This document shows positions 1-59,058 of a stretch of DNA of 59,058 nucleotides, one piece after another. The notes under the pieces are model-generated. The model had not been told where the DNA came from. It ran no database searches and saw only the letters and a list, made by a program, of their open reading frames with translations. Each line of letters begins with the position of its first letter. Within the stretch, counting starts at the first letter, position 1. The position numbers and the translations under genes were made by a program. Source of the stretch: Chloroflexota bacterium (GTDB lineage Bacteria > Chloroflexota > Dehalococcoidia > UBA2979); the NCBI GenBank assembly GCA_003670735.1, contig QWQU01000002.1, positions 1 through 59,058 on the forward strand, written 5' to 3'.

Positions 1-707
1 CCGCGCTGCTCGCCGGCCGCGCGTGGAACGAGGAGCGCGACGCGCACCGCCTCGCCACCCTGCGCGAGCACGGCGCGTCCGAAGAGCTGCTCGAGGTGCT
101 CGCCGCCAGTGACCTGCGTCGAGGCTTCGCGTGGGAGCCCATCCCCGCCGGCGGCGTCCACCCGATCGACGACGGCACGCGCATCCCCCTCGCCAACGAT
201 GAGCAGCTGCGCGTGATCGCCGCGCCGGGACACACCCCAGGCAACCTCGTTGCACTCGCGGAGGGTTCGGGCGATCTCTACGCTGGCGACACGCTGCTCC
301 CGCATCAGGTGCCGACCGCGGGCATGCACTTCGCAATCGCGGCTGATGGGAGCGTCGGCGAGCGCTGGCCCTCGCTGCCGCTCTTCGTGCGCTCTGTGCA
401 GCGCGTGGGCGAGCTCGGCGCGAAGCGCACGCTGCAGGGCCATGGCACTCCCGGCTCGAATCCCGCGAGGCTAGCCGGACGCTTCATCCAGCACCATCAG
501 CGCCGCGCCAACCGCTATCGCGCGCTGCTCACCGAGCGTCCCGACACCGCCTTCGGCCTCGCCGAGCGTGCGTTCCCGCACATCGGCCCACTGCAGCTCG
601 CACAGGCGATGACCGAGATCATCGGCCACTTCGACCTGCTCGACCTCGACCACCAGATCGAGCGCGAGCTGCACGACGGCGTGATCACCGTCCGCCTCCT
701 CACGTAG
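1..707 (+). CDS. MBL-fold metallo-hydrolase, 5'-truncated by window edge
   Basis: The frame of ORF-track entry 96..707 stays open back to base 3 (ALLAGRAWNEERDAHRLATLREHGASEELLEVLAAS...), so the gene starts upstream of the window. The stretch ..IAAPGHTPGNLVALAEGSGDLYAGDTLL.. resembles the metal-ligand region of MBL-fold hydrolases. Family call is from motif memory only. Confidence 0.55.
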   Translation, partial: ALLAGRAWNEERDAHRLATLREHGASEELLEVLAASDLRRGFAWEPIPAGGVHPIDDGTRIPLANDEQLRVIAAPGHTPGNLVALAEGSGDLYAGDTLLPHQVPTAGMHFAIAADGSVGERWPSLPLFVRSVQRVGELGAKRTLQGHGTPGSNPARLAGRFIQHHQRRANRYRALLTERPDTAFGLAERAFPHIGPLQLAQAMTEIIGHFDLLDLDHQIERELHDGVITVRLLT

Positions 708-716
708 ACCTCAAGG

Positions 717-1949
717 CTATCGAAGCAGCAGCGCAATCCCCGCGCCACCGAGCGCCGTGAGCACGACCACCAGCCACGGTGGCACACGCCAGATCTGCAG
801 CAGCCCGAACGCCACCACCGCCAGCGCGAGATCGATCGCGCCTGTGACCGCGCTCGTGAAGATCGGCGTGTAGAGCGCCGCGGCGAGGATGCCCACGACC
901 GCCGCGTTCACGCCACGGAGCACACCCTGGAACGCAACGTGGCGGCGAAACGCATCCCAGAACGGCAGCGCCCCCGTCACCATCAGGAACGACGGCGCGA
1001 ACATCGCAATCAGCGCCACGAACCCGCCGACCACCCCATTCGGCGTTGGCATCTCAACCGCGCCGAGGTACGCCGAGAACGTGAACAGCGGCCCCGGCAC
1101 TGCCTGTGCCGCGGCATATCCGGCGATGAACTGCTCCCCCGACACCCAGTCCGGCGGCACGACTTCGGCCTGCAACAGCGGCAGCACGACATGCCCACCA
1201 CCGAACACGATCGAGCCAACACGGAAGAACGTGTCGACCAGCTCGAGCGTGTGCGATGCCACGAGCTGCCTCGTCACCGGCAGCGCCACGAGCAACCCCG
1301 CGAACATCACCCACGCACCGATCGCCACGCGACGTGAGATGCGCACACGCAGCGTCGTCACATCCAAGGGCTGCGCATCGCCCGCCAGCAGCCGCCAACC
1401 CACGAGCCCCGCAACCGCGATCACCCCGATCTGCACGAGCGCCGTCGGCGCCACCAGCACCGCAACCGCCGCAAGGACTGCCATGGTCGCTCTCGGACGA
1501 TCCGGCGTCAGCGTGCGCGCCATGCCCCACACCGCCTGCGCGACCACGGCGACCGCCACGATCTTCAGCCCATGCAGCCAGCCTGCATCAGCCACATTCG
1601 TCGAACGCAGCTTCATCGCAAACACGATCAGCACGAGCGCCGACGGCAGCGTGAACCCAATCCACGCCATGAGACCGCCGAGGAAACCCGCACGGAGCAT
1701 CCCGATCCCGATGCCCACCTGACTGCTCGCCGGACCCGGCAGGAACTGGCACAGCGCCACGAGGTCTGCGTACGACTGCTCGTCAATCCAGCGCCGCCGC
1801 TCGACGTACTCCGCCCGGAAGTACCCGAGGTGTGCAATCGGACCGCCAAACGACGTCAGCCCAAGCCGCAGTGCGACCCGCAAGACCTCAAACGGCGACC
1901 CTTGTGGGGTCGCCGTTTGCATCTCATCACCGACGAGCGGAGCGCTCAT
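717..1949 (-). CDS. chrA: chromate transporter (CHR family)
   Basis: 410-aa polytopic membrane protein. It has the N-terminal signature FGGPIAHLGYFRAEYVERRRWIDEQSYADLVALCQFLPGPASSQ and an internally duplicated half (..VFGGGHVVLPLLQAEVV..), typical of ChrA. Confidence 0.85.
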   Translation of the reverse strand: MSAPLVGDEMQTATPQGSPFEVLRVALRLGLTSFGGPIAHLGYFRAEYVERRRWIDEQSYADLVALCQFLPGPASSQVGIGIGMLRAGFLGGLMAWIGFTLPSALVLIVFAMKLRSTNVADAGWLHGLKIVAVAVVAQAVWGMARTLTPDRPRATMAVLAAVAVLVAPTALVQIGVIAVAGLVGWRLLAGDAQPLDVTTLRVRISRRVAIGAWVMFAGLLVALPVTRQLVASHTLELVDTFFRVGSIVFGGGHVVLPLLQAEVVPPDWVSGEQFIAGYAAAQAVPGPLFTFSAYLGAVEMPTPNGVVGGFVALIAMFAPSFLMVTGALPFWDAFRRHVAFQGVLRGVNAAVVGILAAALYTPIFTSAVTGAIDLALAVVAFGLLQIWRVPPWLVVVLTALGGAGIALLLR

Positions 1950-1951
1950 TG

Positions 1952-4900
1952 CTACTCCGCCGAGAGCACTCGATAGAGCGACGTCAGCCGCCGCGGCAGC
2001 TGCTCAATGTCATCGACCACCTCGTACCCCACGTCGGAGCACATGTCCTTCAGGTAGTCGTGACCTTCCTTGTCGACGGTGATCAGGAACGGCGTGATCC
2101 CAACGCGCTTCGCTTCGAGGAGTGCCTGGTGCGTGTCATGCACCGCGTACTCCTTCTCGGTGCGATCGCGCCCGTAGCCGTGATCCTGCGGTCGCCCGTC
2201 GGAGACGAGGATCAGGATCTTTGCCTTCGCGTCATACTTCTCCATCTTGGCGATCGTATGCCGGATCGCCGGGCCCATCCGCGTCGATCGCACCGGCTGC
2301 ACTTTGTCGATGCGCTTGCGCACCTGGTCGCCAAACTGCTCAGCCAGGTCCTTGATCACGTGGAACTCCACGTTGTCGCGACCATAGCCCGAGAAGCCGT
2401 AGATGCCGTATGAGTCGCCGATCGCCTCGAGTGCCTCCGCGATCAGCACCAGCGACTCCTTCTCAAGGTCGATGATGCGCTTCGGCGCTTCCGAGATTTG
2501 CTTCGCGCGTCGCTCCGCCAGCCACTGGAAGTAGTTGCGCGGGTCGCCCTGGAAGCTGCCGTCGGTGCGGTCACCAGAGCGCGGCTTCTCCACCTCTTCA
2601 TCCGTCGAGGCGGACATGTCCATCAAGAACGCGACGGCCACGTCCCGGTCGACCTTATTGCGCCGCCAGTACACCTGCGCGAGCGGCCCGACGCCGGCGC
2701 GCTTGTCCACGATGAACTCGATCGCGCGGTCGAGATCGATCTCCTCGCCGTCTTCGAGTCGCTTGATGCGACGGAACGTCTCTGGGCGCATTAGCTCGAA
2801 CTGACGACGCGTCTCGACCACCAGCCCGTGGTGCTTCTGCAGCGTGTCCTGGTAGTAGTCGAGCGTGCCCTCCTCGCCGGTGCGCTCACCGACGCGGCAC
2901 CAGCGCGGACGGTAGTCCGAGGCGCGGAAGTCCCACTCGTCGTAGTACGTCCACGTGATTTCCGGGCCCTTGTCGCTCGAGCCACCCTCGTCGCCGCCGC
3001 CCTCGCCGTCCGACTCCTCGCCGTTCTGGTCGCGCTGCTGCTTCGCCTTCGCGGCAGCCGCTGCTTCCTTCTCGAGGTTGCTCAGGAACTGGCCCATCGA
3101 GGCAGCCATGTCGCCCTCGGACGCATCGGGGAACCCGACCTCCGAGGACTTCGAGAGCGCGTCCATCACCTGGTCGCTCGACAGCGTCTCTCCCTCGCCG
3201 GCCTCTCCGCTCGCCTGGTCCCGCAGGCGCGACAGCAGCTGCACGAGCTCCGGCTTGAAGTCGCCACGGAACTCCGGCTGCGCCGGCACCTCGAACTCCT
3301 GCTCCTCGCTGTCTTCGGGCAGCTCGCGCTCGGACTGGCCCATCCCACCCGGCATCTGCGCCTGCTCGCCGAAGTCAGAGGGTGGCTCTTCCCAGTCTTC
3401 GTCGTTGTACGGGTTGCGAATGTTCGGCATCGAGACCGCGATGTCATACAGCGCGCCCGCAACCTCCGCCGAGTCCTGCACCGTCGCGTTCGGCTCCTCG
3501 ACCACCGCGAGTGCGCCGAGCGCGGTGCCCATCGCTTCCATCAGATCCTTCGGCCAGCGGATCGCATCACGCCGACCCAACGAGGAGCGCAGCATGCTCT
3601 CCACGAACGCCGACCGGAGGCTCATCGAGCGCGCGTCGGGGCGTCGCTCCGCCTCGATCGACTGCAGGCGGTGCAGCCACGGCGTGATGCCGCGGTACTC
3701 GCGCGACACGGCCGCATCAACGCGCGTGTCCTCGACGACCGTGAACAGCGAGGCGATTAGGTCGCGCACCTCGAACAGGTCGAAGAAGCGTTCCATGTCG
3801 GTGATCGCGTCGCGCTCGCGCTGCGGCGCGTCGGGCAATCGTTCCGCGACGCTCGCCGGCGCGTACACACCATCGACGCCCCACTGGTAGTGGAACGAGC
3901 CGAACTCGATGCGCCCGGTCTGGTGCGTCGTGAAGACCTTGTACGACTGGAAGTTGGAGGGCTGCTCCGGAAACGATCCCACGAACGGCGGCAGGAAGAT
4001 CGAGGTGCCTTCTGTCGTCGCCATCGATTGCTGGACCCAGCCGATCCCGCGGTCGACCAGCTCTTCCGTCGAGCGGATCGAGATCGTCGATCCGGTCAGC
4101 GCCTTCGCATACATACGCAGCAGCCCGTGAATGCTGCCGAGCTCGACACGCGCCGACAGCGACGCAAGCGTCCCTTCCGCACGAGTGGACTGCATTTTGA
4201 AGTACGCCTCGGCGCCTTCGATGTTGCCTTCGTCGAACAGCAGTCGCGCACCAGGCTCGACCCACTGCTCCAGCTGCTCCGAGGTGATGCGCGTCAGCAC
4301 GAACGGCACCGAGCGCAGGAACGCCATCGCCGCCACCGGAGAGCGCCGCGCGAGGTACTGCGCGAGCCGCATCATCGTCTCGTGCTCGTTGACCGGGACG
4401 TCGCCCATCGCGGACGCAGTCTCGAGGAAGTGCGGGAAGCCCTGGCGCCCCGCGCTCTGCACGACCCGCGCCGCGAGCTGCAGGAACGCGCCGCGCTGCT
4501 CGCGCTCGATCCGCGAGACCAGTTCGGGGCCGCGCTCGAAGTACAGACGCGTGTCCGCCCACGAGGAGCGACTCAGCGCCGCCGCGAATTGCAGGAACGG
4601 CTCGCGGTCGTGGAAGTCGAGCTCCTCAAACAGCGCACCGGAAGCCTCGAGGCAGGTCGTCGCGAGCTGGTACGACCGCTCCGCGAGCACCACCAGCACA
4701 TCAACCAGCTGATCGACCTGCGGCATCGAGAGGCCAGAGAAGATCTTTGGGCTCTCGTCGAAGAACAGCACCGTCAGCGCGATCGACTTCCAGTTGCCCT
4801 GGTGCAGGCGCTCGCCGGCCTGCGCCCACGAGTCGAGGTCGGTGCGAATGATCGTCTGCTGGGTGATGTTCTCGCCCTGGATGCCGATGTCGAAGTCGGG

Positions 4901-5251
4901 GTCGGCGGGCAGCGCCTGCACCACCGCCGGCGTCGCGCGCAGATACGCGGCTGCGACCAGCGGCGATTCCGTCGAGAGCCGTTCCGCCGACTCGCTCCAG
5001 CGCACGAGCAGGTCGAACGGGATCAGCCGCGATACCTCGGGGCTGGCGCGGAAGAACTCGACCGCCGCCTCCCAGGAGCGCAGCGACTGCGAGGCCAGCG
5101 CCGCGCCTCGCTCAGCCCACACCTCGAAGTCCTCGGGGGTGAGCATGCTCTCCAGCTCGCGCGCTGCCTCCAGGAACTCGTCACGCAGGCCGACGCCGTG
5201 TGACTGCAGCTCCGCGTCGTATCGATCCGCCAGGGTGTCTGCAACGCTCAT
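1952..5251 (-). CDS. very large VWA-domain protein, CbbO/NorD-like partner of the CbbQ/NorQ ATPase
   Basis: 1099 aa. The C-terminal ~220 aa form a von Willebrand A domain with a MIDAS-like DMSAST motif (..VAVAFLMDMSASTDEE.., ..ILILVSDGRPQD..). The N-terminal region is long and helical, with two acidic low-complexity inserts (..EDWEEPPSDFGEQ.., ..NGEESDGEGGGDEGGSSD..). It lies immediately downstream of the AAA+ gene. Confidence 0.75.
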   Translation of the reverse strand: MSVADTLADRYDAELQSHGVGLRDEFLEAARELESMLTPEDFEVWAERGAALASQSLRSWEAAVEFFRASPEVSRLIPFDLLVRWSESAERLSTESPLVAAAYLRATPAVVQALPADPDFDIGIQGENITQQTIIRTDLDSWAQAGERLHQGNWKSIALTVLFFDESPKIFSGLSMPQVDQLVDVLVVLAERSYQLATTCLEASGALFEELDFHDREPFLQFAAALSRSSWADTRLYFERGPELVSRIEREQRGAFLQLAARVVQSAGRQGFPHFLETASAMGDVPVNEHETMMRLAQYLARRSPVAAMAFLRSVPFVLTRITSEQLEQWVEPGARLLFDEGNIEGAEAYFKMQSTRAEGTLASLSARVELGSIHGLLRMYAKALTGSTISIRSTEELVDRGIGWVQQSMATTEGTSIFLPPFVGSFPEQPSNFQSYKVFTTHQTGRIEFGSFHYQWGVDGVYAPASVAERLPDAPQRERDAITDMERFFDLFEVRDLIASLFTVVEDTRVDAAVSREYRGITPWLHRLQSIEAERRPDARSMSLRSAFVESMLRSSLGRRDAIRWPKDLMEAMGTALGALAVVEEPNATVQDSAEVAGALYDIAVSMPNIRNPYNDEDWEEPPSDFGEQAQMPGGMGQSERELPEDSEEQEFEVPAQPEFRGDFKPELVQLLSRLRDQASGEAGEGETLSSDQVMDALSKSSEVGFPDASEGDMAASMGQFLSNLEKEAAAAAKAKQQRDQNGEESDGEGGGDEGGSSDKGPEITWTYYDEWDFRASDYRPRWCRVGERTGEEGTLDYYQDTLQKHHGLVVETRRQFELMRPETFRRIKRLEDGEEIDLDRAIEFIVDKRAGVGPLAQVYWRRNKVDRDVAVAFLMDMSASTDEEVEKPRSGDRTDGSFQGDPRNYFQWLAERRAKQISEAPKRIIDLEKESLVLIAEALEAIGDSYGIYGFSGYGRDNVEFHVIKDLAEQFGDQVRKRIDKVQPVRSTRMGPAIRHTIAKMEKYDAKAKILILVSDGRPQDHGYGRDRTEKEYAVHDTHQALLEAKRVGITPFLITVDKEGHDYLKDMCSDVGYEVVDDIEQLPRRLTSLYRVLSAE

Positions 5252-5374
5252 CGCGGCGACTCCAACCCGTATGACCCGTAGGTCTCCATGATGCCATCCA
5301 GAGCCTGAGCACGCGCCGAAACGACAACGGGCCCGCCGATGGCGGACCCGTTGGGTGCGTTCCGCTGGTTCGCC

Positions 5375-6238
5375 CTACTCGGGGAAGATCGAGGTGACGA
5401 CTTCCTCGATCGACTGCTGCACTTCGACGTCGTCCGTGAGGCCCCAGACGACCGCCACCTGGCAGGCGCGGCGCGGCGAGATGCCGTTGGCGATCAACTT
5501 GCCCGCGTACACGAGCAAACGAGTCGAGACACCTTCCGCGAGCCCGTGCTCGCGCAGGTTGCGCACCTTCTCCGCGAGCTTCGCCAGCTCCTCAGCCATG
5601 TCCGTCGAGCAGCCCGACTCAACCTGGATGATCTGCGCTTCCTGCTCGCGCGGCGGGTACTTGAACTCGATCGCGATGAAGCGCTGGCGGGTCGAGTGCT
5701 TCAGGTCCTTCAGCGCGGACTGATAGCCCGGGTTGTAGGACAGCACCAGCAGGAAGCCGGGAGCAGCCTCAAGCAGCTCACCGCGCTTGTCGATCGGCAA
5801 CAGGCGGCGGTAGTCCGTCAGCGGGTGGATCAGGACGGTCGTGTCCTTGCGCGCCTCGACGATCTCGTCGAGGTAGCAGATCGCGCCGGTCTTCACCGCG
5901 CGCGTGATCGGACCATCGATCCACCGTGTCTCCTCGCCTTCGAGGAGGTAGCGGCCAACGAGGTCGGACGCCGTGAGGTCTTCGTGACATGCCACCGTGA
6001 TCAGCGGCACGCCTTCGGTCGCCTTGTCACCCAGGTGGTTGTGCAGGCGCCACGACATGTACTCGACGAAACGAGTCTTGCCGCAGCCGGTCGGGCCCTT
6101 CAGCAGCACCGGCACGTTGTTCGCGTACGCGGTCTCGAAGAGCTCGATCTCGTCCGTGATCGGCAGGTAGTAGGGCTCGCTCGTCAGGCGGAAGTCTTCA
6201 ACCGCCATCTGCTGGAACCGAGGTTCAGGAGTCGTCAA
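5375..6238 (-). CDS. CbbQ/NirQ/NorQ/GpvN-family (MoxR-class) AAA+ ATPase
   Basis: 287 aa. Walker A is [17 protein letters not shown] and Walker B is [11 protein letters not shown]. The N-terminal [15 protein letters not shown] is typical of CbbQ/NorQ. The track start at 6238 is TTG and overlaps the coaE stop (TTGA). An alternative ATG lies at 6208. Confidence 0.85.
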
Positions 6239-7473
6239 CGTCCACCCGCCCGTCGAGCGGCGGTCTTCGTCGACTTCGCCGCGGTCTTCGCTGTCTTGCT
6301 CGCAACCTTCGAGGCGGGACGAGCCGGCTTCGAAGTCTTCGCTACGGTACCGCGCGAGGCGGTCGCCTTCTTGGCGACAGGCTTCGCTGCCGGCCGCGTT
6401 GCCGCGGCCTTCTTCGCTGCCGGCTTGGCAGCGGCCTTCGCCGCCGGGCGAGTCGCAGTCGCCTTCTTGGCGACCGGCTTCGCAGCAGCCTTGGCCGCCG
6501 GACGCGGCGCCGCGGCCTTCTTCGCTACGGGCTTCGCAGCAGCCTTCGCCACCGGTCGCGTTGCCGCGGCCTTCTTGGCGACGGGCTTCGCTGCCGGCTT
6601 GGCTGCCGGGCGCGCTGCAGTGGTCTTCTTCGCCGCGGGCTTGGCCGCCGGCTTCGCAGCGGGGCGCGTTGCCACGGCCTTCGCCGCAGGCTTGGCGGCC
6701 GGCTTCGATACCGGCTTGCTCGCGACCTTGGCCGCAGGCTTCGAGGCCACCTTCGCGGCGGGGCGTGCCGGGGCAGCGGCCTTGGCCGCCGGCTTCGCCG
6801 CTGCCTTCGAGGCAGGACGCGTCGGAGCAGCGGGCTTCGGTGCCGGCTTGGGCTTCGCCATCGACTCAGTACCGGTGCGCTTGAGCAGCTTCAGCCACTC
6901 CGCGTCGACCTTCTTCTGGAAGTCGTCGAGGCCGCCCGAGTTGTCGAGCTTCACGTACGCGTGCTCGGAACGCTCCTTGTTGGAGAGCTGCGAGTCGATA
7001 CGAGCCTGTGCCTGGTCAGCAGTCAGACCGTTGCGAGCCACGATGCGGTCTCGCGCCACTTCGGGCTCGACCGTCACGACCCACACCTCGTCCACGAGGT
7101 CGAACCAGTTGGCCTCAACCAGCACCGCGGCCTCGAGCACGATGTGCACGTTCTTATCGCGGCGCTTGATCTCGTTGACCTCTTCGTGGGCCAAACGACG
7201 AATCTCTGGCCAGACGATGTTGGTCAGGCGCTCCATCTGGTCGGGACGGCCAAAGACCTTCCCGCCAAGGAGCTGCCGGTTAATCGTCCCGTCCGCGGCG
7301 ACAATGTCGTGCCCGAACTCGTTGACGACGGCCTCGAAGCCCGGCGTACCCGGCTCGTAGACCCGGTGGCCGACGCGGTCAGCGTCGATGACAAGGGCGC
7401 CAGCCTCGCGCAGCCAGTTGGCTGCGGTCGACTTCCCAGAAGCAATACCGCCAGTAAGCCCAATAACAGTCAT
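6235..7473 (-). CDS. coaE: dephospho-CoA kinase fused to a ~208-aa Ala/Lys/Pro-rich basic C-terminal tail
   Basis: I place the start at ATG 7473 ([21 protein letters not shown].., P-loop GxxxxGKS), not at the track start 7572. About 200 aa form the CoaE fold. From ..[12 protein letters not shown].. onward the protein is AKP repeats such as [17 protein letters not shown]. Confidence 0.8.
6238..6861 (-). repeat. in-frame degenerate tandem repeats (~17-18 codons) encoding the AKP-rich tail
   Basis: The units [19 protein letters not shown] / [18 protein letters not shown] / [18 protein letters not shown] / [14 protein letters not shown] are visible in translation. At DNA level the motif gccgccggcttcgc recurs. 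The 673-aa plus-strand ORF 5339..7360 is its antisense shadow. Confidence 0.7.
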
Positions 7474-7692
7474 GTGAGCGTCTCCGCAATCCTGGCTTGG
7501 GGAAGGTCGGAAGCCTTGCGATTGTATTTGCGCGCCTGCGGCGACGCAATGTAATTGGGCGCACAAGCACATTCGAGCGCGAACCGCGCCGAATGTGTAG
7601 GACTGCGAGACTCACGCTCGAGGACGAATTGAGTCGATCGAGGTGCGGCGCCGCCAGAAGACGACGCCGCGATTCACTCGGCCACGGACTGA

Positions 7693-7720
7693 AGAAGCTG
7701 GGCGAAAAGCGGCGCGCCGC
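7693..7720 (-). terminator. putative intrinsic terminator after etfA, with the conserved TTTTCGCCCAGC tail
   Basis: The minus strand reads TAG-GCGGCGCGCCGC-TTTTCGCCCAGCTTCTTC. This is a GC palindrome directly after the stop codon, followed by a T-run. The same tail sequence recurs at other gene ends (see findings). Confidence 0.5.
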
Positions 7721-8695
7721 CTAGCGAGCCTGCTTCAGCGCCTCGATCAGGGCCGGCAGCACCAGCTTGTAGTCGCCGACGATGCCGAACTTCGCGGACT
7801 TGAAGATGTTCGCCTCGCGGTCCTTGTTGATCGCGACGATCGCCTTTGCGCCGCTGCAGCCAGCCATGTGCTGACTGGCGCCCGAGATGCCCACCGCCAC
7901 GTACAGGTCCGGCGAGACCACCTTGCCGGTCAGGCCGACCTGCTGGCTCGGCGGGTACCACCCCAGGTCGCACGCGGCACGCGAGGAGCCCACAGCGGCT
8001 CGCTCGCTGCCAAACGCAGCGGCCAGCGCCTCCACCAGGCGGAAGCCCTCCGGGTCGCCCAGGCCGCGGCCACCGGAGACCACGATCGGCGCGTCTTGAA
8101 TCTGCAGACCCTCGCTGGCGGACGCCTCGCGGCTCACCACGTCGGTACGGGCCTCGCCCGGGCCCGGCAGCTCCGAGGTCGCCCCCGTCGCCCCAGCGGT
8201 CGCGTCCAGCGCTTCCTGGGTCTTGGCGCGCACCGTGATCACGGCCAGAGCGGACGCGAACTCGTACGTCGCGAGCGCGTTGCCACCGTAGGCCGGGCGC
8301 GTCACCTGCAGCTTGCCCCCGACCATCTCGAGGCGAGAGCAGTCCATCGCCGCCGACGATCCGTTGCGGAACGCCAGCCGCGGACCGAGGTCACGGCCAA
8401 CCATCGACTGCGCGATCAGCACCACCGTCGCCGAGGCCTGCGCGATAGCCGCCTCGGCCGCCGGCAGCCACTGGTCCGAGCGGAACACGTCATACGTCGC
8501 GTCGCCCGAGGTGAGCGCCTGCGTCGCACCGAACGTGAATGCCTCAGCGGCCGACGCCTGCGCGCCCGTGCCAAGCAGCGCGATCGCGACCGTGCCACCC
8601 TCGGCAATCCGCGACGCGGCGCCGAGCAGTTCCTTCGAGGTCGGAGCCAGTGCGCCGCCGACCATCTCGCCAATAACCAGGACGTTCTGTGCCAC
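7721..8695 (-). CDS. etfA: electron transfer flavoprotein subunit alpha
   Basis: 324 aa, starting MAQNVLVIGEMVGG. The C-terminal FAD-binding region reads ..APIVVSGGRGLG.. and ..QVGLTGKVVSPDLYVAVGISGASQHMAG.., which is classic EtfA. Confidence 0.9.
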   Translation of the reverse strand: MAQNVLVIGEMVGGALAPTSKELLGAASRIAEGGTVAIALLGTGAQASAAEAFTFGATQALTSGDATYDVFRSDQWLPAAEAAIAQASATVVLIAQSMVGRDLGPRLAFRNGSSAAMDCSRLEMVGGKLQVTRPAYGGNALATYEFASALAVITVRAKTQEALDATAGATGATSELPGPGEARTDVVSREASASEGLQIQDAPIVVSGGRGLGDPEGFRLVEALAAAFGSERAAVGSSRAACDLGWYPPSQQVGLTGKVVSPDLYVAVGISGASQHMAGCSGAKAIVAINKDREANIFKSAKFGIVGDYKLVLPALIEALKQAR

Positions 8696-8756
8696 GAGCC
8701 CACTCCTACCTGCCGCGCGCCATCGCGGCGCACAGGCAACGTTATGTCGTTCTCAG

Positions 8757-9554
8757 TTAGATGATGCGCGCGTCGCGCAGCGCCTGCACCAGGCCCTGCG
8801 CCTGCTCCTCGGGAGTCTCGCCCTCGATGATCTGCACCGCGCCGCCCGACTGGGGTTGTGCGAGGCCGACGAGCTTGAGCTTGGAGCCAGCCGCGCCCAC
8901 GCCCGACGCATCGAGGCCGAGGTCGCCCGTGCCCCACGTCGTCACGGTCTTCTTCGCTGCCTGCATGATCTGCTGCAGCTTCGGATAGCGCGGGTCGCCA
9001 AGCTCATTCGAGACGGTCACAACCGCCGGCAGCGGCTCCTTGACGGTCTCGAAGCCGTCGGTCAGCACGCGCTGGACGACCAGTGCGCTGCCGTCGAGCT
9101 GCACGTCCTTGGCCACGATCGCGCACGGCCAGCCCAGGTCCTCGGCAATCCCGAGGCCAACCTGGCCCATGTCCCAGTCCGCCGCCTGGCGGCCACAGAA
9201 CACCGCGTCCACGTCACCGAGCTTGCGAATCGCAGCGGCGAGCACCTTCGCGGTGGTGTAGGAGTCGCCACCCTCGAACGCGTCGTCGTTCAGCAGCACG
9301 CCTTCGTCGGCGCCCATCGCGAGCACCTGCTTGATGGCCGCTTGCGCAGACTCCTTGCCCATCGAGATCACGGTGACCTTGGTGTCACCGGCGCTCTCCT
9401 TGAGCCGCAGCGCCGCTTCGGCAGCCTGCGCGTCGAACGGGCTCAGTACCGGCGAGATGCCGGCGGCGGGCACGACCGCATTCGAATCGATCTTGAACGC
9501 CGACGGCGGCGTCTCCGGGTCGGGGATCTGCTTGGCACAGATAACAAGATGCAT
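8757..9554 (-). CDS. etfB: electron transfer flavoprotein subunit beta
   Basis: I place the start at ATG 9554 (MHLVICAKQIPDPETPP.., canonical EtfB N-terminus). The track ORF extends to 9725 through non-homologous sequence. Confidence 0.9.
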   Translation of the reverse strand: MHLVICAKQIPDPETPPSAFKIDSNAVVPAAGISPVLSPFDAQAAEAALRLKESAGDTKVTVISMGKESAQAAIKQVLAMGADEGVLLNDDAFEGGDSYTTAKVLAAAIRKLGDVDAVFCGRQAADWDMGQVGLGIAEDLGWPCAIVAKDVQLDGSALVVQRVLTDGFETVKEPLPAVVTVSNELGDPRYPKLQQIMQAAKKTVTTWGTGDLGLDASGVGAAGSKLKLVGLAQPQSGGAVQIIEGETPEEQAQGLVQALRDARII

Positions 9555-9618
9555 CGGGACGTCCCTCCTCGGGACCTCGAGCGCGTGAGCGGCTCGTGCT
9601 AAGGGTATCTGAGATCGG

Positions 9619-11793
9619 TCAGCTGCGCGGCGCGGGCTCGCCGAAGACTGCCTTATCCAGCAGCTCGGCGATGTCGAACGCGCGCATCCGACCTTCTTCC
9701 TGCGGCTGCACCGCAGGTATTCCATCTTCGAACATCTGGATGCAGAAGGGACAGTTAGAAATAACGCTTGTCGCGCCGGTTTCCACAGCTTCCTCAGTGC
9801 GGACGTGATTCACGCGCCGCGCACCGACCTCTTCCTGCCACATGTTGCCGCCGCCCGCGCCACAGCACAGGCCCCGGCTCATGTTCCGCTTCATCTCTGT
9901 CACGTTCGTGCCCGGAATGAAGTCGAGGATCTGACGTGGCGCGTCGTACACCCCGTTGAGGCGTCCGAGGTAGCACGAGTCGTGGTACGTGACATCGCTC
10001 GCCACCGGGTGCGCCGCCTTGAGCTTGCCGCCCTGCAGCGCCTGCGCCAGGAACTCGGTGTGGTGCAGCACCTCGAAGTTGCCGTCGAACTGCGGGTACT
10101 CGTTCTTGAAGGTATTGAAGCAGTGCGGGCAGTTCGTGATCACGCGCTGCACGTTCTTCGACTTGAAGGTCTCGACGAGTTGCTGCGCGAGGATCTGGTA
10201 CAGGTACTCGTTCCCGAGGCGGCGCGCCGGGTCGCCGTTGCACGTCTCTTCCTGGCCGAGCACACCGAATGACGTGCCGGCCTCACGCAGCAGCTTGAAC
10301 ACCGACTGCGTGACGGGCAGGTTCCGCTCCACGAGCGATCCGGAGCAGCCCACCCAGTACAGGTACTCCTGCGAGCCGTCGAAGATCGGCACGTCGCCGA
10401 GACCTTCCATCCACGTCGTGCGCGTGAACGTCGTGCCGCGCCACGGGTGACCGCGCTGCTCGAGGTTTTCGAGCGCTGCCTGCGCCGTCGCCGGCACACG
10501 CGCCTCGTCCATGACGAGGTAGCGGCGCATATCCACGATCGTCGGGACGTGCTCGATCATCACCGGGCATTCCTGCACGCAGGCGCCACAGGTGCGGCAG
10601 GCCCACAGCGTTTCGTCCTTGATCACCTCGCCGACCATCGCCAGCGGCGAGACGGCGCGCACGTCGTGACCTTCGTGTCCGGCCTTCTGAACCGCCGGCC
10701 CCACGTCCGCGAGGTGCAGCTTCAGATCCTGAATCAGGTGCATCGGCGACAGCGGTTGGCCGGCGATGTTCGCCGGGCAGACCGCGGTGCAGCGCCCACA
10801 GCGCACGCACGCGTCCAGCTCGAACAACTGCTTCCAGGTGAAGTCCTGGATCTGGCCGACACCAAAGACCTCACGCTCTTCGATGTTCTCGATCTTCGTG
10901 AGGCGGCCCGGTGAGTCGGTGCGCAGCAGGTACGCGTTGATCGGCGCGAAGAAGATGTGATCGAGCTTCGTGAACACGATCAGCCCGAGCCAACCCATCG
11001 CCGCCACGAGGTGGCCCCACCACACCCAGGTGTGCGCGGCCAGCAGCTGGTGCTCCTCGAACTTGAACATGTCGAGGCCGAGCGCGAGTCCGTACGAGGC
11101 GAACGACCACGGCGCCCAGTCCGGGTGCTGGTGCAGCTCGTCAGCCGTGATCCGCAGCGTCTCGAGCGCGAATCCGCTTAGCAGGATGACGCCGAGCCCC
11201 CAGATGATCAGGTGGTCTTCGAGGCGCTCAGCCCAGCGAATGCGGTGGAAGTCGTCGAAGTAGCGGCGGTACAGCGCCATCCCGACGCCAACCAGGCCAA
11301 CCACACCGAACAGATCGCCGTAGAAGGAGAAGAAGAGGTAGTACGGCCCCTTCAGGAAGTGCAGTCCCAGGTCGTCGTCGATCGCGACCTGCGCCGTCAC
11401 GAACGTCAGCACCACGATCGAGGAGAAGATGCACCAGTGCATGATCCCCGCGTAGCGATCGCGGCGGATCTTTTCCTGCGCCAGTCCCAGTCGTACGAAG
11501 TGTGTGAGGCGCTTGGTGATCTGCTCGCGCAGACCCGGCGTGGGCTGCCCGATCGCCCACAGCGTGGCGTGTCGGCCAATGCCGTAGACCATCAATCCGG
11601 TCAGCACCGAGAGCATGACGTACACAGCCCAGGGCTGCTGCACGTTGAAGAAGATCTCGCGAGTCGCTCCGGTGCGGTCGAGCTCGAACGCCGTGACCAG
11701 CCCGAAGACGGAGGCCCCCACGGCGGGGGCCCACCATCCACCAACCACTCGCGCGCGGGATGACGCCGGCCGTTCCGGCTGTGTGGTGTTCAT
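9619..11793 (-). CDS. membrane-bound Fe-S oxidoreductase (NarI/DsrM-like heme-b membrane domain + 2x[4Fe-4S] + CCG domains), EtfD-like
   Basis: 724 aa. The N-terminal multi-TM region has conserved His residues. Two ferredoxin motifs are present (CVRCGRCTAVCP and CRTCGACVQECP). CCG-type Cys clusters follow (..NCPHCFNTF.., ..CCGAGGG.., ..SNCPFC..). It lies adjacent to etfBA, like mycobacterial EtfD (Rv0338c)-type proteins. Confidence 0.75.
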   Translation of the reverse strand: MNTTQPERPASSRARVVGGWWAPAVGASVFGLVTAFELDRTGATREIFFNVQQPWAVYVMLSVLTGLMVYGIGRHATLWAIGQPTPGLREQITKRLTHFVRLGLAQEKIRRDRYAGIMHWCIFSSIVVLTFVTAQVAIDDDLGLHFLKGPYYLFFSFYGDLFGVVGLVGVGMALYRRYFDDFHRIRWAERLEDHLIIWGLGVILLSGFALETLRITADELHQHPDWAPWSFASYGLALGLDMFKFEEHQLLAAHTWVWWGHLVAAMGWLGLIVFTKLDHIFFAPINAYLLRTDSPGRLTKIENIEEREVFGVGQIQDFTWKQLFELDACVRCGRCTAVCPANIAGQPLSPMHLIQDLKLHLADVGPAVQKAGHEGHDVRAVSPLAMVGEVIKDETLWACRTCGACVQECPVMIEHVPTIVDMRRYLVMDEARVPATAQAALENLEQRGHPWRGTTFTRTTWMEGLGDVPIFDGSQEYLYWVGCSGSLVERNLPVTQSVFKLLREAGTSFGVLGQEETCNGDPARRLGNEYLYQILAQQLVETFKSKNVQRVITNCPHCFNTFKNEYPQFDGNFEVLHHTEFLAQALQGGKLKAAHPVASDVTYHDSCYLGRLNGVYDAPRQILDFIPGTNVTEMKRNMSRGLCCGAGGGNMWQEEVGARRVNHVRTEEAVETGATSVISNCPFCIQMFEDGIPAVQPQEEGRMRAFDIAELLDKAVFGEPAPRS

Positions 11794-11809
11794 CCCGCGC
11801 GCCAGTTAC

Positions 11810-13381
11810 TTACGCCTGAGCCGTGGTCGGCTGACCGTAGTCCCGACGCAGGTCGGTCTTCAGGATCTTGCCGAGGTGGTTGCGGGGGAACTCGTTCACC
11901 CACTGGTAGAGCGCCGGCGCCTTGTAGGACGCGATGCGCGACTTCACGTAGGTGGTCAGCTCGTCCTCAGTCGGCTTGTTGGCCGGGTCGGCGGCCACGA
12001 GGATCGCCTTCACGACCTCGCCCCACTCGATGTCCGGCACGCCGATGATCGCCGCCTCGGCAATGCCGGGGTGGTCCTCAAGCACGTTCTCAATCTCACC
12101 GGCAGAGATGTTCTCGCCACCGCGGATGATCAGGTCCTTGAGGCGGCCGGTGATGAAGAGGTAGCCGTCCTCGTCGATCTTGCCGAGGTCACCGGTGTGC
12201 AGCCAGCCGTCCGAGATTGCCGCCGCGGTGTCGGCCTCGCGCTTCTGGTAGCCCTTCATGATCCGGTCGCCGGCGATGCAGATCTCGCCCTCTTCGCCCT
12301 GCGGCAGCTCGTGGCCGTCCACAGCGAGGATGCCGACCTTGATGTCCGGCATCACGCGACCGACCGAGCGGAGACGAGCGATCTTCTTCTCGTTCTCCTC
12401 GGGCGTGCCATCCAGGCGGTGGTCGTCCGGGCCGAGGTACGAAATCGTCGAGGTCGACTCAGTCTGGCCGAATGCGTTCATCAGGCCACACGTGAACACG
12501 TCGATCGCATGGCGCACCACCTCGAACGGCATCGGGGCCGCACCGTAGGTGATGAGCTGCAGCGAGGAGATGTCGTACTTCGCGAAGTCGTCGACTTCCA
12601 TGATGCGCTTCAGCATCGTGGGCACGACCATCGAGTGCGTGACCTTTTCCTTCTCGACCATCTGCAGCCAGCCAGACGGGTCGAACGCCGGAAGAATCGT
12701 CAGCTGACGGCCCGACCAGATCGAGCCGAGCATCGTGGTCGCACCGGCGATGTGGAACAGCGGCACGGAGACCAGCGTCACGTCCTGCACGGCCGACGGG
12801 TCAGCCGGCGACTGCGTGTTCACGACGTATGCCGTGAGCGCCTTGTGCGAGAGCTCTACACCCTTCGGCAGCGAGGTCGTGCCGGAGGTGTAGATCACGA
12901 TCGCCGCGTCGTCGTCGTCCACATCGGTGAAGACCGGGATGTCCTCGCCCTTGCTGCGGAGCTGGTCGAACGTCTCAAGGCCGTCCGTCGCGAAGTCCAG
13001 CGTGAAGACGTGCTCGATCTTCGGCAGGTTCGCCTTGATCTCCTGGAGCAGCGGGTAGTAGCGCTCCGACACGAACAGCACGTTCACGTCGGAAGCGTCA
13101 CACATGTACTGCAGCTCTTCCGGCTTCGCGCGGAAGTTCAGCGGTACGAAGGTCGCGCCGACCGCAGCCGTCGCGTAGTAGAGCTCGACGAACTTGGCGG
13201 AGTTCACCGCCATGATGCCGACGTTCTGACCCTTGCCGACGCCCATGCCCTGCAGCGCATTCGCCAGCTTGTTGGCGCGCGTCTGGAGCTCGGCGTACGT
13301 GACACGCTCGTCTGGGTCGACCAGCGCCGTGCGGTCCGGCACCGAGGCACCGGAGATCATCAAGATTTCAGCCGTGTTCAC
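11810..13381 (-). CDS. AMP-dependent acyl-CoA synthetase (long-chain fatty acid--CoA ligase-like)
   Basis: 523 aa. The AMP-binding motif is IVIYTSGTTSLPKGVELSH. Later motifs are ..TGDLGKIDEDGYLFITGRLKDLIIRGGENI.. and ..GKILK.. Confidence 0.85.
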   Translation of the reverse strand: MNTAEILMISGASVPDRTALVDPDERVTYAELQTRANKLANALQGMGVGKGQNVGIMAVNSAKFVELYYATAAVGATFVPLNFRAKPEELQYMCDASDVNVLFVSERYYPLLQEIKANLPKIEHVFTLDFATDGLETFDQLRSKGEDIPVFTDVDDDDAAIVIYTSGTTSLPKGVELSHKALTAYVVNTQSPADPSAVQDVTLVSVPLFHIAGATTMLGSIWSGRQLTILPAFDPSGWLQMVEKEKVTHSMVVPTMLKRIMEVDDFAKYDISSLQLITYGAAPMPFEVVRHAIDVFTCGLMNAFGQTESTSTISYLGPDDHRLDGTPEENEKKIARLRSVGRVMPDIKVGILAVDGHELPQGEEGEICIAGDRIMKGYQKREADTAAAISDGWLHTGDLGKIDEDGYLFITGRLKDLIIRGGENISAGEIENVLEDHPGIAEAAIIGVPDIEWGEVVKAILVAADPANKPTEDELTTYVKSRIASYKAPALYQWVNEFPRNHLGKILKTDLRRDYGQPTTAQA

Positions 13382-13424
13382 TCGCTGGTTTCCCCTCTGG
13401 CGGCTTTCGCCGTCTGCTCACTGC

Positions 13425-13802
13425 CTACCCTCGAGGGAACGCCAGCAGGCGTCCCTTGTCCTCTGCCTGCACGCGCACCGACTGGAGATGCAGGCCATCG
13501 CCTGCCAGCCCGTGCCCGTCAAGGTCATACATCGACCCGGTGCAACGGTCGAAGAAGCGCCCCCTCGGCATTCCACCCGACTCGTCACCGAGATCCGGGC
13601 GGAACGACACCAGGCACACTGCTCGACCGGGCGGATTATGCGGATCGACGTCCGAAAACGCTACGACCCCACCGTCCGAGCGCCGCACCACCAGCACACC
13701 GTCCGTACTCCGGTAGGTCACCGAGCCCGGCGCATAGAGCGACACGTTCCCGAGATCGACCGAGCCCGCGTTCTGCCGCATCAGCAGCGTCCCGATGGCC
13801 AC
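13425..13802 (-). CDS. hypothetical protein with degenerate Rieske-like motif; start codon unresolved
   Basis: The track ORF starts at GTG 13802, inside what translates as a TM helix. The frame is open upstream to 13925 (..RPGCLIGFAAFALGALIVVAIGTLLM..) with no ATG/GTG/TTG. The C-terminal ..VVAFSDVDPHNPP..FFDRCTGSMYDLDGHGLAG.. is Rieske-shaped but lacks most cluster ligands. It is a paralog of 14017..14544. Confidence 0.4.
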   Translation of the reverse strand: MAIGTLLMRQNAGSVDLGNVSLYAPGSVTYRSTDGVLVVRRSDGGVVAFSDVDPHNPPGRAVCLVSFRPDLGDESGGMPRGRFFDRCTGSMYDLDGHGLAGDGLHLQSVRVQAEDKGRLLAFPRG

Positions 13803-14016
13803 GACGATGAGCGCCCCCAGCGCAAAGGCGGCAAACCCAATCAGGCAGCCCGGGCGTGTGCTCGGAAGGCCCGCATTCGGGTCGCGAGAGTCGGCAGCAG
13901 CAAGTCCGTCGGATGCGATGCGCGCCTACTCCCGTGGAAGCGGCCACATCATAATGAACGTCCGCCACGCTCGCTAGCCGATCGGTGTCTCAGTTTGCGT
14001 GAGCGGTATCCGCCGC

Positions 14017-14544
14017 CTACTTCGAGGGGGTCCGGGGCGTGGGGTGCCGGTCCCCGATCACCTCAACCTGAACGTGCTTCGAGCCGTCCGAGGCCGTCGA
14101 CTGCATCACGATGAACGTCCGCAGCGACGAATCCGTGCCCGACAGCCCGTCCCCATCGGCCGCCCAGACAGCCCCCGAGCATGGATCGACATAGACCCCG
14201 GGCTGCTGACGCGGGTTCCGCGCAGCGCCTCGAGGGTCATCCGGGCGGTACTCGACCGTGCACCCGTTGGCCTTCACCACGCCGTCGAGCGCTCGCAGCT
14301 GGCCGTCTTCCATACCGATCAGATAGATGTTCGGCTCCGGGAAGGCGACAACCTTCCCAATCGTGAAGCTCGACTCCGGACCGGCGTCGAATAGCTGCGA
14401 CTCGAATGTCTCCGGGAACAGCGTTCCCCAGATCACCCCGGCGACCCCAAACACCAGCGTCGCCGCCGCACCGAGCAGCACGAGGCGACCATTGGTCGGT
14501 CGGTACCACGGCAATCGCTGCGTCGGCTGCGTCATCGTCGCCAT
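14017..14544 (-). CDS. membrane-anchored hypothetical protein, paralog of 13425..13802 (degenerate Rieske-like)
   Basis: I place the start at ATG 14544 (MATMTQPTQRLPWYRPTNGRLVLLGAAATLVFGVAGVIWG, a single TM). This avoids overlap with the upstream hydratase stop at 14558. The motif ..VYVDPCSGAVWAADGDGLSG.. parallels ..FFDRCTGSMYDLDGHGLAG.. in the neighbour. Confidence 0.5.
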   Translation of the reverse strand: MATMTQPTQRLPWYRPTNGRLVLLGAAATLVFGVAGVIWGTLFPETFESQLFDAGPESSFTIGKVVAFPEPNIYLIGMEDGQLRALDGVVKANGCTVEYRPDDPRGAARNPRQQPGVYVDPCSGAVWAADGDGLSGTDSSLRTFIVMQSTASDGSKHVQVEVIGDRHPTPRTPSK

Positions 14545-14557
14545 CCTCGCCTGCCCC

Positions 14558-15292
14558 TTACCCGCGCTCCGCTGCCGCCCGCACCGCGAGCCGGCGCTCC
14601 AGCGCGAGCCCATCAGCCAGCGGCAGCCCCGCGCCGTCCAAGACCGCGCGCTTCGTGGCACGCACCGCTGCCGGGTCCATCGAGGCGATCGCCTCGGCCC
14701 AGCCGCGTGCCGTGTCGATCAGATGGGAACGCGGCACGACCGCATGCACAAGCCCGATCCGTAATGCCTCGGCGGCATCGATCGGCTCTCCGCTCGTCGT
14801 CAGCCGCATCGCGTCACCTCGAGGCAGGTACGCGGCCGCGAGCTGCGTCCCGCCCGCCGAGGGGATGTAGCCAAGCTTCACCTCGGGCAGCGCGAACGTC
14901 GCGTCCTCGCTCGCCACCCGCAGGTCGCAGTACAACGACATCTCCATGCCCGCCCCGAATGCGAAGCCCTGGATCGCGGCGATGATCGGCACGTCCAGCG
15001 CCGCCATCACCCCCCACACGTCACGCTCGAGGCGCGCCCGGCGCGAGTCGATATACGACGGCGCGGTGCCGAACTCGGTGATATCGGCCCCAGCCGAGAA
15101 CGCCCGCTCACCGGAGCCGTGAATCACGCACGCGCGAATCGAGGGGTCATCGCGCAGCAGGCACAGCTGTGCCCACAGCTCGTCGCGCATCGCCATGCTC
15201 ACGGCATTGAGCCGCGTTGGGCGATGCAGCGTCAGCCAGAGCACGTCCCCCGAGCGCTCGGCGAGGATATACGGGGGACGGTCGTCGTTCAT
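14558..15292 (-). CDS. enoyl-CoA hydratase/isomerase (crotonase) family
   Basis: 244 aa. The region ..LNAVSMAMRDEL.. RACVIHGSGERAFSAGADITEF.. IIAAIQGFAFGAGMEMSLYCDLRVA.. shows the crotonase oxyanion-hole motifs. Confidence 0.85.
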   Translation of the reverse strand: MNDDRPPYILAERSGDVLWLTLHRPTRLNAVSMAMRDELWAQLCLLRDDPSIRACVIHGSGERAFSAGADITEFGTAPSYIDSRRARLERDVWGVMAALDVPIIAAIQGFAFGAGMEMSLYCDLRVASEDATFALPEVKLGYIPSAGGTQLAAAYLPRGDAMRLTTSGEPIDAAEALRIGLVHAVVPRSHLIDTARGWAEAIASMDPAAVRATKRAVLDGAGLPLADGLALERRLAVRAAAERG

Positions 15293-15302
15293 TGCCGAGC
15301 GA

Positions 15303-15539
15303 CTAGACCCAGTCCGGCTTCACGATCTCGCGCGCCTCGCGGTTCTCGTGCGCCTGCGCGAGATCCGCGTTCGCCTTCTCGGTCAGCAGCTGCATATCGG
15401 CAGTGGCACGCATGCCGTCCTGCCGCCAGCGACGCAGCGCAGCCTTGTCGGTGCGCGACAGCCCCTTCAGCTCCGAGAGCGGCCCCACGACCGCGTCGAG
15501 CATCGCCTGCACTTCTTCGAGCGAGAATTCGACCTTCAT
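15303..15539 (-). CDS. small hypothetical protein (78 aa), tandem paralog A
   Basis: MKVEFSLEEVQAMLDAVVGPLSELKGLSRTDKAALRRWRQ.. aligns with the N-terminus of the upstream 86-aa ORF. Its start overlaps that ORF's stop by 1 nt (TAATG). Confidence 0.5.
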   Translation of the reverse strand: MKVEFSLEEVQAMLDAVVGPLSELKGLSRTDKAALRRWRQDGMRATADMQLLTEKANADLAQAHENREAREIVKPDWV

Positions 15540-15799
15540 TACCGGCCCTCCGTCTCGCTCACGTACAGCCCACCGCGCAGGCGGAGCCGGCGCTGCGTCT
15601 TCTCGTCGATGTGGTTCCCCAGTGCCTCGTTCAGCGACACCGTGAAGTCATCGAGCTCCTTCGTGCCGGGCGCGCGGTTGGTCCGCCACGCCTTGATCGC
15701 GGTCTGCGCCTCCGCCGACAGCTCGACGCCATCGAGAACGCTCCCCGTCATGCGCACCAGCAATGCGTGCGCCTCCTCCAGGTTCAACAGGACGTTCAT
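15539..15799 (-). CDS. small hypothetical protein (86 aa), tandem paralog B
   Basis: MNVLLNLEEAHALLVRMTGSVLDGVELSAEAQTAIKAWRT.. shares M-x-V-x-x-x-LEE-x-x-A-x-L ... LS ... A-(L/I)-(R/K)-x-WR with the downstream 78-aa ORF. Confidence 0.5.
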   Translation of the reverse strand: MNVLLNLEEAHALLVRMTGSVLDGVELSAEAQTAIKAWRTNRAPGTKELDDFTVSLNEALGNHIDEKTQRRLRLRGGLYVSETEGR

Positions 15800-15819
15800 G
15801 CGGCTTCCCCCCGTACCGT

Positions 15820-16593
15820 TTAACGACCAGTGAAGTGCGGCTCGCGCCGCTCTACGAACGCCTGCACGCCCTCGGCCCGGTCAGCCGTGGACTGCAGGAT
15901 CACCGTCATATCGAGTTCCGCCCGCAGCCCCTGCTGCAGCGGCAGATCCGCGCCACGCGCAATCGCCTCTTTGGCGTAGCGCGTCGCGATCGGCCCCTTC
16001 ACCGCGATCGCCTGCGCGATCGCGTGCGCTGCGGCCTCGTGCTCGCCTACAGGTACGACGCGCGAGACCAGTCCGATCCGCAGCGCCTCCTGTGCATCGA
16101 CCTCGTCGCCTGTGAGCAGCATCCGCATCGCGTGCGCGCGCCCCACAGCGCGCGGCAGCCGCTGCGTCCCGCCACCCATCGCGACCAGCCCCAGTCCGGT
16201 CTCCGGCATCGCAAACGAGGCGTCCGAGGCGCAGACGCGCACGTCGCACGCCAGCGCCAGCTCAAGGCCAACCGAGTGCGCGCCACCCACCACCGCCGCG
16301 ATCGTCGGCTGCGGCACCCCCGCCAGCGCCTCGAGCGCCGCGCCCGGCGCGGAGGCCCATGGCGTCGCCCCATCTGCGAGCATCGAGTCGTCCCAGCGCG
16401 AGGCGAATCCGTCCGCGCCATCGGTGCACGTCACCACCACCGCATAGACCTCGTCGATCGCGTCGTGCAGCGCCTCGCACTGCCCCGCGAGGGCGTCAAG
16501 GAACGCACGCGACACGCCGCCCTCGGGCACGGCCAGTCGCAGCGAAGCGATGTGCTCAGTGATGGTGATCAAGGTGTACGGGGCAGTCGGCAC
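15820..16593 (-). CDS. enoyl-CoA hydratase/isomerase (crotonase) family
   Basis: 257 aa. ..TIAAVVGGAHSVGLELALACDVRVCASDASFAMPETGLGLVAMGGGTQRLPR.. is the crotonase core. Confidence 0.85.
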   Translation of the reverse strand: MPTAPYTLITITEHIASLRLAVPEGGVSRAFLDALAGQCEALHDAIDEVYAVVVTCTDGADGFASRWDDSMLADGATPWASAPGAALEALAGVPQPTIAAVVGGAHSVGLELALACDVRVCASDASFAMPETGLGLVAMGGGTQRLPRAVGRAHAMRMLLTGDEVDAQEALRIGLVSRVVPVGEHEAAAHAIAQAIAVKGPIATRYAKEAIARGADLPLQQGLRAELDMTVILQSTADRAEGVQAFVERREPHFTGR

Positions 16594-16721
16594 GCCAGAC
16601 CTCGATGTGTCAGTCCCAACAGGCGGAAAGCGGCGGGATCGTAGGGGCGGCCCGCTCAGCCCGTCAAACCTCGCACCCCCTGCCCGCGATACGCTGCCGC
16701 CAGGAGATCGGGAGATCAGCG

Positions 16722-17435
16722 ATGCAGTGGCACGAGGTATCTGAGCAGCCAGCCCGTGTGCGCGTGCGCGACTTCACCTTCGAGTTCGCCGGCCACACGA
16801 TCCCCGGACGACTCTGGCTCCCGAGCGCGAACGCACCCGTCCCGCTGGTCCTGCTCGGCTACGGCAGCGGCGGCCACTCCCACGACGGCTCGCGCACCTG
16901 GCAGGCCGAGTGGTTCGCCACACACGGTGTCGCCGCCGCCTCGATCGACGTTCCCGGCCACGGACAACGAGCCGCCGAGGATGCCTCGCTCGACTACGGC
17001 CTCGTCGCTGACCAGATCGTCGCGGAGTGGACGCACGCCCTCGACCTCCTCGCCGCCCTGCCCGAACTCGACACCGCACGCGTCGCCTACCGCGGCCAGT
17101 CGATGGGCACGATGCTCGGCCTCTCCTTCGTCGCCCACGAACCGCGCGTCGTCGTCGCCTGCCTCGGCCTCGCCGACCTCAAGAACATCCCGGGCCGTTA
17201 CAGCGGCATCGGCGACCGCCTGCGTCGCGACGCCCCGGACGTCTGCTGCCCCACCCTCTTCGTCATGAACTGGGACGACGAGCTCTGCGACCGCGACTCG
17301 TCGTTCGAGCTGTTCGGCCTGCTCGGCACTGCCGAGAAGGAGCTGCGCGCCTACCCCGGCAAGCACGGCGAGATCTCATCCGAGGCCACCGAGGCTGGCC
17401 TGCAGTTCCTGCTCGACCGGCTCCAGGCCGCATAA
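16722..17435 (+). CDS. alpha/beta hydrolase (dienelactone-hydrolase-like)
   Basis: I place the start at ATG 16722 (MQWHEVSE..), preceded by ggagatcgggag. The nucleophile elbow is YRGQSMGTMLG. The track ORF starts at 16605. Confidence 0.7.
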   Translation: MQWHEVSEQPARVRVRDFTFEFAGHTIPGRLWLPSANAPVPLVLLGYGSGGHSHDGSRTWQAEWFATHGVAAASIDVPGHGQRAAEDASLDYGLVADQIVAEWTHALDLLAALPELDTARVAYRGQSMGTMLGLSFVAHEPRVVVACLGLADLKNIPGRYSGIGDRLRRDAPDVCCPTLFVMNWDDELCDRDSSFELFGLLGTAEKELRAYPGKHGEISSEATEAGLQFLLDRLQAA

Positions 17436-17514
17436 CGCCGCTCGCTGGACGGCTCGCGCGCACGCTGCGACGATCGCCCCGGAGCACACCGCTCCCGGAC
17501 TCGAGGAGCGACGC

Positions 17515-18285
17515 ATGGACCTCGGACTCACCGGACGCTCGGTCATCGTCACCGGTGCCAGCCGTGGCATCGGCTACGCCATCGCCGAGGCCTTCGCCGC
17601 CGAGGGCGCGAACGTCACCATCGCCGCTCGCACCGAGGCTCCGCTGCTCGAGGCACGCGACCGCCTCACCGCCGCCTACCCGGGCGCCAAGATCCAGGCC
17701 GTCACCGGCGACACCACTAGCGCCGCCGACTGCGAGCGCCTCATCAACGCCGCCGTCGAGGCATACGGTGGCCTCGACGCCCTCGTGAACAACGCCGGCG
17801 GCAGTCAGCGTTCCGACGATTTCGACACGCGTTGGCAGGGCACCTTCGAAGCCAACGTGCGCAGCGTCGCGCGCCTCTCCGTGCTCGCCCGGCCGCACCT
17901 CGCACAGGCCACCAACGGCGGCTCGATCGTCAACATCGCCTCGATCTACGGTCGCGAGAGCGGTGGGGGCGTCGAGTACAACGCGATGAAGTCCGCTGAG
18001 ATCGCGCTCTCGAAGTCCTTCGCGCTAGATTGGGCAAGCGAGGGCATTCGCGTGAACACCATCGCCCCGGGCTCGATCTCCTTCGAGGGCGGCGGCTGGT
18101 GGCGACGCACACAGGATGACCCCGACGCGATGCGCGAGTTCATCGACCGCAACATCGCCGCCGGACGCTTCGGCAAGCCGGAGGAGGTCGCCGCTGCGGT
18201 GGTCTTCCTCTCCTCGCCGCGCGCCTCGTGGATCGTCGGCGCGTCGCTCAACGTCGATGGCGGGCAGTCCCGCTCCAACATCTAG
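17515..18285 (+). CDS. SDR-family oxidoreductase
   Basis: 256 aa. The cofactor motif is VIVTGASRGIGYAIA. Further motifs are NNAG and the catalytic Y-x3-K (YNAMKSAEIALSKSFA). Confidence 0.9.
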   Translation: MDLGLTGRSVIVTGASRGIGYAIAEAFAAEGANVTIAARTEAPLLEARDRLTAAYPGAKIQAVTGDTTSAADCERLINAAVEAYGGLDALVNNAGGSQRSDDFDTRWQGTFEANVRSVARLSVLARPHLAQATNGGSIVNIASIYGRESGGGVEYNAMKSAEIALSKSFALDWASEGIRVNTIAPGSISFEGGGWWRRTQDDPDAMREFIDRNIAAGRFGKPEEVAAAVVFLSSPRASWIVGASLNVDGGQSRSNI

Positions 18286-18311
18286 TCGTTCAGAGCCGTT
18301 CGAGGACTGCG

Positions 18312-18719
18312 ATGCGTTTCAAGCGATCCGACCTGCCCGGCCTGCTCATCGCCACGGTCGTCCCGCCGCTGCTCTTCGTGCTCTTCCTGCAGTCCTTCGA
18401 TGTCTATAGCCACCGAGGCACCCCGCTGCTCGGCTTCATGGCCACGAACTTCGCAATCGCGATCGGCATCCTCGCGATGTTCACGCGCTTCGTCCGCAAC
18501 TGGGAGGTACCGATCGGCCTCTTCCTCATGCTGATCACGATGGTCGGGCTGATCATCTGGCTGCAGCGCCTCGGCTATGACGGCGGCGCCCTCTCGCTCT
18601 CGCTGAAGTGGCTCTCGATCCTCGACTTCCTCGCGCTCAACATCGCGCTCGGCTACCAGGTGCTCGTCCACGGCCTGCTGCCGGTGCTCGACCGCCGCGC
18701 CGCGCGTCGCACACAGTAA
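18312..18719 (+). CDS. small integral membrane protein (about 4 TM), function unknown
   Basis: I place the start at ATG 18312 (MRFKRSDLPGLLIATVVPPLLFVLF..). Hydrophobic segments run throughout. The track start at 18228 overlaps the SDR gene. Confidence 0.5.
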   Translation: MRFKRSDLPGLLIATVVPPLLFVLFLQSFDVYSHRGTPLLGFMATNFAIAIGILAMFTRFVRNWEVPIGLFLMLITMVGLIIWLQRLGYDGGALSLSLKWLSILDFLALNIALGYQVLVHGLLPVLDRRAARRTQ

Positions 18720-18737
18720 GAACGTGACCAACACCGA

Positions 18738-19748
18738 ATGACCAACGAGGACAGCAGCACCCCGCGCATCGAGCGTGCCGCGCTCGGCATGCTCGCGATG
18801 TGGATGAGCGAGCGCTACTTCCGCACTTTCCGCGTCACCGACGACGCGGAGCGCGGCCCCTTCGACGCCATCCTCAACCAGCGTGATCTCCAGGTCGGCA
18901 TCACCATTGGCCTCCTCTGGGAGGAAGCCACCGGCAACGATCCCTCAGGGCTCGAGGGCGTCGAGGCACTCGAGACCTCCGTCAGCGCCGACCTCGAGGC
19001 CGCCAACGATCGCGGCAGCTACGCACTGTGGCTGCCGCCGCGCGCTGGCGTGCCCGCGCAAGAGCCCGGTGCCTCCGACTTCCGCGTGCTCGTGCAACGA
19101 GGTGTGACTGGCCTCGGCCCCGGCGAGCGCCGCGAGGTACGCATCCCCGCACTGCTGCGCATCGCGAAGGTGGATGCCGGCGGCGCCTACTTCTCCGTCG
19201 TCGGGGGCATGTCGCAGGTCTGGACCGATCTCTCCGAAGGCGCACCCGGCGCGTTCCACCTCGACAGCAAGGACATCCACCGCCTGCCCGAGGAGCGCCC
19301 CGAGATCGACATCCTCGTCTCGCAGGTGCGCGACCGCGCCGCATTGCTCGAGGTGGGCGAGATGACCGCCGTCGACTCGCACGACTACTGGCTCGTCTCG
19401 CGCATGGGTGGCGAGCCGCGCGGCCTCACCGTCTTCGGTGCGCCGATCAGCTTCGACAGCGCCGATGCCGCCGCCGTCCGCCGTCTACTCCGAGCACACG
19501 TCGGGCGCGCCGAGGAGCAGCGTTACAACGGCACCTGCGACCTCACCGCGCTCGTGCTCGTCGGCTCCTACGCACACATCGAGGATGAGCGCGTCACTGC
19601 CGGCCTGCGCGGCATGAACCCTGCGCTCTACAGCGGCATCGACCTGATCGTGCTGGTGGCGGATGGCCAGGTACGGCAGGTGTTGCAGCCGCGATCGCTG
19701 CCGTGGGACGCCGGCGCTGCGCCGCCCCCACCGACCCCCATCTCGTAA
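18738..19748 (+). CDS. hypothetical protein (336 aa), no domain recognised
   Basis: A long ORF with GC3-rich codon usage like its neighbours. No TM segment or signal peptide is evident, and I can name no family. Confidence 0.5.
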   Translation: MTNEDSSTPRIERAALGMLAMWMSERYFRTFRVTDDAERGPFDAILNQRDLQVGITIGLLWEEATGNDPSGLEGVEALETSVSADLEAANDRGSYALWLPPRAGVPAQEPGASDFRVLVQRGVTGLGPGERREVRIPALLRIAKVDAGGAYFSVVGGMSQVWTDLSEGAPGAFHLDSKDIHRLPEERPEIDILVSQVRDRAALLEVGEMTAVDSHDYWLVSRMGGEPRGLTVFGAPISFDSADAAAVRRLLRAHVGRAEEQRYNGTCDLTALVLVGSYAHIEDERVTAGLRGMNPALYSGIDLIVLVADGQVRQVLQPRSLPWDAGAAPPPPTPIS

Positions 19749-19777
19749 GGATCGAGATCGCTCGCCCAGACTCGAAC

Positions 19778-20428
19778 TCAGTCGCGAGGCTTGCGCACGA
19801 CCCACGTCTGCGCCAGGTGGTCGTGCCACGTCCGCCGCTCGCGGTCGAACAGCGCCCACAAGAACCCGAGGAATACCGGCAGCTCGCTCGCCAGGGTGAA
19901 CGCCGCACGAGTGAGCCCGCGTCGGATCCCCGGCGCCTTGCCCTCGGCATCCACGACGCGCAGCCCGAACAGCCACTTGCCGGGACTCCAGCCAACAACG
20001 CACCACGGCCAGCGCACCAGCACTTCGACGACATAGAGGATCGGCACATACGGCTGCATCGCGCGCTGCGTCTCCGCGAACACCGTCGCGATGTCCGCGT
20101 TGGGGTCGACGTTCACCGCGACCCCGAGCAGCGTCGCCACGAAGCCGAACACCATCGAGAGCACGAACTCATCGACCAGGAACGCCCCCACCCGCAGGTG
20201 CCACGGCGCAACGGTCAGTCCGAGGTCGGTCAGTGGGTTCGTCGGCCCCTCAGCCGCCAGCATTGTCGGCGGCGGGGTTCGCATTGGCGGCGCACCCAAT
20301 GCGCCATCACCGAGCCACGACGGCCCGGAATATCCGAGTGGGGGCCGCACACGAGGCGCGGGCACAACAGGTGCGCTAGGTGCGTGCAATTCGCCGGCGT
20401 CACTCGTCACGCGTGCTCCGCAATCCAC
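19778..20428 (-). CDS. RDD-family membrane protein
   Basis: The N-terminus is Pro-rich. It is followed by ..HLRVGAFLVDEFVLSMVF.. and a C-terminal ..DRERRTWHDHLAQTWVV.., typical of RDD domains. The start is uncertain because 20428 overlaps the upstream gene by 22 nt. Internal Met residues lie at MRTPPPTM and MLAAEG. Confidence 0.6.
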   Translation of the reverse strand: MDCGARVTSDAGELHAPSAPVVPAPRVRPPLGYSGPSWLGDGALGAPPMRTPPPTMLAAEGPTNPLTDLGLTVAPWHLRVGAFLVDEFVLSMVFGFVATLLGVAVNVDPNADIATVFAETQRAMQPYVPILYVVEVLVRWPWCVVGWSPGKWLFGLRVVDAEGKAPGIRRGLTRAAFTLASELPVFLGFLWALFDRERRTWHDHLAQTWVVRKPRD

Positions 20429-21144
20429 TCGGCAAGCCGCACCACGCGGCCCGTCTCGCTCACCGGCGACGCGAGCAACTCGACAGCGAGTCGCCCGAGT
20501 GCGCCCGCGCTCGCATCGTCGAGCGCTGCAACGAGCGTGCCGCCGACTTCGTCATTCGTCCACTCAGCCCGCCCCACGATCACCACATCGAGGCCAATCC
20601 CACGCGGCTGAAGCTCCTCTGCCAGTGAAGTGCCAAGGCTGATCGCCGCCGCGTGCGCCGCCGCATAGGCCGCCGCACCCGGCAACGATCGCTCGCCCGC
20701 TTCGTGTGTCACGAGCAGCACCCGGCCACCCTCGCCACGCCGGAACTCGTCCGCCGCCGCCCGCACCGCGAACAGATGCGCGTAGCAGTTGGAGACCATC
20801 ACCGCCGCGAGGTCAGAGTCCGTCGTCGCGCCGAGTAGCGACGCATGAAAGCGGTCGGGCGCGCTCACGAGTAGATCGAGGCCGCCCAGCTCCTTCGTGA
20901 CCTGTCGCGTCGAGACCTTCACGTTCTGCCCGAGCGTCACATCGAACGCGTACACCGCCGCGGTGCCGCCAGCAGCCTGCCGCTCGCGCGCGATCCGTCG
21001 AGCAGTGAGCACGCCCTCGTCCGCACGCATCGTCGCGAGGCCGAGCGCAGCACCCTCGGCGCCAATCGCTCGCGCGATCGCCGCGCCCGCAGGCGTCTCG
21101 CACCCGATCACGAGTGCGCGCTTGTCGTTGAATTGGTCAGTCAT
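20407..21144 (-). CDS. atypical SDR-like protein (degenerate cofactor and catalytic motifs)
   Basis: I place the start at ATG 21144 (MTDQFNDKRALVIGCETPAGAAIARAIGAEGAAL..). The Rossmann layout is retained, but the TGxxxGxG motif is degraded. The Y-x3-K motif reads YAAAH, so Lys is replaced by His. Confidence 0.55.
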   Translation of the reverse strand: MTDQFNDKRALVIGCETPAGAAIARAIGAEGAALGLATMRADEGVLTARRIARERQAAGGTAAVYAFDVTLGQNVKVSTRQVTKELGGLDLLVSAPDRFHASLLGATTDSDLAAVMVSNCYAHLFAVRAAADEFRRGEGGRVLLVTHEAGERSLPGAAAYAAAHAAAISLGTSLAEELQPRGIGLDVVIVGRAEWTNDEVGGTLVAALDDASAGALGRLAVELLASPVSETGRVVRLAEWIAEHA

Positions 21145-21157
21145 GACGTGCGACTCG

Positions 21158-22054
21158 CTATGCGAGCGCGAGCACCGTCGCCGCGAACAGCGCGACCTGC
21201 ACCGCGACCGCCGCCGCCAGCAGCAGCGTCCCCGCCATGCGGTCCCACGCGTGCAGCACGACACCGAGGATCAAATTCACCACCAGCAAGATCGTCGCCG
21301 CACGTGGCAGCTCGAGGATCGCGTCGCGCCCCGTCACCGTCACCACGTTCGACTGCGTGCTCGGCGGCCAATTCAGCGTCAGCGCCTGCGGCAGCGACCC
21401 GTAACGGATCGCCACGTGAATCCACACGATCGCCAGCCCGATGATCGCCGCAGCCACGAGCACCGTCGCAACTCGGTCGGCGATCAGCGTCTGCAGCAGT
21501 CGCCCTGACCGCTCAACGCGATGCCCCACCGGCGCGGTCGCACCCAGATCCTGACGAACCTGCACTTCCTGCGCGAACGCGGAGGGATCCTCGACGCTGA
21601 TCGCGTAGTTGCGTTCGCTCGTCATCACGTACAGCACGTGGTCCGCCGTCTGATGTGTCGAGTAGAACAGCACATCACCGATCCGCTCGACCTCGGCGCT
21701 GCCGACGTGGTGGCCCCACCACGACACGCCGTGCACACGCGGCACACCCACCGCCGAGCCGGGCACGAGTCGTTCGATGCTGTGCAGCGGCACGACCTGC
21801 CGAATCGGTCCCCAGGCAATCACCAGCCCGTTGCGGTCGAGCGCATACGACATCGTCGCGAGCGAGTACGTCCAGAACACGAACAGCACCGCCAGCGCGG
21901 TCGCCGCCACCGCCGCGGCATACGAGGCGAATGCGAGCGCCACGTTGTGCGTCCCGGAACCCGCGCTGAACAGCAGGAACGCCACGCCTCCCGCCCACAG
22001 CGAGAGCACGGTCCCGACAATCAGTCCAAGCACGCGGGGCGGCTGGTAGTACAC
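21158..22054 (-). CDS. integral membrane protein with central soluble (possibly bacterial-PH-like) domain
   Basis: 298 aa. It has two N-terminal TMs, a soluble stretch of about 110 aa (..YALDRNGLVIAWGPIRQVVPLHSIERL..), then 3-4 more TMs. The PH-like call is tentative. Confidence 0.5.
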   Translation of the reverse strand: MYYQPPRVLGLIVGTVLSLWAGGVAFLLFSAGSGTHNVALAFASYAAAVAATALAVLFVFWTYSLATMSYALDRNGLVIAWGPIRQVVPLHSIERLVPGSAVGVPRVHGVSWWGHHVGSAEVERIGDVLFYSTHQTADHVLYVMTSERNYAISVEDPSAFAQEVQVRQDLGATAPVGHRVERSGRLLQTLIADRVATVLVAAAIIGLAIVWIHVAIRYGSLPQALTLNWPPSTQSNVVTVTGRDAILELPRAATILLVVNLILGVVLHAWDRMAGTLLLAAAVAVQVALFAATVLALA

Positions 22055-22167
22055 GTAATCCCCTCGAAGTCACGAGGTCTGAGAAACGCCGTTGCGGAGG
22101 GAGCGCCGCGCTTCAATTGTCCCTCGCCACGCCCCTCGCGGCGAGCGCGGCTCACGCGCCACGAATA

Positions 22168-22199
22168 ACAAGAACGGGGCCTCGCGGCCCCGTTCTTGT
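22168..22199 (-). terminator. strong hairpin downstream of ilvE (14-bp perfect stem)
   Basis: acaagaacggggcc-tcgc-ggccccgttcttgt. On the minus strand it is followed by TATTCGTG, a weak U-tract. It lies about 90 nt after the ilvE stop. A second small hairpin plus TCTTCGCCCAGC sits at 22255..22287. Confidence 0.5.
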
Positions 22200-22286
22200 G
22201 AGATCCAAGTATCGAGTCAGCAGCGCGGCCAGGGGCACAACCCCGTACGCGCCCGCAACACGCTGGGCGAAGACCGCCCATGGCGG

Positions 22287-23222
22287 TTAGGCGCGGACAG
22301 CCGCGTCCTTGTAGACCGGCGTCAGCCACTCGCCGAAGCGCGGGACGCGACCCGTGATCGCGTCGAAATACGTCCGCTGCAGCTGCTGTGTGATCGGGCC
22401 CGGCTTGCCGTCCCCGACCGGCACACGGTCGACCGAGAGTACCGGCGTCACGTGGGCAGCAGTGCCCGTCATGAACAGCTCCTCGGCGATGTACAGCTCG
22501 GTGCGGTCGATCGTCCGCGCCTCGTACTCGTAGCCGAGCTCCTTCGCCACCGAGAGCACTGTCTCGAGGGTGATCCCCTCAAGCACGTTCTCCGCCGGCG
22601 GCGGCGTGATCAGCTTGCCACGACGAATCATCACGATGTTCTCGCCGGAGCCCTCGGAGACATGACCGTCCTGGTTGAGCAGGATCGCCTCGTCGAAACC
22701 GTTGAGCTGCGCCTCGGTCTTGGCCAGCGAGTTGTTCACGTACAACCCGGTCACCTTGGCTCGCGCCGGGATCATGTTGTCGTCCACACGACGCCACGAC
22801 GACACACACGCCGTGATACCGGCGTCCGAGTCGATGTAAGCGCCCAGCGGGATCTCATAGAAGAGCAGGTCGTCCTTCACGTTGTGCACGCGAGGCCCTA
22901 TCACGCTCTCCGACTTGTAGACGATCGGACGCAGGTACACGTCCTCGTGGTAATCGTTGCGGGTCGCGAGACCGGTCGCAATCTCCATGATCTCGTCGTC
23001 CGAGTACGCAATTTCCATGCGCAGGATCTTCGCGTTCTGGCGGAGACGACGGACGTGGTCGCGCAGCCGGAAGAGGTACAGCTCTCCCTGATCGCCGTTC
23101 CAGTTGCCGCGAATGCCCTCGAATACCGCCGTGCCGTAATTGAAGGCGTGGGTGGTAACCGGAATCTTGGCCTCTTCGAGCGGGACAAACTTGCCCTGGA
23201 AGAAGGCTGTCGGCGTGGGCAT
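22287..23222 (-). CDS. ilvE: branched-chain amino acid aminotransferase
   Basis: 311 aa. ..FQGKFVPLEEAKIPVTTHAFNYGTAVFEGIRGN.. and ..VTGLYVNNSLAKTEA.. and ..EGSGENIVMIRRGKLITPP.. give a class IV aminotransferase pattern. Confidence 0.9.
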   Translation of the reverse strand: MPTPTAFFQGKFVPLEEAKIPVTTHAFNYGTAVFEGIRGNWNGDQGELYLFRLRDHVRRLRQNAKILRMEIAYSDDEIMEIATGLATRNDYHEDVYLRPIVYKSESVIGPRVHNVKDDLLFYEIPLGAYIDSDAGITACVSSWRRVDDNMIPARAKVTGLYVNNSLAKTEAQLNGFDEAILLNQDGHVSEGSGENIVMIRRGKLITPPPAENVLEGITLETVLSVAKELGYEYEARTIDRTELYIAEELFMTGTAAHVTPVLSVDRVPVGDGKPGPITQQLQRTYFDAITGRVPRFGEWLTPVYKDAAVRA

Positions 23223-23504
23223 AGACCAGGCTCCTTAAGCCCCCGATGACGCTATGGGTTGCGGGGGTTCAGGCAGGATATGGTGCGCCCCAACGGCCCG
23301 GCAACCCGACAGCAACGTTCGAGCCACCCCGCGTGAGGCACCACACCAGGCGCCCGCACCAACCGCGCCACAGTGGCGCGTCCACCTACCGCCCCTCGAG
23401 GCAGCCCCGCACGCCGACGACCAACCGGCATGCGCCCGCCCCGCCTGTCCCTCTCAGCACCACTCGCCGACCAAAGCCGCCCGAGCAGCTCACCAATGTC
23501 CTTG

Positions 23505-23800
23505 GACACTCCCCCGCCGGCGAAAGCGAAGCCCTCCCACGACCGCAGCGCGAATCCGCTCCGAGCGGAGGCGAAGCCCACTCAAAACTGCCGGCAGGCG
23601 ACGTTCCGAGCGACAAGGCGAACCACTTCCGAGCGGAACAGAGCCTTCCGAACGTCTGGCGAAGCCTGCCTCGCCCGCCGAAAGTCAGAACCGAGCAGAG
23701 TGAAGCCTTCCGAGCCGGTGATGCCGGGTCGAGCACGAGGCGAAGCCACTACCGAGCGGAGCAAGGCCGCCGGAGTGACGGGCTTCGCCCGTCGAGAGCA
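23505..23800 (+). repeat. degenerate tandem units CCGAGCGGA-N-GGCGAAGCC (at least 7) in an ORF-free region
   Basis: Units start near 23561, 23606, 23629, 23648, 23691, 23710 and 23753. Each carries a GGC-GAA-GCC type mini-hairpin or a variant of it. No convincing coding frame exists on either strand. Confidence 0.5.
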
Positions 23801-24000
23801 GGAGCGCGAGGGCGCAGCCCTCGCACAAGGGCGGGCGGGTGGGCGAAACACTGTCCGGGCGCGACAAGCGGCGCAGCCGCCCGCGCCCCGGCCTCGGCAA
23901 CGCCGAGCCGTCCGGCAGCGACCACCGCACACCAAGACAAGCTCACGAACCGACAAGACCGAGACAAATCGCAGGGCGAAAGAGGCGAAGCCTCGCCTCT
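23801..24000 (+). repeat. structured intergenic repeat, copy A
   Basis: GGAGC-GCGAGGGC-gca-GCCCTCGC-ACAAGGGCGGGCGGGTGGGCGAAACACTGT-H2-H3-CCGTCCGGCAGCGACCAC-spacer-GAGGCGAAGCCTC. It aligns with the copies at 33467, 36849 and 40778. Confidence 0.7.
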
Positions 24001-24661
24001 AGCCCTCGATGTTCCGCAGCAGCGTCGCCAGCTCGTCGTGCTCGGCGAGATAGGCGAGGTCACCCGGGGTGCGGCTATCGTCCGCCCGCGCGTTCGGGTC
24101 CGCACCTCGGTCGAGGAGGATCTGCACGATCTCCTCGTTCCCCATCACCGCCGCCAGGTGCAGCGGCGTATAGCCGTGCGACTCCACTGCGCCGATGTTG
24201 GCCCCGCGGTCGAGCAGCAACGTGACCGTCGAGGCATGCCGGCCACCGACCGCCGCATGCAGCGCGTCATGCTCGGCGTCGTTCCGAGAGATCGCCTCGA
24301 GATCAGCCCCGCGCTCGATCAGCAGCGCGCACGCCTCGGAGCGCCCGAACCAGGCCGAGCGGTGCAGCAGCGTGTAGCCATCGAGTGCAAACGAGGTGGC
24401 GAGCTGCGGCCGAGCATCGAGATACCAGCGCAGCGCCTCGACCTCGCCGAGCGCCGCCGCCTCGTCGGCCGTCGGCCGCGGGTGCAGGTCCAGCAAGATG
24501 TTCAGCGGGAAGTTTCGAGCTCGGTACATCGCCGTGAGAATCGGAGAATCGGCATCGCCGTCCACCCCGACGACCAGCGACGGATCACCAGCCAGGACGT
24601 CGCGGACAAAGTCCTCGTCGTCCTGCATGATCGCTTCGCGGAGTTCCTCAAGCGTGGCCAT
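23999..24661 (-). CDS. ankyrin-repeat protein
   Basis: 220 aa with several ANK units (..GYTPLHLAAVMGNEEIVQILLDRGADPNARADDSRTPGDLA..). Confidence 0.85.
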   Translation of the reverse strand: MATLEELREAIMQDDEDFVRDVLAGDPSLVVGVDGDADSPILTAMYRARNFPLNILLDLHPRPTADEAAALGEVEALRWYLDARPQLATSFALDGYTLLHRSAWFGRSEACALLIERGADLEAISRNDAEHDALHAAVGGRHASTVTLLLDRGANIGAVESHGYTPLHLAAVMGNEEIVQILLDRGADPNARADDSRTPGDLAYLAEHDELATLLRNIEG

Positions 24662-24697
24662 GCCGCGATGCTACCCGCGCGATAGGCGAGGGGCCAA

Positions 24698-25498
24698 TCA
24701 GGCCGCGACCGCGATCGCCCCCATGAACCAGTTGATCTGGTTCTCGAACCCCTCGACCCCGCCCAGCGCGCGCACGATCTCACTGTCCTCGCCGTTGGGA
24801 TCGAAGGTCACCGCCTCGGGCGTCTCGAGACCATCCCCGATCCCGAGCGACCACGACAACCGCCGGCTGTTCCAGATCAGCCAGGACAGCGTCCCCAGCG
24901 CCCCGTAGTGGTGGTCACTGATCGCCTCGACCAGGTCATCGCCAAGCCCCCACGCCTGCGCAACCTCGGCTCCGACCACCGTGTGCGTCGTCCCGAAGAT
25001 CTGCTCCTCAGCCGCGCACGCATCCATACCCGATCGCACGAGCTGGACGACCTCCGCGTACTGCCCGGGAAAGGAGTGCGCCATCGCGATTCGCCCAATG
25101 TCATGCATCAGCCCGGCCGTGAAGCCCACCGTGCGGTGGTCGCCGCCGAACGCCGTCGTGTCCGCAAGCAGCGCGCACGCGATCAGGTGTCGCCAGAACT
25201 CGTCCATATCGATACCCACACGTCGCAGTTGCGAGGAGTTCCCGCTCACAATCGCACCCGCGATGATCCGCTTCGTGCGCTCCATCCCGATCCGGATCAG
25301 CGCCCGCTCCGCGACATCGATCCGCGCGATCGGCGACGAAGACGCCGAGTTCGCCGCGCGCAGAATCGCCCCCGTCAGCGCCGGATCGACCTCGATCACC
25401 GACGCCAGATCCTTGAACGTCGCATCCGCGCGAATCACGAGCCCAAATGCGCGCGCCTGTGTCCCAGGCAGCGGCGGCAGATCGAATACCTGTCCCAT
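24698..25498 (-). CDS. HDOD-domain signalling protein
   Basis: I place the start at ATG 25498 (MGQVFDLPPLPGTQARAFGLVIRADATFKDLASVIEVDPALTGAILRAANSA..), preceded by GGGAG 6 nt upstream. The track start at 25564 is TTG. An HD-like ..GLMHDIGRIAM.. is present. Confidence 0.8.
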   Translation of the reverse strand: MGQVFDLPPLPGTQARAFGLVIRADATFKDLASVIEVDPALTGAILRAANSASSSPIARIDVAERALIRIGMERTKRIIAGAIVSGNSSQLRRVGIDMDEFWRHLIACALLADTTAFGGDHRTVGFTAGLMHDIGRIAMAHSFPGQYAEVVQLVRSGMDACAAEEQIFGTTHTVVGAEVAQAWGLGDDLVEAISDHHYGALGTLSWLIWNSRRLSWSLGIGDGLETPEAVTFDPNGEDSEIVRALGGVEGFENQINWFMGAIAVAA

Positions 25499-25579
25499 GG
25501 CGAGCTCCCGCCCACGTTCGTACCCATCGAGGCGGCTCCCCAGATCATCGTCAGCCCCCCGCAAGCTCCGTAGGCCGAC

Positions 25580-26851
25580 TTATCCACGTCGCAGCTCCCG
25601 CATCACGAACGACCAGAGCAGCACGTTGGCGAGCAGCATCACGCCGGCCTGCACGACCGCGATCTCATGCACGCTCCCGTGCCATGCGCCAAGCACGATC
25701 GCCTGCACCACCGCCGCCACGACGAGCGGCACCGTCACTCGCCACCGTCCCAGCGCCACGAGGTATGACATCGCGAGATGGCTGAGCGCGTAGAGCAGCA
25801 TCGCCACACCGAAGATCCACAAGTCCGGGGCCAGTACTGCGAACGACCGCCCATAGGTCAGCGTGATCACCGTCGTCGGCGCGACCACGTACACAGCCAC
25901 GAGCCCGCCCGCGAGCACGACCGTGAATCCCAACGCTTCGAGCAGGTACCGCACCTTTGCCGGCACGCTCGTCGCGCCAGCGACCAGCGGCAACAGCGCC
26001 GTCCCTGCCGACGAGCCAATGAAGTACACAGCGCGTCCGAGAATCGACCCGGCACCGTAGATGCCGGCGTCCTGCTCCGCGAGCGTCGCTCGCGCCACGA
26101 GCACGTCCACGTTGTACAGCGCGATCGAGGCGGTCACGGCCACGGCGTACGGCCCCATCGATCGGGCGAGTCGTCCGAGGCGCAGTGCACCTCGCTGCCC
26201 ACGCGCATCGCTGACTCGCTCGCGCCCGAACCATCCCGTGACGAGTGCGGTCAGTGCCGTGGCAATCAGGAAGCCACCCGGCACCGCGCCGACGGTGAAC
26301 CCCACACCAAGCAGTGCGACCAGCGAGAGCATCCGCAGCGTCGGATCGCCCACCAACGTCAGCGCGAGCAGCGCGAACCGACCGCGCCCCTGTAGCACAC
26401 CGCGCAGCGTGCCGAGCACGATCCCCACGGCGCCCGCTGCACCAACCGCGACCAGTGGCCCGAGTGCATCGAGGTGCAGTGCGCCTGCGATCGGCGCGCT
26501 GACCGCGACCATCGCCGCGAACACGATTGCAGCGAGCACGAACGACGCTCGCAACAGGACACGCGCTTCCTCGCTCGCATCGCGCGTGTCGTCGATCAAC
26601 GCTGCCGCGACGTCGCGCGCAGTCATGGTTTGCATCGTCTGCGCAGCAACTGACAGGAATGTCAGTACGGAGACGAGGGCAAGCGCGCTGCCATACAGCG
26701 CAGGACCCAACGCGCGTCCCGCGAGCACATTAAAGAGGTATGCGCCCACGCTCGCGGCGAGCGACCCGATCAGCAGGCTCATGCTGCCTCGCAGCAACCT
26801 CGATGCAGGCAGTCGCTCGACGATCGATACGCGCAAAGTTGCTCCCGCCAA
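25580..26851 (-). CDS. oligosaccharide/polysaccharide flippase (Wzx/MOP superfamily)
   Basis: 423 aa with about 12 TMs and the typical polysaccharide-biosynthesis-protein architecture. It heads a glycan gene cluster. Confidence 0.7.
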   Translation of the reverse strand: MAGATLRVSIVERLPASRLLRGSMSLLIGSLAASVGAYLFNVLAGRALGPALYGSALALVSVLTFLSVAAQTMQTMTARDVAAALIDDTRDASEEARVLLRASFVLAAIVFAAMVAVSAPIAGALHLDALGPLVAVGAAGAVGIVLGTLRGVLQGRGRFALLALTLVGDPTLRMLSLVALLGVGFTVGAVPGGFLIATALTALVTGWFGRERVSDARGQRGALRLGRLARSMGPYAVAVTASIALYNVDVLVARATLAEQDAGIYGAGSILGRAVYFIGSSAGTALLPLVAGATSVPAKVRYLLEALGFTVVLAGGLVAVYVVAPTTVITLTYGRSFAVLAPDLWIFGVAMLLYALSHLAMSYLVALGRWRVTVPLVVAAVVQAIVLGAWHGSVHEIAVVQAGVMLLANVLLWSFVMRELRRG

Positions 26852-26918
26852 ACGCCGCAGGCACCGAACTCTCGTGTAGCATGCCGCCTCGCGCGCTCAG
26901 GTGGGGACGAGTAGCCCA

Positions 26919-27965
26919 ATGAATCGGTGCGAGACGCCGCGTCGGCTCGTGCGTGCTCGCACGCCGCTGCGCATCAGCCTCGGCGGTGGTGGCACCGATA
27001 TCGACCCATATCCTCGCGACCATGGCGGGATCGCGCTCACCATCGCAATCGACCTCTACGCGCACGCCGAGCTGATCGCACACCACGAGCCAGCGCCGTT
27101 CTGCGTCGAGTCACGCGACCTCAACCGGAGCGTGTCGTTTGAGTGCGCTCAGGATCTCGAGCTGACGAGCGATCTCGATCTCGCGAAGGCGGCGATCCGT
27201 CGCGTGGCCCCGCACACGTTGCGCGATGGCCTCGAACTGATCACGAGCAGTGACGCCCCGCTCGGATCCGGTCTCGGTGGCTCATCGGCGATGACCGCCA
27301 CGATGCTCGGCGCGCTGCACCACTACATCGGTGATGGGATCGACCATCAGTCGCTCGCCTCTGAAGCGTTCGAGGTAGAGCGCCTCGATGTCGGCCTTGC
27401 TGGCGGGCGCCAGGATCAGTACGCCTGCGTTCACGGCGGTGTGAACCTGATCGAGTTCGACGGCGAGGCCACAGTCGTGCATCCGCTGAGCCTCGATCCG
27501 GCTCAGCTCGACAACCTCGAGCGCTCGCTGCTGCTCTGCGACACCGGCATCACGCGCGTTTCGTCGCCGATCATCGAACGCCAGGTCGCTGCCTACACGC
27601 GCCGCGATGAGGACGTCACCGACGCGCTGCATCGCATCAAGGCGGCAGCGTTCGAGATGCACGATGCGCTGCTTGCGGGCGACCTGCCGAGGCTCGGCGC
27701 GTTCCTCGATGCCAGTTGGACGCAGAAGCAGCGATTCGATCCAGCTGTGACGAATCCCGCGATTGATGCGCTGTACTCGACCGCCCTCGAGGCGGGCGCC
27801 TACGGCGGGAAGCTGCTCGGCGCCGGCGGTGGCGGGCATCTGCTGCTGCTCACGCCGCCCGAACGACGCGAGCAGGTGGCGCAGCGGCTTGCGGCTGTTG
27901 GTGGCACGCCTCGCGTCGTTGGGTTCGACCTCGAGGGGTTCGTCGCGTGGGACGAGACGCTATGA
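26919..27965 (+). CDS. GHMP-family sugar kinase, D-glycero-D-manno-heptose 7-phosphate kinase (HddA)-like
   Basis: The N-terminal ..ARTPLRISLGGGGTDIDPYPRDHGGIALTIAIDLY.. and the GHMP motif ..SSDAPLGSGLGGSSAM.. support the call. ATG 26919 is preferred over GTG 26901. The stop overlaps the gmhA start (ATGA). Confidence 0.75.
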   Translation: MNRCETPRRLVRARTPLRISLGGGGTDIDPYPRDHGGIALTIAIDLYAHAELIAHHEPAPFCVESRDLNRSVSFECAQDLELTSDLDLAKAAIRRVAPHTLRDGLELITSSDAPLGSGLGGSSAMTATMLGALHHYIGDGIDHQSLASEAFEVERLDVGLAGGRQDQYACVHGGVNLIEFDGEATVVHPLSLDPAQLDNLERSLLLCDTGITRVSSPIIERQVAAYTRRDEDVTDALHRIKAAAFEMHDALLAGDLPRLGAFLDASWTQKQRFDPAVTNPAIDALYSTALEAGAYGGKLLGAGGGGHLLLLTPPERREQVAQRLAAVGGTPRVVGFDLEGFVAWDETL

Positions 27966-28561
27966 CGCCGAACAGCGAGCTCACTGGCTTCATTCGCGCT
28001 GAGCTACGCGACCTCGCGCGGCTACTGAGCGAGACCGCTGACTCGGATATCCCCGCTCAGGCTGAGGAGGCGAGTGCATGGTGCCGCGACACGCTCAAGG
28101 CGGGCGGTACGATCTATTACTGCGGCAATGGCGGAAGCCAGGCGGAGGCAATGCACCTTGCTGCCGAGCTCCACGGGCGTCTCGAGTTCGATCGAGCGCC
28201 GCTCGCGGCGCTCGCGATCGGCCTGAACGCGAGCACCTCCTCAGCGATCGGCAACGACTATGGCTTCGAGTTCGCCTTCGCGCGTGAGCTCGCGATCGTA
28301 CGGCCCGGTGACATCGTGTTCGCACTGACCACGAGCGGCCGCTCGCCCAACGTGCATCACGCCATTGCCACTGCGCACGCTCGGGGTGCGCGGGTGATCG
28401 CCGTCACCGGTTCAGGCTCGGACGACCTTGAGGACGCGGACTTGCATCTGCGCATTCCATCCGACCGAACGCGCAATGTGCAGGAGGCATCGCTCGCGAT
28501 TGGGCATCTAATCTGCCTGATCGTGGAGCGCGCTATGCGCGACGAATCTCCGCATCCGTGA
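27962..28561 (+). CDS. gmhA: SIS-domain D-sedoheptulose 7-phosphate isomerase
   Basis: ..GGTIYYCGNGGSQAEAMHLAAEL.. and ..VFALTTSGRSPNV.. and ..GARVIAVTG.. are GmhA/SIS hallmarks. I place the start at ATG 27962, which overlaps the kinase stop. Confidence 0.8.
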   Translation: MTPNSELTGFIRAELRDLARLLSETADSDIPAQAEEASAWCRDTLKAGGTIYYCGNGGSQAEAMHLAAELHGRLEFDRAPLAALAIGLNASTSSAIGNDYGFEFAFARELAIVRPGDIVFALTTSGRSPNVHHAIATAHARGARVIAVTGSGSDDLEDADLHLRIPSDRTRNVQEASLAIGHLICLIVERAMRDESPHP

Positions 28562-29300
28562 TCGCCGCACCCTCGCGGTGATACGAGCCAAGCACGTGCA
28601 GTCGCCACGCTACGCCGAGCGTGTCCCACAGCATCCGTGCCACCTCGCGTGTACTCACTGTCGAGCGGAAGTTGTGCGTGATGCGCACGGGGGCCTCGAC
28701 GACGCGCCGATAGCCGAGGTGTCGCGCTACGGCGAGCAGCTCCACATCGAATGCGAAGCGTTGCACGCTGAGCTGTGGCACCACGTCACGTACAAGCGCA
28801 GCTCGGAACACTTTCACCCCGACTTGCGTGTCGCGCACATCGAGGCGAAAGAGCGCCCGCACCAGTGCGTGGTAGCCGACGCTGTAGGCCCGCCGGATCA
28901 GCGGGTAAGACACCTCGGAACCCGCGTGCCACTTGCTGCCGACGACCGCATCCGCGTCGTGCTCGCGCTGCAACTGGACCAGCGTCGCGAATACCTGTGG
29001 GTCGATGTCGCCGCCTGCGTCGATGAAGCCGATCAGCTCTCCGGACGCGCGCTGCATCCCGAGTATGACCGCAGCGCCCTCGCCGCGATTCTCCTCGAGG
29101 CCTACGGCCTGCACACGCTCGCCCTCGAGTCCACATGCGACCTCGAATGCCTCGCGGTCGCCATCGACGACAATGATCAGCTCGTGGGACGGCTCGCATG
29201 TATCGAGGACGGCGCGGAGTGCGTCGATCTCGTGGGCAAGCGTGGATGCACCGCCGAACACCGGAATCACCACCGACAAGCGGACAGAATCGGTACGCAC
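28533..29300 (-). CDS. family-2 glycosyltransferase
   Basis: 255 aa. The N-terminus is LSVVIPVFGGASTLAHEI. Also present are ..IIVVDGDRE.. (DxD-like) and ..GFIDAGGDIDP.. Confidence 0.8.
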   Translation of the reverse strand: MRTDSVRLSVVIPVFGGASTLAHEIDALRAVLDTCEPSHELIIVVDGDREAFEVACGLEGERVQAVGLEENRGEGAAVILGMQRASGELIGFIDAGGDIDPQVFATLVQLQREHDADAVVGSKWHAGSEVSYPLIRRAYSVGYHALVRALFRLDVRDTQVGVKVFRAALVRDVVPQLSVQRFAFDVELLAVARHLGYRRVVEAPVRITHNFRSTVSTREVARMLWDTLGVAWRLHVLGSYHREGAAITDAEIRRA

Positions 29301-29359
29301 GGAGCCCCCCGTCGTCCCTCACGATCGAGCCGGACTCTACACCGCACAGAGGTGCGCGC

Positions 29360-30298
29360 GTGACGGCGCTCCGTCGTCGCTGGCGCGCAGCGCTGTTCGC
29401 GATCACCGCACTCGTCGTGGTCACGGCGCAGGCCGCTACCGTGATCGCGAGCGAGCCCGCGATCCGCCGCGAGGCAGCCCTCCGACCGGCCGTCGAGGGC
29501 TACGGCGAAGTCCGGGCCACAGCAGTGCCGCAGCCCACAGCCGTCGCCATCGTTATTACCGAGCCCGGCCTGCGCAGCCCCGTGCCCGTCACCAACATCC
29601 AGACCGCGCAAACATCGAGCGGCGCGCTCACCACCATCACCACCGCCGCCCCGAGCGGTGCCAACGCGCGTGTCGAGGTGCCCGCGGGTGCGCTCCCCAA
29701 CGGCGCGCTCGTCCAGCTCGGCGCAATCACCGATCCCACGGCACTGATCGCCGCCTCACCACCACCCGAGTCCGCGCGCGTCTTCGCCGGCTTCCAGCTC
29801 ACCGCCACCCTCGCCGGCGGCCCCCGCATCACCGATGGCTTCGCCAGCCCGATCACGCTGCGCCTCTCACTCGCGGCGCCCCCAACCGGAACCACCGAGC
29901 CGCTCCAATTGGCGTTCTGGAACGGCGCGGAATGGGTCGTCCAACCCGCCACCATCACCCGCTCCGCGAACGGCACGCTCGAGGTCATCGCCCAGCTCGA
30001 CCACTTCACGCTCTTCGCCGTGCTCAGCCAGCCCGAAGCGCCCTTCGCAGGCGCGTTCCCCGCGCCGGGCAGCTACGACACGCCGATCTGGGACGGCCTC
30101 ACGAACACCCCGGTCGCCAGCGCCGCACACCTCCGGCCCGACATCCGAGCCATCTACGCCTACGACCCGGCCAGTCAGACCTGGCGCACCTATATCGAGG
30201 CCGCCCCCAACGCCGCCTCCGAGCAATTCACACTCCGGAACGGTCAGCTCGTGATCGTGCTCACGCTCGCGCCACCCCTCGCAATCACACCTGTGTAG
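29360..30298 (+). CDS. secreted hypothetical protein
   Basis: I place the start at GTG 29360 (VTALRRRWRAALFAITALVVVTAQAATVIA, signal-peptide-like). The remainder is Ala/Thr/Pro-rich. The track start at 29198 overlaps the divergent GT2 gene. Confidence 0.5.
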   Translation: MTALRRRWRAALFAITALVVVTAQAATVIASEPAIRREAALRPAVEGYGEVRATAVPQPTAVAIVITEPGLRSPVPVTNIQTAQTSSGALTTITTAAPSGANARVEVPAGALPNGALVQLGAITDPTALIAASPPPESARVFAGFQLTATLAGGPRITDGFASPITLRLSLAAPPTGTTEPLQLAFWNGAEWVVQPATITRSANGTLEVIAQLDHFTLFAVLSQPEAPFAGAFPAPGSYDTPIWDGLTNTPVASAAHLRPDIRAIYAYDPASQTWRTYIEAAPNAASEQFTLRNGQLVIVLTLAPPLAITPV

Positions 30299-30399
30299 CC
30301 CGCAGCCCCAGTGCGCACGTGGCGCGTATTGGCGAGGCCGGGTGTACGATTCGGCCCCCGAGCGCACGCGCCCAAAGTGACGCCGGGACGGAGTTGTAC

Positions 30400-32103
30400 G
30401 TGGCCGAGACGAGCCCCACGGATCAGCGCCTGCGAGGCAAGACCGCCTCGACAGCCCGCACCGGCTTCGTCGGCGCCATCCAGACCGCCCTCCTCGACGT
30501 TGAACTCCACCACCTCATGGTGTTCCTCGGCATCTTGCTCGGCGTCTTCGTCCGCGCCGACTACATCTTCTCCGCCGACTTCCCGCTCAACGACGGCGGC
30601 CTCTTCTATCAGATGGCCCGTGACCTCCAGGCCAACGGCTTCCGCCTCCCCGCCACCACGCCCTACAACTTCGACACCATCCCCTTCGCCTACCCGCCGC
30701 TCGGCTTCTACCTCAGCGCGCTCATCGACACGCTCACCCCGCTCAGCCTCATGGACGTGTTCCGCTTCCTCCCGCTCGCCGTCACCAGCCTCACCGTGCT
30801 TGCCATGTACCGCCTGGCGCGAGATGTCCTGACCTCGAAGATCGAGGTCGTCGTCGCCGTCTTTGCCTTTGCCCTCGTCCCCCGCAGCTTCATCTGGCTG
30901 CTCATGGGCGGCGGCATCACGCGCTCGCTCGGCCTCCTCTTCGCCATGCTCGCGTTACACCAGATCTATCTGATGTACCGCACTCGCGAGTGGCGCTACG
31001 TCGCCACTTCCGGCGTGCTCGCCGCACTCACGATTCTCAGCCACATCCAGACTGGCTCGTTCCTCGCCTTCAGCAGCGCACTCTTCTTCGTCTCCTACGG
31101 CCTGCACCGCCGGGGCCTCATTCACTCCGCTATCGTCGGCGTCGCCGTCATCGTCCTCACCGCGCCCTACTGGGGCAGCGTCATTGCGATGCACGGCCTG
31201 CAGCCGTTCCTCTCCGCCAACCAGACCGGCGGCTCGATCTTCACCTCCGACGCCGGACTACGAGCATTCCTGATCGAGTCGCTGCTCCGCCTCGGCACCC
31301 TCAGCGAGCCGCTCTTCCCGCTGATCGGCACGCTCGGCTTCCTCGGCGTGCTCGCCTGCATCACCTCGAAGCGCTTCATGCTCCCGGCGTGGTGGGCCGC
31401 GATCATCCTGCTCGACGCGCGCGCCTTCCCCACCTTCTCGACCGTCCCTGTCGCGATGCTCGCCGGCATCGGCCTGGTCGAGGTCGTCCTTCCCATCGCC
31501 GTCCGCCCGCTCGGCAACCGCTGGGCACCAGATCCCGAGGACCTCGACGAGGACGCGCTGCGCTTCGCGGGCGTCTCATCGACCGCCGCCATGCGCTCCT
31601 GGGCGCCCGTCATCCTCGCGATCTTTCTCTGGTACGCGACCAACGGCGCGCTGATGCGCTCGGGCGAGACGCCTTCGCTCGTCGCGCTCTCCCCCGCCGA
31701 GCGCACCGCAATGACCTGGGTGTCCGAGCAGACGCCGAAAGACAGCTCGTTCCTGATCATCACCACCGAGCCCTGGCCCACCGACAAAACGTCCGAGTGG
31801 TTCCCAGTGCTCGCCGACCGCCGCAGCGTCGCCACCCCACAGGGCTACGAGTGGATGCCGGGCAGCACCTTCGAGCGGCGCGTCTGGATGCACGACCAGG
31901 CCAATGGCTGCGCCGATGCCGACGCCACCTGCGTGTCGCAATGGCGCGCCACCACCGGCGTCAGCTACGACTACGTGATGGTGCCGAAGCCGCCCTATGG
32001 GCAGTGTTGCGAGCGTCTGCTGAAGTCGTTGAAGCTCGACTCATCGTTCCGCCCCGTCTATGACGGCCCCGGCGCAACGATCTACCAGTACCTGCGCTAC
32101 TAA
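30400..32103 (+). CDS. GT-C fold membrane glycosyltransferase (GT39/ArnT/PMT-like)
   Basis: This is the real gene inside the 1056-aa track ORF 28933..32103. GTG 30400 follows GGAG by 6 nt. ..ADFPLNDGGLFYQMARDLQANGFRLPATTPYNFDTIPFAYPPLGFYLSALI.. is followed by about 11 more TMs and a soluble C-terminal domain. Confidence 0.65.
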   Translation: MAETSPTDQRLRGKTASTARTGFVGAIQTALLDVELHHLMVFLGILLGVFVRADYIFSADFPLNDGGLFYQMARDLQANGFRLPATTPYNFDTIPFAYPPLGFYLSALIDTLTPLSLMDVFRFLPLAVTSLTVLAMYRLARDVLTSKIEVVVAVFAFALVPRSFIWLLMGGGITRSLGLLFAMLALHQIYLMYRTREWRYVATSGVLAALTILSHIQTGSFLAFSSALFFVSYGLHRRGLIHSAIVGVAVIVLTAPYWGSVIAMHGLQPFLSANQTGGSIFTSDAGLRAFLIESLLRLGTLSEPLFPLIGTLGFLGVLACITSKRFMLPAWWAAIILLDARAFPTFSTVPVAMLAGIGLVEVVLPIAVRPLGNRWAPDPEDLDEDALRFAGVSSTAAMRSWAPVILAIFLWYATNGALMRSGETPSLVALSPAERTAMTWVSEQTPKDSSFLIITTEPWPTDKTSEWFPVLADRRSVATPQGYEWMPGSTFERRVWMHDQANGCADADATCVSQWRATTGVSYDYVMVPKPPYGQCCERLLKSLKLDSSFRPVYDGPGATIYQYLRY

Positions 32104-32148
32104 TACGAGTTCGTCGAGGCCGCAAGCGCCTCGACCAGATGCGGCGAG

Positions 32149-33180
32149 CTACGCGCTCGGAATGAGGTGCAGTGGCGCGCGAGCCTCCTGCGGCTCGTTC
32201 GAGGTCTGCGCCACAGTCAGCGCCGCATCGTCGACACCACCCGACAGCAACCGCAGGATCGAGCGCATGCTCGACTGCCCCACCGGTGCCGGGCACGCCG
32301 TCGCGATCGCCTCTTCCACTGCGTGCAGCACCGCCGCCTCGCGCAGTGCGAAGCGAGCGTCCAGCGCCTCACCATCGAGGATGCGCGCCGTGCGCTGCGC
32401 CTCGAACGCGAGCATGTCCGGGTCACGCAGCACCGAGCGCTCCGCCGCACCGTTGCGCGGCGAGAGCATCACGCGCGACTCACCATCGACACTCTCGAGG
32501 TCAATCGAACCATTCGAGGTCGCCGCGTGCAGTCGCATCCGCCGCGACGTCTCGCCATAGATCGTCACCGTCGCCAGCGAACCATCGACGCCGCGCAACT
32601 GCACAGCAATCGTCGTCGGCTCCTCGCGATCCACACCGGCAATCGAGGCAATCGCCTCGACCGGCGCGTGCTCCAATAGTCGTGTCGCCGCAGCCACGCC
32701 GTCGCGCAGAATCTGCGCCGCCGGCCGCTCATCCCACAGCTCGAGCGTGAACACCTCAGGCGTCCAGCGTGGATCTGCATCGATCAGGTCACTCACAAAG
32801 CCGAGCCCCGCCGTGCGCAGCATCGGCCGCAGCACCGCTAGCGCCCCGCCATGGCGGAACGACGCCGTCGCCGCCGCCTGCATCGCCTCGGCATCGAGGT
32901 GGTCACCAAGCAGCAGCAGATCCGCGCCCCGCACCGTCGCGAGTGTCGCGAGGTCGTCCGCGCGCTCCGGCGCAGCCAGCAGCAGCGCATCGAAGTCCAC
33001 GTCGATCACCATCTGGCGCAGATGCTGGAAGCACGACAGCTTCGTCGCCGCCCGCGCCCGCACCAGGTTCGAGGCGTACTGATCGCCAACTGCGATCACC
33101 TCAAGCCGTGCATGCTCGCGCAGCGCCTGCAGCAATGCGCTCGCGTCGTCTTCCCACCCGCTGACCACGAGTCGTTCCAT
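32149..33180 (-). CDS. Gfo/Idh/MocA-like protein with degenerate dinucleotide-binding motif
   Basis: I place the start at ATG 33180 (MERLVVSGWEDDASALLQALREHARLEVIAVGD..). The layout matches the Gfo/Idh/MocA N-domain, but GxGxxG is replaced by SGWEDD. The track ORF extends to 33594 through repeat copy B. Confidence 0.45.
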   Translation of the reverse strand: MERLVVSGWEDDASALLQALREHARLEVIAVGDQYASNLVRARAATKLSCFQHLRQMVIDVDFDALLLAAPERADDLATLATVRGADLLLLGDHLDAEAMQAAATASFRHGGALAVLRPMLRTAGLGFVSDLIDADPRWTPEVFTLELWDERPAAQILRDGVAAATRLLEHAPVEAIASIAGVDREEPTTIAVQLRGVDGSLATVTIYGETSRRMRLHAATSNGSIDLESVDGESRVMLSPRNGAAERSVLRDPDMLAFEAQRTARILDGEALDARFALREAAVLHAVEEAIATACPAPVGQSSMRSILRLLSGGVDDAALTVAQTSNEPQEARAPLHLIPSA

Positions 33181-33466
33181 GCGCGCAGTCTCGTCGTTGT
33201 CCGGGCTCCCCCTGATCAGGAAGACCACGTACTCCCCCCGCGGGAAACCCCGACGAACCACCGCAGAACGCCTGACTTCGTCGGTGCACCTGCTGCCGCT
33301 CAACGTCTGATCCACACACCTAGCGACGTGTGCGCGCACACCTCGAACATGCACCGAGCATTCCAATCGCACGACACATCCGAGGCATCCCGCCACACAA
33401 CCGAGCGTCATCCAGTAGTCATGCCCGGGCTCACGACTCCGACGGGGTTCGGGGCGAAGCACGAGA

Positions 33467-33654
33467 GGAGCGCGAGGGCGCAGCCCTCGCACAAGGGCGG
33501 GAGGGTGGGCGAAGCACTGTCCGGGCGCCGCCAGCGCCCCGGCCTCGAGCGCAGCTCGCAGCTCGAGCCGTCCGGCAGCGGCAACACATGCCACCTCGAA
33601 CGATGCGTATACAGAGACCGAAACAAGAAGCTGGGCGAAAAGAGGCGAAGCCTC
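33467..33654 (+). repeat. structured intergenic repeat, copy B
   Basis: It has the same architecture as copy A. The H1 loop is gca and the G-tract is GGGCGGGAGGGTGGG. H2 is CCGGGCGC/GCGCcCCGG and H3 is CTCGAGC/GCTCGAG. The tail GCTGGGCGAAAAGAGGCGAAGCCTC overlaps the CBS gene stop. Confidence 0.7.
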
Positions 33655-34102
33655 AGGCGACGTTCCGGTCCGGCAGCGCCGAGCTAAGCAGTCCGCGCAT
33701 CAGATCGTTAGACGTCACGATCCCAATCACCAGACCGCGCTCATCCACCACCGGCAAACACGAGATATGCCGGTCGATCAGCGTCGCCGCCGCCTCCAAC
33801 ACACTCGCCTCGGGCCCGATCGTCGCCGGGTGATACGTCGCCACCTGGAACACCGGCTTCAGCAACGTCCGACTGTCACGAGGCTGCTCCCCGATCGTCC
33901 CCAGGAACGGTGAGATCGCCCGCAGCACATCGCGGTCAGACACGACCGCAACCGGCTTCCCATCCGCCAGGATCAGCAGGTGATGCACACCACGCGTATG
34001 GAGCAGATCGCGCGCCGTCAGCAGCGAAGCCTCGGCCTCAATCGTCACCACCGGTGACGACATCACTGCCCCAACCGTGAGCTCATCAAGTCCAAACGTC
34101 AT
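33653..34102 (-). CDS. CBS-domain pair protein
   Basis: 149 aa with two CBS motifs (..VMSSPVVTIEAEASLLTARDLLHTRGVHHLLIL.. and ..LIDRHISCLPVVDERGLVIGIVTSNDLM..). Confidence 0.8.
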   Translation of the reverse strand: MTFGLDELTVGAVMSSPVVTIEAEASLLTARDLLHTRGVHHLLILADGKPVAVVSDRDVLRAISPFLGTIGEQPRDSRTLLKPVFQVATYHPATIGPEASVLEAAATLIDRHISCLPVVDERGLVIGIVTSNDLMRGLLSSALPDRNVA

Positions 34103-34227
34103 ATCCGTGGCCCTCAGCGCTACTGCGCGCTCTCGTCAGAATCGGCACATGACACGCAATTCCGAAGCCCCCGAAGTGCGGACAGCATCCCGACAACAAA
34201 ACCCGCAGAAGTTCCGCTCGAAACCCC

Positions 34228-34254
34228 TACGGCACCCCAGACGCCTGCCGATGA
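34228..34254 (+). promoter_or_regulatory. possible sigma-28 (FliA)-type promoter upstream of flagellin
   Basis: The -10-like element GCCGATGA lies at 34247..34254 (consensus GCCGATAA). The -35 element is weak: tacg versus TAAA, 15 nt upstream. This is pattern match only. Confidence 0.3.
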
Positions 34255-34362
34255 TTCCCGTGAGGTTCCACCTAGGGGTTCCTCCCCAATGTCAGCGAGG
34301 GGTTCGCTGACGAACTGCCCCGGCACGGATGCCGCGGGTCTACGGACAAGGGAGTCCACGCA

Positions 34363-35544
34363 ATGCCGCTGGTCATTAACACAAACACGCAGGCCCTCAA
34401 CGCTCAGCGAAACCTGGGCATCACGGGCGGCAAGATGGGCAAGGCCCTCGAGCAGTTGTCGTCTGGTCTGCGCATCAACCGCGCCGCCGACGACGCCGCC
34501 GGCCTGGCCATCAGCGAGAAGCTGCGTTCGCAGGTCCGGGGTTTGACCCAGGGTGCCCGCAACGCGCAGGACGGCATCTCGATGCTGCAGACTGCTGAAG
34601 GCGCGCTGAACGAGGTCACCTCGATGCTCCAGCGCATGCGCGAGCTGTCGGTCCAGGCTGGTAACTCCACCCTGGGCGCCGCAGACCGCACGGCCGTCGG
34701 CGAAGAAATGCTGACCCTGAAGAACGAGATCGACAACACGGCCAGCCGCACCAAGTTCAACGGCCTCGCGCTGCTGACCGGTGCCCTGTCCACGTCGCAG
34801 TCCGGTGGTACCGCAATCGTCGGTCTCGCCATGAACACGACCACGACGTCCTCGATCTCCAGCATCGACGTCAGCAAGCTGAAGTCGGGCACGACCTACA
34901 CCCTGTCGAAGGTCAGCGCCACGGTTGTGCGCCTGACGGACGGCACGAACTCGGTCGACGCCACCGTCGGTGCGATCGGTGCGACCGGTCAGGAGACCAT
35001 CACCTTCACCGGTGCCCTCCAGGCGAGCATCACCATCGTCGGCGCTGCCGCGAAGGCCGCCACTGACATCGGCACCGACCTCGACACCAAGACCATCATC
35101 ACGGCCGCCGGCTCCGGCACCGCGTCGTACCAGGTCGGTGCGCAGGCATCGGACACGATCTCGGTGGGCTACGCCAACATGCAGTCGACCGCCATCGGTA
35201 CCGGTGGTTCCCAGATCGGCGTCCTCATCACCGACAACACCTCGGTGTCGTCAGTGGCGAAGGCCAACACGCTCCTGTCCTCGGTCGACCAGGCCATCCA
35301 GGACGTGAGCACCCAGCGCGCCAAGTTTGGTGCGGCGCAGAACCAGATCGAGGCTGCGATTAACAGCCTTGGTGTGGCCGCTGAGAACCTGTCGGCGTCT
35401 GAGTCGCGCATCCGCGACGCGGACATCGCTGAAGTGTCGACCCGTCTGGTGTCGGCGCAGATCATGCAGCAGGCCGGTGTGTCCGTCCTGTCGCAGGCCA
35501 ACAGCTCGGCGCAGGTCGTCACGACGCTGCTCCAGCGCATGTAG
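34363..35544 (+). CDS. fliC: flagellin
   Basis: 393 aa. The N-terminus (MPLVINTNTQALNAQRNLG..LSSGLRINRAADDAAGLAISEKLRSQ..) and C-terminus (..ESRIRDADIAEVSTRLVSAQIMQQAGVSVLSQANSSAQVVTTLLQ) are conserved D0/D1 regions. The central domain is Ser/Thr/Ala-rich. AAGGGAG precedes the ATG. Confidence 0.92.
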   Translation: MPLVINTNTQALNAQRNLGITGGKMGKALEQLSSGLRINRAADDAAGLAISEKLRSQVRGLTQGARNAQDGISMLQTAEGALNEVTSMLQRMRELSVQAGNSTLGAADRTAVGEEMLTLKNEIDNTASRTKFNGLALLTGALSTSQSGGTAIVGLAMNTTTTSSISSIDVSKLKSGTTYTLSKVSATVVRLTDGTNSVDATVGAIGATGQETITFTGALQASITIVGAAAKAATDIGTDLDTKTIITAAGSGTASYQVGAQASDTISVGYANMQSTAIGTGGSQIGVLITDNTSVSSVAKANTLLSSVDQAIQDVSTQRAKFGAAQNQIEAAINSLGVAAENLSASESRIRDADIAEVSTRLVSAQIMQQAGVSVLSQANSSAQVVTTLLQRM

Positions 35545-35586
35545 TAGCTCTCCCTCGTCCCTGGGCGAGGGGTTGCAACAAATACG

Positions 35587-35618
35587 AAGCCCCCGGCTCA
35601 CGCCGGGGGCTTTGTTGT
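35587..35618 (+). terminator. rho-independent terminator after flagellin (possibly bidirectional)
   Basis: aaGCCCCCGGC-tcac-GCCGGGGGCtttgttgtg, a 9-bp GC stem plus a T-rich tail. It sits between the convergent genes fliC and 35636..36697. Confidence 0.75.
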
Positions 35619-35635
35619 GCATCGAATGATTCGAA

Positions 35636-36697
35636 CTACGCGACGGCCTCCAGCGTGAGCACCGGACGCGACGGATCCAGCATCCACTCGATGTTCGGTC
35701 GCAACACCGGCACCTGCCCCGGCACGCCGAGCTGATCGAGCGCGAGCCCGGAAGCGGCAACCGCTGCATCGATGCGATCGAGCGCATGCGCCATCACCGC
35801 AAGGTAGATCGCGCGGTCACCGTCGATATCGAGGTCTGCAAGCCACTGCTCGGCGTGCTGCTCGACAACAGTCGCGTCGCGATCCACCAGGTACATCGAA
35901 CCCCACAGCTCCGCCAGCTCCACCTCGCTGATCGGCAGCGCCTGGTAGCCCACCATCTGAGCCAACTCTGTGTCCGGCTTCGCCGCACCGCGCGATCGGT
36001 AGTACGCAGTCACCGAGGTGAACACGTCATGCGCACGCCAGTACTCACCAATGTCTTCGCTCTCGACCGTCTGTCGAGGCGTCGTCGGCGTCGAGAGTGA
36101 GCACGATCCGCACGCGTTGACGCGCATCATCCCGTGCTCGGTCGTCACGCCTGCGTCGTCCACGCTGATCTCGCGCTGGAACGGGAAGGCGCGGCAGACC
36201 TCAGGTCGGTTCTGGTGCGCCTGGCACAGCCCCGCCACGCGGTACTCGTTCGCCGCGCTGGCATCCGCCGCGCGCTGCACCGACAGCGGCATCGAGGCGA
36301 ACCGCTCCGGGTCCTCCTCGCGCATCCGCGCTGCACTCACGTTCGTGATCTCGTCATAGAAGGAACACGCGACGTGCCCCTCGCCATACGGCACATGTCC
36401 GAGCGAACCGACGAGCGCACCCGTCGGCCCATGCCACGCAAACGTCACCGTGTTCTCATTGGTGATCTCGTGCGCCGGCTTCGACACCGCGTGCCGCAGC
36501 CGCACCATGTCGTACGGCCGCACCACGATCCCCTTATCAATGCAGCAGTTCCACCCCTTCATCGAGCAACCCCAATGAATGGGGTCGTCCGCACCAAGGG
36601 ACATCTGCTTGAGCGAGCGCCCAAAAGCCGCGTGCTGCTGCGAGGCGTGCGAGTTCGTCATGCCCTCAATGCTGGCGAGCCCAACTCGCGTCCACAT
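35636..36697 (-). CDS. YkgJ-family cysteine-cluster (CxxCxxCC-type zinc/iron-chelating) protein, possibly FliB-like
   Basis: I place the start at ATG 36697, preceded by GGGGGAG 5 nt upstream. Cys motifs are ..HWGCSMKGWNCCIDKGIVVRPYD.., ..GLCQAHQNRPEVCRAFPF.. and ..CGSCSL.. The track ORF extends to 37003 through repeat copy C. Confidence 0.6.
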   Translation of the reverse strand: MWTRVGLASIEGMTNSHASQQHAAFGRSLKQMSLGADDPIHWGCSMKGWNCCIDKGIVVRPYDMVRLRHAVSKPAHEITNENTVTFAWHGPTGALVGSLGHVPYGEGHVACSFYDEITNVSAARMREEDPERFASMPLSVQRAADASAANEYRVAGLCQAHQNRPEVCRAFPFQREISVDDAGVTTEHGMMRVNACGSCSLSTPTTPRQTVESEDIGEYWRAHDVFTSVTAYYRSRGAAKPDTELAQMVGYQALPISEVELAELWGSMYLVDRDATVVEQHAEQWLADLDIDGDRAIYLAVMAHALDRIDAAVAASGLALDQLGVPGQVPVLRPNIEWMLDPSRPVLTLEAVA

Positions 36698-36848
36698 CGG
36701 GACTCCCCCTGATCGTTCCCCGCCGACACCCCGACGAGCACAGCCCGCACCACATCCAATGATCCGAGTGCGACTCGGGCGGCGAACGCGGCCCCACACC
36801 AATGCATCGAGTACGACTCCAGCGAGCGCGCAGCGCCTCGCTCCGAAC

Positions 36849-37047
36849 GGGAGCGCGAGGGCTTTGCCCTCGCACAAGGGCGGGCGGGTGGGCGAAACAC
36901 TGTCCGGGCACGGCGGGCGCAGCCCGCACCGTGCCCCGGCCTCGGCGCAAGCCGAGCCGACCGGCGGCGACCACAGCACGCCACCCACGCCGCACAACGA
37001 CAAGATCGAGACAAGACGCTGGGCGAAGAGGGCCGAAGGCCCCTACC
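36849..37047 (+). repeat. structured intergenic repeat, copy C
   Basis: The H1 loop is ttt and the G-tract is GGGCGGGCGGGTGGG (36878..36892). H2 is CCGGGCACGG/CCGTGcCCCGG and H3 is CTCGGC/GCCGAG. The tail is GCTGGGCGAAGAG-GGGCCgaaGGCCC. It ends 9 nt before the start of the TauE/SafE-family gene. Confidence 0.7.
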
Positions 37048-37055
37048 CTCGCCCC

Positions 37056-37805
37056 ATGCAGGTCACGATCGCACTCGCGCTGCTCACGCTCGTCGGCACC
37101 GGCATCGAAGCCGTCCTCGGCTTCGGCTTCGCCGTCATGTTCGTCCCCGCGGCTGCCCTCATCGTCGCCCCGAGGCATGCCGTCGCCGTCTCGCTCGTCC
37201 TCGGCACCATCATGGGCGCCGGCCTCTACATCGAGCAGCGCCCGCGCGCGCCACTCCGATCCGTCGCCCCGCTCGTCATTGGCGCGCTCATCGGCACCCC
37301 GCTCGGCATCCTGTCGCTGCTCCGGCTCGACGAAACCTGGCTGCGCCTCGCCGTCGCCATCAGCGTCCTCACCACCGCCGTCATCACACTGCTCGGCGGC
37401 AGCGGCCACACGAGGCCAACGAGGCCAGACCGAGCGCTCCCCCAGGCCACCGTCGGCTTCATCGGCGGCGCCATCCGCGCGGCCATCTCCATGGGCGGCC
37501 CGCCCGTCGTGCTCTACCAGCACTACGTCGGCGGCGGCGCCGAGCGCATTCGCGCGCGGCTCTACGCCTACTTCTTCTGGCTCGGCATCCCCGCCACCCT
37601 GCTCGCCATCCCCGCCGGCGTCTTCACGCTCGAGGTGCTGCGCGACGCGGCTGTCGCACTGCCCGGCCTCGCGCTCGGCATCGTCGGCGGACGCCTGCTG
37701 CGCCCCCACCTGAGCGAGCACTGGTTCTGGCGACTCTCGATGGCGATGCTCGTCGCCACCTCAGTCCTCGCCGCCTACGGTGCCGCGAGGTCGCTCCTCA
37801 GCTAA
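37056..37805 (+). CDS. TauE/SafE-family (DUF81) anion exporter
   Basis: I place the start at ATG 37056 (MQVTIALALLTLVGTGIEAVLGFGFAVMFVP..). The protein is 249 aa with about 7-8 TMs. The track ORF starts at 36579 inside the repeat and the divergent region. Confidence 0.8.
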   Translation: MQVTIALALLTLVGTGIEAVLGFGFAVMFVPAAALIVAPRHAVAVSLVLGTIMGAGLYIEQRPRAPLRSVAPLVIGALIGTPLGILSLLRLDETWLRLAVAISVLTTAVITLLGGSGHTRPTRPDRALPQATVGFIGGAIRAAISMGGPPVVLYQHYVGGGAERIRARLYAYFFWLGIPATLLAIPAGVFTLEVLRDAAVALPGLALGIVGGRLLRPHLSEHWFWRLSMAMLVATSVLAAYGAARSLLS

Positions 37806-37817
37806 CGAGGTCGCGCG

Positions 37818-39161
37818 CTACTGCACCCCCAGCGACGGCAGCAGCAGCACCTTCGCAATCGAGAAGTAGATCACCAGCCCCGTCACATCACACAGCGTCG
37901 CCACGAATGGTGCCGAGGCATTCGCGGGGTCGAACCCCACCTTGCGCAGCACCATCGGCAGCGCCGACCCGCTGAGCGTCCCCCACGTCACGACCCCGAT
38001 GAGGCTCAGCGCCACCGTCGCCGCCAGAGCGAGGTAGTGCGAACCGTACGAGCCGAACAGGAACTCCCACAGCGAGATCCGCGCGAAGCCAATCACGCAC
38101 AGCCCCGCGCCCAGCCCGAGGCCGATCACAACCTCGCGCCGCACCACGCGGAACCAGTCACGCAGGCGCACTTCCTCCAGCGCCATCGCGCGAATGATCA
38201 GCGTCGAGGCCTGCGACCCCGAGTTCCCCCCGCTCGAGATCACGAGCGGCACAAACACCGCGAGGATCACCGCCTGCTCGATCTCCGTCTGGAAGAACCC
38301 CATCGCCGTCGCCGTCAGCATCTCGCTCAGGAACAGCAACGCGAGCCAGCCACCACGCTTGCGCAGCATCTCGAAGAACGAGGTCCGCCAGTACGGCAGA
38401 TCCAGTGCTTCTAGACCACCGATCTTCTGGATGTCCTCCGTCGCCTCGTCCTGCACCACATCGATCACGTCATCCAGGGTGATGATGCCCTTGATGTGGC
38501 CCTCGTCATCGACGACCGGCACCGCCAGCAGGCCGCTCTCCTGCAGCGTGCGCGCCACTGCCTCCTGGTCGGTGTCTTCGAGCACCGACACCGGGTCGTG
38601 CAGCATCACTTCCTCGACCCGACGCGTCGCCGCAGCGGCCATCAGATCGCGGAACGAGACGACACCCAGCAGTCGCTGCGAGTTATCGAGCACGTACGCG
38701 TAGTAGATCATCGAGACGCGATCGGCCGACTGCAGTCGCAGGTACGCGAGCGCCTGCGCCACCGTCATATCGGGACGCATCCATGCATAGGACGGCGACA
38801 TCAGGCCACCGGCCTCGTCGTCCTGGTACGCCAGCAGCGCCTCGACCTCCGGACGCATCCGGTGATCGAGCAGCGCGAGCAGCGCAGCGCGCTCCTCCTG
38901 GTCATCCAGTTGCTGGATCAGGTCAGCGGCGTCTTCTGCCGGGAGCAGCCGCAGCCACACCCGCTGCTCGTTCGCGGGCAGCGGTGTGATCAGCGCTTCC
39001 TGATCGGCCGGGTCGAGTGTGAGGAAGAGCTCGGACGCATCGCCTCGAGTCATCGACTGGAACACTTCCAGTCGATCGTCCTCGGACATCGTCGGCCACG
39101 ACTCCATCAAGGTGTCGTCGAGCACTGCAAATGGGCGCGTGTCGCGGGTCTCAGAGGTCAT
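37818..39161 (-). CDS. mgtE: magnesium transporter MgtE
   Basis: 447 aa with an N-domain, a CBS pair (..VVSFRDLMAA.., ..LLAVPVVDDEGHIKGIITLDDVIDVV..) and a 5-TM C-terminal domain (..PLVISSGGNSGSQAS..). Confidence 0.9.
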   Translation of the reverse strand: MTSETRDTRPFAVLDDTLMESWPTMSEDDRLEVFQSMTRGDASELFLTLDPADQEALITPLPANEQRVWLRLLPAEDAADLIQQLDDQEERAALLALLDHRMRPEVEALLAYQDDEAGGLMSPSYAWMRPDMTVAQALAYLRLQSADRVSMIYYAYVLDNSQRLLGVVSFRDLMAAAATRRVEEVMLHDPVSVLEDTDQEAVARTLQESGLLAVPVVDDEGHIKGIITLDDVIDVVQDEATEDIQKIGGLEALDLPYWRTSFFEMLRKRGGWLALLFLSEMLTATAMGFFQTEIEQAVILAVFVPLVISSGGNSGSQASTLIIRAMALEEVRLRDWFRVVRREVVIGLGLGAGLCVIGFARISLWEFLFGSYGSHYLALAATVALSLIGVVTWGTLSGSALPMVLRKVGFDPANASAPFVATLCDVTGLVIYFSIAKVLLLPSLGVQ

Positions 39162-39330
39162 AAGCGCACACTCTCCGCCCCGTCGGGCGGCAGGCGCTCG
39201 TCGGGGTCTTTAGATCAGCACGAGGGGACTGCCAGGATCGCCCACAACGGGGCCCCTTCCTCTGACGTGGTTGACCTGCTGATTCTGGCCCTCTGGCCTA
39301 GAGGCGTCTACCTCGTGACAGTCAAAACCG
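39162..39330 (-). promoter_or_regulatory. structured 5' leader of mgtE, candidate Mg-sensing (M-box-like) element; unverified
   Basis: The minus strand contains ..AGACGCC..AGGTCAACCA..AGGAAGG..GTGCTGATCTAAAGACCCCGACGAGC.. These partly resemble conserved M-box blocks. A hairpin CCGCCC-gacg-GGGCGG follows, and its 3' arm overlaps the GGAG Shine-Dalgarno. The order and spacing of blocks is imperfect. Confidence 0.3.
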
Positions 39331-39398
39331 CGAGCGCGGACGTACTATTGCCGCCACAGACGCCAAACAGCGGCCAGTTCCCGAGAGAGACACCGCAT

Positions 39399-39896
39399 AT
39401 GACCGCCGAGCCCACCCTCGACCCCCGCCAGTTCCGCGACGCCATCGGTCGCTTCGCCACCGGCGTCACCGTCATCACCTGGGACGACGGCGAGCACGTC
39501 CGCGGCATGACCGCGAACGCCGTCGCATCGCTCTCGCTCGACCCCATGCAATTGCTGGTCTGCGTCGACAAGAAGGGCACCGCGCACGAGCAGCTCAAGA
39601 GCGCGCGCGCCTTCGCCGTGAACATCCTCGCCCAGGACCAGATCGAGGTCTCCAACGCCTTCGCCCGCCGCGGCGTCGAAGACATGGGCGAGGTCAGCTA
39701 CACCACCCGCCAGACCGGCGCCCCGATCATCGACGGCGTCCTCACCTGGGTGGAATGCGAGATCGCCGAACGCATCGACGGCGGCGACCACACCATCTAC
39801 ATCGGCCGCGTCCTCGACCTCGAGATCGCCCGCCCCGACGCGTCCCCGCTCCTCTTCTTCGGCGGCCGCTACCGCGCCCTCGGCGACGAGCTCTAG
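39399..39896 (+). CDS. flavin reductase family protein (HpaC/NADH:FMN oxidoreductase-like)
   Basis: I place the start at ATG 39399 (MTAEPTLDPRQFRDAIGRFATGVTVITWDDGEHVRGMTANAVASLSLDPMQLLVCV..). The protein is 165 aa. The track ORF 38496..39896 is mostly the antisense shadow of mgtE. Confidence 0.85.
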   Translation: MTAEPTLDPRQFRDAIGRFATGVTVITWDDGEHVRGMTANAVASLSLDPMQLLVCVDKKGTAHEQLKSARAFAVNILAQDQIEVSNAFARRGVEDMGEVSYTTRQTGAPIIDGVLTWVECEIAERIDGGDHTIYIGRVLDLEIARPDASPLLFFGGRYRALGDEL

Positions 39897-39925
39897 CAAG
39901 CAACTAGACCGCAGACAGTCCACAA

Positions 39926-40693
39926 ATGGAGCGCCCCACCGGACCCATTGAAATCGGACTGCGACATCCGCTGTACGACGCCGCCCGCAAACTGGATCGA
40001 GCACGAGAGCATATCGAAGCACTCGATGCGGAGATCAACGCCTTCTTCGATAGCAAGCCGTTCTCGTTTGAGAAGGAGCTCAATCCGGAAGGCACCCACC
40101 AGATCTACCGCGTGAAGATCTTGGCGGTTCCAGATCAGCGGCTCACGCTCATTTTGGGCGATGCCATTCACAATCTGCGGGCCACACTTGACTACCTCGT
40201 TGGGCAGTGCGTGCTTGCGGAAACGCCGAACGGAGACAACAACCGCAGCCAGTTCCCGATACTTCGAAATGAGGCGGACTGGGGCAAATGGCGCGTGAAG
40301 CAGATGGTCAAAGGCATCAGCGATTACGCCCTCCGGATGGGGTTAGGAGAGGGCTGGAAGGTTGATTGGTTCAGTGAAGACGAGGGGAAGGTACTCGTCC
40401 AAGTGTTCACAATTCCGCTCGCCGATGATCCCGAAAACACATTCGAACCCACGCTTCATTTCGAAGTGAGCTTTGGCGAAGTCGGAGAACTGGTCGGGAG
40501 CGAACGTCGAGGAATTGGGACACCCTACCTCTGGCAACTTCATGAGGTCATACGTGACCACGTGTTCCCGGCATTTGTCGGCCTTGGGTACTTCGTAGAG
40601 AAGAACATCGAACCCACTCAGGGCATTCAAGAGATCGTGATTGGACCTGCCGACGCGCCGCCGTCGGTTCGAACGATCTTGCCGCATACCTAA
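39926..40693 (+). CDS. hypothetical protein in a visibly lower-GC segment
   Basis: 255 aa. Third-codon positions are often A/T, unlike the neighbours. No TM segment or signal peptide is evident. The motif ..LILGDAIHNLRATLDYLVGQ.. is present, but I can assign no family with confidence. Confidence 0.55.
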   Translation: MERPTGPIEIGLRHPLYDAARKLDRAREHIEALDAEINAFFDSKPFSFEKELNPEGTHQIYRVKILAVPDQRLTLILGDAIHNLRATLDYLVGQCVLAETPNGDNNRSQFPILRNEADWGKWRVKQMVKGISDYALRMGLGEGWKVDWFSEDEGKVLVQVFTIPLADDPENTFEPTLHFEVSFGEVGELVGSERRGIGTPYLWQLHEVIRDHVFPAFVGLGYFVEKNIEPTQGIQEIVIGPADAPPSVRTILPHT

Positions 40694-40777
40694 TCGGCTC
40701 GATGTTGAACATCGACCACAGCTTCATCCCGGTCATTCGAGTACGGCTCCAAGGGGGCCGGGGGCAACGCTCCCGGT

Positions 40778-40929
40778 GGGAGCGCGAGGGCGAAGCCCTC
40801 GCATAAGGCGGGCGGGTGGGCGAAATACTGTCCGGCGTCGGCAAGCGGCGCAGCTGTCCGGCGTCGGCAAGCGGCGCAGCCGCCCGACGCCCGGCCGTCG
40901 CGAACGCGACGCCGTCCGACAGCGACCAC
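40778..40929 (+). repeat. structured intergenic repeat, copy D (truncated tail, internal 26-bp duplication)
   Basis: The H1 loop is gaa and the G-tract is GGCGGGCGGGTGGG, with a short first run. TGTCCGGCGTCGGCAAGCGGCGCAGC is duplicated at 40829..40854 and 40855..40880. H2 is CCGGCGTCGG/CCGACGcCCGG and H3 is CGTCGCG/CGCGACG. Confidence 0.7.
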
Positions 40930-40940
40930 ACAACCCCGCG

Positions 40941-42395
40941 CTACAGCTCCGCGTTCGTCGCCGGCGACTCAACAGCTCGAGCCGCCCCCGGCACTGCGCC
41001 AGCCACGCCCGCCAGCACCGCAACACTGAGTAGCGACGCCAACGCGAACATCGCCCCCTGTCCTGCCCCGAGGTGCAAGCACAGCATCACCAACGCAACG
41101 CCAAGTGCCGTCCCTAAGCCCCGTCCCATGTTCAACAACCCGCCGCCGACAGCAGCAGAGCGAGCGGGAATCGCCCCCATGATCGCCGCGTTGTTCGCCG
41201 GAATGAACACACCGAGCCCAAGGCCCAGCACACCGAGCAGCACTGCAATCGCGACGAGCGACTGGCCAACAAACAGCAACCCAACGATCGCAAATGCAGC
41301 GACGGCCGCACCACCAACAGCACGCGAACGCGTGTCAGCACCGCGCAGCCAGCGATTCCCGCCAACAGCCGAGAGCGCGAACCCCGCAGGCAACGCGCTG
41401 ATCGCCAACCCCAGCGCCGCCCCGCCCGCAGCGATCACCTGCGGGAACAACGCCAACGGACCAAACAGCACGAGATATGCCGCCAGCGCACCGAGCAATC
41501 CGACAGACACCCCCGCCGGTCGCAACACTTGTAGATCGAGCAACGGACTCGCCGCACGCAACTCCCGCACCACAAACGCCGCGCTCAACGCGATCGACAA
41601 CACGAACAACGACACCGTGATCACCGGCGACAACCCGAGCCCTGATACCGCGCTGATCGCCAGCAAGAACGCCGTTGACGTACTCGCCAGCAACACCAAC
41701 CCTGGCCAGTCGAATGCACCAAGCGGCGTCCGCTCACGCGTGCGAGGCAACAGGAAGTGTCCCGCGATCAGCGCGACGATCCCGACTGGCACATTCACCC
41801 AGAACACCCACTGCCACCCCGCAGCAAGCACCAGCGCTCCACCAACCGTCGGCCCCAGCGCCAGACCCAGCGCCTGCGCTGCCGCCTGCACACTCAACGC
41901 CTCGCGCATCCGTCCGCGCGCCACGCTCGTCACCACCAGCGCCACGGAGTTCGCCTGCAACAGCGCCGCGCCCACCGCCTGCACCACACGAAATGCGATC
42001 AGCCACGACAACGACGGCGCCAGCGCGCACGCCGCCGACGCTGCCGTGAACACCACAAACCCGTAGAGGTACATCAGCTTGCGGCCGTACGCGTCCGACA
42101 CGCGCCCCGCGCCCGCGACCAGTCCCACCAACGTCACGAGGTACGACAGCGAGATCCACTCGACCGCCGCGAGTGGTGCAGCAAACTGCGCCTGCACTGC
42201 GGGGAACGTCAGCGTCACGATGCTCGCGTCCAGCTGCCCCATGAACGCGCCCATGCACACCGTGCCCACCGCAAGCCATGACGCCAGCGGATGCTCGCGG
42301 ATCGCCGCAGGCCGAGCGTGCTCGACGAACAGTGCGTTTCCAAACATCAGCGCGACATCACTGCGCATCCGACGTTGGAGTACGTCCTTCGTCAT
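40941..42395 (-). CDS. MFS transporter, DHA2 (EmrB/QacA, 14-TM) type
   Basis: 484 aa. ..GTVCMGAFMGQLDASIVTLTFPAVQ.. and ..GRVSDAYGRKLMYLYGF.. are MFS motifs. There are about 14 TMs. The start is uncertain, with ATGs at 42395, 42368 and 42347 and none preceded by a clear SD. Confidence 0.85.
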   Translation of the reverse strand: MTKDVLQRRMRSDVALMFGNALFVEHARPAAIREHPLASWLAVGTVCMGAFMGQLDASIVTLTFPAVQAQFAAPLAAVEWISLSYLVTLVGLVAGAGRVSDAYGRKLMYLYGFVVFTAASAACALAPSLSWLIAFRVVQAVGAALLQANSVALVVTSVARGRMREALSVQAAAQALGLALGPTVGGALVLAAGWQWVFWVNVPVGIVALIAGHFLLPRTRERTPLGAFDWPGLVLLASTSTAFLLAISAVSGLGLSPVITVSLFVLSIALSAAFVVRELRAASPLLDLQVLRPAGVSVGLLGALAAYLVLFGPLALFPQVIAAGGAALGLAISALPAGFALSAVGGNRWLRGADTRSRAVGGAAVAAFAIVGLLFVGQSLVAIAVLLGVLGLGLGVFIPANNAAIMGAIPARSAAVGGGLLNMGRGLGTALGVALVMLCLHLGAGQGAMFALASLLSVAVLAGVAGAVPGAARAVESPATNAEL

Positions 42396-43215
42396 CGTTT
42401 CGTTGAACTCGAGGTGCTAGCCCTTCACGAGGTGCACGCGCAGAGGAAGGTGCAGCGGAACGCTGCCAATCGGCGTCCGCCTCGCTCGCACCGGGCCAGT
42501 CCGCGATGAACACGAAGCGATCGCCGCGCACCACGCTCAAGCGATACTCGACCGGCACCTCGCCGTGCAGGCCGATCCGTTCCACGCGCAGCACCGCTTC
42601 GCCCGTCGGCATGTGCAGCATGCCGCGCTCGTACTCCGTCGGCATCGACGCACGAATCCGCTCGCGCCCGCCCGTCACCTTGAGATCGAGCGAAGCGGCG
42701 AGCAGCTCGTACACCGAGCGCGTGCGCAGGTCCTCGCGGAACAGCGCGCGACCGATCCGCGCCGAGTACCACGACTGCACCAGCATCACCGGCTCGTCAT
42801 CGACGATCCGAAGCCGCTCCAGCGCCGCCAGCTCCTCGTGCGGATCGATCCGCAGCGCGCGCGCCGCAGGCTCGTGTACCTCGAGCTCCTGCTTCAGCAC
42901 ATCGCTGTGCTCGGCGTCACCGCCGTAGCGCTGCACCGACGGCGCGATCGAGTAGATCGTGCGCAGCGGCTGCTCCAACGGCGCGCGCACCACGAACGTC
43001 CCGAGCCCACGATGCCGCTCGATCAGCCCACTCGAACGCAGATCGCGCAGCGCCTCCCGCACCGTGTGCCGAGACACCCCGTACTGCGCGACCAGCGCTT
43101 GCTCCGTCGGAAACGCTCCCGCCTCGCCAGGCTGGAGCTCCCCCGATTCGAGCTGCCGTCGCAGGATCCCGGCGAGCTGCCGCCACATCGGTAGACCACT
43201 GCGTCGTTCCAGCAT
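42358..43215 (-). CDS. GntR-family transcriptional regulator, HutC/UTRA subfamily
   Basis: I place the start at ATG 43215 (MLERRSGLPMWRQLAGILRRQLESGEL..GAFPTEQALVAQYGVSRHTVREALRDL, a winged HTH). The C-terminal UTRA-like region includes ..VYELLAASLDLKVTGGRERIRASMP.. The last ~40 aa look non-native and overlap the MFS start. Confidence 0.85.
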   Translation of the reverse strand: MLERRSGLPMWRQLAGILRRQLESGELQPGEAGAFPTEQALVAQYGVSRHTVREALRDLRSSGLIERHRGLGTFVVRAPLEQPLRTIYSIAPSVQRYGGDAEHSDVLKQELEVHEPAARALRIDPHEELAALERLRIVDDEPVMLVQSWYSARIGRALFREDLRTRSVYELLAASLDLKVTGGRERIRASMPTEYERGMLHMPTGEAVLRVERIGLHGEVPVEYRLSVVRGDRFVFIADWPGASEADADWQRSAAPSSARAPREGLAPRVQRNDDEGRTPTSDAQ

Positions 43216-43244
43216 CGCCCGCCTCCAAGGCCTCAGTGGCACTC

Positions 43245-43260
43245 AATTGTACGGACAATT
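43245..43260. promoter_or_regulatory. inverted repeat AATTGT-acgg-ACAATT in the divergent gntR promoter region
   Basis: Seen directly in the sequence. It lies 30 nt upstream of the gntR start, at the edge of a locally AT-rich stretch. Confidence 0.35.
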
Positions 43261-43336
43261 CAAGACTTGAAAATCGCCTGCATTCCGATATGAATTCGAG
43301 AAATGACCGGACAAGTTCAGAGCATGTACCTGCTCA

Positions 43337-43358
43337 ATTTGTTTCACGTGAAACAAAT
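43337..43358. promoter_or_regulatory. perfect 22-bp palindrome ATTTGTTTCAC|GTGAAACAAAT, candidate operator
   Basis: A perfect inverted repeat in the AT-rich intergenic region between the gntR-MFS operon and the SLT/LytM gene. It is GT..AC-rich, like GntR-family operators. Confidence 0.5.
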
Positions 43359-43450
43359 GATCTAACGCTGCTGATCAGGGGTTCCTGGTCGAGGCCGCGG
43401 GGGACTCCCTATGCGGATCCGTCGAGGCCGACCGATAGGCTAGTCGGGCG

Positions 43451-44536
43451 ATGCCGGTCGACCCCGTCAGCTCCCCCAGCTCGGCCTATCCGCAGGCCAC
43501 CCCCACCCCGCCACCCTCGAGGCGAGACTTCGCCGCGGTCCTCGCGACCCAGCTCGACGAGCCGCGCTCCGACATCGCCCAGGTCCGCGCCGAGATCGCC
43601 GCGATCCGCAGCGGCCGCCCGCCCGCCTCCTCGGCCCCCTCCCGCACCACCTCGAGTAGTGGCGAGACGCTCGCCCAGAAGCTCCAGAACTGGAGCGCCC
43701 ACGGCACCGGCCCGGACGACCAGTACGGATGGCGAGTCCTCACCCGCGCCTACGGCGAGGACGTCGCCCCCGGCTTCGGCACCCTGTTCGAGCGCCAGAT
43801 CAACCAGGAGTCAGGCTTCAACCCCGAGGTCGTCCTCGGGCAGCGGAAGTCGTCCGCCGGCGCCGAGGGCATCGCACAGCTGATGCCGCAGTTCTATCCG
43901 GGCGTCGATCGCACTGATCCGCAGGCCTCCCTTGCCGCTGCGGCGGACTCGATGCGGCACTACTTGCAGGCGTTCGATGGGGACGCGCGCAAGGCGCTCG
44001 CCTCGTACAACGCGGGGATGGGACGGGTGCAGCAGCTCGTGGCGGCGCACGGGGCGAACTGGGAGCAGGCACTACCCCTCGAGACGAAGCAGTACCTGGG
44101 GGCGATCCTCGGGGATACGAATGGGCGGATCGTGGCTCGCACCGGCTCGAGTGCCGGGGCGGGGGTGTTCGGCGGGCGCGGGGCGGGCGGGGTGCTGACC
44201 TCGCCGCTGGACCGCGTGATCGCGAAGCTGCGCGACGGCGATGGCCTCGCGCTGCGGGCGCTGGCGGGCGCAGACGTGCGCGCACCGGCGGATGGCGTGG
44301 TGACGAGCATCGGCGCGAGCCCGCTGGGGTCATTGCTGACGCTCGACAACGGGAACGGGTGGAGCACGACGCTCGACGGACTCGGGAGGCTGACGCCGAA
44401 GCTCGGCGATCATGTCTCGCGCGGGAGCGTGCTGGGCACGCTGGCGGGCGGCGACGGGATGGAGACGGCGATGCGGCTGGGGGTCCTCCTCAATGGTCGG
44501 GCGGTGGATCCGCGCTCGTTCCTGCTGGGCAGCTAA
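43451..44536 (+). CDS. lytic transglycosylase (SLT) domain fused to a degenerate LytM/M23 domain
   Basis: 361 aa. The SLT motifs are ..QINQESGFNPEVV.. and ..AEGIAQLMPQFY.. The C-terminal M23-like fold (..APADGVVTSIG..LLTLDNGNGWSTTLDGLG..GSVLGTLAG..) lacks the HxxxD and HxH metal ligands. No signal peptide or TM is evident at the N-terminus. Confidence 0.7.
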   Translation: MPVDPVSSPSSAYPQATPTPPPSRRDFAAVLATQLDEPRSDIAQVRAEIAAIRSGRPPASSAPSRTTSSSGETLAQKLQNWSAHGTGPDDQYGWRVLTRAYGEDVAPGFGTLFERQINQESGFNPEVVLGQRKSSAGAEGIAQLMPQFYPGVDRTDPQASLAAAADSMRHYLQAFDGDARKALASYNAGMGRVQQLVAAHGANWEQALPLETKQYLGAILGDTNGRIVARTGSSAGAGVFGGRGAGGVLTSPLDRVIAKLRDGDGLALRALAGADVRAPADGVVTSIGASPLGSLLTLDNGNGWSTTLDGLGRLTPKLGDHVSRGSVLGTLAGGDGMETAMRLGVLLNGRAVDPRSFLLGS

Positions 44537-44606
44537 TTTCTCGACCAGTCGCGACTGTTGCGGACGATGCGATACACTGCCGCGACGGTCGCGAGACCGT
44601 GTCTGT

Positions 44607-44683
44607 GGTGGGCGTCGCCTAGCGGTTAAGGCGCCAGGTTGTGGCCCTGGAGACCGAGGGTTCAAATCCCTCCGCCCACCCCA
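44607..44683 (+). tRNA. tRNA-His (anticodon GTG) with encoded G-1 and 3' CCA
   Basis: I folded the cloverleaf by hand. It has G(-1), acceptor GTGGGCG/CGCCCAC, D arm GCC..GGC and anticodon stem CCAGG/CCTGG with loop TTGTGGC. The T arm is GAGGG-TTCAAAT-CCCTC, the discriminator is C, and CCA follows. Confidence 0.9.
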
Positions 44684-44732
44684 TTTCGACTCTTCGCACG
44701 GCCCGCAGCCGCTCCACCCGAAAGGTCCTGAG

Positions 44733-45974
44733 ATGCGCCGCTGGTCTGTCCCGTTGCCCGGGCTGCTCTCCGCCCTGCTGATCGTCTCCACATCACTCGC
44801 CTTGATTGGCTGTTCGAAGGCTCCAAGCACGGGGCGCTCGATCGCTGATGTCGTGCTGCGCGTCGGTGAGGACGTAGGCACCGAGGTCGAGACGTACGAG
44901 GGGCAAATGGCCCCCGGCCTGGACGCAGCATTGAACGCGGACAACCCGAACGCGAAGGACCGTGTGGCACTGCCGCAGCCGCCGAGCTCGACGCTGGTCG
45001 GCTCCGGACGCGTGGCGCGTGCAGATGGCTCGACGACGTTCTTCCTGATGTACGAGGTGAAGAGCGCCGAGTCGACGGTGTCGGCCGCGATGCACGACCT
45101 GGTGGACACGACGCCGTGGCAGGTCACGGGCGGCCAGTCGAGCGAGGGTGTGTCGGCGTTCAACTTCCAGAACACTCGCAACCCCGGGATCACGGGGAGC
45201 GCGGTCGTGCAGCCACTGCCGACGACCGATCGCTTCGATGTGAACGTTATGCGCGACGGGAAGCAGAAGTCGCTGAGCGTGCGCCGTCGCTCGTTCGTGC
45301 CGATCCTGGGCGCGGAGTTCAAGGAGAAGGACGGCGGGCTGGTCGTGTCGCGTGTCGTGCCGGGTGAGGCCGCTACGTCCGGGCTGCAGCTGAACGACCG
45401 CGTGGTGTCGCTGGCCGGCAAGGACGTGAAGGACAACGCGTCGATGCAGACAGCGCTGCGATCGCTGTCGACGACGGGTGATCCGCGCACGAGCGTGGTC
45501 TACATCATGAAGGTGGCACCGGATCTGCCGCTGCAGGCGGCATTCTCGGCGCCGCCTCCGCGCGCGCTGCCGAAGGACTTCCCCGCTCCGTTCCTGGTAC
45601 TGCCCGGCACGACGCCGGTCGCGGTGCGATGGAGCGAGGGCAGCGCGGGATCCACGTACGAAGTGACGTTGCTGGTGCGAGCTTCGCTGGGCGACACACT
45701 GAAGGCGTACCGCGCCACGCTGACGGCGCAGAAGCTGGCGATCACGAGCGACACCGCTCAAGGCAGCGCGACGAGCCTGGAGTTCGCGTCGGCCGATGGC
45801 TCGCTGTCCGGAACGGCAGCGATCGATACGTTCGAGCAGGACGATTCGTTCACGGCGATCTCGCTGCAGCTGCGCTCGCAGGCTCCGGGGCGCGTACCGC
45901 CCGGTGGCTCGCTGGTGCCGCAGGGGACGGCGCCGGCCGGTACGCCGACTGCGACGGGAACGCCGCGCGGGTAA
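44733..45974 (+). CDS. lipoprotein with PDZ domain
   Basis: I place the start at ATG 44733 (MRRWSVPLPGLLSALLIVSTSLALIGCSK, with lipobox LIGC). The PDZ-like region is ..GGLVVSRVVPGEAATSGLQLNDRVVSLAGKDVKD.. The track ORF 44412..45974 runs through the tRNA gene. Confidence 0.65.
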   Translation: MRRWSVPLPGLLSALLIVSTSLALIGCSKAPSTGRSIADVVLRVGEDVGTEVETYEGQMAPGLDAALNADNPNAKDRVALPQPPSSTLVGSGRVARADGSTTFFLMYEVKSAESTVSAAMHDLVDTTPWQVTGGQSSEGVSAFNFQNTRNPGITGSAVVQPLPTTDRFDVNVMRDGKQKSLSVRRRSFVPILGAEFKEKDGGLVVSRVVPGEAATSGLQLNDRVVSLAGKDVKDNASMQTALRSLSTTGDPRTSVVYIMKVAPDLPLQAAFSAPPPRALPKDFPAPFLVLPGTTPVAVRWSEGSAGSTYEVTLLVRASLGDTLKAYRATLTAQKLAITSDTAQGSATSLEFASADGSLSGTAAIDTFEQDDSFTAISLQLRSQAPGRVPPGGSLVPQGTAPAGTPTATGTPRG

Positions 45975-45997
45975 GCGTTCGATCTCGGTGCACACAC

Positions 45998-46038
45998 AAC
46001 GAGGTGTGACGGTGACGTCGCACCTCGTTTGTTTCTGT
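45998..46038 (+). terminator. rho-independent terminator after the lipoprotein gene
   Basis: AACGAGGTGTGACG-gtga-CGTCGCACCTCGTT, with one mismatch, followed by TGTTTCTGT. Confidence 0.6.
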
Positions 46039-46135
46039 CGCAGCTATCCCTCGATGACAGGACGAGCAGCCGGTACGGGGAGCGGTGTCATACCGCCACT
46101 ACCACGGGTCAACCACCTAATGTGTCGACCTATTA

Positions 46136-46157
46136 GGTAGACTTATATGGTAGACTT
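46136..46157 (+). promoter_or_regulatory. two 9-bp direct repeats GGTAGACTT spaced 13 bp apart, upstream of the small zinc-ribbon gene
   Basis: The repeats lie at 46136..46144 and 46149..46157, flanking TATAT in the most AT-rich part of the window. This could be a promoter or operator. Confidence 0.35.
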
Positions 46158-46177
46158 CATGGCGAAGGGGAGGCGTG

Positions 46178-46327
46178 ATGCCCAAAGACCCAACCATCGT
46201 GATGATCGAAGGCCGTCGCTGCCTGCAATGCGAATACAAATGGGTTCCACGCGGCGAGGGACGCCCTGCACTCTGCCCCAAGTGCAAGAGTCTTCGCTGG
46301 GACAAGCCGAAGCGCGAACCGAAATAG
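46178..46327 (+). CDS. 49-aa zinc-ribbon protein (below the ORF-track length cutoff)
   Basis: My own translation is MPKDPTIVMIEGRRCLQCEYKWVPRGEGRPALCPKCKSLRWDKPKREPK*. It has a CxxC-N17-CxxC pattern. GGAGG lies 5 nt upstream of the ATG. Confidence 0.5.
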   Translation: MPKDPTIVMIEGRRCLQCEYKWVPRGEGRPALCPKCKSLRWDKPKREPK

Positions 46328-46350
46328 ACTGACCGGGGAGGTACTTTGCC

Positions 46351-46698
46351 ATGCTGACTTGCGATCACGTTTGCAACTGGCATATCGGAATGGGCGAGGA
46401 GTATCGCTACGGCGATGAGCTTGATGAGTTGCTCGCCAAGTGGAGCGCAGACCGAGGCCGACAGGAAGCACGGGTTGAGGCAAGCCGGGAGATCGGGAGC
46501 CTTCGGCAAGAAGTAGACCGACTCCAACGCGACGTTGCCGTGCTCCAACAGAAACTCGGCACGCGAACGCGGCGCGTGTCCATCCAGCAAGAGCTGCGCC
46601 AGCGCATCGTGCAGATCGACCTACGCACTCAGCGCATCGCAGCCGTGATCGACCGGGACCTACTTGATGAGCCGGAAGAGGGCGACGAGCAGGAGTAA
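46351..46698 (+). CDS. hypothetical coiled-coil protein with acidic C-terminus
   Basis: 115 aa. GGGGAGG lies 9 nt upstream of ATG 46351. Heptad-like stretches occur (..EIGSLRQEVDRLQRDVAVLQQKLG..). The protein ends DEPEEGDEQE. The segment is lower in GC. Confidence 0.45.
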   Translation: MLTCDHVCNWHIGMGEEYRYGDELDELLAKWSADRGRQEARVEASREIGSLRQEVDRLQRDVAVLQQKLGTRTRRVSIQQELRQRIVQIDLRTQRIAAVIDRDLLDEPEEGDEQE

Positions 46699-46821
46699 CT
46701 GGCTCGCGGCCCCGATCCTTTCTGCACCACTCCCCAAACGACAGCCATCACACCCATGCAAAGCGCATGGGTGCGTCATTTGCGCCTTGGTGCTCATTGG
46801 CGAGACCGTCAGGCTGGACAG

Positions 46822-48000
46822 ATGCACGCCGACGAGCACGCCTCGCTCCAACGGTTCCGGCAGGAATATCAGCCGGGCGCCACGGTGTACGAGCAGGGGA
46901 CGAACCCTGCCGAGTTCTTCGTGCTCGCGTCCGGGCGCGTGGTCTTCGAGGTGCTGGACTCGCTAGGCGCGCGGACCACGGTCGGCGAAGTGCTGGCCGG
47001 TGGCGTGTTTGGTCTCGTGAGCGCGTTCTCGGGGCGACCGACGTCTGCCGCAGCGCGGACAGCGGCGAAGAGCGAAGTCCTCGCGATTCCGGTGAGCGAG
47101 GCAGCTGAGGCATTCCGCAACGCGCCCGAGCTGGCGGTACGGATCGTGCGCCAGTTCGCAAACGAGCGACTGGCACCCCCATCAGCCGCACCGAACGTGG
47201 ATGAAGTGGCGATCGAACCCGAGCCGCCCTCCCTGCTTCCACTGCACATGTTCAATGACGACGCGCACTCACCGGTCCCTGAAGTCGATGCACAGCTCGG
47301 CGCCTTCAACGAGGCGTGGTTCTTCCGCGACGACGCGCAGTGCCCGGTGTGCCGCAACACGTTCCCCTACCTGCGTGTGCGCGCGAGTGCAGTGCGTCCG
47401 GCAAGCCGCGATAGCGACTTCCGGATCGCCTACCGCACCGTCGACCCCTCGCTGTACTCGGTGTCGGTCTGCCCGCACTGCGCGTATGCCTCGTACCTCG
47501 AGGACTTCGCCGAGGTGGACGCCAACGAGCGTCGCGCGCTGCTGACGACCCGCAGCGAGCGACTTGGGATGGTCTCGCAGGGCGTCGCCGGTGAGCGCGA
47601 CATCGAAAGTGGCATGGTCTCGCTGCGACTGGCACTGGCCTGCGCGGAAACGCGCGGCAGCGGCCCGCGACGCATCGCCGGCCTCGTGCACCGACTGGCG
47701 TGGCTCGAGCGATCGCGCACCGACGAGGACGCCGAGCGTGTGCTGCTGCAGCAGGCGCGCGACACCTACGTCTCCGTGTACGAGCAGGATCCTGACATCC
47801 AGGACGCATCCGCGATGCGCGTGGCGTACCTGATCGGCGACCTCTCGCTGCGCCTTGGCGACCCGGGCACTGCTCGGAAGTGGCTGCTGGAATGCGTGGC
47901 GATGAAGACCGCGGAGCGTCAGGAAGGGCTGCTGCGCATGGCTCGGCTGCGCCTCGATGACGCGCGCGAAGCCCAGCATGAAGCCGCTCGAACCGCCTAG
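46822..48000 (+). CDS. cyclic-nucleotide-binding domain fused to a DUF2225-type zinc-ribbon/helical-repeat domain
   Basis: I place the start at ATG 46822 (MHADEHASLQRFRQEY..). The cNMP-like barrel is ..EFFVLASGRVVFEVLDSLGARTTVGEVLAGGVFG..RTAAKSEVLAIP.. It is followed by ..CPVCRNTFPYLRVR..DFRIAYRTVDPSLYSVSVCPHCAYAS.. and a helical C-terminus. Confidence 0.65.
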   Translation: MHADEHASLQRFRQEYQPGATVYEQGTNPAEFFVLASGRVVFEVLDSLGARTTVGEVLAGGVFGLVSAFSGRPTSAAARTAAKSEVLAIPVSEAAEAFRNAPELAVRIVRQFANERLAPPSAAPNVDEVAIEPEPPSLLPLHMFNDDAHSPVPEVDAQLGAFNEAWFFRDDAQCPVCRNTFPYLRVRASAVRPASRDSDFRIAYRTVDPSLYSVSVCPHCAYASYLEDFAEVDANERRALLTTRSERLGMVSQGVAGERDIESGMVSLRLALACAETRGSGPRRIAGLVHRLAWLERSRTDEDAERVLLQQARDTYVSVYEQDPDIQDASAMRVAYLIGDLSLRLGDPGTARKWLLECVAMKTAERQEGLLRMARLRLDDAREAQHEAARTA

Positions 48001-48007
48001 CTTCGAC

Positions 48008-49030
48008 ATGCCACGTTTCGAGTATGGGCCCGAGCCACGCTGGCCCTGGCGACGCATCGCGCGCTATGTACTCGCGATCGCATTCGTCGTGACACTGGCT
48101 TGGACACTCCCGATCGAGGGATCGCAGGCGGCTGATCATCAGTTGCTCGTGGTTGCTGATCTGCGCGGACAAGCACTGGTAATCGTCGATCTCACTGATC
48201 CCGCGGCGACACGCCGGATCGCGCTGCCGGGTGGGCCGCACGAGCTCGTGCGATTGCCGGATGGGCGTGTCGTTGCGTCGCTCGAGCAAGCGGGCGCACT
48301 CGCGGTGGTGGACATCAACAGCGGCGTGGTGGAGACGGTGGCGCTCGGCGGGCTGCCGCACGGGCTCGCGCTACACGAGGGCGTGCTCGATGTGACCGAC
48401 CGCTCGCGTGGGGTCGTGCGACAACTTCGCACGAGCGACTGGTCCGAAGAACCTGCAATCGACGCGGGGACGTGGCCGCATGCGGTGGCGGCGCTGCCGA
48501 CGGGTGGACTCGCGGTGGCGGACGCGGCGGGGAACTCGCTGCTACTCAACGGACGACGCGTCGAGGCCTCGGAGTTGCCGGAGACGGTGGCGGTCTCGCC
48601 GGATGGCCAGCGGGTCGCAACGGCGGGCGCGCTGGGTGACGCGGTCGAGGTCTTCGACCGCGATGGCACTCGGATCCTGCGAGTCGCGGTCGGCGGCCGG
48701 CCGGTGCGCGTGGCGTTCTCGCCCGATGGCACACAGATCGCAGCGGCACTCTCGGCGAGCGCGGGCGTGGCACTGCTCGATGCACGGACTGGCGAGGCGC
48801 GGCTGGTGGCGATCGGCGGGCTGCCGGACGGGCTGCTCTACGCGGGTGGGTTGCTGTACGCGGGCGACCTCAGTGCCGGGCGGATCGTGGCGATCGATGC
48901 CAAGGCCGCGCGTGTGCTCGCGAGCTACGAGGTGCAGGCGGCCGGCCAGGTGCGGAGCGCAGGCGCGATGCTAGCGTTCGAGCACAGCGGGGCGGTGGGC
49001 GGACTGCTCTGTCCGATCGTGCGACAATAG
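48008..49030 (+). CDS. membrane-anchored YVTN/YncE-like beta-propeller repeat protein
   Basis: I place the start at ATG 48008 (MPRFEYGPEPRWPWRRIARYVLAIAFVVTLAWTL, one TM), just after the upstream stop at 48000. Units of about 40 aa recur (..GGPHELVRLPDGRVVAS.., ..PETVAVSPDGQRVATA.., ..RPVRVAFSPDGTQIAAA..). Confidence 0.7.
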   Translation: MPRFEYGPEPRWPWRRIARYVLAIAFVVTLAWTLPIEGSQAADHQLLVVADLRGQALVIVDLTDPAATRRIALPGGPHELVRLPDGRVVASLEQAGALAVVDINSGVVETVALGGLPHGLALHEGVLDVTDRSRGVVRQLRTSDWSEEPAIDAGTWPHAVAALPTGGLAVADAAGNSLLLNGRRVEASELPETVAVSPDGQRVATAGALGDAVEVFDRDGTRILRVAVGGRPVRVAFSPDGTQIAAALSASAGVALLDARTGEARLVAIGGLPDGLLYAGGLLYAGDLSAGRIVAIDAKAARVLASYEVQAAGQVRSAGAMLAFEHSGAVGGLLCPIVRQ

Positions 49031-49068
49031 AGGTCACAACACGGGCAGCACCCGAGGGGCCGCACCGC

Positions 49069-49479
49069 GTGCCGTTGACTGAGACCTGTGCACACGCCAA
49101 TGGCTTTCTGCGAGGCTCCTGTAGTACAGAGGCCATCGCGGAGTGTGTCTACTGCGGCAAGCCGTTCTGTGGACAACACGGGGAGCTGGGCGCGGATTTC
49201 ACCAATGTCTGCGATCGAAAGACGTGCGTTGCGAAAACTCGCGATGTCCAAGCGCATATCGAGTGGAAAGAACGCGTCTCGGCGGCGAACAAGTTCAGCG
49301 TCTGCGCCGCCGATGAGTGCCAGGACCGGATGCGGCACCTCTGCTCACGCTGCCACCTGATGTTCTGCGCGGAGCACGTGGCCGAGCATACGGTCGTGAA
49401 CCGAACCGTGATGCCGACTCGGCGCGAGATCGTGATCATGTGCAATCACTGCCGCGACCGCCGTCGACTCTGGGACTAG
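49069..49479 (+). CDS. cysteine/histidine-rich protein with two C-x2-C-x4-C-x2-H modules (AN1-like zinc finger?)
   Basis: 136 aa from GTG 49069. The two modules are ..ECVYCGKPFCGQHG.. and ..LCSRCHLMFCAEHVAEH.., plus a terminal ..MCNHCRDRR.. The (F)C-x2-H signature recalls AN1-type fingers, but the assignment is tentative. Confidence 0.5.
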   Translation: MPLTETCAHANGFLRGSCSTEAIAECVYCGKPFCGQHGELGADFTNVCDRKTCVAKTRDVQAHIEWKERVSAANKFSVCAADECQDRMRHLCSRCHLMFCAEHVAEHTVVNRTVMPTRREIVIMCNHCRDRRRLWD

Positions 49480-49575
49480 CGCGCTCGTTCTTGGTCTCGA
49501 ACGCTCTGGTCTTGTGCGCTGTGTCGTCTCGATGGCGACGAGTTGGCGTGTGCGAGCGGACGTGAGCCTCGAGGG

Positions 49576-51219
49576 CTACGTGTAGAGGATGCGGAAGGCT
49601 TGCGGGTCGCGGTCGCGCACGGGGTTTGTGCCGGGCGCCATGTCGTTCCAGCGGGCGAGCATGCGGTGGATGTCGGCTGACATCGCCATCGAGCGGCCTG
49701 CGATCGTTTCGCCAATCACGTTGCCGGTCGGGTCGACGATGAAGCCGCCGCCGTTGGCTGCCGTGTCGCTCGCGCAGATCACGTAAGCGCGTTCCTCGTT
49801 CGCTCGTGCGCGCGCGATGGTGCGCAGCGGGGCGCCGACGGCGCCAGCCGACCAGGCGATGATCTCGGCGCCGCGCAGCTTCAGACCTCGAGCGACCTCG
49901 GGCACCATGCCCTCGACGCCGGCCATCAGGCCGATGTTGCCGATGCTGGTCTGCACGACCGGAGCGGGCAGATCGCCGTGCGAGAAGCCCATGTCTTCCT
50001 CGGCGGGGGTGAGGTGGGTCTGCCGGTGCGCGCCGAGCACAGTGCCACCGCCGAGCAGGTACGCGGTGCGATACGTGCGGCCCTCGACGCGCTCGGCGAT
50101 GGTCGCCATGAGCAGGATGCCGGTCTCGCGGGAGAGCGGCTGGAGCAACAGCGGGAGCAGCTCCTGCTGGCTCAAACCTCGAATGTCGCTGCCGCTGAGA
50201 TCGGGTAGCACCACCAGCGAACTGCCCTGCTGCCAGAGCGAGCGCACGAGCGTGCCGACCTGCTCGATCAGATCGACGGCGGACGGGATCGCATCGAAGC
50301 TGATCGCGGCGGCGCGCGCACCGCCACCGTCGACGGTGAGCGGCTGACGTGCGAGCCACGAGGCACGCGAAACGTCACCTGCCATTGAGGCGTCCTCGTA
50401 CAACTCGGGACGACGTGGGATGGGCTGCGCACGCGGCGTGTCGAGATCGATCGTGTAGACGACGATGCCGGGCTGATCGGGGGGTGCGGCGGCAACCCAG
50501 TTGCCGTTGGGACCGCAGACACCGGAGCGGCCGGCGTAGATCAGCGTGTCGGCCTCGGGGCCGCACTTGTCGGCGGCGACGATCCAGGTGCGGTTCTCGA
50601 TCGCTCGCGCGGGGATCAGGTAGTCGACCTGCGGCGTGGAAAGCGCTGCTGGATCGCGGCCGGACGAGACCCACGCGGTGCTATCGACGAGCACCTCGGC
50701 GCCGCCGAGGGCGAGCGCGCGCGGGATCTCGGGGAGCCGCGCGTCGGCGCAGACGAACATGCCGGTACGCGTGCCAGCGACCTCGAACACCTCGTGCGTG
50801 GTGCCGGGTGTGAACCATTCGCTGTCGAAGTGCCAGAGGAACGCCTTCGGGGTACGGCCCTGCACCCGTCCGTCCGGGCCGATGAGCACGCTCGCGTTCT
50901 CGAGGCGACCCATGGCGGGTGTACCCGGGCGACCGTGCAGCACGAGACCCGCGGCGATCGAGGTCTGGTAGCGCTGCGCGCGCTCACCAAGGATCGCGAG
51001 CACCTCGTCGTCCGGCAGCACGCCGGCGGCGTCGTAGACGGCGCGCGAGTGCAGAAAGTACGCGGGGTACGAGGCCTCCGGCAGCACGATCAGATCAGGG
51101 TGCGGCGTTGCCAGCGCAGCCTGATCGATGTGCGCGAGGAGGTCGTCCCACGCCTCGCGGTGCTGAGCGAGGTCGAAGGCGCGCAGCTGCAGCAGCGCGA
51201 CGGTGAGCGTACGAGCCAT
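49576..51219 (-). CDS. tandem carbon-nitrogen hydrolase (nitrilase-superfamily) protein
   Basis: 547 aa. Domain 1 retains the E-K-C triad context (..LIVLPEASYP.., ..RTPKAFLW.., ..GMFVCADARLPE..). Domain 2 is degenerate at those positions (..LVVLPDLSGS.., ..IGLMAGVEGMVPE.., with Cys replaced by Ala). Confidence 0.8.
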   Translation of the reverse strand: MARTLTVALLQLRAFDLAQHREAWDDLLAHIDQAALATPHPDLIVLPEASYPAYFLHSRAVYDAAGVLPDDEVLAILGERAQRYQTSIAAGLVLHGRPGTPAMGRLENASVLIGPDGRVQGRTPKAFLWHFDSEWFTPGTTHEVFEVAGTRTGMFVCADARLPEIPRALALGGAEVLVDSTAWVSSGRDPAALSTPQVDYLIPARAIENRTWIVAADKCGPEADTLIYAGRSGVCGPNGNWVAAAPPDQPGIVVYTIDLDTPRAQPIPRRPELYEDASMAGDVSRASWLARQPLTVDGGGARAAAISFDAIPSAVDLIEQVGTLVRSLWQQGSSLVVLPDLSGSDIRGLSQQELLPLLLQPLSRETGILLMATIAERVEGRTYRTAYLLGGGTVLGAHRQTHLTPAEEDMGFSHGDLPAPVVQTSIGNIGLMAGVEGMVPEVARGLKLRGAEIIAWSAGAVGAPLRTIARARANEERAYVICASDTAANGGGFIVDPTGNVIGETIAGRSMAMSADIHRMLARWNDMAPGTNPVRDRDPQAFRILYT

Positions 51220-51222
51220 GCG

Positions 51223-51993
51223 CTAGCCCGCAGCGACCGGGTTTGAGAGCACGCCGATGCCGCCGAGCTCAACCTCGACGATGTCACCAGCACTGAGCTG
51301 GCTCGTCGCGCCGGGGGTGCCTGTGTAGACGACGTCACCGGGCTCGAGCGTCATGGCGCTGGTGATGAAGGCGATGCATGCGCGCACCGAGTAGATCATC
51401 TCGCTGGTGCTGGCCTTCTGGACTTCCTTGCCGTTGAGGCGCACCTCGATGTCGATCGCCTCCGGGTCGAGGCCGGTCGTGATCCACGGGCCCATCGCGG
51501 TGAAGGTGTCGGAGGACTTGGCTCGCCACCACTGGAGGTCGCCGGCCTGCCACTCGCGGGCGGAGACGTCGTTGCCGCAGGTGTAGCCGAGCACGTAGTC
51601 GTCGACCTGATCCTCAGTGAGATTCTTCGCGCGACGGCTGATGACGGCAACGACCTCGCCCTCCTCATCCACGCGGCCGGCGTTCGGCGGCAGAATGATC
51701 GAGGACGAGGGGCCGATCAGCGAGTTGGGGGCCTTCAAGAACGGCTCCGGCTTCGACGGGATCGTGCGGTCGCCGATGTGCGTGTAGTAGTTCAGACCGA
51801 TGGCAACGATCTTGCCCGGCTGGATCGGCGCGAGCAGCTCGACCTGCGACATCGGATAGATGTCGCCCGTCTCCTGGAGGCTCCCCAGCGGGCCACCCTT
51901 CACGAGGTGGACTCGACGGCCGCGGATGATGGCCGTGCTGGTGCGCCCCTCGGCGCGTACGCGAGCGATTTTCAGGGACGTATTTCTTGCCAT
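51223..51993 (-). CDS. fumarylacetoacetate hydrolase (FAH) family protein
   Basis: 256 aa. ..KIVAIGLNYYTHIGD.., ..EGEVVAVISRRAKN.., ..GYTCGNDVSAREWQ.. and ..LEPGDVVYTGTPGA.. are FAH-family motifs. Confidence 0.85.
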   Translation of the reverse strand: MARNTSLKIARVRAEGRTSTAIIRGRRVHLVKGGPLGSLQETGDIYPMSQVELLAPIQPGKIVAIGLNYYTHIGDRTIPSKPEPFLKAPNSLIGPSSSIILPPNAGRVDEEGEVVAVISRRAKNLTEDQVDDYVLGYTCGNDVSAREWQAGDLQWWRAKSSDTFTAMGPWITTGLDPEAIDIEVRLNGKEVQKASTSEMIYSVRACIAFITSAMTLEPGDVVYTGTPGATSQLSAGDIVEVELGGIGVLSNPVAAG

Positions 51994-52154
51994 GGGGGCA
52001 CTCTAGCACTGGCTCGCGCGCCTCGGGCCAGTGGTGGGTGGGTGCGCTTTGCAGGGCCTGGAAGGGCGTCATTCCCGATCAGATTTGCGTGCTACCATTG
52101 GCCGCCGAGCGATACCCTGCCCCGGTACATGAACGCCCCTGAAGGAGGCCGACG

Positions 52155-53363
52155 CTGCTCGCCATCTACAACTCGATGACCGGCACCGTTGACCCGCTCG
52201 AGACCGTCGAGCCGAACGTGGCGCGCATGTACGTCTGCGGCATCACCCCCTACGACGTGGGGCACCTGGGGCACGCACTGACGTTCGTGGTCTTCGACAC
52301 CGTGCATCGCTACCTGGAGTTCTGCTCCTACGAGGTGCTGCACGTCCAGAACATCACAGACATCGATGACGACATGATCCGGAAGGCGAAGGAGCTGGGG
52401 ACCGACATCCCGACGCTCACCGACCGGAACCACAGCATCTACCTGGCGGAGATGGACGCACTGAACGTGCAGCGCCCGATGGCGTTCCCTCGGGTGTCCG
52501 AGTCGATTCCGCAGATCATCGAGCTGGTGCAAAGCCTGATCGACAACGGGCACGCCTATGTCGTGGACGGCTACGTGTTCTTCGACGCGACGAGCGCACC
52601 TCGATTCGGGGCGCTGAACCAGCGCACGCTGGAGCAGCTGCGCACGGATCCGCCGAAGAGCGACAGCATCCCCTCGGAACCTGCGCACCTGAAGCGTGAC
52701 CCGCTCGACTTCCTGCTCTGGCAGCCCTGTACCGAGGCGGACGCGCACTGGGACTCGCCGTGGGGCGAGGGCCGGCCGGGCTGGCACGTGGAGTGCTCAG
52801 CGATGGTGCGCGCGACGCTCGGCAACCGGATCGACATTCACGGCGGCGGCAAAGATCTGCGCTACCCGCACCACGAGTCAGAGATCGTGCAGTCCGAGTG
52901 TGCGAGCGGCGAAGCGCCGTACGTCGGCACCTGGATGCACATCGGCACCCTCATGCTCGACGGCGTGAAGATGTCGAAGTCGCTGGGCAACCTGGTGAAG
53001 GTGAGCGAGTTGCTCACCGAGGGCCACAGCCCCGACGCGATCCGCCTCGGACTGCTGGGCACGCACTACCGCGCCGACCACGACTGGTCGAACGACGAGC
53101 TCGAGGGGTGGGAGCGCAAGGCGTCGCTGCTGCGCACGGCGCTGCACGCACCGGGCGGCGGGCCTGACCGACTGCGCGTCGAGTCGCGCCGACTCGAGTT
53201 CATGGACGCGATGGACGACGACTTCGACACGCCAGCGGCGATCGAGATCCTGGTACGCATCGCCGAGGACATCATCGCGGGGCAGCTGGATGCGACGACG
53301 GCGAAGCCGACACTGGTCGAGCTAGCTGATGTGCTCGGTCTTCGCCTCGGACGCGAGGGTTAG
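52155..53363 (+). CDS. class-I cysteine ligase, MshC-like (CysRS paralog lacking the long C-terminal anticodon domain)
   Basis: The HIGH motif is HLGH and the KMSKS motif is VKMSKSLGN. ..PWGEGRPGWHVECSAM.. is also present. ..AIRLGLLGTHYRADHDWS.. resembles MshC more than CysRS. The protein is short, about 400 aa. The track start is ATG 52176. I extend it to CTG 52155, 6 nt after GGAGG, because conserved LLAIYNS precedes the ATG and an in-frame stop lies at 52140. Confidence 0.7.
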   Translation: MLAIYNSMTGTVDPLETVEPNVARMYVCGITPYDVGHLGHALTFVVFDTVHRYLEFCSYEVLHVQNITDIDDDMIRKAKELGTDIPTLTDRNHSIYLAEMDALNVQRPMAFPRVSESIPQIIELVQSLIDNGHAYVVDGYVFFDATSAPRFGALNQRTLEQLRTDPPKSDSIPSEPAHLKRDPLDFLLWQPCTEADAHWDSPWGEGRPGWHVECSAMVRATLGNRIDIHGGGKDLRYPHHESEIVQSECASGEAPYVGTWMHIGTLMLDGVKMSKSLGNLVKVSELLTEGHSPDAIRLGLLGTHYRADHDWSNDELEGWERKASLLRTALHAPGGGPDRLRVESRRLEFMDAMDDDFDTPAAIEILVRIAEDIIAGQLDATTAKPTLVELADVLGLRLGREG

Positions 53364-53452
53364 TCCGCAGGTCACAGTGCTTCGGGGCTTTGGCACGCAT
53401 CGTGTACGCTCTGTGTGGGTAGCGGGCGACTCCCGCACCCAAGGAGAGCTGT

Positions 53453-54748
53453 GTGTTATCCCTCGGCGGCCTGTTGGCCGTGCTGGTGCTCGTCTTCGTC
53501 AATGCCTGCTTCGTCGCTGCTGAGTACGCGCTCGTCACGGTCCGCAAGACACGTGTCGATCAGATGGTTGCTGAACGTCGTCCTGGTGCGCGGATTGTGG
53601 CCGAGGCGCGTGAGCGCCTCGATTCATATATCGCTGCGTGCCAGCTCGGGATCACGATGGCCAGTCTGGCGCTCGGTTGGGTCGGTGAGCCGGCGCTCGC
53701 GCACATCATCGAGCCGCTCACCGGGTGGATTGGCAGCCATGTCGTCTCGGTGATCATCTCGTTCGCGATCATCACGGCGATCGAGGTCACGGCGGGTGAG
53801 CTCGCGCCGAAGAGCGCGGCGCTGCAGCACCCGGAGCGCACGGCGCTGATCCTCGTGCCGGTGCTGCGTTTGTTCCTGATCGTGTTCCGGCCGGTGATCG
53901 CGGTGCTCAACGCAGGCGGTCAGCTGGTGGCGCGGATGATCGGCGCGGGCGGACTGGTCAGTGAGTCCTCGCACGTCAACGCCGAGGAGCTGCGATTGGT
54001 CGTGCAGGCGAGCGCGGAGGCCGGCGCGATCGACTCGGGCGAGCAGATCCTGCTCGACCGCGTGCTGCGCTTCGGCGACCTCAACGTCGCGAATATCATG
54101 GTGCCGCGCACCGAGGTGATCGCGCTGTCGATGGAGATGACGCCGGACGAGGTGCGCGAGATCGTGCGACAGCACAACTACTCGCGGTACCCGGTGTATC
54201 GGAAGGACATCGATGATCTGATCGGCGTGCTGCATGTGCGCGACCTGATGCTCGATGGGCACTCGCCCACGATCGGCTCATTGCTTCATGAGCCGATCGT
54301 GGTGCCGAGTCACATCGAGCTCGATCGCCTCGTCACGGCGATGCGCCAGCGGCGTGAGCACTTCGCGATCGCCGTGGACGAGTTCGGCGGCACGGACGGC
54401 ATCGTGACGCTCGAGGATGTGCTTGAGGCGATCCTCGGCGATGTGTCGGATGACGATGAGGGCGAGCAGTTCGTACAGCGCAGGCCGGATGGGAGCATTC
54501 GCATCGACGGCCTCGATAGCGTGGACGTACTCGACGAGCTGCTGGGGACGGCGGCCGACGAAGGGCCGTACAACACTGTTGGTGGTTATGTCATGGAGCG
54601 TGTAGGCCGCATCCCGGAGGTCGGCGACAGCGTCGAGCTTGGCGGCTACATCCTCGTGGTCACCGAGATGGACGAGATGCGGATCGCGTTCCTCGAAGCC
54701 CTGCCGATACCGGATCGCGTCTCGGACGCATCGAGCGAAAGCGCTTAG
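53453..54748 (+). CDS. CNNM/HlyC/CorC-family transporter (DUF21 + CBS pair + CorC_HlyC)
   Basis: 431 aa from GTG 53453, after AAGGAG. The N-terminal 4-TM DUF21 includes ..ACQLGITMASLALGWVGEPA.. A CBS pair follows, then the C-terminal ..YILVVTEMDEMRIAFLEA.. Confidence 0.85.
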   Translation: MLSLGGLLAVLVLVFVNACFVAAEYALVTVRKTRVDQMVAERRPGARIVAEARERLDSYIAACQLGITMASLALGWVGEPALAHIIEPLTGWIGSHVVSVIISFAIITAIEVTAGELAPKSAALQHPERTALILVPVLRLFLIVFRPVIAVLNAGGQLVARMIGAGGLVSESSHVNAEELRLVVQASAEAGAIDSGEQILLDRVLRFGDLNVANIMVPRTEVIALSMEMTPDEVREIVRQHNYSRYPVYRKDIDDLIGVLHVRDLMLDGHSPTIGSLLHEPIVVPSHIELDRLVTAMRQRREHFAIAVDEFGGTDGIVTLEDVLEAILGDVSDDDEGEQFVQRRPDGSIRIDGLDSVDVLDELLGTAADEGPYNTVGGYVMERVGRIPEVGDSVELGGYILVVTEMDEMRIAFLEALPIPDRVSDASSESA

Positions 54749-54751
54749 CCT

Positions 54752-55699
54752 CTACTGCTTCGGCGGCTCTGACTTTGCGTCTTCGGGCTTCGGGTCATCT
54801 CGATGCAGCTCGGCCTCGAAGGCATCGCGCACGTTTTTCGGGACAGTGAGACGTGCGGCGATACGAGCGGCGCGCAGCGCAGCACCCTTGAGCTCATCCT
54901 GGTGCTCACGCGCGTAGTCGGCGGCTTCCTGTGCGACGTGCTGGATGCGCGGGCCGGCAGCATCAGCGGCGCGCTGCACACGCTCGACAGCGTCTTCGGC
55001 GATGCCCTCGACGCGGTGAATGCCGCCAACGAAGCCTTCGCGTGCGCGCTGGTTGAGGTCCTCTCCAGCGAACCAGGCACCGCCCGTGCCGCGACGGATG
55101 TTCGGCGGGAGCGGCGTCAAGTTCTGGGGCTCCTCTGGCTCACCAAACGTGGGCTGCGGGTTCGGGGCGTCCTCGTGCACGCCGTCGCCTGATCCGACCA
55201 TCGTTGTCTCCTCGACGGGCACGTAGGTGTAGCGGAAGTCGCAGTACGCGGCGCCCTGCATGATCGTCTGCGTGCGCTCCAGCTTGAGGTTGGGCGAGTA
55301 GCCCTCCGACAGCGAGAAGTCGCGCACGCAGGAGAGCACGCTGCCGAGGTCGCGCGCGCCGAGACGCTGGTACATCTCCGCGAAGCGGCACTGCGTGACA
55401 TTGAAGTCGAGGTGCGTGGCATCGGTGCGCACGTCCTCGATCGTGAGGTCGCCGCCTGCGCCGCCCCATGAATCGCGCACCTGCGTGAAGCCCTCGAGAT
55501 CCTCGCGGCGGAGAGCCTGCGCGACGTCAGCGCCCTGCTCGCGCGCGATCGCCTCGATGGTCTCGCGGGCGAGGGTGTGCGCGCGCTCGACACCGAGCTC
55601 CAGCTCGAGGTGGCGGATGAAGGGGATGAGCACTTCGGCTTCGATGCCGCGGCGCTGGAGCAGCCGTTCCGGCTGGGTTTCGCCCTGAGGATTCGTCAT
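54752..55699 (-). CDS. L-2-amino-thiazoline-4-carboxylic acid hydrolase-like protein with ~150-aa C-terminal extension
   Basis: The N-terminal ~165 aa (..FNVTQCRFAEMYQRLGARDLGSVLSCVRDFSLSEGYSPNLKLERTQTIMQGAAYCDFRY) match my memory of the ATC-hydrolase family. The remainder is charged and low-complexity. Confidence 0.55.
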   Translation of the reverse strand: MTNPQGETQPERLLQRRGIEAEVLIPFIRHLELELGVERAHTLARETIEAIAREQGADVAQALRREDLEGFTQVRDSWGGAGGDLTIEDVRTDATHLDFNVTQCRFAEMYQRLGARDLGSVLSCVRDFSLSEGYSPNLKLERTQTIMQGAAYCDFRYTYVPVEETTMVGSGDGVHEDAPNPQPTFGEPEEPQNLTPLPPNIRRGTGGAWFAGEDLNQRAREGFVGGIHRVEGIAEDAVERVQRAADAAGPRIQHVAQEAADYAREHQDELKGAALRAARIAARLTVPKNVRDAFEAELHRDDPKPEDAKSEPPKQ

Positions 55700-55720
55700 T
55701 GGCCTAGGGTACTGCGCTCG

Positions 55721-56230
55721 TTAGCGACCGGTGTGCTGCCGCCACGCATCGACGATGCGTTGGTCATGCGGGAAGGCGAGATCGGGGAGCGCGTCGAGGG
55801 CGAACAAGCCGACCTCGTACGCCTCATCGCCGGGGGTGGGTTCGCCGGCGGTGATGGTGGCGGCATAGGCGACGAAGACGACGGGGTCGCCGGCGGTGCT
55901 GTAGACGCCGAGCAGCGAGTCGATGCGCACCTCGACGTTCGCTTCTTCGCGGGCCTCGCGCGCGGCAGCCTCCTCGACGACCTCGCCGCCGTCGACGAAG
56001 CCGGAGGGGAACGACCATTTGCCCATCATCGGCTCGTGGTTGCGGCGAATCAGCAGGATGCGGCCGTCGCGCTCGGCGACAACGCCAGCACCGACCTTCG
56101 GGTTCGACCAGCGGACGTAGCTGCAGCGCGGGCAATGCGGCAGGTTGCTCGGACCACCGTCGGGCAGCATCTCTGCGCCACAGACGGGGCAGTAGCCATG
56201 CTCGTGCTGGGCGGCGTCGTGCTGGGTCAT
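55721..56230 (-). CDS. NUDIX hydrolase with N-terminal zinc ribbon
   Basis: I place the start at ATG 56230 (MTQHDAAQHEHGYCPVCGAEM..CPRCSY..). The Nudix box is GKWSFPSGFVDGGEVVEEAAAREAREEANV. The track start at 56287 overlaps the upstream gene. Confidence 0.85.
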   Translation of the reverse strand: MTQHDAAQHEHGYCPVCGAEMLPDGGPSNLPHCPRCSYVRWSNPKVGAGVVAERDGRILLIRRNHEPMMGKWSFPSGFVDGGEVVEEAAAREAREEANVEVRIDSLLGVYSTAGDPVVFVAYAATITAGEPTPGDEAYEVGLFALDALPDLAFPHDQRIVDAWRQHTGR

Positions 56231-56234
56231 AGCG

Positions 56235-56981
56235 CTAGAAGAAAAGGACGACGCGTCGGAACTGCTCGATCGCGTGTCCCTGCTCATCCACCCAGCGCTC
56301 GCGGATCACCGGCGCGATGCTCTCGTCGAACTGGCTCTTGTGGAGCAGCAGCGCCTCGATCTTCAACTCCAGCACAGTGCTGATATCGACGTTGAAGGTG
56401 GGGTGGTTCGCGCCCCAGAGATAGAGCTCGCGGACCTTGTGCGGGCGCAGGCCGGCCTCGATGTGCTCCGGGAAGTTGAGGCGGTCACGCGCGGCGGGGT
56501 AGACGGCGTCCACGGTGGCGAGGCCGCTGATGCGGTGGTCGCTGTGGTTCACGAAGGAGTCCTGGATGATCACCGGCTCCGGGTCGTGCGTGTAGACGGC
56601 GAACGGCTGGAACTCGCGAATCTCGCGCACGATGGCACCGAGCAGCTCGCGTGAGTAGACGAGCTCGCCATCGGTGAAGCCGAGGAAGTGCACCTCTTGC
56701 ACGCCGATGTGGGCGGCGGCGACGCGCTGCTCCTCGGCACGGGTCGTGACGAGCAGTTCGGGCGTGAAGGCTTCGTCATCGGAGCCCTTGGAGCCGTTGG
56801 TGACGACGAGGTAGCGCACCTCCCAGCCGGCTCGGACGAGCAGCGCGGCGGTGCCGGCGGCGCCGAAGTCGGCGTCGTCGGGGTGCGCGGCGATGACCAT
56901 GGCGCGGCGGCGCTCGCCCTTGGAGGCGTCAGGCTCGCCCGGAGGCTGGTTGCCGAAGAGATCCTCAAGTCCAGATGCCAT
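56235..56981 (-). CDS. PIG-L/LmbE-family N-acetylglucosaminyl deacetylase
   Basis: 248 aa. ..AMVIAAHPDDADFGAAGTAALLVRAGWEVRYLVVTNGSKG.. and ..HSDH.. are the PIG-L zinc-site motifs. Confidence 0.85.
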   Translation of the reverse strand: MASGLEDLFGNQPPGEPDASKGERRRAMVIAAHPDDADFGAAGTAALLVRAGWEVRYLVVTNGSKGSDDEAFTPELLVTTRAEEQRVAAAHIGVQEVHFLGFTDGELVYSRELLGAIVREIREFQPFAVYTHDPEPVIIQDSFVNHSDHRISGLATVDAVYPAARDRLNFPEHIEAGLRPHKVRELYLWGANHPTFNVDISTVLELKIEALLLHKSQFDESIAPVIRERWVDEQGHAIEQFRRVVLFF

Positions 56982-56993
56982 CGCTCCACCCTA

Positions 56994-57062
56994 CCGGCGC
57001 AGCCGGCTTTCGCCCAGCCGGCACGGCCGGTTTTCGCCCGGCGTTACGTGGCGTCGGGCGAA
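56994..57062 (+). repeat. three copies of the hairpin/TTTCGCCC(A/G)GC module (two direct, one inverted) in the PIG-L/lexA divergent region
   Basis: The sequence reads CCGGCgcaGCCGG-CTTTCGCCCAGC, then CCGGcacggCCGG-TTTTCGCCCGGC, then inverted CGGGCGAAG at 57054..57062. The core is the same as at the ends of five minus-strand genes or repeat tails. Confidence 0.45.
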
Positions 57063-57120
57063 GTCGAACGGGTGTGTCAAAACGATTGACGGTGCGCGGA
57101 GGATTGAGTACGTTTGTTGC

Positions 57121-57132
57121 GAACATCTGTGC
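57121..57132. promoter_or_regulatory. candidate LexA box (imperfect GAAC-N4-GTTC)
   Basis: GAACATCTGTGC lies about 108 nt upstream of the lexA ATG and has one mismatch to the Gram-positive-type SOS box. No better palindrome is seen closer to the start. Confidence 0.3.
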
Positions 57133-57239
57133 CCCACACTCGTGGGGTGGGCCTCGCCCAGCGTTGCTGGTGCGTGGGCAGGCATTCAGGGGTGGTCTCT
57201 CGCAAGGAGGCCAAATGCGGTGGGTACGTAGGAGTTTCT

Positions 57240-57872
57240 ATGGCTGACGGACTGTCGGAGAAGCAGCAGCGGATCCTGGATTACGTACAGGAGTTCCTGG
57301 ACGAGCACGACTACCCGCCCTCGATCCGGGACATCCAGCAGGGCTGCGAGATCTCCTCGACCTCCGTCGTCGACTACAACCTGAAGCGACTCGAGGAGCG
57401 CGGGCTACTGCGCCGCGACCGCGAGATCTCGCGGGCCATCCAGCTGCCAGGCGCCCAGTCGCGCCGGCGCGTCCTGACTGTGCCGGTGCTCGGGAAGATC
57501 GCGGCTGGTCTGCCGATCCCCACGCCGCCCGAGGTGCTGCCAGAGGGCTACGACGAGATCGAGGTCACTGACGAGCAGGTGAAAGGCCGCACCAACGCCT
57601 TCGCACTGCGCGTCGAGGGCACCTCGATGATCGATGCGCTGATCAACGATGGCGACATCGTGATCCTCGAGCCGACGCAGAGCTGTGACGACGGTGACGT
57701 TGTGGCGGTGTGGCTGAAGGCCGAGAACGAGACGACGCTAAAGAAGTTCTTCCACGAGGGCGACCGCATTCGCCTGCAGCCAATGAACACGACGATGCAG
57801 GCGTTCTACACCTCGCCTGACAACATCGAGGTGCAGGGCAAGGTCCTCTCAGCCATCCGCCAATCCTGGTAG
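57240..57872 (+). CDS. lexA: LexA repressor
   Basis: I place the start at ATG 57240, after AGGAG (MADGLSEKQQRILDYVQEFLDEHDYPPSIRDIQ..). The cleavage-site context is ..VLGKIAAGLPI.. The S24 peptidase region is ..LRVEGTSMIDALINDGDIVILE.. with ..TLKKF.. Confidence 0.92.
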   Translation: MADGLSEKQQRILDYVQEFLDEHDYPPSIRDIQQGCEISSTSVVDYNLKRLEERGLLRRDREISRAIQLPGAQSRRRVLTVPVLGKIAAGLPIPTPPEVLPEGYDEIEVTDEQVKGRTNAFALRVEGTSMIDALINDGDIVILEPTQSCDDGDVVAVWLKAENETTLKKFFHEGDRIRLQPMNTTMQAFYTSPDNIEVQGKVLSAIRQSW

Positions 57873-57903
57873 GCGACTCGTCGCTTTTTCTCGCTAGCGC
57901 TGC

Positions 57904-57943
57904 AACGAGCGTGCTCTTCTGGGCACGCTCGTTTGTTTGTGTG
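57904..57943 (+). terminator. rho-independent terminator after lexA
   Basis: AACGAGCGTGC-tcttctgg-GCACGCTCGTT followed by TGTTTGTGTG. Confidence 0.65.
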
Positions 57944-58041
57944 CGGTTTCGGCAGGGCTGTGCGTGGGGACGCGATGCCGGTGCGATGGGCATCTCGGTC
58001 TGATGTGCGTGGAGCGGATGCTCGCGCACTGAGGAGTTGCC

Positions 58042-59058
58042 ATGCCGTCGCTGCAGCCGTTGTGGGTGGATCGCACTGACCAGCGACGGTACGAGCGGCT
58101 GACCGGTGAGATCGAGGCCGATGTCGCGGTGATCGGCGCGGGGATCGTGGGGGCCACGGCGGCGCTGCTGCTGCGACAGCAGGGGTTGCGTGTGGTGCTG
58201 CTCGAGGCGCTGCGTGTGGGCGCGCAGGTCACGGGCGGCTCGAGCGCGAAGGTGACGTCGCAGCACTCGATGATCTATCGCGATCTCTCGAAGATCTTCG
58301 ATGCACAGCTCGCGCGACGCTACGGCGCGGCGAACGAGTGGGCGCTCGGCGAGGTCGAACGGATGGTGAGCGCACTCGGGATCGAGTGCGCGTTCGAGCG
58401 CCGCTCGGCATACACGTATGCGATCACTCCGGAGCGCGAAGACGACCTCCGCGACGAGGCACGGATCGCAACAGAGCTCGGGCTACCCGCGCAATTCACC
58501 TCGAACGTGCCGTTGCCGTTCTCAACGGTTGGCGCAGTGCGCTTCGACGAGCAGGCGCAGTTTGATTCGTTCGCGTACACGGCCGGCCTCGTCGCTGCAT
58601 TCGATCGCGAGGGTGGGCCGGTGTTCGAGGAGAGCCGCGTGACGTCGCTCGACGATCATGGCGGCGTGACCGTGCGCACCGAGGCGGGTGTCGTACGGGC
58701 TCGTGACGTGATCATCGCAACGACGCTGCCGTTCATCGACGACGGCATGTACTACACACGCACCACGCCGAAGGCACACGCGGTGATCGCGGCACGCGTC
58801 ACCAGCGAGCCAGTCGATGGCATGTTCATCAGCATCGACGACCCCACGCGCTCGATGCGATCGGCGCGACGCGGCGACCATCACTGGCTGCTCGTGGTCG
58901 GGCCGGCGTACACGCCGGGTGACTCGGATACCGCGCAGGAGCTCGCGACGATCGAGGCGTTCGCGCGCGAGCATTTCCAGGTCGAGGGGATCGACTATCG
59001 CTGGTGGAACGAGGACTACTACTCGGTCGATCGGCTGCCGTACATCGGGCGCATCGAG
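58042..59058 (+). CDS. FAD-dependent oxidoreductase (DAO family), 3'-truncated by window edge
   Basis: It is absent from the ORF track because it has no stop in the window. My own translation from ATG 58042, after GAGGAG, is MPSLQPLWVDRTDQRRYERLTGEIEADVAVIGAGIVGATAALLLRQQGLRVVLLEA.. The frame is open for all 339 codons to base 59058. Confidence 0.8.
   Translation, partial: MPSLQPLWVDRTDQRRYERLTGEIEADVAVIGAGIVGATAALLLRQQGLRVVLLEALRVGAQVTGGSSAKVTSQHSMIYRDLSKIFDAQLARRYGAANEWALGEVERMVSALGIECAFERRSAYTYAITPEREDDLRDEARIATELGLPAQFTSNVPLPFSTVGAVRFDEQAQFDSFAYTAGLVAAFDREGGPVFEESRVTSLDDHGGVTVRTEAGVVRARDVIIATTLPFIDDGMYYTRTTPKAHAVIAARVTSEPVDGMFISIDDPTRSMRSARRGDHHWLLVVGPAYTPGDSDTAQELATIEAFAREHFQVEGIDYRWWNEDYYSVDRLPYIGRIE

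Follow-up and report, generated by a model that had tools for sequence, protein, structure and literature searches.

Why a single intergenic sequence should recur four times in one stretch of a Chloroflexota genome, always in the same orientation and always with the same series of hairpins, is the question raised by positions 23801-24000 of the window, that is, of the whole 59,058-nucleotide stretch of DNA that was analysed. A sequence-only reading had described four same-orientation copies, A to D, at 23801-24000, 33467-33654, 36849-37047 and 40778-40929, and all of them are present there on the + strand. De novo repeat detection places A, B, C and D in one family, and a 25-nt degenerate pattern covering H1 and the first bases of the core, GCGAGGGCNNNGCCCTCGCAYAAGG, matches four times in the window against 0.02 matches expected from shuffles. 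The order proposed in that reading (GGAGC, H1, a 30-nt G-rich box, H2, H3 and a CCGTCCGG... box) is borne out by reading the copies, and the 8-bp stem of H1 with its loops gca, gca, ttt and gaa in A, B, C and D, the quoted arms of H2 and H3, and the bulged C of H2 in all four window copies are likewise correct. The element exceeds the limits first drawn, however: alignment with the flanks adds at the left end a conserved CATCGAGTACGACTCC motif and a variable hairpin, H0, and at the right end of A to C a CA-rich spacer, a GGGCGAA motif and a small terminal tail hairpin. The core measures ~130 nt and the full element ~230-260 nt, with the following approximate limits.

23771-24000, + strand: copy A, full element, G-rich strand, covariance-model score 128 bits; inverted left module with H0 at 23778-23794, GGAGC 23801-23805, H1 23806-23824, G-rich box 23825-23854 (G-run 23829-23843), H2 with the bulged C 23855-23891, H3 23893-23907, 3' box 23908-23925, then the CA-rich spacer, GGGCGAA 23974-23980, and tail hairpin 23981-24000, its end shared with the stop codon of Ank (23999-24001).
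33432-33654, + strand: copy B, 93.7 bits, with an ortholog in the sister organism at L013 5239-5353; left motif CACGACTCC 33432-33440, H1 33472-33490, G-rich box 33491-33520, a short H2 33521-33542, H3 33544-33567 (with a 7-nt duplication inside), 3' box 33568-33585, and tail hairpin 33642-33654, which overlaps the stop codon of the CBS gene at 33653-33655.
36805-37042, + strand: copy C, 120 bits, with orthologs at L013 1774-1902 and L029 19914-20042, flanked by two divergent genes, CxxCxxCC (start 36697, - strand) and TauE (start 37056, + strand); left motif 36805-36820, H0 36822-36841, H1 36855-36873, G-rich box 36874-36903, H2 36904-36939, H3 36941-36956, 3' box 36957-36974, tail hairpin 37030-37042.
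40734-40929, + strand: copy D, short-tail form without the tail module, 110 bits, lying between the convergent orphan gene (stop 40691-40693) and MFS gene (stop 40941-40943); left motif 40734-40750, H0 40758-40776, H1 40784-40802, G-rich box 40803-40831 (first G-run GG), a 26-nt internal tandem duplication in H2 at 40832-40857, H2 40858-40894, H3 40896-40911, 3' box 40912-40929.

The 30-nt box between H1 and H2 holds GGGCGGGCGGGTGGG, a G3-N1-G3-N1-G3-N1-G3 run, and this G-quadruplex motif (four G3 runs with short loops) is intact in A, B, C and most bait-derived copies and shortened in D. All copies are intergenic, as had been claimed; the accompanying remark that they bracket gene blocks is accurate as a description, but we saw no sign that these blocks are units or cassettes.

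The double substitutions in the stems had been taken to reflect selection on structure rather than mere shared ancestry, and a set of the 13 best copies (4 from the window and 9 from related metagenome contigs), realigned to the covariance model, supports this interpretation. In the three hairpins, 95.5% of cells are standard pairs compared with 77.9% in column shuffles, none of 500 of which reached as high, and with 32-46% when the partners are slid by 1-3 columns; double-sided changes occur in 14 of the 23 pairs, amounting to 46 cells, and only 3 of 287 cells are one-sided (of the G-U type). H1 takes the forms GCGAGGGC/GCCCTCGC, GCGGGGC/GCCCCGC, TGGGGGC/GCCCCCA and GGGGAC/GTCCCC, and H3 alternates among CTCGGC, CTCGAGC and CGTCGC forms. 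In every copy H2 has a 4-5 bp CCGG(G) foot and one extrahelical C (the bulge is present in 13/13 full copies examined), with a rewritten upper stem and inner hairpin. Selection for base pairing is real. It does not by itself identify an RNA: since so few cells are one-sided, both strands keep Watson-Crick stems and fold equally, so that covariation cannot tell RNA from single-stranded DNA. The folding energies of the two strands are equal within error (z -3.8 and -3.2), and G-T and A-C cells are too rare on both strands, in the pairing table and in the H2 arms, for the folding strand to be assigned. On the G-rich strand the loops are mostly G-N-A triloops closed by C-G in H1 (12/13 copies) or GNRA-like tetraloops in H3; stable DNA mini-hairpins, too, characteristically have GNA triloops closed by C-G.

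The family extends beyond the window into close relatives. The 22-mer core matched seven loci in JGI metagenomes from freshwater samples, and a covariance-model search of relatives, which the sequence-only reading had proposed, brought up further copies in related metagenome contigs (loci labelled L0xx). The model, built from ten copies, found six further copies in those loci, including three tandem copies in L012 and two deletion variants, and its matches include orthologs of window copies B and C in the sister organism; the related contigs hold 13 further matches beyond the 4 window copies. The three tandem copies form a direct cluster at L012 3637-4272, and core-less deletion variants persist at L012 3932-4043 and in L007. 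No copy was found in the syntenic DNA of relatives with 82, 77 and 71% MgtE identity or of the 85% relative, the orthologous sites in the 77% and 82% relatives lack the element, and L014-L022, L031 and L032 gave no match. Within the DNA compared, the family appears to be confined to a narrow clade of uncultured freshwater Chloroflexota. An exact-word scan with the 22-mer core gave 0 matches in viral contigs and 0 in 185,579 species-representative genomes, the latter indicating that the lineage is missing from that set, and blastn against plasmids gave no match to the element; because the viral-contig and plasmid searches came back empty, nothing points to an origin from a phage or plasmid. MgtE searched against the genome collection found only 44-48% relatives, which were of no help for the element. 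Exact matches to window proteins occur in ENA 'MEHR18-2...' assemblies, in Logan assemblies and in the MAG GCA_947472035.1, and many homologs of three different window proteins come from MAGs labelled Chloroflexota or 'Dehalococcoidia bacterium', which gives reasonable support to a place in Chloroflexota but not to a finer one. A study of freshwater Chloroflexi reports flagellated lineages (PMC6169038). In the orthologs of copy C, H1 and the core are identical at 49 of 55 positions, compared with 74-87% identity at third codon positions, and H2 is rewritten yet paired and resembles the H2 of other copies in the same metagenome. Such conservation of H1 and the core points to a putative constraint or host function, or else to homogenisation among copies.

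How the copies came to lie where they do can be approached at site A, where filled and empty sites can be compared. The spacer between the Ank and aminotransferase genes measures 103 bp in the sister organism (L031, 91% aminotransferase identity) and 119 bp in a further relative (L032, 85%), compared with 776 bp in the window, which thus carries the following stretch.

23336-23998, no strand: ~665 nt present at site A but missing from close relatives, from the empty-site comparison with L031 and L032.

In the relatives the alignable sequence CTCGAA-GTTGCTGTCGGGTTGCCGGG follows almost directly after the stop codon; in the window it resumes ~665 nt later, and the insert starts immediately past the stop codon (TAG/AGGCGAGGCTTCGCCTC). 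The junctions of the filled versus the empty site read TAG/AGGCGAGG... and ...GGTGG/CTCGAACGTTGCTG, with no flanking bases duplicated. This comparison shows that copy A is inserted DNA. It entered the few bases that separate the stop codon from a promoter-like TTGCCG...TATCCT motif conserved ahead of the next gene, and because the extra DNA begins directly after the stop codon, the tail hairpin of copy A is part of the insert rather than a terminator native to the site. The insert is composite, consisting of the ~260-nt element and ~400 nt that are unique among the DNA compared (blastn of this remainder against the related DNA found nothing else), and the event was not a simple single insertion. 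Within the ~400-nt part, at 23500-23760, around five 'TCCGAGCGG...GGCGAAGCC' modules can be made out by eye, as degenerate copies of the module at the left end; Tandem Repeats Finder returned nothing above threshold for the left flank of A. At site B, the divergence of the 77-82% relatives prevents an alignment that would fix the exact boundaries.

The copies are, moreover, strictly polar. All copies on a contig lie on one strand (four in the window, two in L008, three in L011, four in L012 and two in L013), and once the elements are masked the GC skew of the strand that carries the G-rich strand of the element ranges from -0.06 to -0.16, being negative in 7/7 contigs. The G-rich strand of the element hence lies on the locally C-rich strand in 13/13 independent copies, and polarity relative to skew is identical in all of these, which come from 6 independent contigs with orthologs counted once. 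This skew is an asymmetry of the replication type, since it is independent of the coding strand: left of ~43.4 kb in the window it amounts to -0.100 for + genes and -0.105 for - genes, and right of this point to +0.061 and +0.072, respectively. The origin-like change of sign at about 43.3-43.5 kb is seen again in other, independent assemblies of this organism, and the sister organism shows it at the syntenic position; beyond the switch, neither the 15.6 kb of the window nor the 16.5 kb of the sister locus L029 contains a copy. The leading strand is usually G-rich, and under this rule the lagging-strand template carries the element's C-rich strand, an assignment that assumes a G-rich leading strand and draws on 13 independent copies from 6 contigs. 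Only ~61% of the genes in the left part of the window are leading-strand genes, and gene direction explains the orientation less well than skew does. As a side observation, an unusually strong GC skew was seen only in the clade that carries the element.

With respect to genes, in 8 of 11 independent loci the tail of the element adjoins or runs into the stop codon of a gene on the opposite strand; an upstream gene on that strand is lacking at copy C, at L007 and at the L012 cluster, which still keep the polarity relative to skew. The neighbouring genes are unrelated housekeeping genes, and a riboswitch or leader reading was rejected because the downstream genes are unrelated. In most full-length copies the junctions read TAG or TGA, that is, stop codons, with two subfamily-2 copies differing, and beyond these stop codons no clear conserved 4-5 nt target was seen beside one end. 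TAG itself was considered as an insertion target (6-7 of 8 junction stops) and rejected, TAG being the majority stop here (32/60) and the p value of ~0.05 being post hoc. No Y1, transposase or integrase gene was found among the genes called in the window or beside the copies, and no Y1/HUH or other transposase gene in the ~300 kb of DNA compared; the search for a RAYT or IS200-like transposase that had been suggested was run, over these ~300 kb only, and none was seen. The insertion revealed by the empty site, the tie between orientation and skew, and the tails lying flush with stop codons had all been missed by the sequence-only reading.

The repeat was also compared with families that have already been described. 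The earlier reading had recognised no Rfam family, REP/BIME or MITE in it, rightly so, as no Rfam model matched and the defining features of REP/BIME and MITE are absent. At the gathering threshold Rfam (release 15) found only a tRNA in the window, with the same result for L010-L012, and permissive scans of copy A, of B-D and of one subfamily-2 copy gave weak chance matches, none of them on the core. An inverted-repeat search of six copies with their flanks returned only internal hairpins and no terminal inverted repeats, and a MITE is ruled out by the lack of both terminal inverted repeats and a target duplication. A REP is a single imperfect palindrome of 30-40 nt with GTAG 5' of its foot, and REP hairpins, which are recognised as single-stranded DNA by a Y1 enzyme, keep their complementarity and need a stem irregularity for binding and cleavage in E. 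coli (PMC3333891). REPs are lineage-restricted and vertically inherited (PMC3116915), and REP/BIME sequences are thought to have been spread by IS200/IS605-related enzymes (PMC3333891, PMC6006769). Like REP, BIME and REPIN (RAYT) sequences, our element is intergenic, often at gene 3' ends, multi-copy, non-autonomous, locally amplified in tandem, vertically inherited and lineage-restricted, with imperfect stems that vary but remain complementary and a conserved stem irregularity; H2 alone is an imperfect palindrome with a bulge, as is a REP unit. However, the element as a whole is a 130-260 nt ordered series of 4-6 different hairpins with a conserved 30-nt unpaired G-run box, and the bases before the feet (GGAGC at H1, CACTGT at H2 and GGCC at H3; GGACGG, GAGGCC and CCTTGT on the other strand) contain no GTAG or CTAC. 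REP/BIME units typically form inverted pairs, whereas the element is never inverted and has one orientation per replication arm, and no RAYT gene was found in the DNA compared. Unit size, the missing GTAG and the lack of inverted pairs rule out a classical REP/BIME.

Copies of IS200/IS605 are oriented by the lagging-strand template (PMC5027513). With these insertion sequences and with PATEs the element shares the absence of terminal inverted repeats and of a target-site duplication, the sub-terminal hairpins, and an orientation that follows the replication strand (13/13 copies, the template strand being assigned by the G-rich-leading rule). Unlike in either of these, no tnpA/tnpB was seen nearby and no clear conserved 4-5 nt target beside one end; the left and right end hairpins of IS200/IS605 are related, whereas the tail hairpin and H0/H1 of the element are not clearly so, and the interior of a PATE consists of coding remnants, that of the element of a conserved multi-hairpin array. 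ERIC/IRU, pneumococcal BOX and Neisseria Correia elements are similar in their size of 100-250 nt, their modular make-up with variable or duplicated modules, their structure and their intergenic location, and ERIC, BOX and Correia elements can affect termination or mRNA stability. However, none of these families is similar to the element in sequence, Correia and ERIC elements have terminal inverted repeats and occur in both orientations, and we know of no report of an ERIC, BOX or Correia element that is locked to replication polarity or contains a G-quadruplex-type box. Integron attC sites resemble the element in having recombination hairpins whose foot is conserved and whose top varies, with extrahelical bases, in their single orientation, in their location at gene 3' ends and in folding as single-stranded DNA. 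Yet the element lacks RYYYAAC / GTTRRRY core sites, has a long conserved sequence core and no integrase nearby, and where attC sites bound single-gene cassettes, its copies lie 3-10 kb apart across housekeeping and flagellar genes of mixed orientation; an attC site is ruled out by the missing core sites at the ends, the missing cassettes and the missing integrase. By this comparison the element behaves like IS200/IS605-derived or RAYT-dependent hairpin elements, of which it is a candidate member.

The best, if tentative, reading is that the repeat is a non-autonomous element which an enzyme that recognises hairpins, one of the IS200/IS605 or REP-RAYT kind, moves in single-stranded form; we consider this possible and give it a little less than even weight. 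A single-strand Y1/HUH mechanism is suggested by the polarity, the lack of terminal inverted repeats and target duplication, the sub-terminal hairpins, the extrahelical base, the Watson-Crick-only compensation, the non-autonomy and the tandem amplification. A structure-specific enzyme whose gene lies elsewhere in the genome, most likely a Y1/HUH enzyme of the IS200/IS605-TnpA or REP-associated (RAYT) kind, would recognise one strand of the element while it is single-stranded at the replication fork. The recognition structure would be the hairpins, chiefly H2 with its invariant 4-5 bp foot and extrahelical base, and because the hairpin would be recognised as a structure, the stem sequences would be free to drift as long as they remain Watson-Crick paired. 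With one active strand and one template strand exposed at replication, all copies would acquire the same polarity, the C-rich strand presumably lying on the lagging-strand template. Surviving insertions might be those that fell into the neutral stretch of a few bases separating a stop codon from the promoter that follows, where the GC-rich hairpins followed by TTTCGCCC-type T-runs on the gene-sense strand would probably end or insulate transcription of the upstream gene. Local amplification or slippage is evident in the tandem copies of L012 and in the internal duplications of B and D. Against a mobile element count the absence of an enzyme gene in ~300 kb, the lack of a clear conserved target, the unlike end hairpins, the composite insert at A and the small sample of 13 independent copies in 6 independent contigs, and the orientation might instead result from selection acting after insertion.

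The hairpins on the C-rich, gene-sense strand could instead act as RNA, as a modular 3'-UTR block that terminates, insulates or stabilises the upstream transcript, as REP/BIME, ERIC, BOX and Correia elements can, and that has spread because it is tolerated or useful. We regard this as rather unlikely, though deserving of real weight. The tails at opposite-strand stop codons (8/11 independent loci) fit such a role, and a hairpin with TTTCGCCC recurs on the C-rich strand both after the tail hairpin and, as ACAGTGTTTCGCCC, after H2. In subfamily 2 the C-rich strand of the tail forms a hairpin with GTTTTGTGTG or TTTCGTTTTG, and these tails carry canonical-looking terminators, for example GAGGCCCCCGCGTGAGCGGGGGCCTC-GTTTTGTGTG, that resemble the genome's own terminators; sub-threshold Rfam matches to the 3' ends of sRNAs also fall on the C-rich strand of the tail. 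However, a terminator scan was empty at copies A-D, and the T-runs of the window copies are weak. Copy C, L007 and the L012 cluster follow the same skew polarity with no upstream gene to serve, and with ~61% leading-strand genes some copies of opposite polarity should occur, whereas 0/13 were observed. A role in the 3' UTR is also at odds with the near absence of G-U pairs, and it leaves the spread of the copies unexplained. Transcription from the other strand is the least supported reading and in our judgement very unlikely: here the element would be a multi-copy small-RNA gene or structured RNA, with H1-H3 as a scaffold and the G-run box single-stranded or folded into a G-quadruplex. It would accommodate the strong covariation, the G-N-A and GNRA-like loops (which suggest that the G-rich strand folds), the conservation of H1 and the core between orthologs beyond that of third codon positions, and a possible short closing stem, ACTCC/GGGGT, whose G-T wobble is workable only on the G-rich strand. 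Yet no sigma-70-type promoter was found in or beside the copies, conservation upstream of H0 extends over only ~13 nt, none of the hairpins is followed by a T-run on the G-rich strand, Rfam yielded no relative, and the triloops also mark DNA mini-hairpins. Nor would a small-RNA gene be expected to be inserted DNA with presence/absence differences between close relatives, to persist as core-less variants (L012 3932-4043 and L007) or to have degraded G-runs, as do 4 of the 5 copies found without the G-run as bait. Taken together, the results favour mobile DNA over an RNA gene.

Polarity need not stem from insertion, and it might instead reflect selection on DNA structure if the G-quadruplex and hairpins were tolerated, or formed a polar barrier, only with the G-rich strand as leading-strand template, all other copies being lost. 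The G3N1G3N1G3N1G3 run is one base off the quadruplex aptamer (GGGC)4 (PMC10253491). The element cores supply 3 of only 4 such motifs in 59 kb, all on one strand, where 0.2-0.3 would be expected, and none on the other, and the polarity rule holds in 13/13 copies. We nevertheless find this explanation very improbable: D, L012-4143, L013-1774, L011-795 and L012-7398 have one or two G-runs shortened and all obey the polarity, as does one variant without the G box, the conserved bulged hairpin is left unexplained, and the quadruplex is predicted from its motif. A genome-wide avoidance of G-quadruplexes, considered separately, is unsupported, the expected counts already being near zero.

If the repeat is indeed a single-strand mobile element, it is conceivable, though we think it improbable, that it belongs to a new class in which the multi-hairpin interior is a functional scaffold. 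The C-rich strand might yield a guide-RNA-like molecule with its 3' end running into the flank, as in the TnpB/IscB omega-RNAs of IS200/IS605 derivatives, or the bulged hairpins and G-quadruplex might couple copying to the fork; if so, the strong GC skew of the clade might be connected with the element.

Most of what is known of hairpin-based non-autonomous repeats such as REP, REPIN and PATE comes from Proteobacteria, from a handful of further cultured groups and from haloarchaea. The element described here is a lineage-specific, replication-oriented, multi-hairpin insertional repeat that matched no described family, and it would represent a structurally distinct family in an uncultured and abundant lineage of freshwater Chloroflexota. 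Its clean contrast between filled and empty site, its strict replication polarity and a conserved bulged hairpin that makes the partner enzyme predictable are useful features, and they may turn the element into a handle for finding a new structure-specific enzyme acting on single-stranded DNA. In fragmented MAGs it may further be used to tell the direction of replication. Short-read and MAG contigs terminate inside copies in L004-6, L013, L023 and L024, assemblies of this lineage breaking at the copies because the repeat is dispersed.

The sign of the GC skew changes sharply at 43216-43450 of the window, where values of about -0.1 or -0.2 give way to about +0.07, the switch falling between about 43,000 and 43,500. 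Its polarity is origin-like and does not depend on gene strand. Independent assemblies show the same switch, as does the syntenic position in the sister organism. The intergenic region in which it lies is AT-rich and separates two divergent genes, one of the GntR family and one for an SLT/M23 peptidase. The perfect palindromes TTGTTTCACGTGAAACAA and TTGTACGGACAA are found there; no DnaA-box-like 9-mer with at most one mismatch occurs in this intergenic region. It is possible that the switch marks a replication origin or, alternatively, the boundary of an old inversion. The skew is very strong (0.1-0.2) in the window organism and its sister (L029, L031) and nearly nil (within +/-0.05) in relatives at 71-82% protein identity (L017, L018, L020). 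The repeat family and the strong strand asymmetry occur in the same narrow clade.

Directly beside the switch lies a gene block that contains copy D of the repeat:

39926-43215, GntR gene, MFS transporter gene and 255-aa orphan gene

The orphan matches no Pfam family, and its skew (+0.02) is atypical. The sister organism and more distant relatives lack the block in their syntenic region, where the Flavin_Reduct gene adjoins the M23 peptidase gene. In the 85% relative (L032, 16515-18712) an MFS-GntR pair resides at a different place, close to the aminotransferase gene. The block is a lineage-specific rearrangement or island. The flagellin neighbourhood is rearranged among relatives: the spacer upstream of TauE holds copy C and a CxxCxxCC-domain gene in the window organism, whereas in the 82% relative it holds a flagellin C-terminal coding remnant (L017, 12180-12460).

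At site A, the spacer between the ankyrin-repeat and aminotransferase genes, copy A adjoins about 400 nt of non-coding DNA (23336-23760) that is missing from close relatives. Within it are about five degenerate 'TCCGAGCGG ... GGCGAAGCC' modules similar to the left-end module of the repeat element (its conserved left motif and variable hairpin H0), followed by a G-rich stretch that matches no fetched locus. A short motif is kept nearby in all three organisms:

Window 23230-23320, L031 (sister) 8900-8990 and L032 9910-10000, TTGCCG and TATCCT separated by 17/18 nt

This motif, directly upstream of the branched-chain aminotransferase gene, is likely a promoter, and at site A it bounds the neutral insertion window on the downstream side.

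Stop-codon usage in the window is unusual for a genome of 67% GC, with TAG ending 32, TAA 18 and TGA only 10 of the 60 called genes (via loci L001, L023, L024, L027 and L028); the sister locus L029 has 12 TAG, 8 TGA and 2 TAA stops. The window also holds a coding repeat:

6316-6741, minus strand, tandem 54-nt (18-codon) repeat in at least six copies, inside a gene of about 412 aa

This gene has no Pfam match.

Follow-up and report, generated by a model that had tools for sequence, protein, structure and literature searches.

An intact DUF2225 fusion gene and its β-propeller neighbor as probable leftovers of a lost flagellar cluster in a Chloroflexota genome

The window, a 59,058-nt stretch of contig QWQU01000002.1 from a Chloroflexota bacterium (Dehalococcoidia, UBA2979; GCA_003670735.1), contains three co-directional genes with intergenic gaps of 7 and 38 nt (Table 1). 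Gene 1 encodes a cNMP-like/DUF2225 fusion, gene 2 a β-propeller, and gene 3 a Cys/His-rich protein. The ORFs and their tight spacing are confirmed, the domain assignments of the initial annotation are correct, and the trio rightly counts as uncharacterized. For the trio and the zinc-ribbon and coiled-coil ORFs upstream of it, five ORFs altogether, no NCBIfam profile scores above its cut-off. Terminator-like sites between the three genes were not found, and a simple promoter scan of the window region returned nothing. Likewise, the related loci share no general σ28-like promoter motif upstream of the fusion gene, and the element TCAA-N16-GCCGACA at this position is common to two of them only.

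Table 1. Coordinates of the trio and its flanks within the window.
Feature	Position	Strand	Remarks
PDZ-domain lipoprotein gene; backbone gene bordering the flagellar cassette on the left	44733-45974	+	Pfam PDZ_2
Intrinsic-terminator-like hairpin ending the PDZ-lipoprotein gene	45998-46029	+	14-bp stem, then T-run
Low-GC islet at the putative deletion junction	46040-46700	+	GC 0.595 vs 0.68-0.72 in flanks
Zinc-ribbon ORF in the low-GC islet	46175-46327		50 aa
Coiled-coil ORF in the low-GC islet	46351/46390-46698
Gene 1 (cNMP-like/DUF2225 fusion)	46822-48000	+	392 aa; residues ~1-117 CRP-type β-barrel and C-helix, ~118-160 disordered linker, ~161-392 DUF2225 module
Gene 2 (N-terminally anchored or secreted YVTN/YncE-like β-propeller)	48008-49030	+	340 aa; alternative ATG 47957
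Gene 3 (Cys/His-rich, two AN1-like modules; backbone gene)	49069-49479	+	136 aa
Tandem CN-hydrolase gene; backbone gene on the right-hand side, convergent with gene 3	49576-51219	-	Pfam CN_hydrolase

Gene 1 joins a Crp-like barrel to DUF2225, as initially annotated, and both parts score above their Pfam cut-offs. Residues 14–98 match PF00027 (cNMP_binding) with 52.8 bits (cut-off 27.5), while residues 169–376 match PF09986 (DUF2225) with 149.1 bits (cut-off 21) over profile positions 3–209 of 214; in the comparison across family genomes, its PF09986 score of 151 bits ranks among the highest of 32 hits. In the AlphaFold model (pLDDT 87.9; low confidence restricted to residues 116–148), the N-domain adopts a CRP-like fold: Foldseek retrieves CRP, Vfr, and Clr at E ~2e-6 and probability 1.0, and profile searches reach PDB entries at 1e-9 to 1e-13. 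Structural matches cover only ~103–136 N-terminal residues, and the whole fusion model yields CRP-like Foldseek matches only; the DUF2225 part has no PDB match by sequence or profile search. This module consists of a partial zinc ribbon and TPR-like helices, and the motifs CPVC (C174/C177) and CPHC (C217/C220) provide four Cys in a CxxC…CxxC arrangement that would be expected of a zinc ribbon. C174, C217, and C220 are invariant, and C177 is replaced by Ser in about half of the homologs. The architecture recurs in ~75 homologous clusters; the nearest fusion-bearing relative is ~72% identical, with saturated synonymous sites.

The ligand pocket of the N-domain departs from the canonical phosphate-binding cassette, reading FGL…GRPTSA instead of FGE…PR[ST]A. 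Aligned to Clr (FGE…GQPRSA), Glu is exchanged for Leu and Arg for Thr, and neither of these cNMP contacts is present. GRPTSA is kept in most of the 37 aligned homologs, with R72 and P73 nearly invariant, and a single homolog retains FGE. Because the pocket lacks the canonical Glu and Arg, the cyclic-nucleotide input proposed for this protein is doubtful as judged from sequence.

Gene 2 starts with a hydrophobic segment (IARYVLAIAFVVTLAWTL), and its propeller matches are sub-threshold throughout, namely 23.2 bits for PF21783 (YNCE; cut-off 27.1), an equally sub-threshold NHL match, 17.9 for TIGR02276 (cut-off 27.85), and 12.4 for NF052280 (cut-off 400). More than 200 homologs, all from Dehalococcoidia/Chloroflexota, were retrieved; many carry precomputed PF21783, NHL, or SGL matches, and some are annotated as YncE family. 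Together with the hydrophobic N-terminus, these observations agree with the assignment as a membrane-anchored YVTN/YncE-type propeller.

Gene 3 contains two C-x2-C-x4-C-x2-H modules (CVYCGKPFCGQH and CSRCHLMFCAEH), as had been noted, and 19 homologs share 13 invariant Cys and 5 invariant His positions. The suspicion that this ORF might lack homologs is dispelled by the many that were found; its family is small all the same, comprising only 87 clusters among 1.84 billion representatives, with all named members in Chloroflexota. Its likeness to AN1 fingers holds in part. The core spacing occurs twice, and one homolog (P0274) passes the zf-AN1 (PF01428) cut-off of 27.9 with 30.1 bits, but gene 3 itself stays below it at 15.7 bits and shows only the C-x2-C-x4-C-x2-H core of the pattern C-x2-C-x9-12-C-x1-2-C-x4-C-x2-H-x5-H-x-C. 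In the PDB, gene 3 has no match by sequence or by profile. Its structure model (pLDDT 85.4) gives no significant fold in Foldseek, the best match being the Rim2/rabphilin zinc finger (E = 0.04); the top matches include FYVE/RING-like structures at non-significant level and no AN1 structure.

The zinc-ribbon and coiled-coil ORFs, annotated as a pair beside the trio, do exist upstream of it, but they are not conserved partners: neither matches any of 19 related loci, and the coiled-coil ORF has no homolog in 40 relatives. A flagellin or flagellar remnant was considered for the coiled-coil ORF and rejected (Flagellin_N E = 0.099; no homologs in relatives). The position of the low-GC islet is occupied in relatives by the flagellar gene cluster, and the PDZ-lipoprotein gene lies there ~16 kb upstream, on the far side of that cluster. 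In non-flagellated genomes, the PDZ-lipoprotein gene directly adjoins a propeller remnant or the Cys-rich gene. On the other side, the order CN-hydrolase / FAH / CysS-like / CNNM is conserved in relatives, and the genes downstream of the trio in flagellated relatives are those in the window.

Every flagellated relative examined, all of them uncultured Dehalococcoidia-like Chloroflexota, shows the order fliK, flgD, ‘Flagellar_put’, flgE, DUF2225 fusion, propeller, Cys-rich gene. The segment from flgE through fusion and propeller to the Cys-rich gene is found in genomes G003, G018, G022, G024, and G034, in 5/5 metagenome contigs, and in four GTDB loci; wherever a genome has both fusion and flgE, the two adjoin on the same strand (26/26). 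Thus, the trio order recurs widely and far outside the window genome, contrary to the initial annotation's caveat that it might be confined there. In these relatives, the trio forms the 3′ tail of a flagellar rod/hook gene cluster rather than a free-standing signaling cluster; in the window, it does not adjoin flagellar structural genes. In relatives, moreover, the DUF2225 and propeller genes overlap or directly adjoin, which suggests translational coupling of the two within the flagellar cluster.

The phyletic distribution follows the same line. Among 99 family genomes, 26 have both fusion and FlgE, 6 the fusion only, 5 FlgE only, and 62 neither (Fisher p = 2e-13), and the propeller is present in 29/31 FlgE-positive and 11/68 FlgE-negative genomes. 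Co-loss is repeated within at least five genera. Five flagellated genomes (G005, G021, G181, G182, and G193) have no fusion, so the fusion is not essential for flagella; conversely, fusion or propeller persists in G233, G211, and G014/G208 although these have no FlgE. In a class-wide sample reaching beyond this family, DUF2225 is rare (3/151). Stand-alone DUF2225 genes in Firmicutes lie away from flagellar genes in 3/3 contexts, and the archaeon Methanosarcina acetivorans also has a DUF2225 gene.

Repeated flagellar loss has been published for Tepidiformales-related Dehalococcoidia (PMC10284905). In the window genome, which is only 77% complete, neither FlgE nor FlhA is found, FliA does not exceed its cut-off, and FliG, FliH, FlgB, FlgC, FliE, FliK, and FlgD are likewise absent; genes 1 and 2 are fully intact despite this absence. 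Once flagella are lost, both genes are elsewhere lost or decaying, at odds with a role as free-standing signaling genes. In the close relative G002, the fusion and the propeller N-terminus are already deleted. Propeller genes without their N-terminal part occur in G002/L038 and L051, L048 has an interrupted copy, and only remnants are left in G001, G004, G007, and G017. In G012, a scar joins FliD and DUF2225 in frame (FliD::DUF2225). The adjacent Cys-rich gene is intact in all of these genomes. Large deletions with variable end points have left a graded series of loci from PDZ-fusion-propeller-Cys-rich via PDZ-propeller-Cys-rich to PDZ-Cys-rich.

We consider it likely that genes 1 and 2 are accessory genes of the flagellum that were orphaned when it was lost, and that gene 3 is a Chloroflexota-specific, AN1-like backbone gene. 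The ancestral place of genes 1 and 2 in this Dehalococcoidia-like lineage would be directly 3′ of flgE, where the rod/hook cluster ends. In the window genome, a flagellar cassette of ~16 kb between the PDZ-lipoprotein gene and gene 1 would have been deleted and the small low-GC islet would have taken its place at the junction, leaving genes 1 and 2 orphaned and still intact. Since the flagellar genes are gone, genes 1 and 2 look like flagellum-linked accessories left behind, and the cluster in the window is probably a remnant rather than an active new signaling system. Gene 3, in turn, would merely border the flagellar region and be retained regardless of motility state.

That the Cys-rich protein also belongs to the flagellar regulon, for example as a zinc-finger partner of the σ28/FlgM pathway, appears unlikely. 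Its homologs do follow flgM directly in other Chloroflexota, and in L037 and G025 they lie divergent to a FliA/WhiG sigma factor (TIGR02479 in L037, 202 bits, above cut-off). However, these arrangements probably go back to a single ancestral junction (flagellar region / Cys-rich gene / CN-hydrolase) rather than independent cases, two other contexts are unrelated to flagella, and gene 3 does not co-vary with core flagellar genes, being intact in 24/25 family genomes including complete ones without FlgE, FlhA, and FliA. This stable, backbone-like pattern differs from that of genes 1 and 2 and speaks against the three genes forming one system, as originally envisaged.

Less probable still is that the trio constitutes an autonomous small-molecule signaling module that lies beside the flagellar cluster by chance and is intact in the window genome owing to its independence of the flagellum. 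The intact, tightly spaced genes without internal terminator, the undiminished PF09986 score of gene 1, the non-flagellar DUF2225 contexts in Firmicutes and the archaeon, and the FlgE-negative genomes that retain fusion or propeller would fit such a module, and an intact pair with a high PF09986 score in a flagellum-less genome could indeed point to a flagellum-independent function. Against it stand the strong co-occurrence and invariable adjacency with flgE, the independent inactivation of the propeller in non-flagellated genomes, the deletion in G002, and the deviating profile of gene 3. Physical proximity instead of function could account for part of the co-deletion of genes 1 and 2 with the flagellar genes; a purely positional association, with both genes dispensable, unrelated in function, and lost collaterally in cassette deletions, is nonetheless very improbable, for although the large deletions with their variable end points and graded loci and the five flagellated genomes without the fusion agree with it, propellers spared by the deletion were later broken by separate lesions next to an intact Cys-rich gene, fusion and propeller appear translationally coupled within the flagellar cluster, and knocking out a DUF2225 gene impairs motility in another phylum.

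Under the preferred reading of genes 1 and 2 as flagellar accessory genes, the fusion would be a cytoplasmic dimer that recognizes a small ligand with its CRP-like domain (probably something other than canonical cAMP or cGMP) and modulates flagellar assembly or rotation via the DUF2225 zinc-ribbon/TPR-like module, while the propeller would act on the outer side of the membrane, close to the base of the flagellum or directly at it. Going further, the fusion and its coupled extracytoplasmic propeller may, unrecognized so far, be part of the flagellum of monoderm Chloroflexota or regulate it, and DUF2225 may serve motility in several phyla (Spirochaetes, Chloroflexota, perhaps Thermotoga), with its activity in this clade gated by a non-canonical small ligand, a proposal we put forward tentatively. 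To our knowledge, DUF2225 is widespread and has no assigned function, a recent Leptospira motility preprint being the sole functional clue. The flgE adjacency, co-loss, and decay described here supply further evidence that is independent of this clue and comes from a distant phylum; they make a flagellar role of DUF2225 testable, suggest the propeller as its partner, and draw attention to a variant of the sensor domain. The successive stages of flagellar gene loss are represented at this locus with unusual completeness, down to the in-frame FliD::DUF2225 scar, which is of use for work on reductive evolution in environmental Dehalococcoidia.

Among known systems, the closest is LEPBIa0550 / OG8135 of Leptospira biflexa, a DUF2225 gene whose knockout causes a motility defect (bioRxiv 2025 preprint, PMC12236494). 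Gene 1 shares the Pfam family with it, and both cases link this family to flagellar motility, there through knockout and phyletic profile and here through gene context and co-loss. Gene 1 differs in carrying a CRP-like sensor domain N-terminal to DUF2225 and in being coupled to a propeller gene. With the effector domains of the CRP/FNR superfamily (CRP, Vfr, Clr, NtcA), gene 1 has the β-barrel and C-helix fold in common. In contrast to these, it has no C-terminal winged helix-turn-helix output domain, this part being DUF2225, and in its family the Glu of FGE is replaced by Leu, His, or Val and the Arg of PR[ST]A by Thr within the conserved GRPTSA. In having a non-canonical pocket, the family is comparable to NtcA-type non-cNMP binders. 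Gene 2 resembles seven-bladed YncE/YVTN propellers by weak profile similarity and by the YncE naming of homologs, but differs in scoring below all curated cut-offs, in being N-terminally anchored or secreted, and in having homologs encoded after flgE; we know of no flagellar role described for propellers of this type. Gene 3 shares with AN1 zinc fingers (PF01428) the doubled core spacing, and lacks their H-x5-H-x-C tail in a small, Chloroflexota-restricted family. Finally, the YcgR/PilZ brake and the MotI/DgrA clutch offer a functional analogy only: their folds are unrelated to gene 1, and the likeness is one of mechanism rather than membership, in that a domain sensing a small ligand, its gene lying among flagellar genes, could gate the motor.

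The three genes that the initial annotation proposed as a candidate signalling cluster are best read as the 3′ end of a flagellar gene cluster, orphaned when the rest was deleted, together with a zinc-finger gene of the genomic backbone. The ORFs are arranged as described, co-directional and tightly spaced with gaps of 7 and 38 nt, and no terminator-like site lies between the three genes. For all three proteins, the named homologues belong to uncultured Dehalococcoidia or Chloroflexota.

Features of the trio and its flanks in the window
Feature	Position	Strand	Remark
PDZ-lipoprotein gene	44733-45974	+	left flank
Strong terminator-like site	45998-46029		ends upstream PDZ-lipoprotein gene
Islet	46040-46700		GC 0.595 vs 0.68-0.72 in flanks
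Zinc-ribbon ORF	46175-46327		in islet
Coiled-coil ORF	46351/46390-46698		in islet
Gene 1, fusion	46822-48000	+	392 aa
Gene 2, propeller	48008-49030	+	340 aa; alternative ATG 47957
Gene 3, Cys-rich	49069-49479	+	136 aa
CN-hydrolase gene	49576-51219	-	right flank

The fusion-propeller-Cys-rich partnership recurs in five of five metagenome contigs, in a genome of the same genus (G003), and in four GTDB loci. In G003, the fusion gene comes directly after flgD and flgE, with the propeller gene next and the beginning of the Cys-rich gene behind it. In three further genomes (G024, G022, G034), the stretch upstream of the fusion encodes FliK, FlgD, a 'Flagellar_put' protein, and FlgE, and the five contigs, whose fusion homologues share 36-47% identity, show the same arrangement: (fliG-fliH-fliI-)flgB-flgC-fliE-fliK-flgD-Flagellar_put-flgE-[fusion]-[315-345-aa propeller]-[~137-150-aa protein]. 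Here, the fusion gene touches or overlaps the propeller gene, and the small third gene is not called in one contig. Moreover, contig L020 continues with CN-hydrolase(-), FAH(-), CysS-like(+), and CNNM(+), the exact order downstream of the window's trio. Therefore, the gene order is conserved across class-level divergence, yet at the end of a flagellar gene cluster. The initial interpretation is partly supported: the order does recur, against its own refuting condition, but with flgE strictly adjacent in relatives an independent signalling unit is not supported.

Several relatives have GC-rich hairpins just after the stop codon of flgE. Loci L049 and L052 share TCAA-N16-GCCGACA(A/C), resembling a sigma-28 promoter, ~70-100 nt upstream of the fusion, which hints at a fusion-propeller(-cys) unit with its own late-flagellar promoter. 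Downstream of the Cys-rich gene, the CN-hydrolase/FAH/CysS-like/CNNM order is a family-wide feature; in several lineages the CN-hydrolase has been lost, leaving cys and FAH directly adjacent (L040, L041, L044, L045, L054). In G030 (C1 1776637-1777588), a flagellated genome from outside the family, the fusion is matched in two frames that overlap, owing to a frameshift or a sequencing error. The propeller comes next, but there is no Cys-rich gene.

Among 99 family genomes, 26 carry fusion and FlgE, 6 the fusion without FlgE, and 62 neither, while five flagellated genomes have FlgE without the fusion (Fisher's exact test, p = 2e-13). In 26 of the 26 co-occurring genomes, the FlgE match lies 1.3-1.7 kb from the fusion on the same strand. 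A propeller orthologue is present in 29/31 genomes with FlgE and in 11/68 without. Presence and absence vary inside at least five genera, and the pattern therefore reflects repeated events.

Flagellar genes are absent from the window's assembly (1.36-Mb metagenome-assembled genome, 77% complete). Profile searches found neither FlgE nor FlhA and no FliA/WhiG sigma factor reaching cut-off, and tblastn with L020 FliG, FliH, FlgB, FlgC, FliE, FliK, FlgD, and FlgE gave no match; FliI matches were rejected as flagellar, being ATP-synthase subunits. FlgE and FlhA are likewise missing in three of the four other genomes of the genus, two of these being 95-97% complete. Flagella are ancestral in Dehalococcoidia, where their genes form three clusters, and were lost repeatedly in and around Tepidiformales (PMC10284905). 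In flagellated members of the family, ~16 kb separate the PDZ-lipoprotein gene from the trio downstream of it, and the fliC-flaG-fliD...flgE cluster lies in this interval. In the window, the 0.6-kb low-GC islet occupies exactly this position. Its zinc-ribbon and coiled-coil ORFs match none of 19 related loci, and the latter has no homologue in 40 relatives; the islet may be of foreign origin or debris of the rearrangement.

Searching with the Cys-rich profile yielded 19 GTDB loci, which form a graded deletion series between the same flanks, including flgE-fusion-propeller-cys (4 loci), PDZ-propeller-cys (3 loci), and PDZ-cys (7 loci). A direct scar is preserved in L030 (G012:C27, 1550-2356), where one 268-aa ORF starts as FliD, the filament cap, and, staying in frame, ends as the last ~110 residues of DUF2225, the C-terminal third of that module; the deletion took out roughly 15 kb of flagellar genes. 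Flagellin and flaG remain upstream of this scar, in a genome without FlgE or FlhA. Propellers retained in non-flagellated loci are damaged: the N-terminal anchor is missing in G002/L038 and L051, the frame is interrupted in L048, and G001, G004, G007, and G017 keep short remnants; in each case, the neighbouring Cys-rich gene is undamaged. Fusion and propeller are co-lost with flagella and decay after flagellar loss.

The window is the sole locus seen with PDZ-[islet]-fusion-propeller-cys and both accessory genes intact, its DUF2225 score (151 bits) being among the highest of 32 matches. The close relative G002, with 87-94% identity in the flanking genes, has already lost both islet and fusion, and its propeller is missing the first 77 residues. 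The window's fusion and propeller would be recent orphans rather than recruits to a new role, with the caveat that both are intact and the assembly is incomplete.

The Cys-rich gene is stable regardless of flagella, occurring in 24 of 25 family genomes of the first sample, flagellated or not. Its family is very small, at 87 clusters out of 1.84 billion representatives, and has named members exclusively from Chloroflexota. The protein carries CVYCGKPFCGQH and CSRCHLMFCAEH, and an alignment of 19 homologues shows 13 Cys and 5 His to be fully conserved, sufficient ligands for roughly four zinc ions. The suggested likeness to AN1 fingers survives in part: the family is weakly AN1-like and one homologue exceeds the Pfam zf-AN1 cut-off, but gene 3 itself remains sub-threshold (15.7 versus 27.9 bits). 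A structure search with its predicted model (pLDDT 85.4) returned no significant PDB neighbour. In other Chloroflexota, homologues lie directly after flgM (JGI contig D_S-n-4Z) or divergent to a FliA/WhiG-family sigma factor (L037 4012-5600; G025:C16 8999-10213). L037 likewise has a CN-hydrolase on the right-hand side, so all these contexts probably go back to one old junction between flagellar region and backbone; independent functional links are unlikely. Such homologues also have CsrA and a response-regulator/class III cyclase in their neighbourhood.

For gene 2, the proposed membrane anchor agrees with a hydrophobic N-terminal segment, while all YVTN/YncE/NHL-type propeller matches fall under cut-off. 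The domain fusion in gene 1 is confirmed, as residues 14-98 match Pfam cNMP_binding (52.8 bits) and residues 169-376 match DUF2225 (149 bits), both above cut-off. Its predicted model (pLDDT 87.9) comprises a CRP-like β-barrel, a long C-helix (residues 102-117), which in CRP is a dimerisation element, a disordered linker of ~45 residues, and a β-rich zinc-knuckle subdomain followed by at least seven helices. Structure and profile matches are confined to the N-domain, and among solved structures these searches found nothing related to DUF2225. In the fusion, the phosphate-binding cassette has the sequence FGL...GRPTSA, in contrast to FGE...PR[ST]A in cNMP binders; GRPTSA is conserved in the fusion family, whereas FGE is kept by only one of 37 homologues. 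Therefore, of the postulated cyclic-nucleotide input, the CRP-like fold is established but cyclic-nucleotide binding is not, the pocket being non-canonical by its motifs. By analogy with NtcA-type relatives, a different ligand is likely.

We infer a role for fusion and propeller at the flagellum, either acting on it or working with it, with the fusion possibly serving as a ligand-gated regulator or adaptor. Database protein P0062 (570 aa) joins a Flagellin_N domain to the cNMP-like and DUF2225 domains; it may be a genuine fusion or a gene-calling artefact, and is a further link of the family to flagellar genes. Stand-alone DUF2225 genes in Firmicutes occupy non-flagellar contexts. Fusion, propeller, and this locus are described in neither PMC10284905 nor PMC12236494, and their value lies mainly in what the relatives reveal, less in the window itself. 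The trio belongs with the DUF2225 motility-linked proteins, which have hardly been characterised: in Leptospira biflexa, deletion of a DUF2225 gene picked by phyletic profiling against spiral shape caused a motility defect that was partly complemented (PMC12236494, 2025 preprint).
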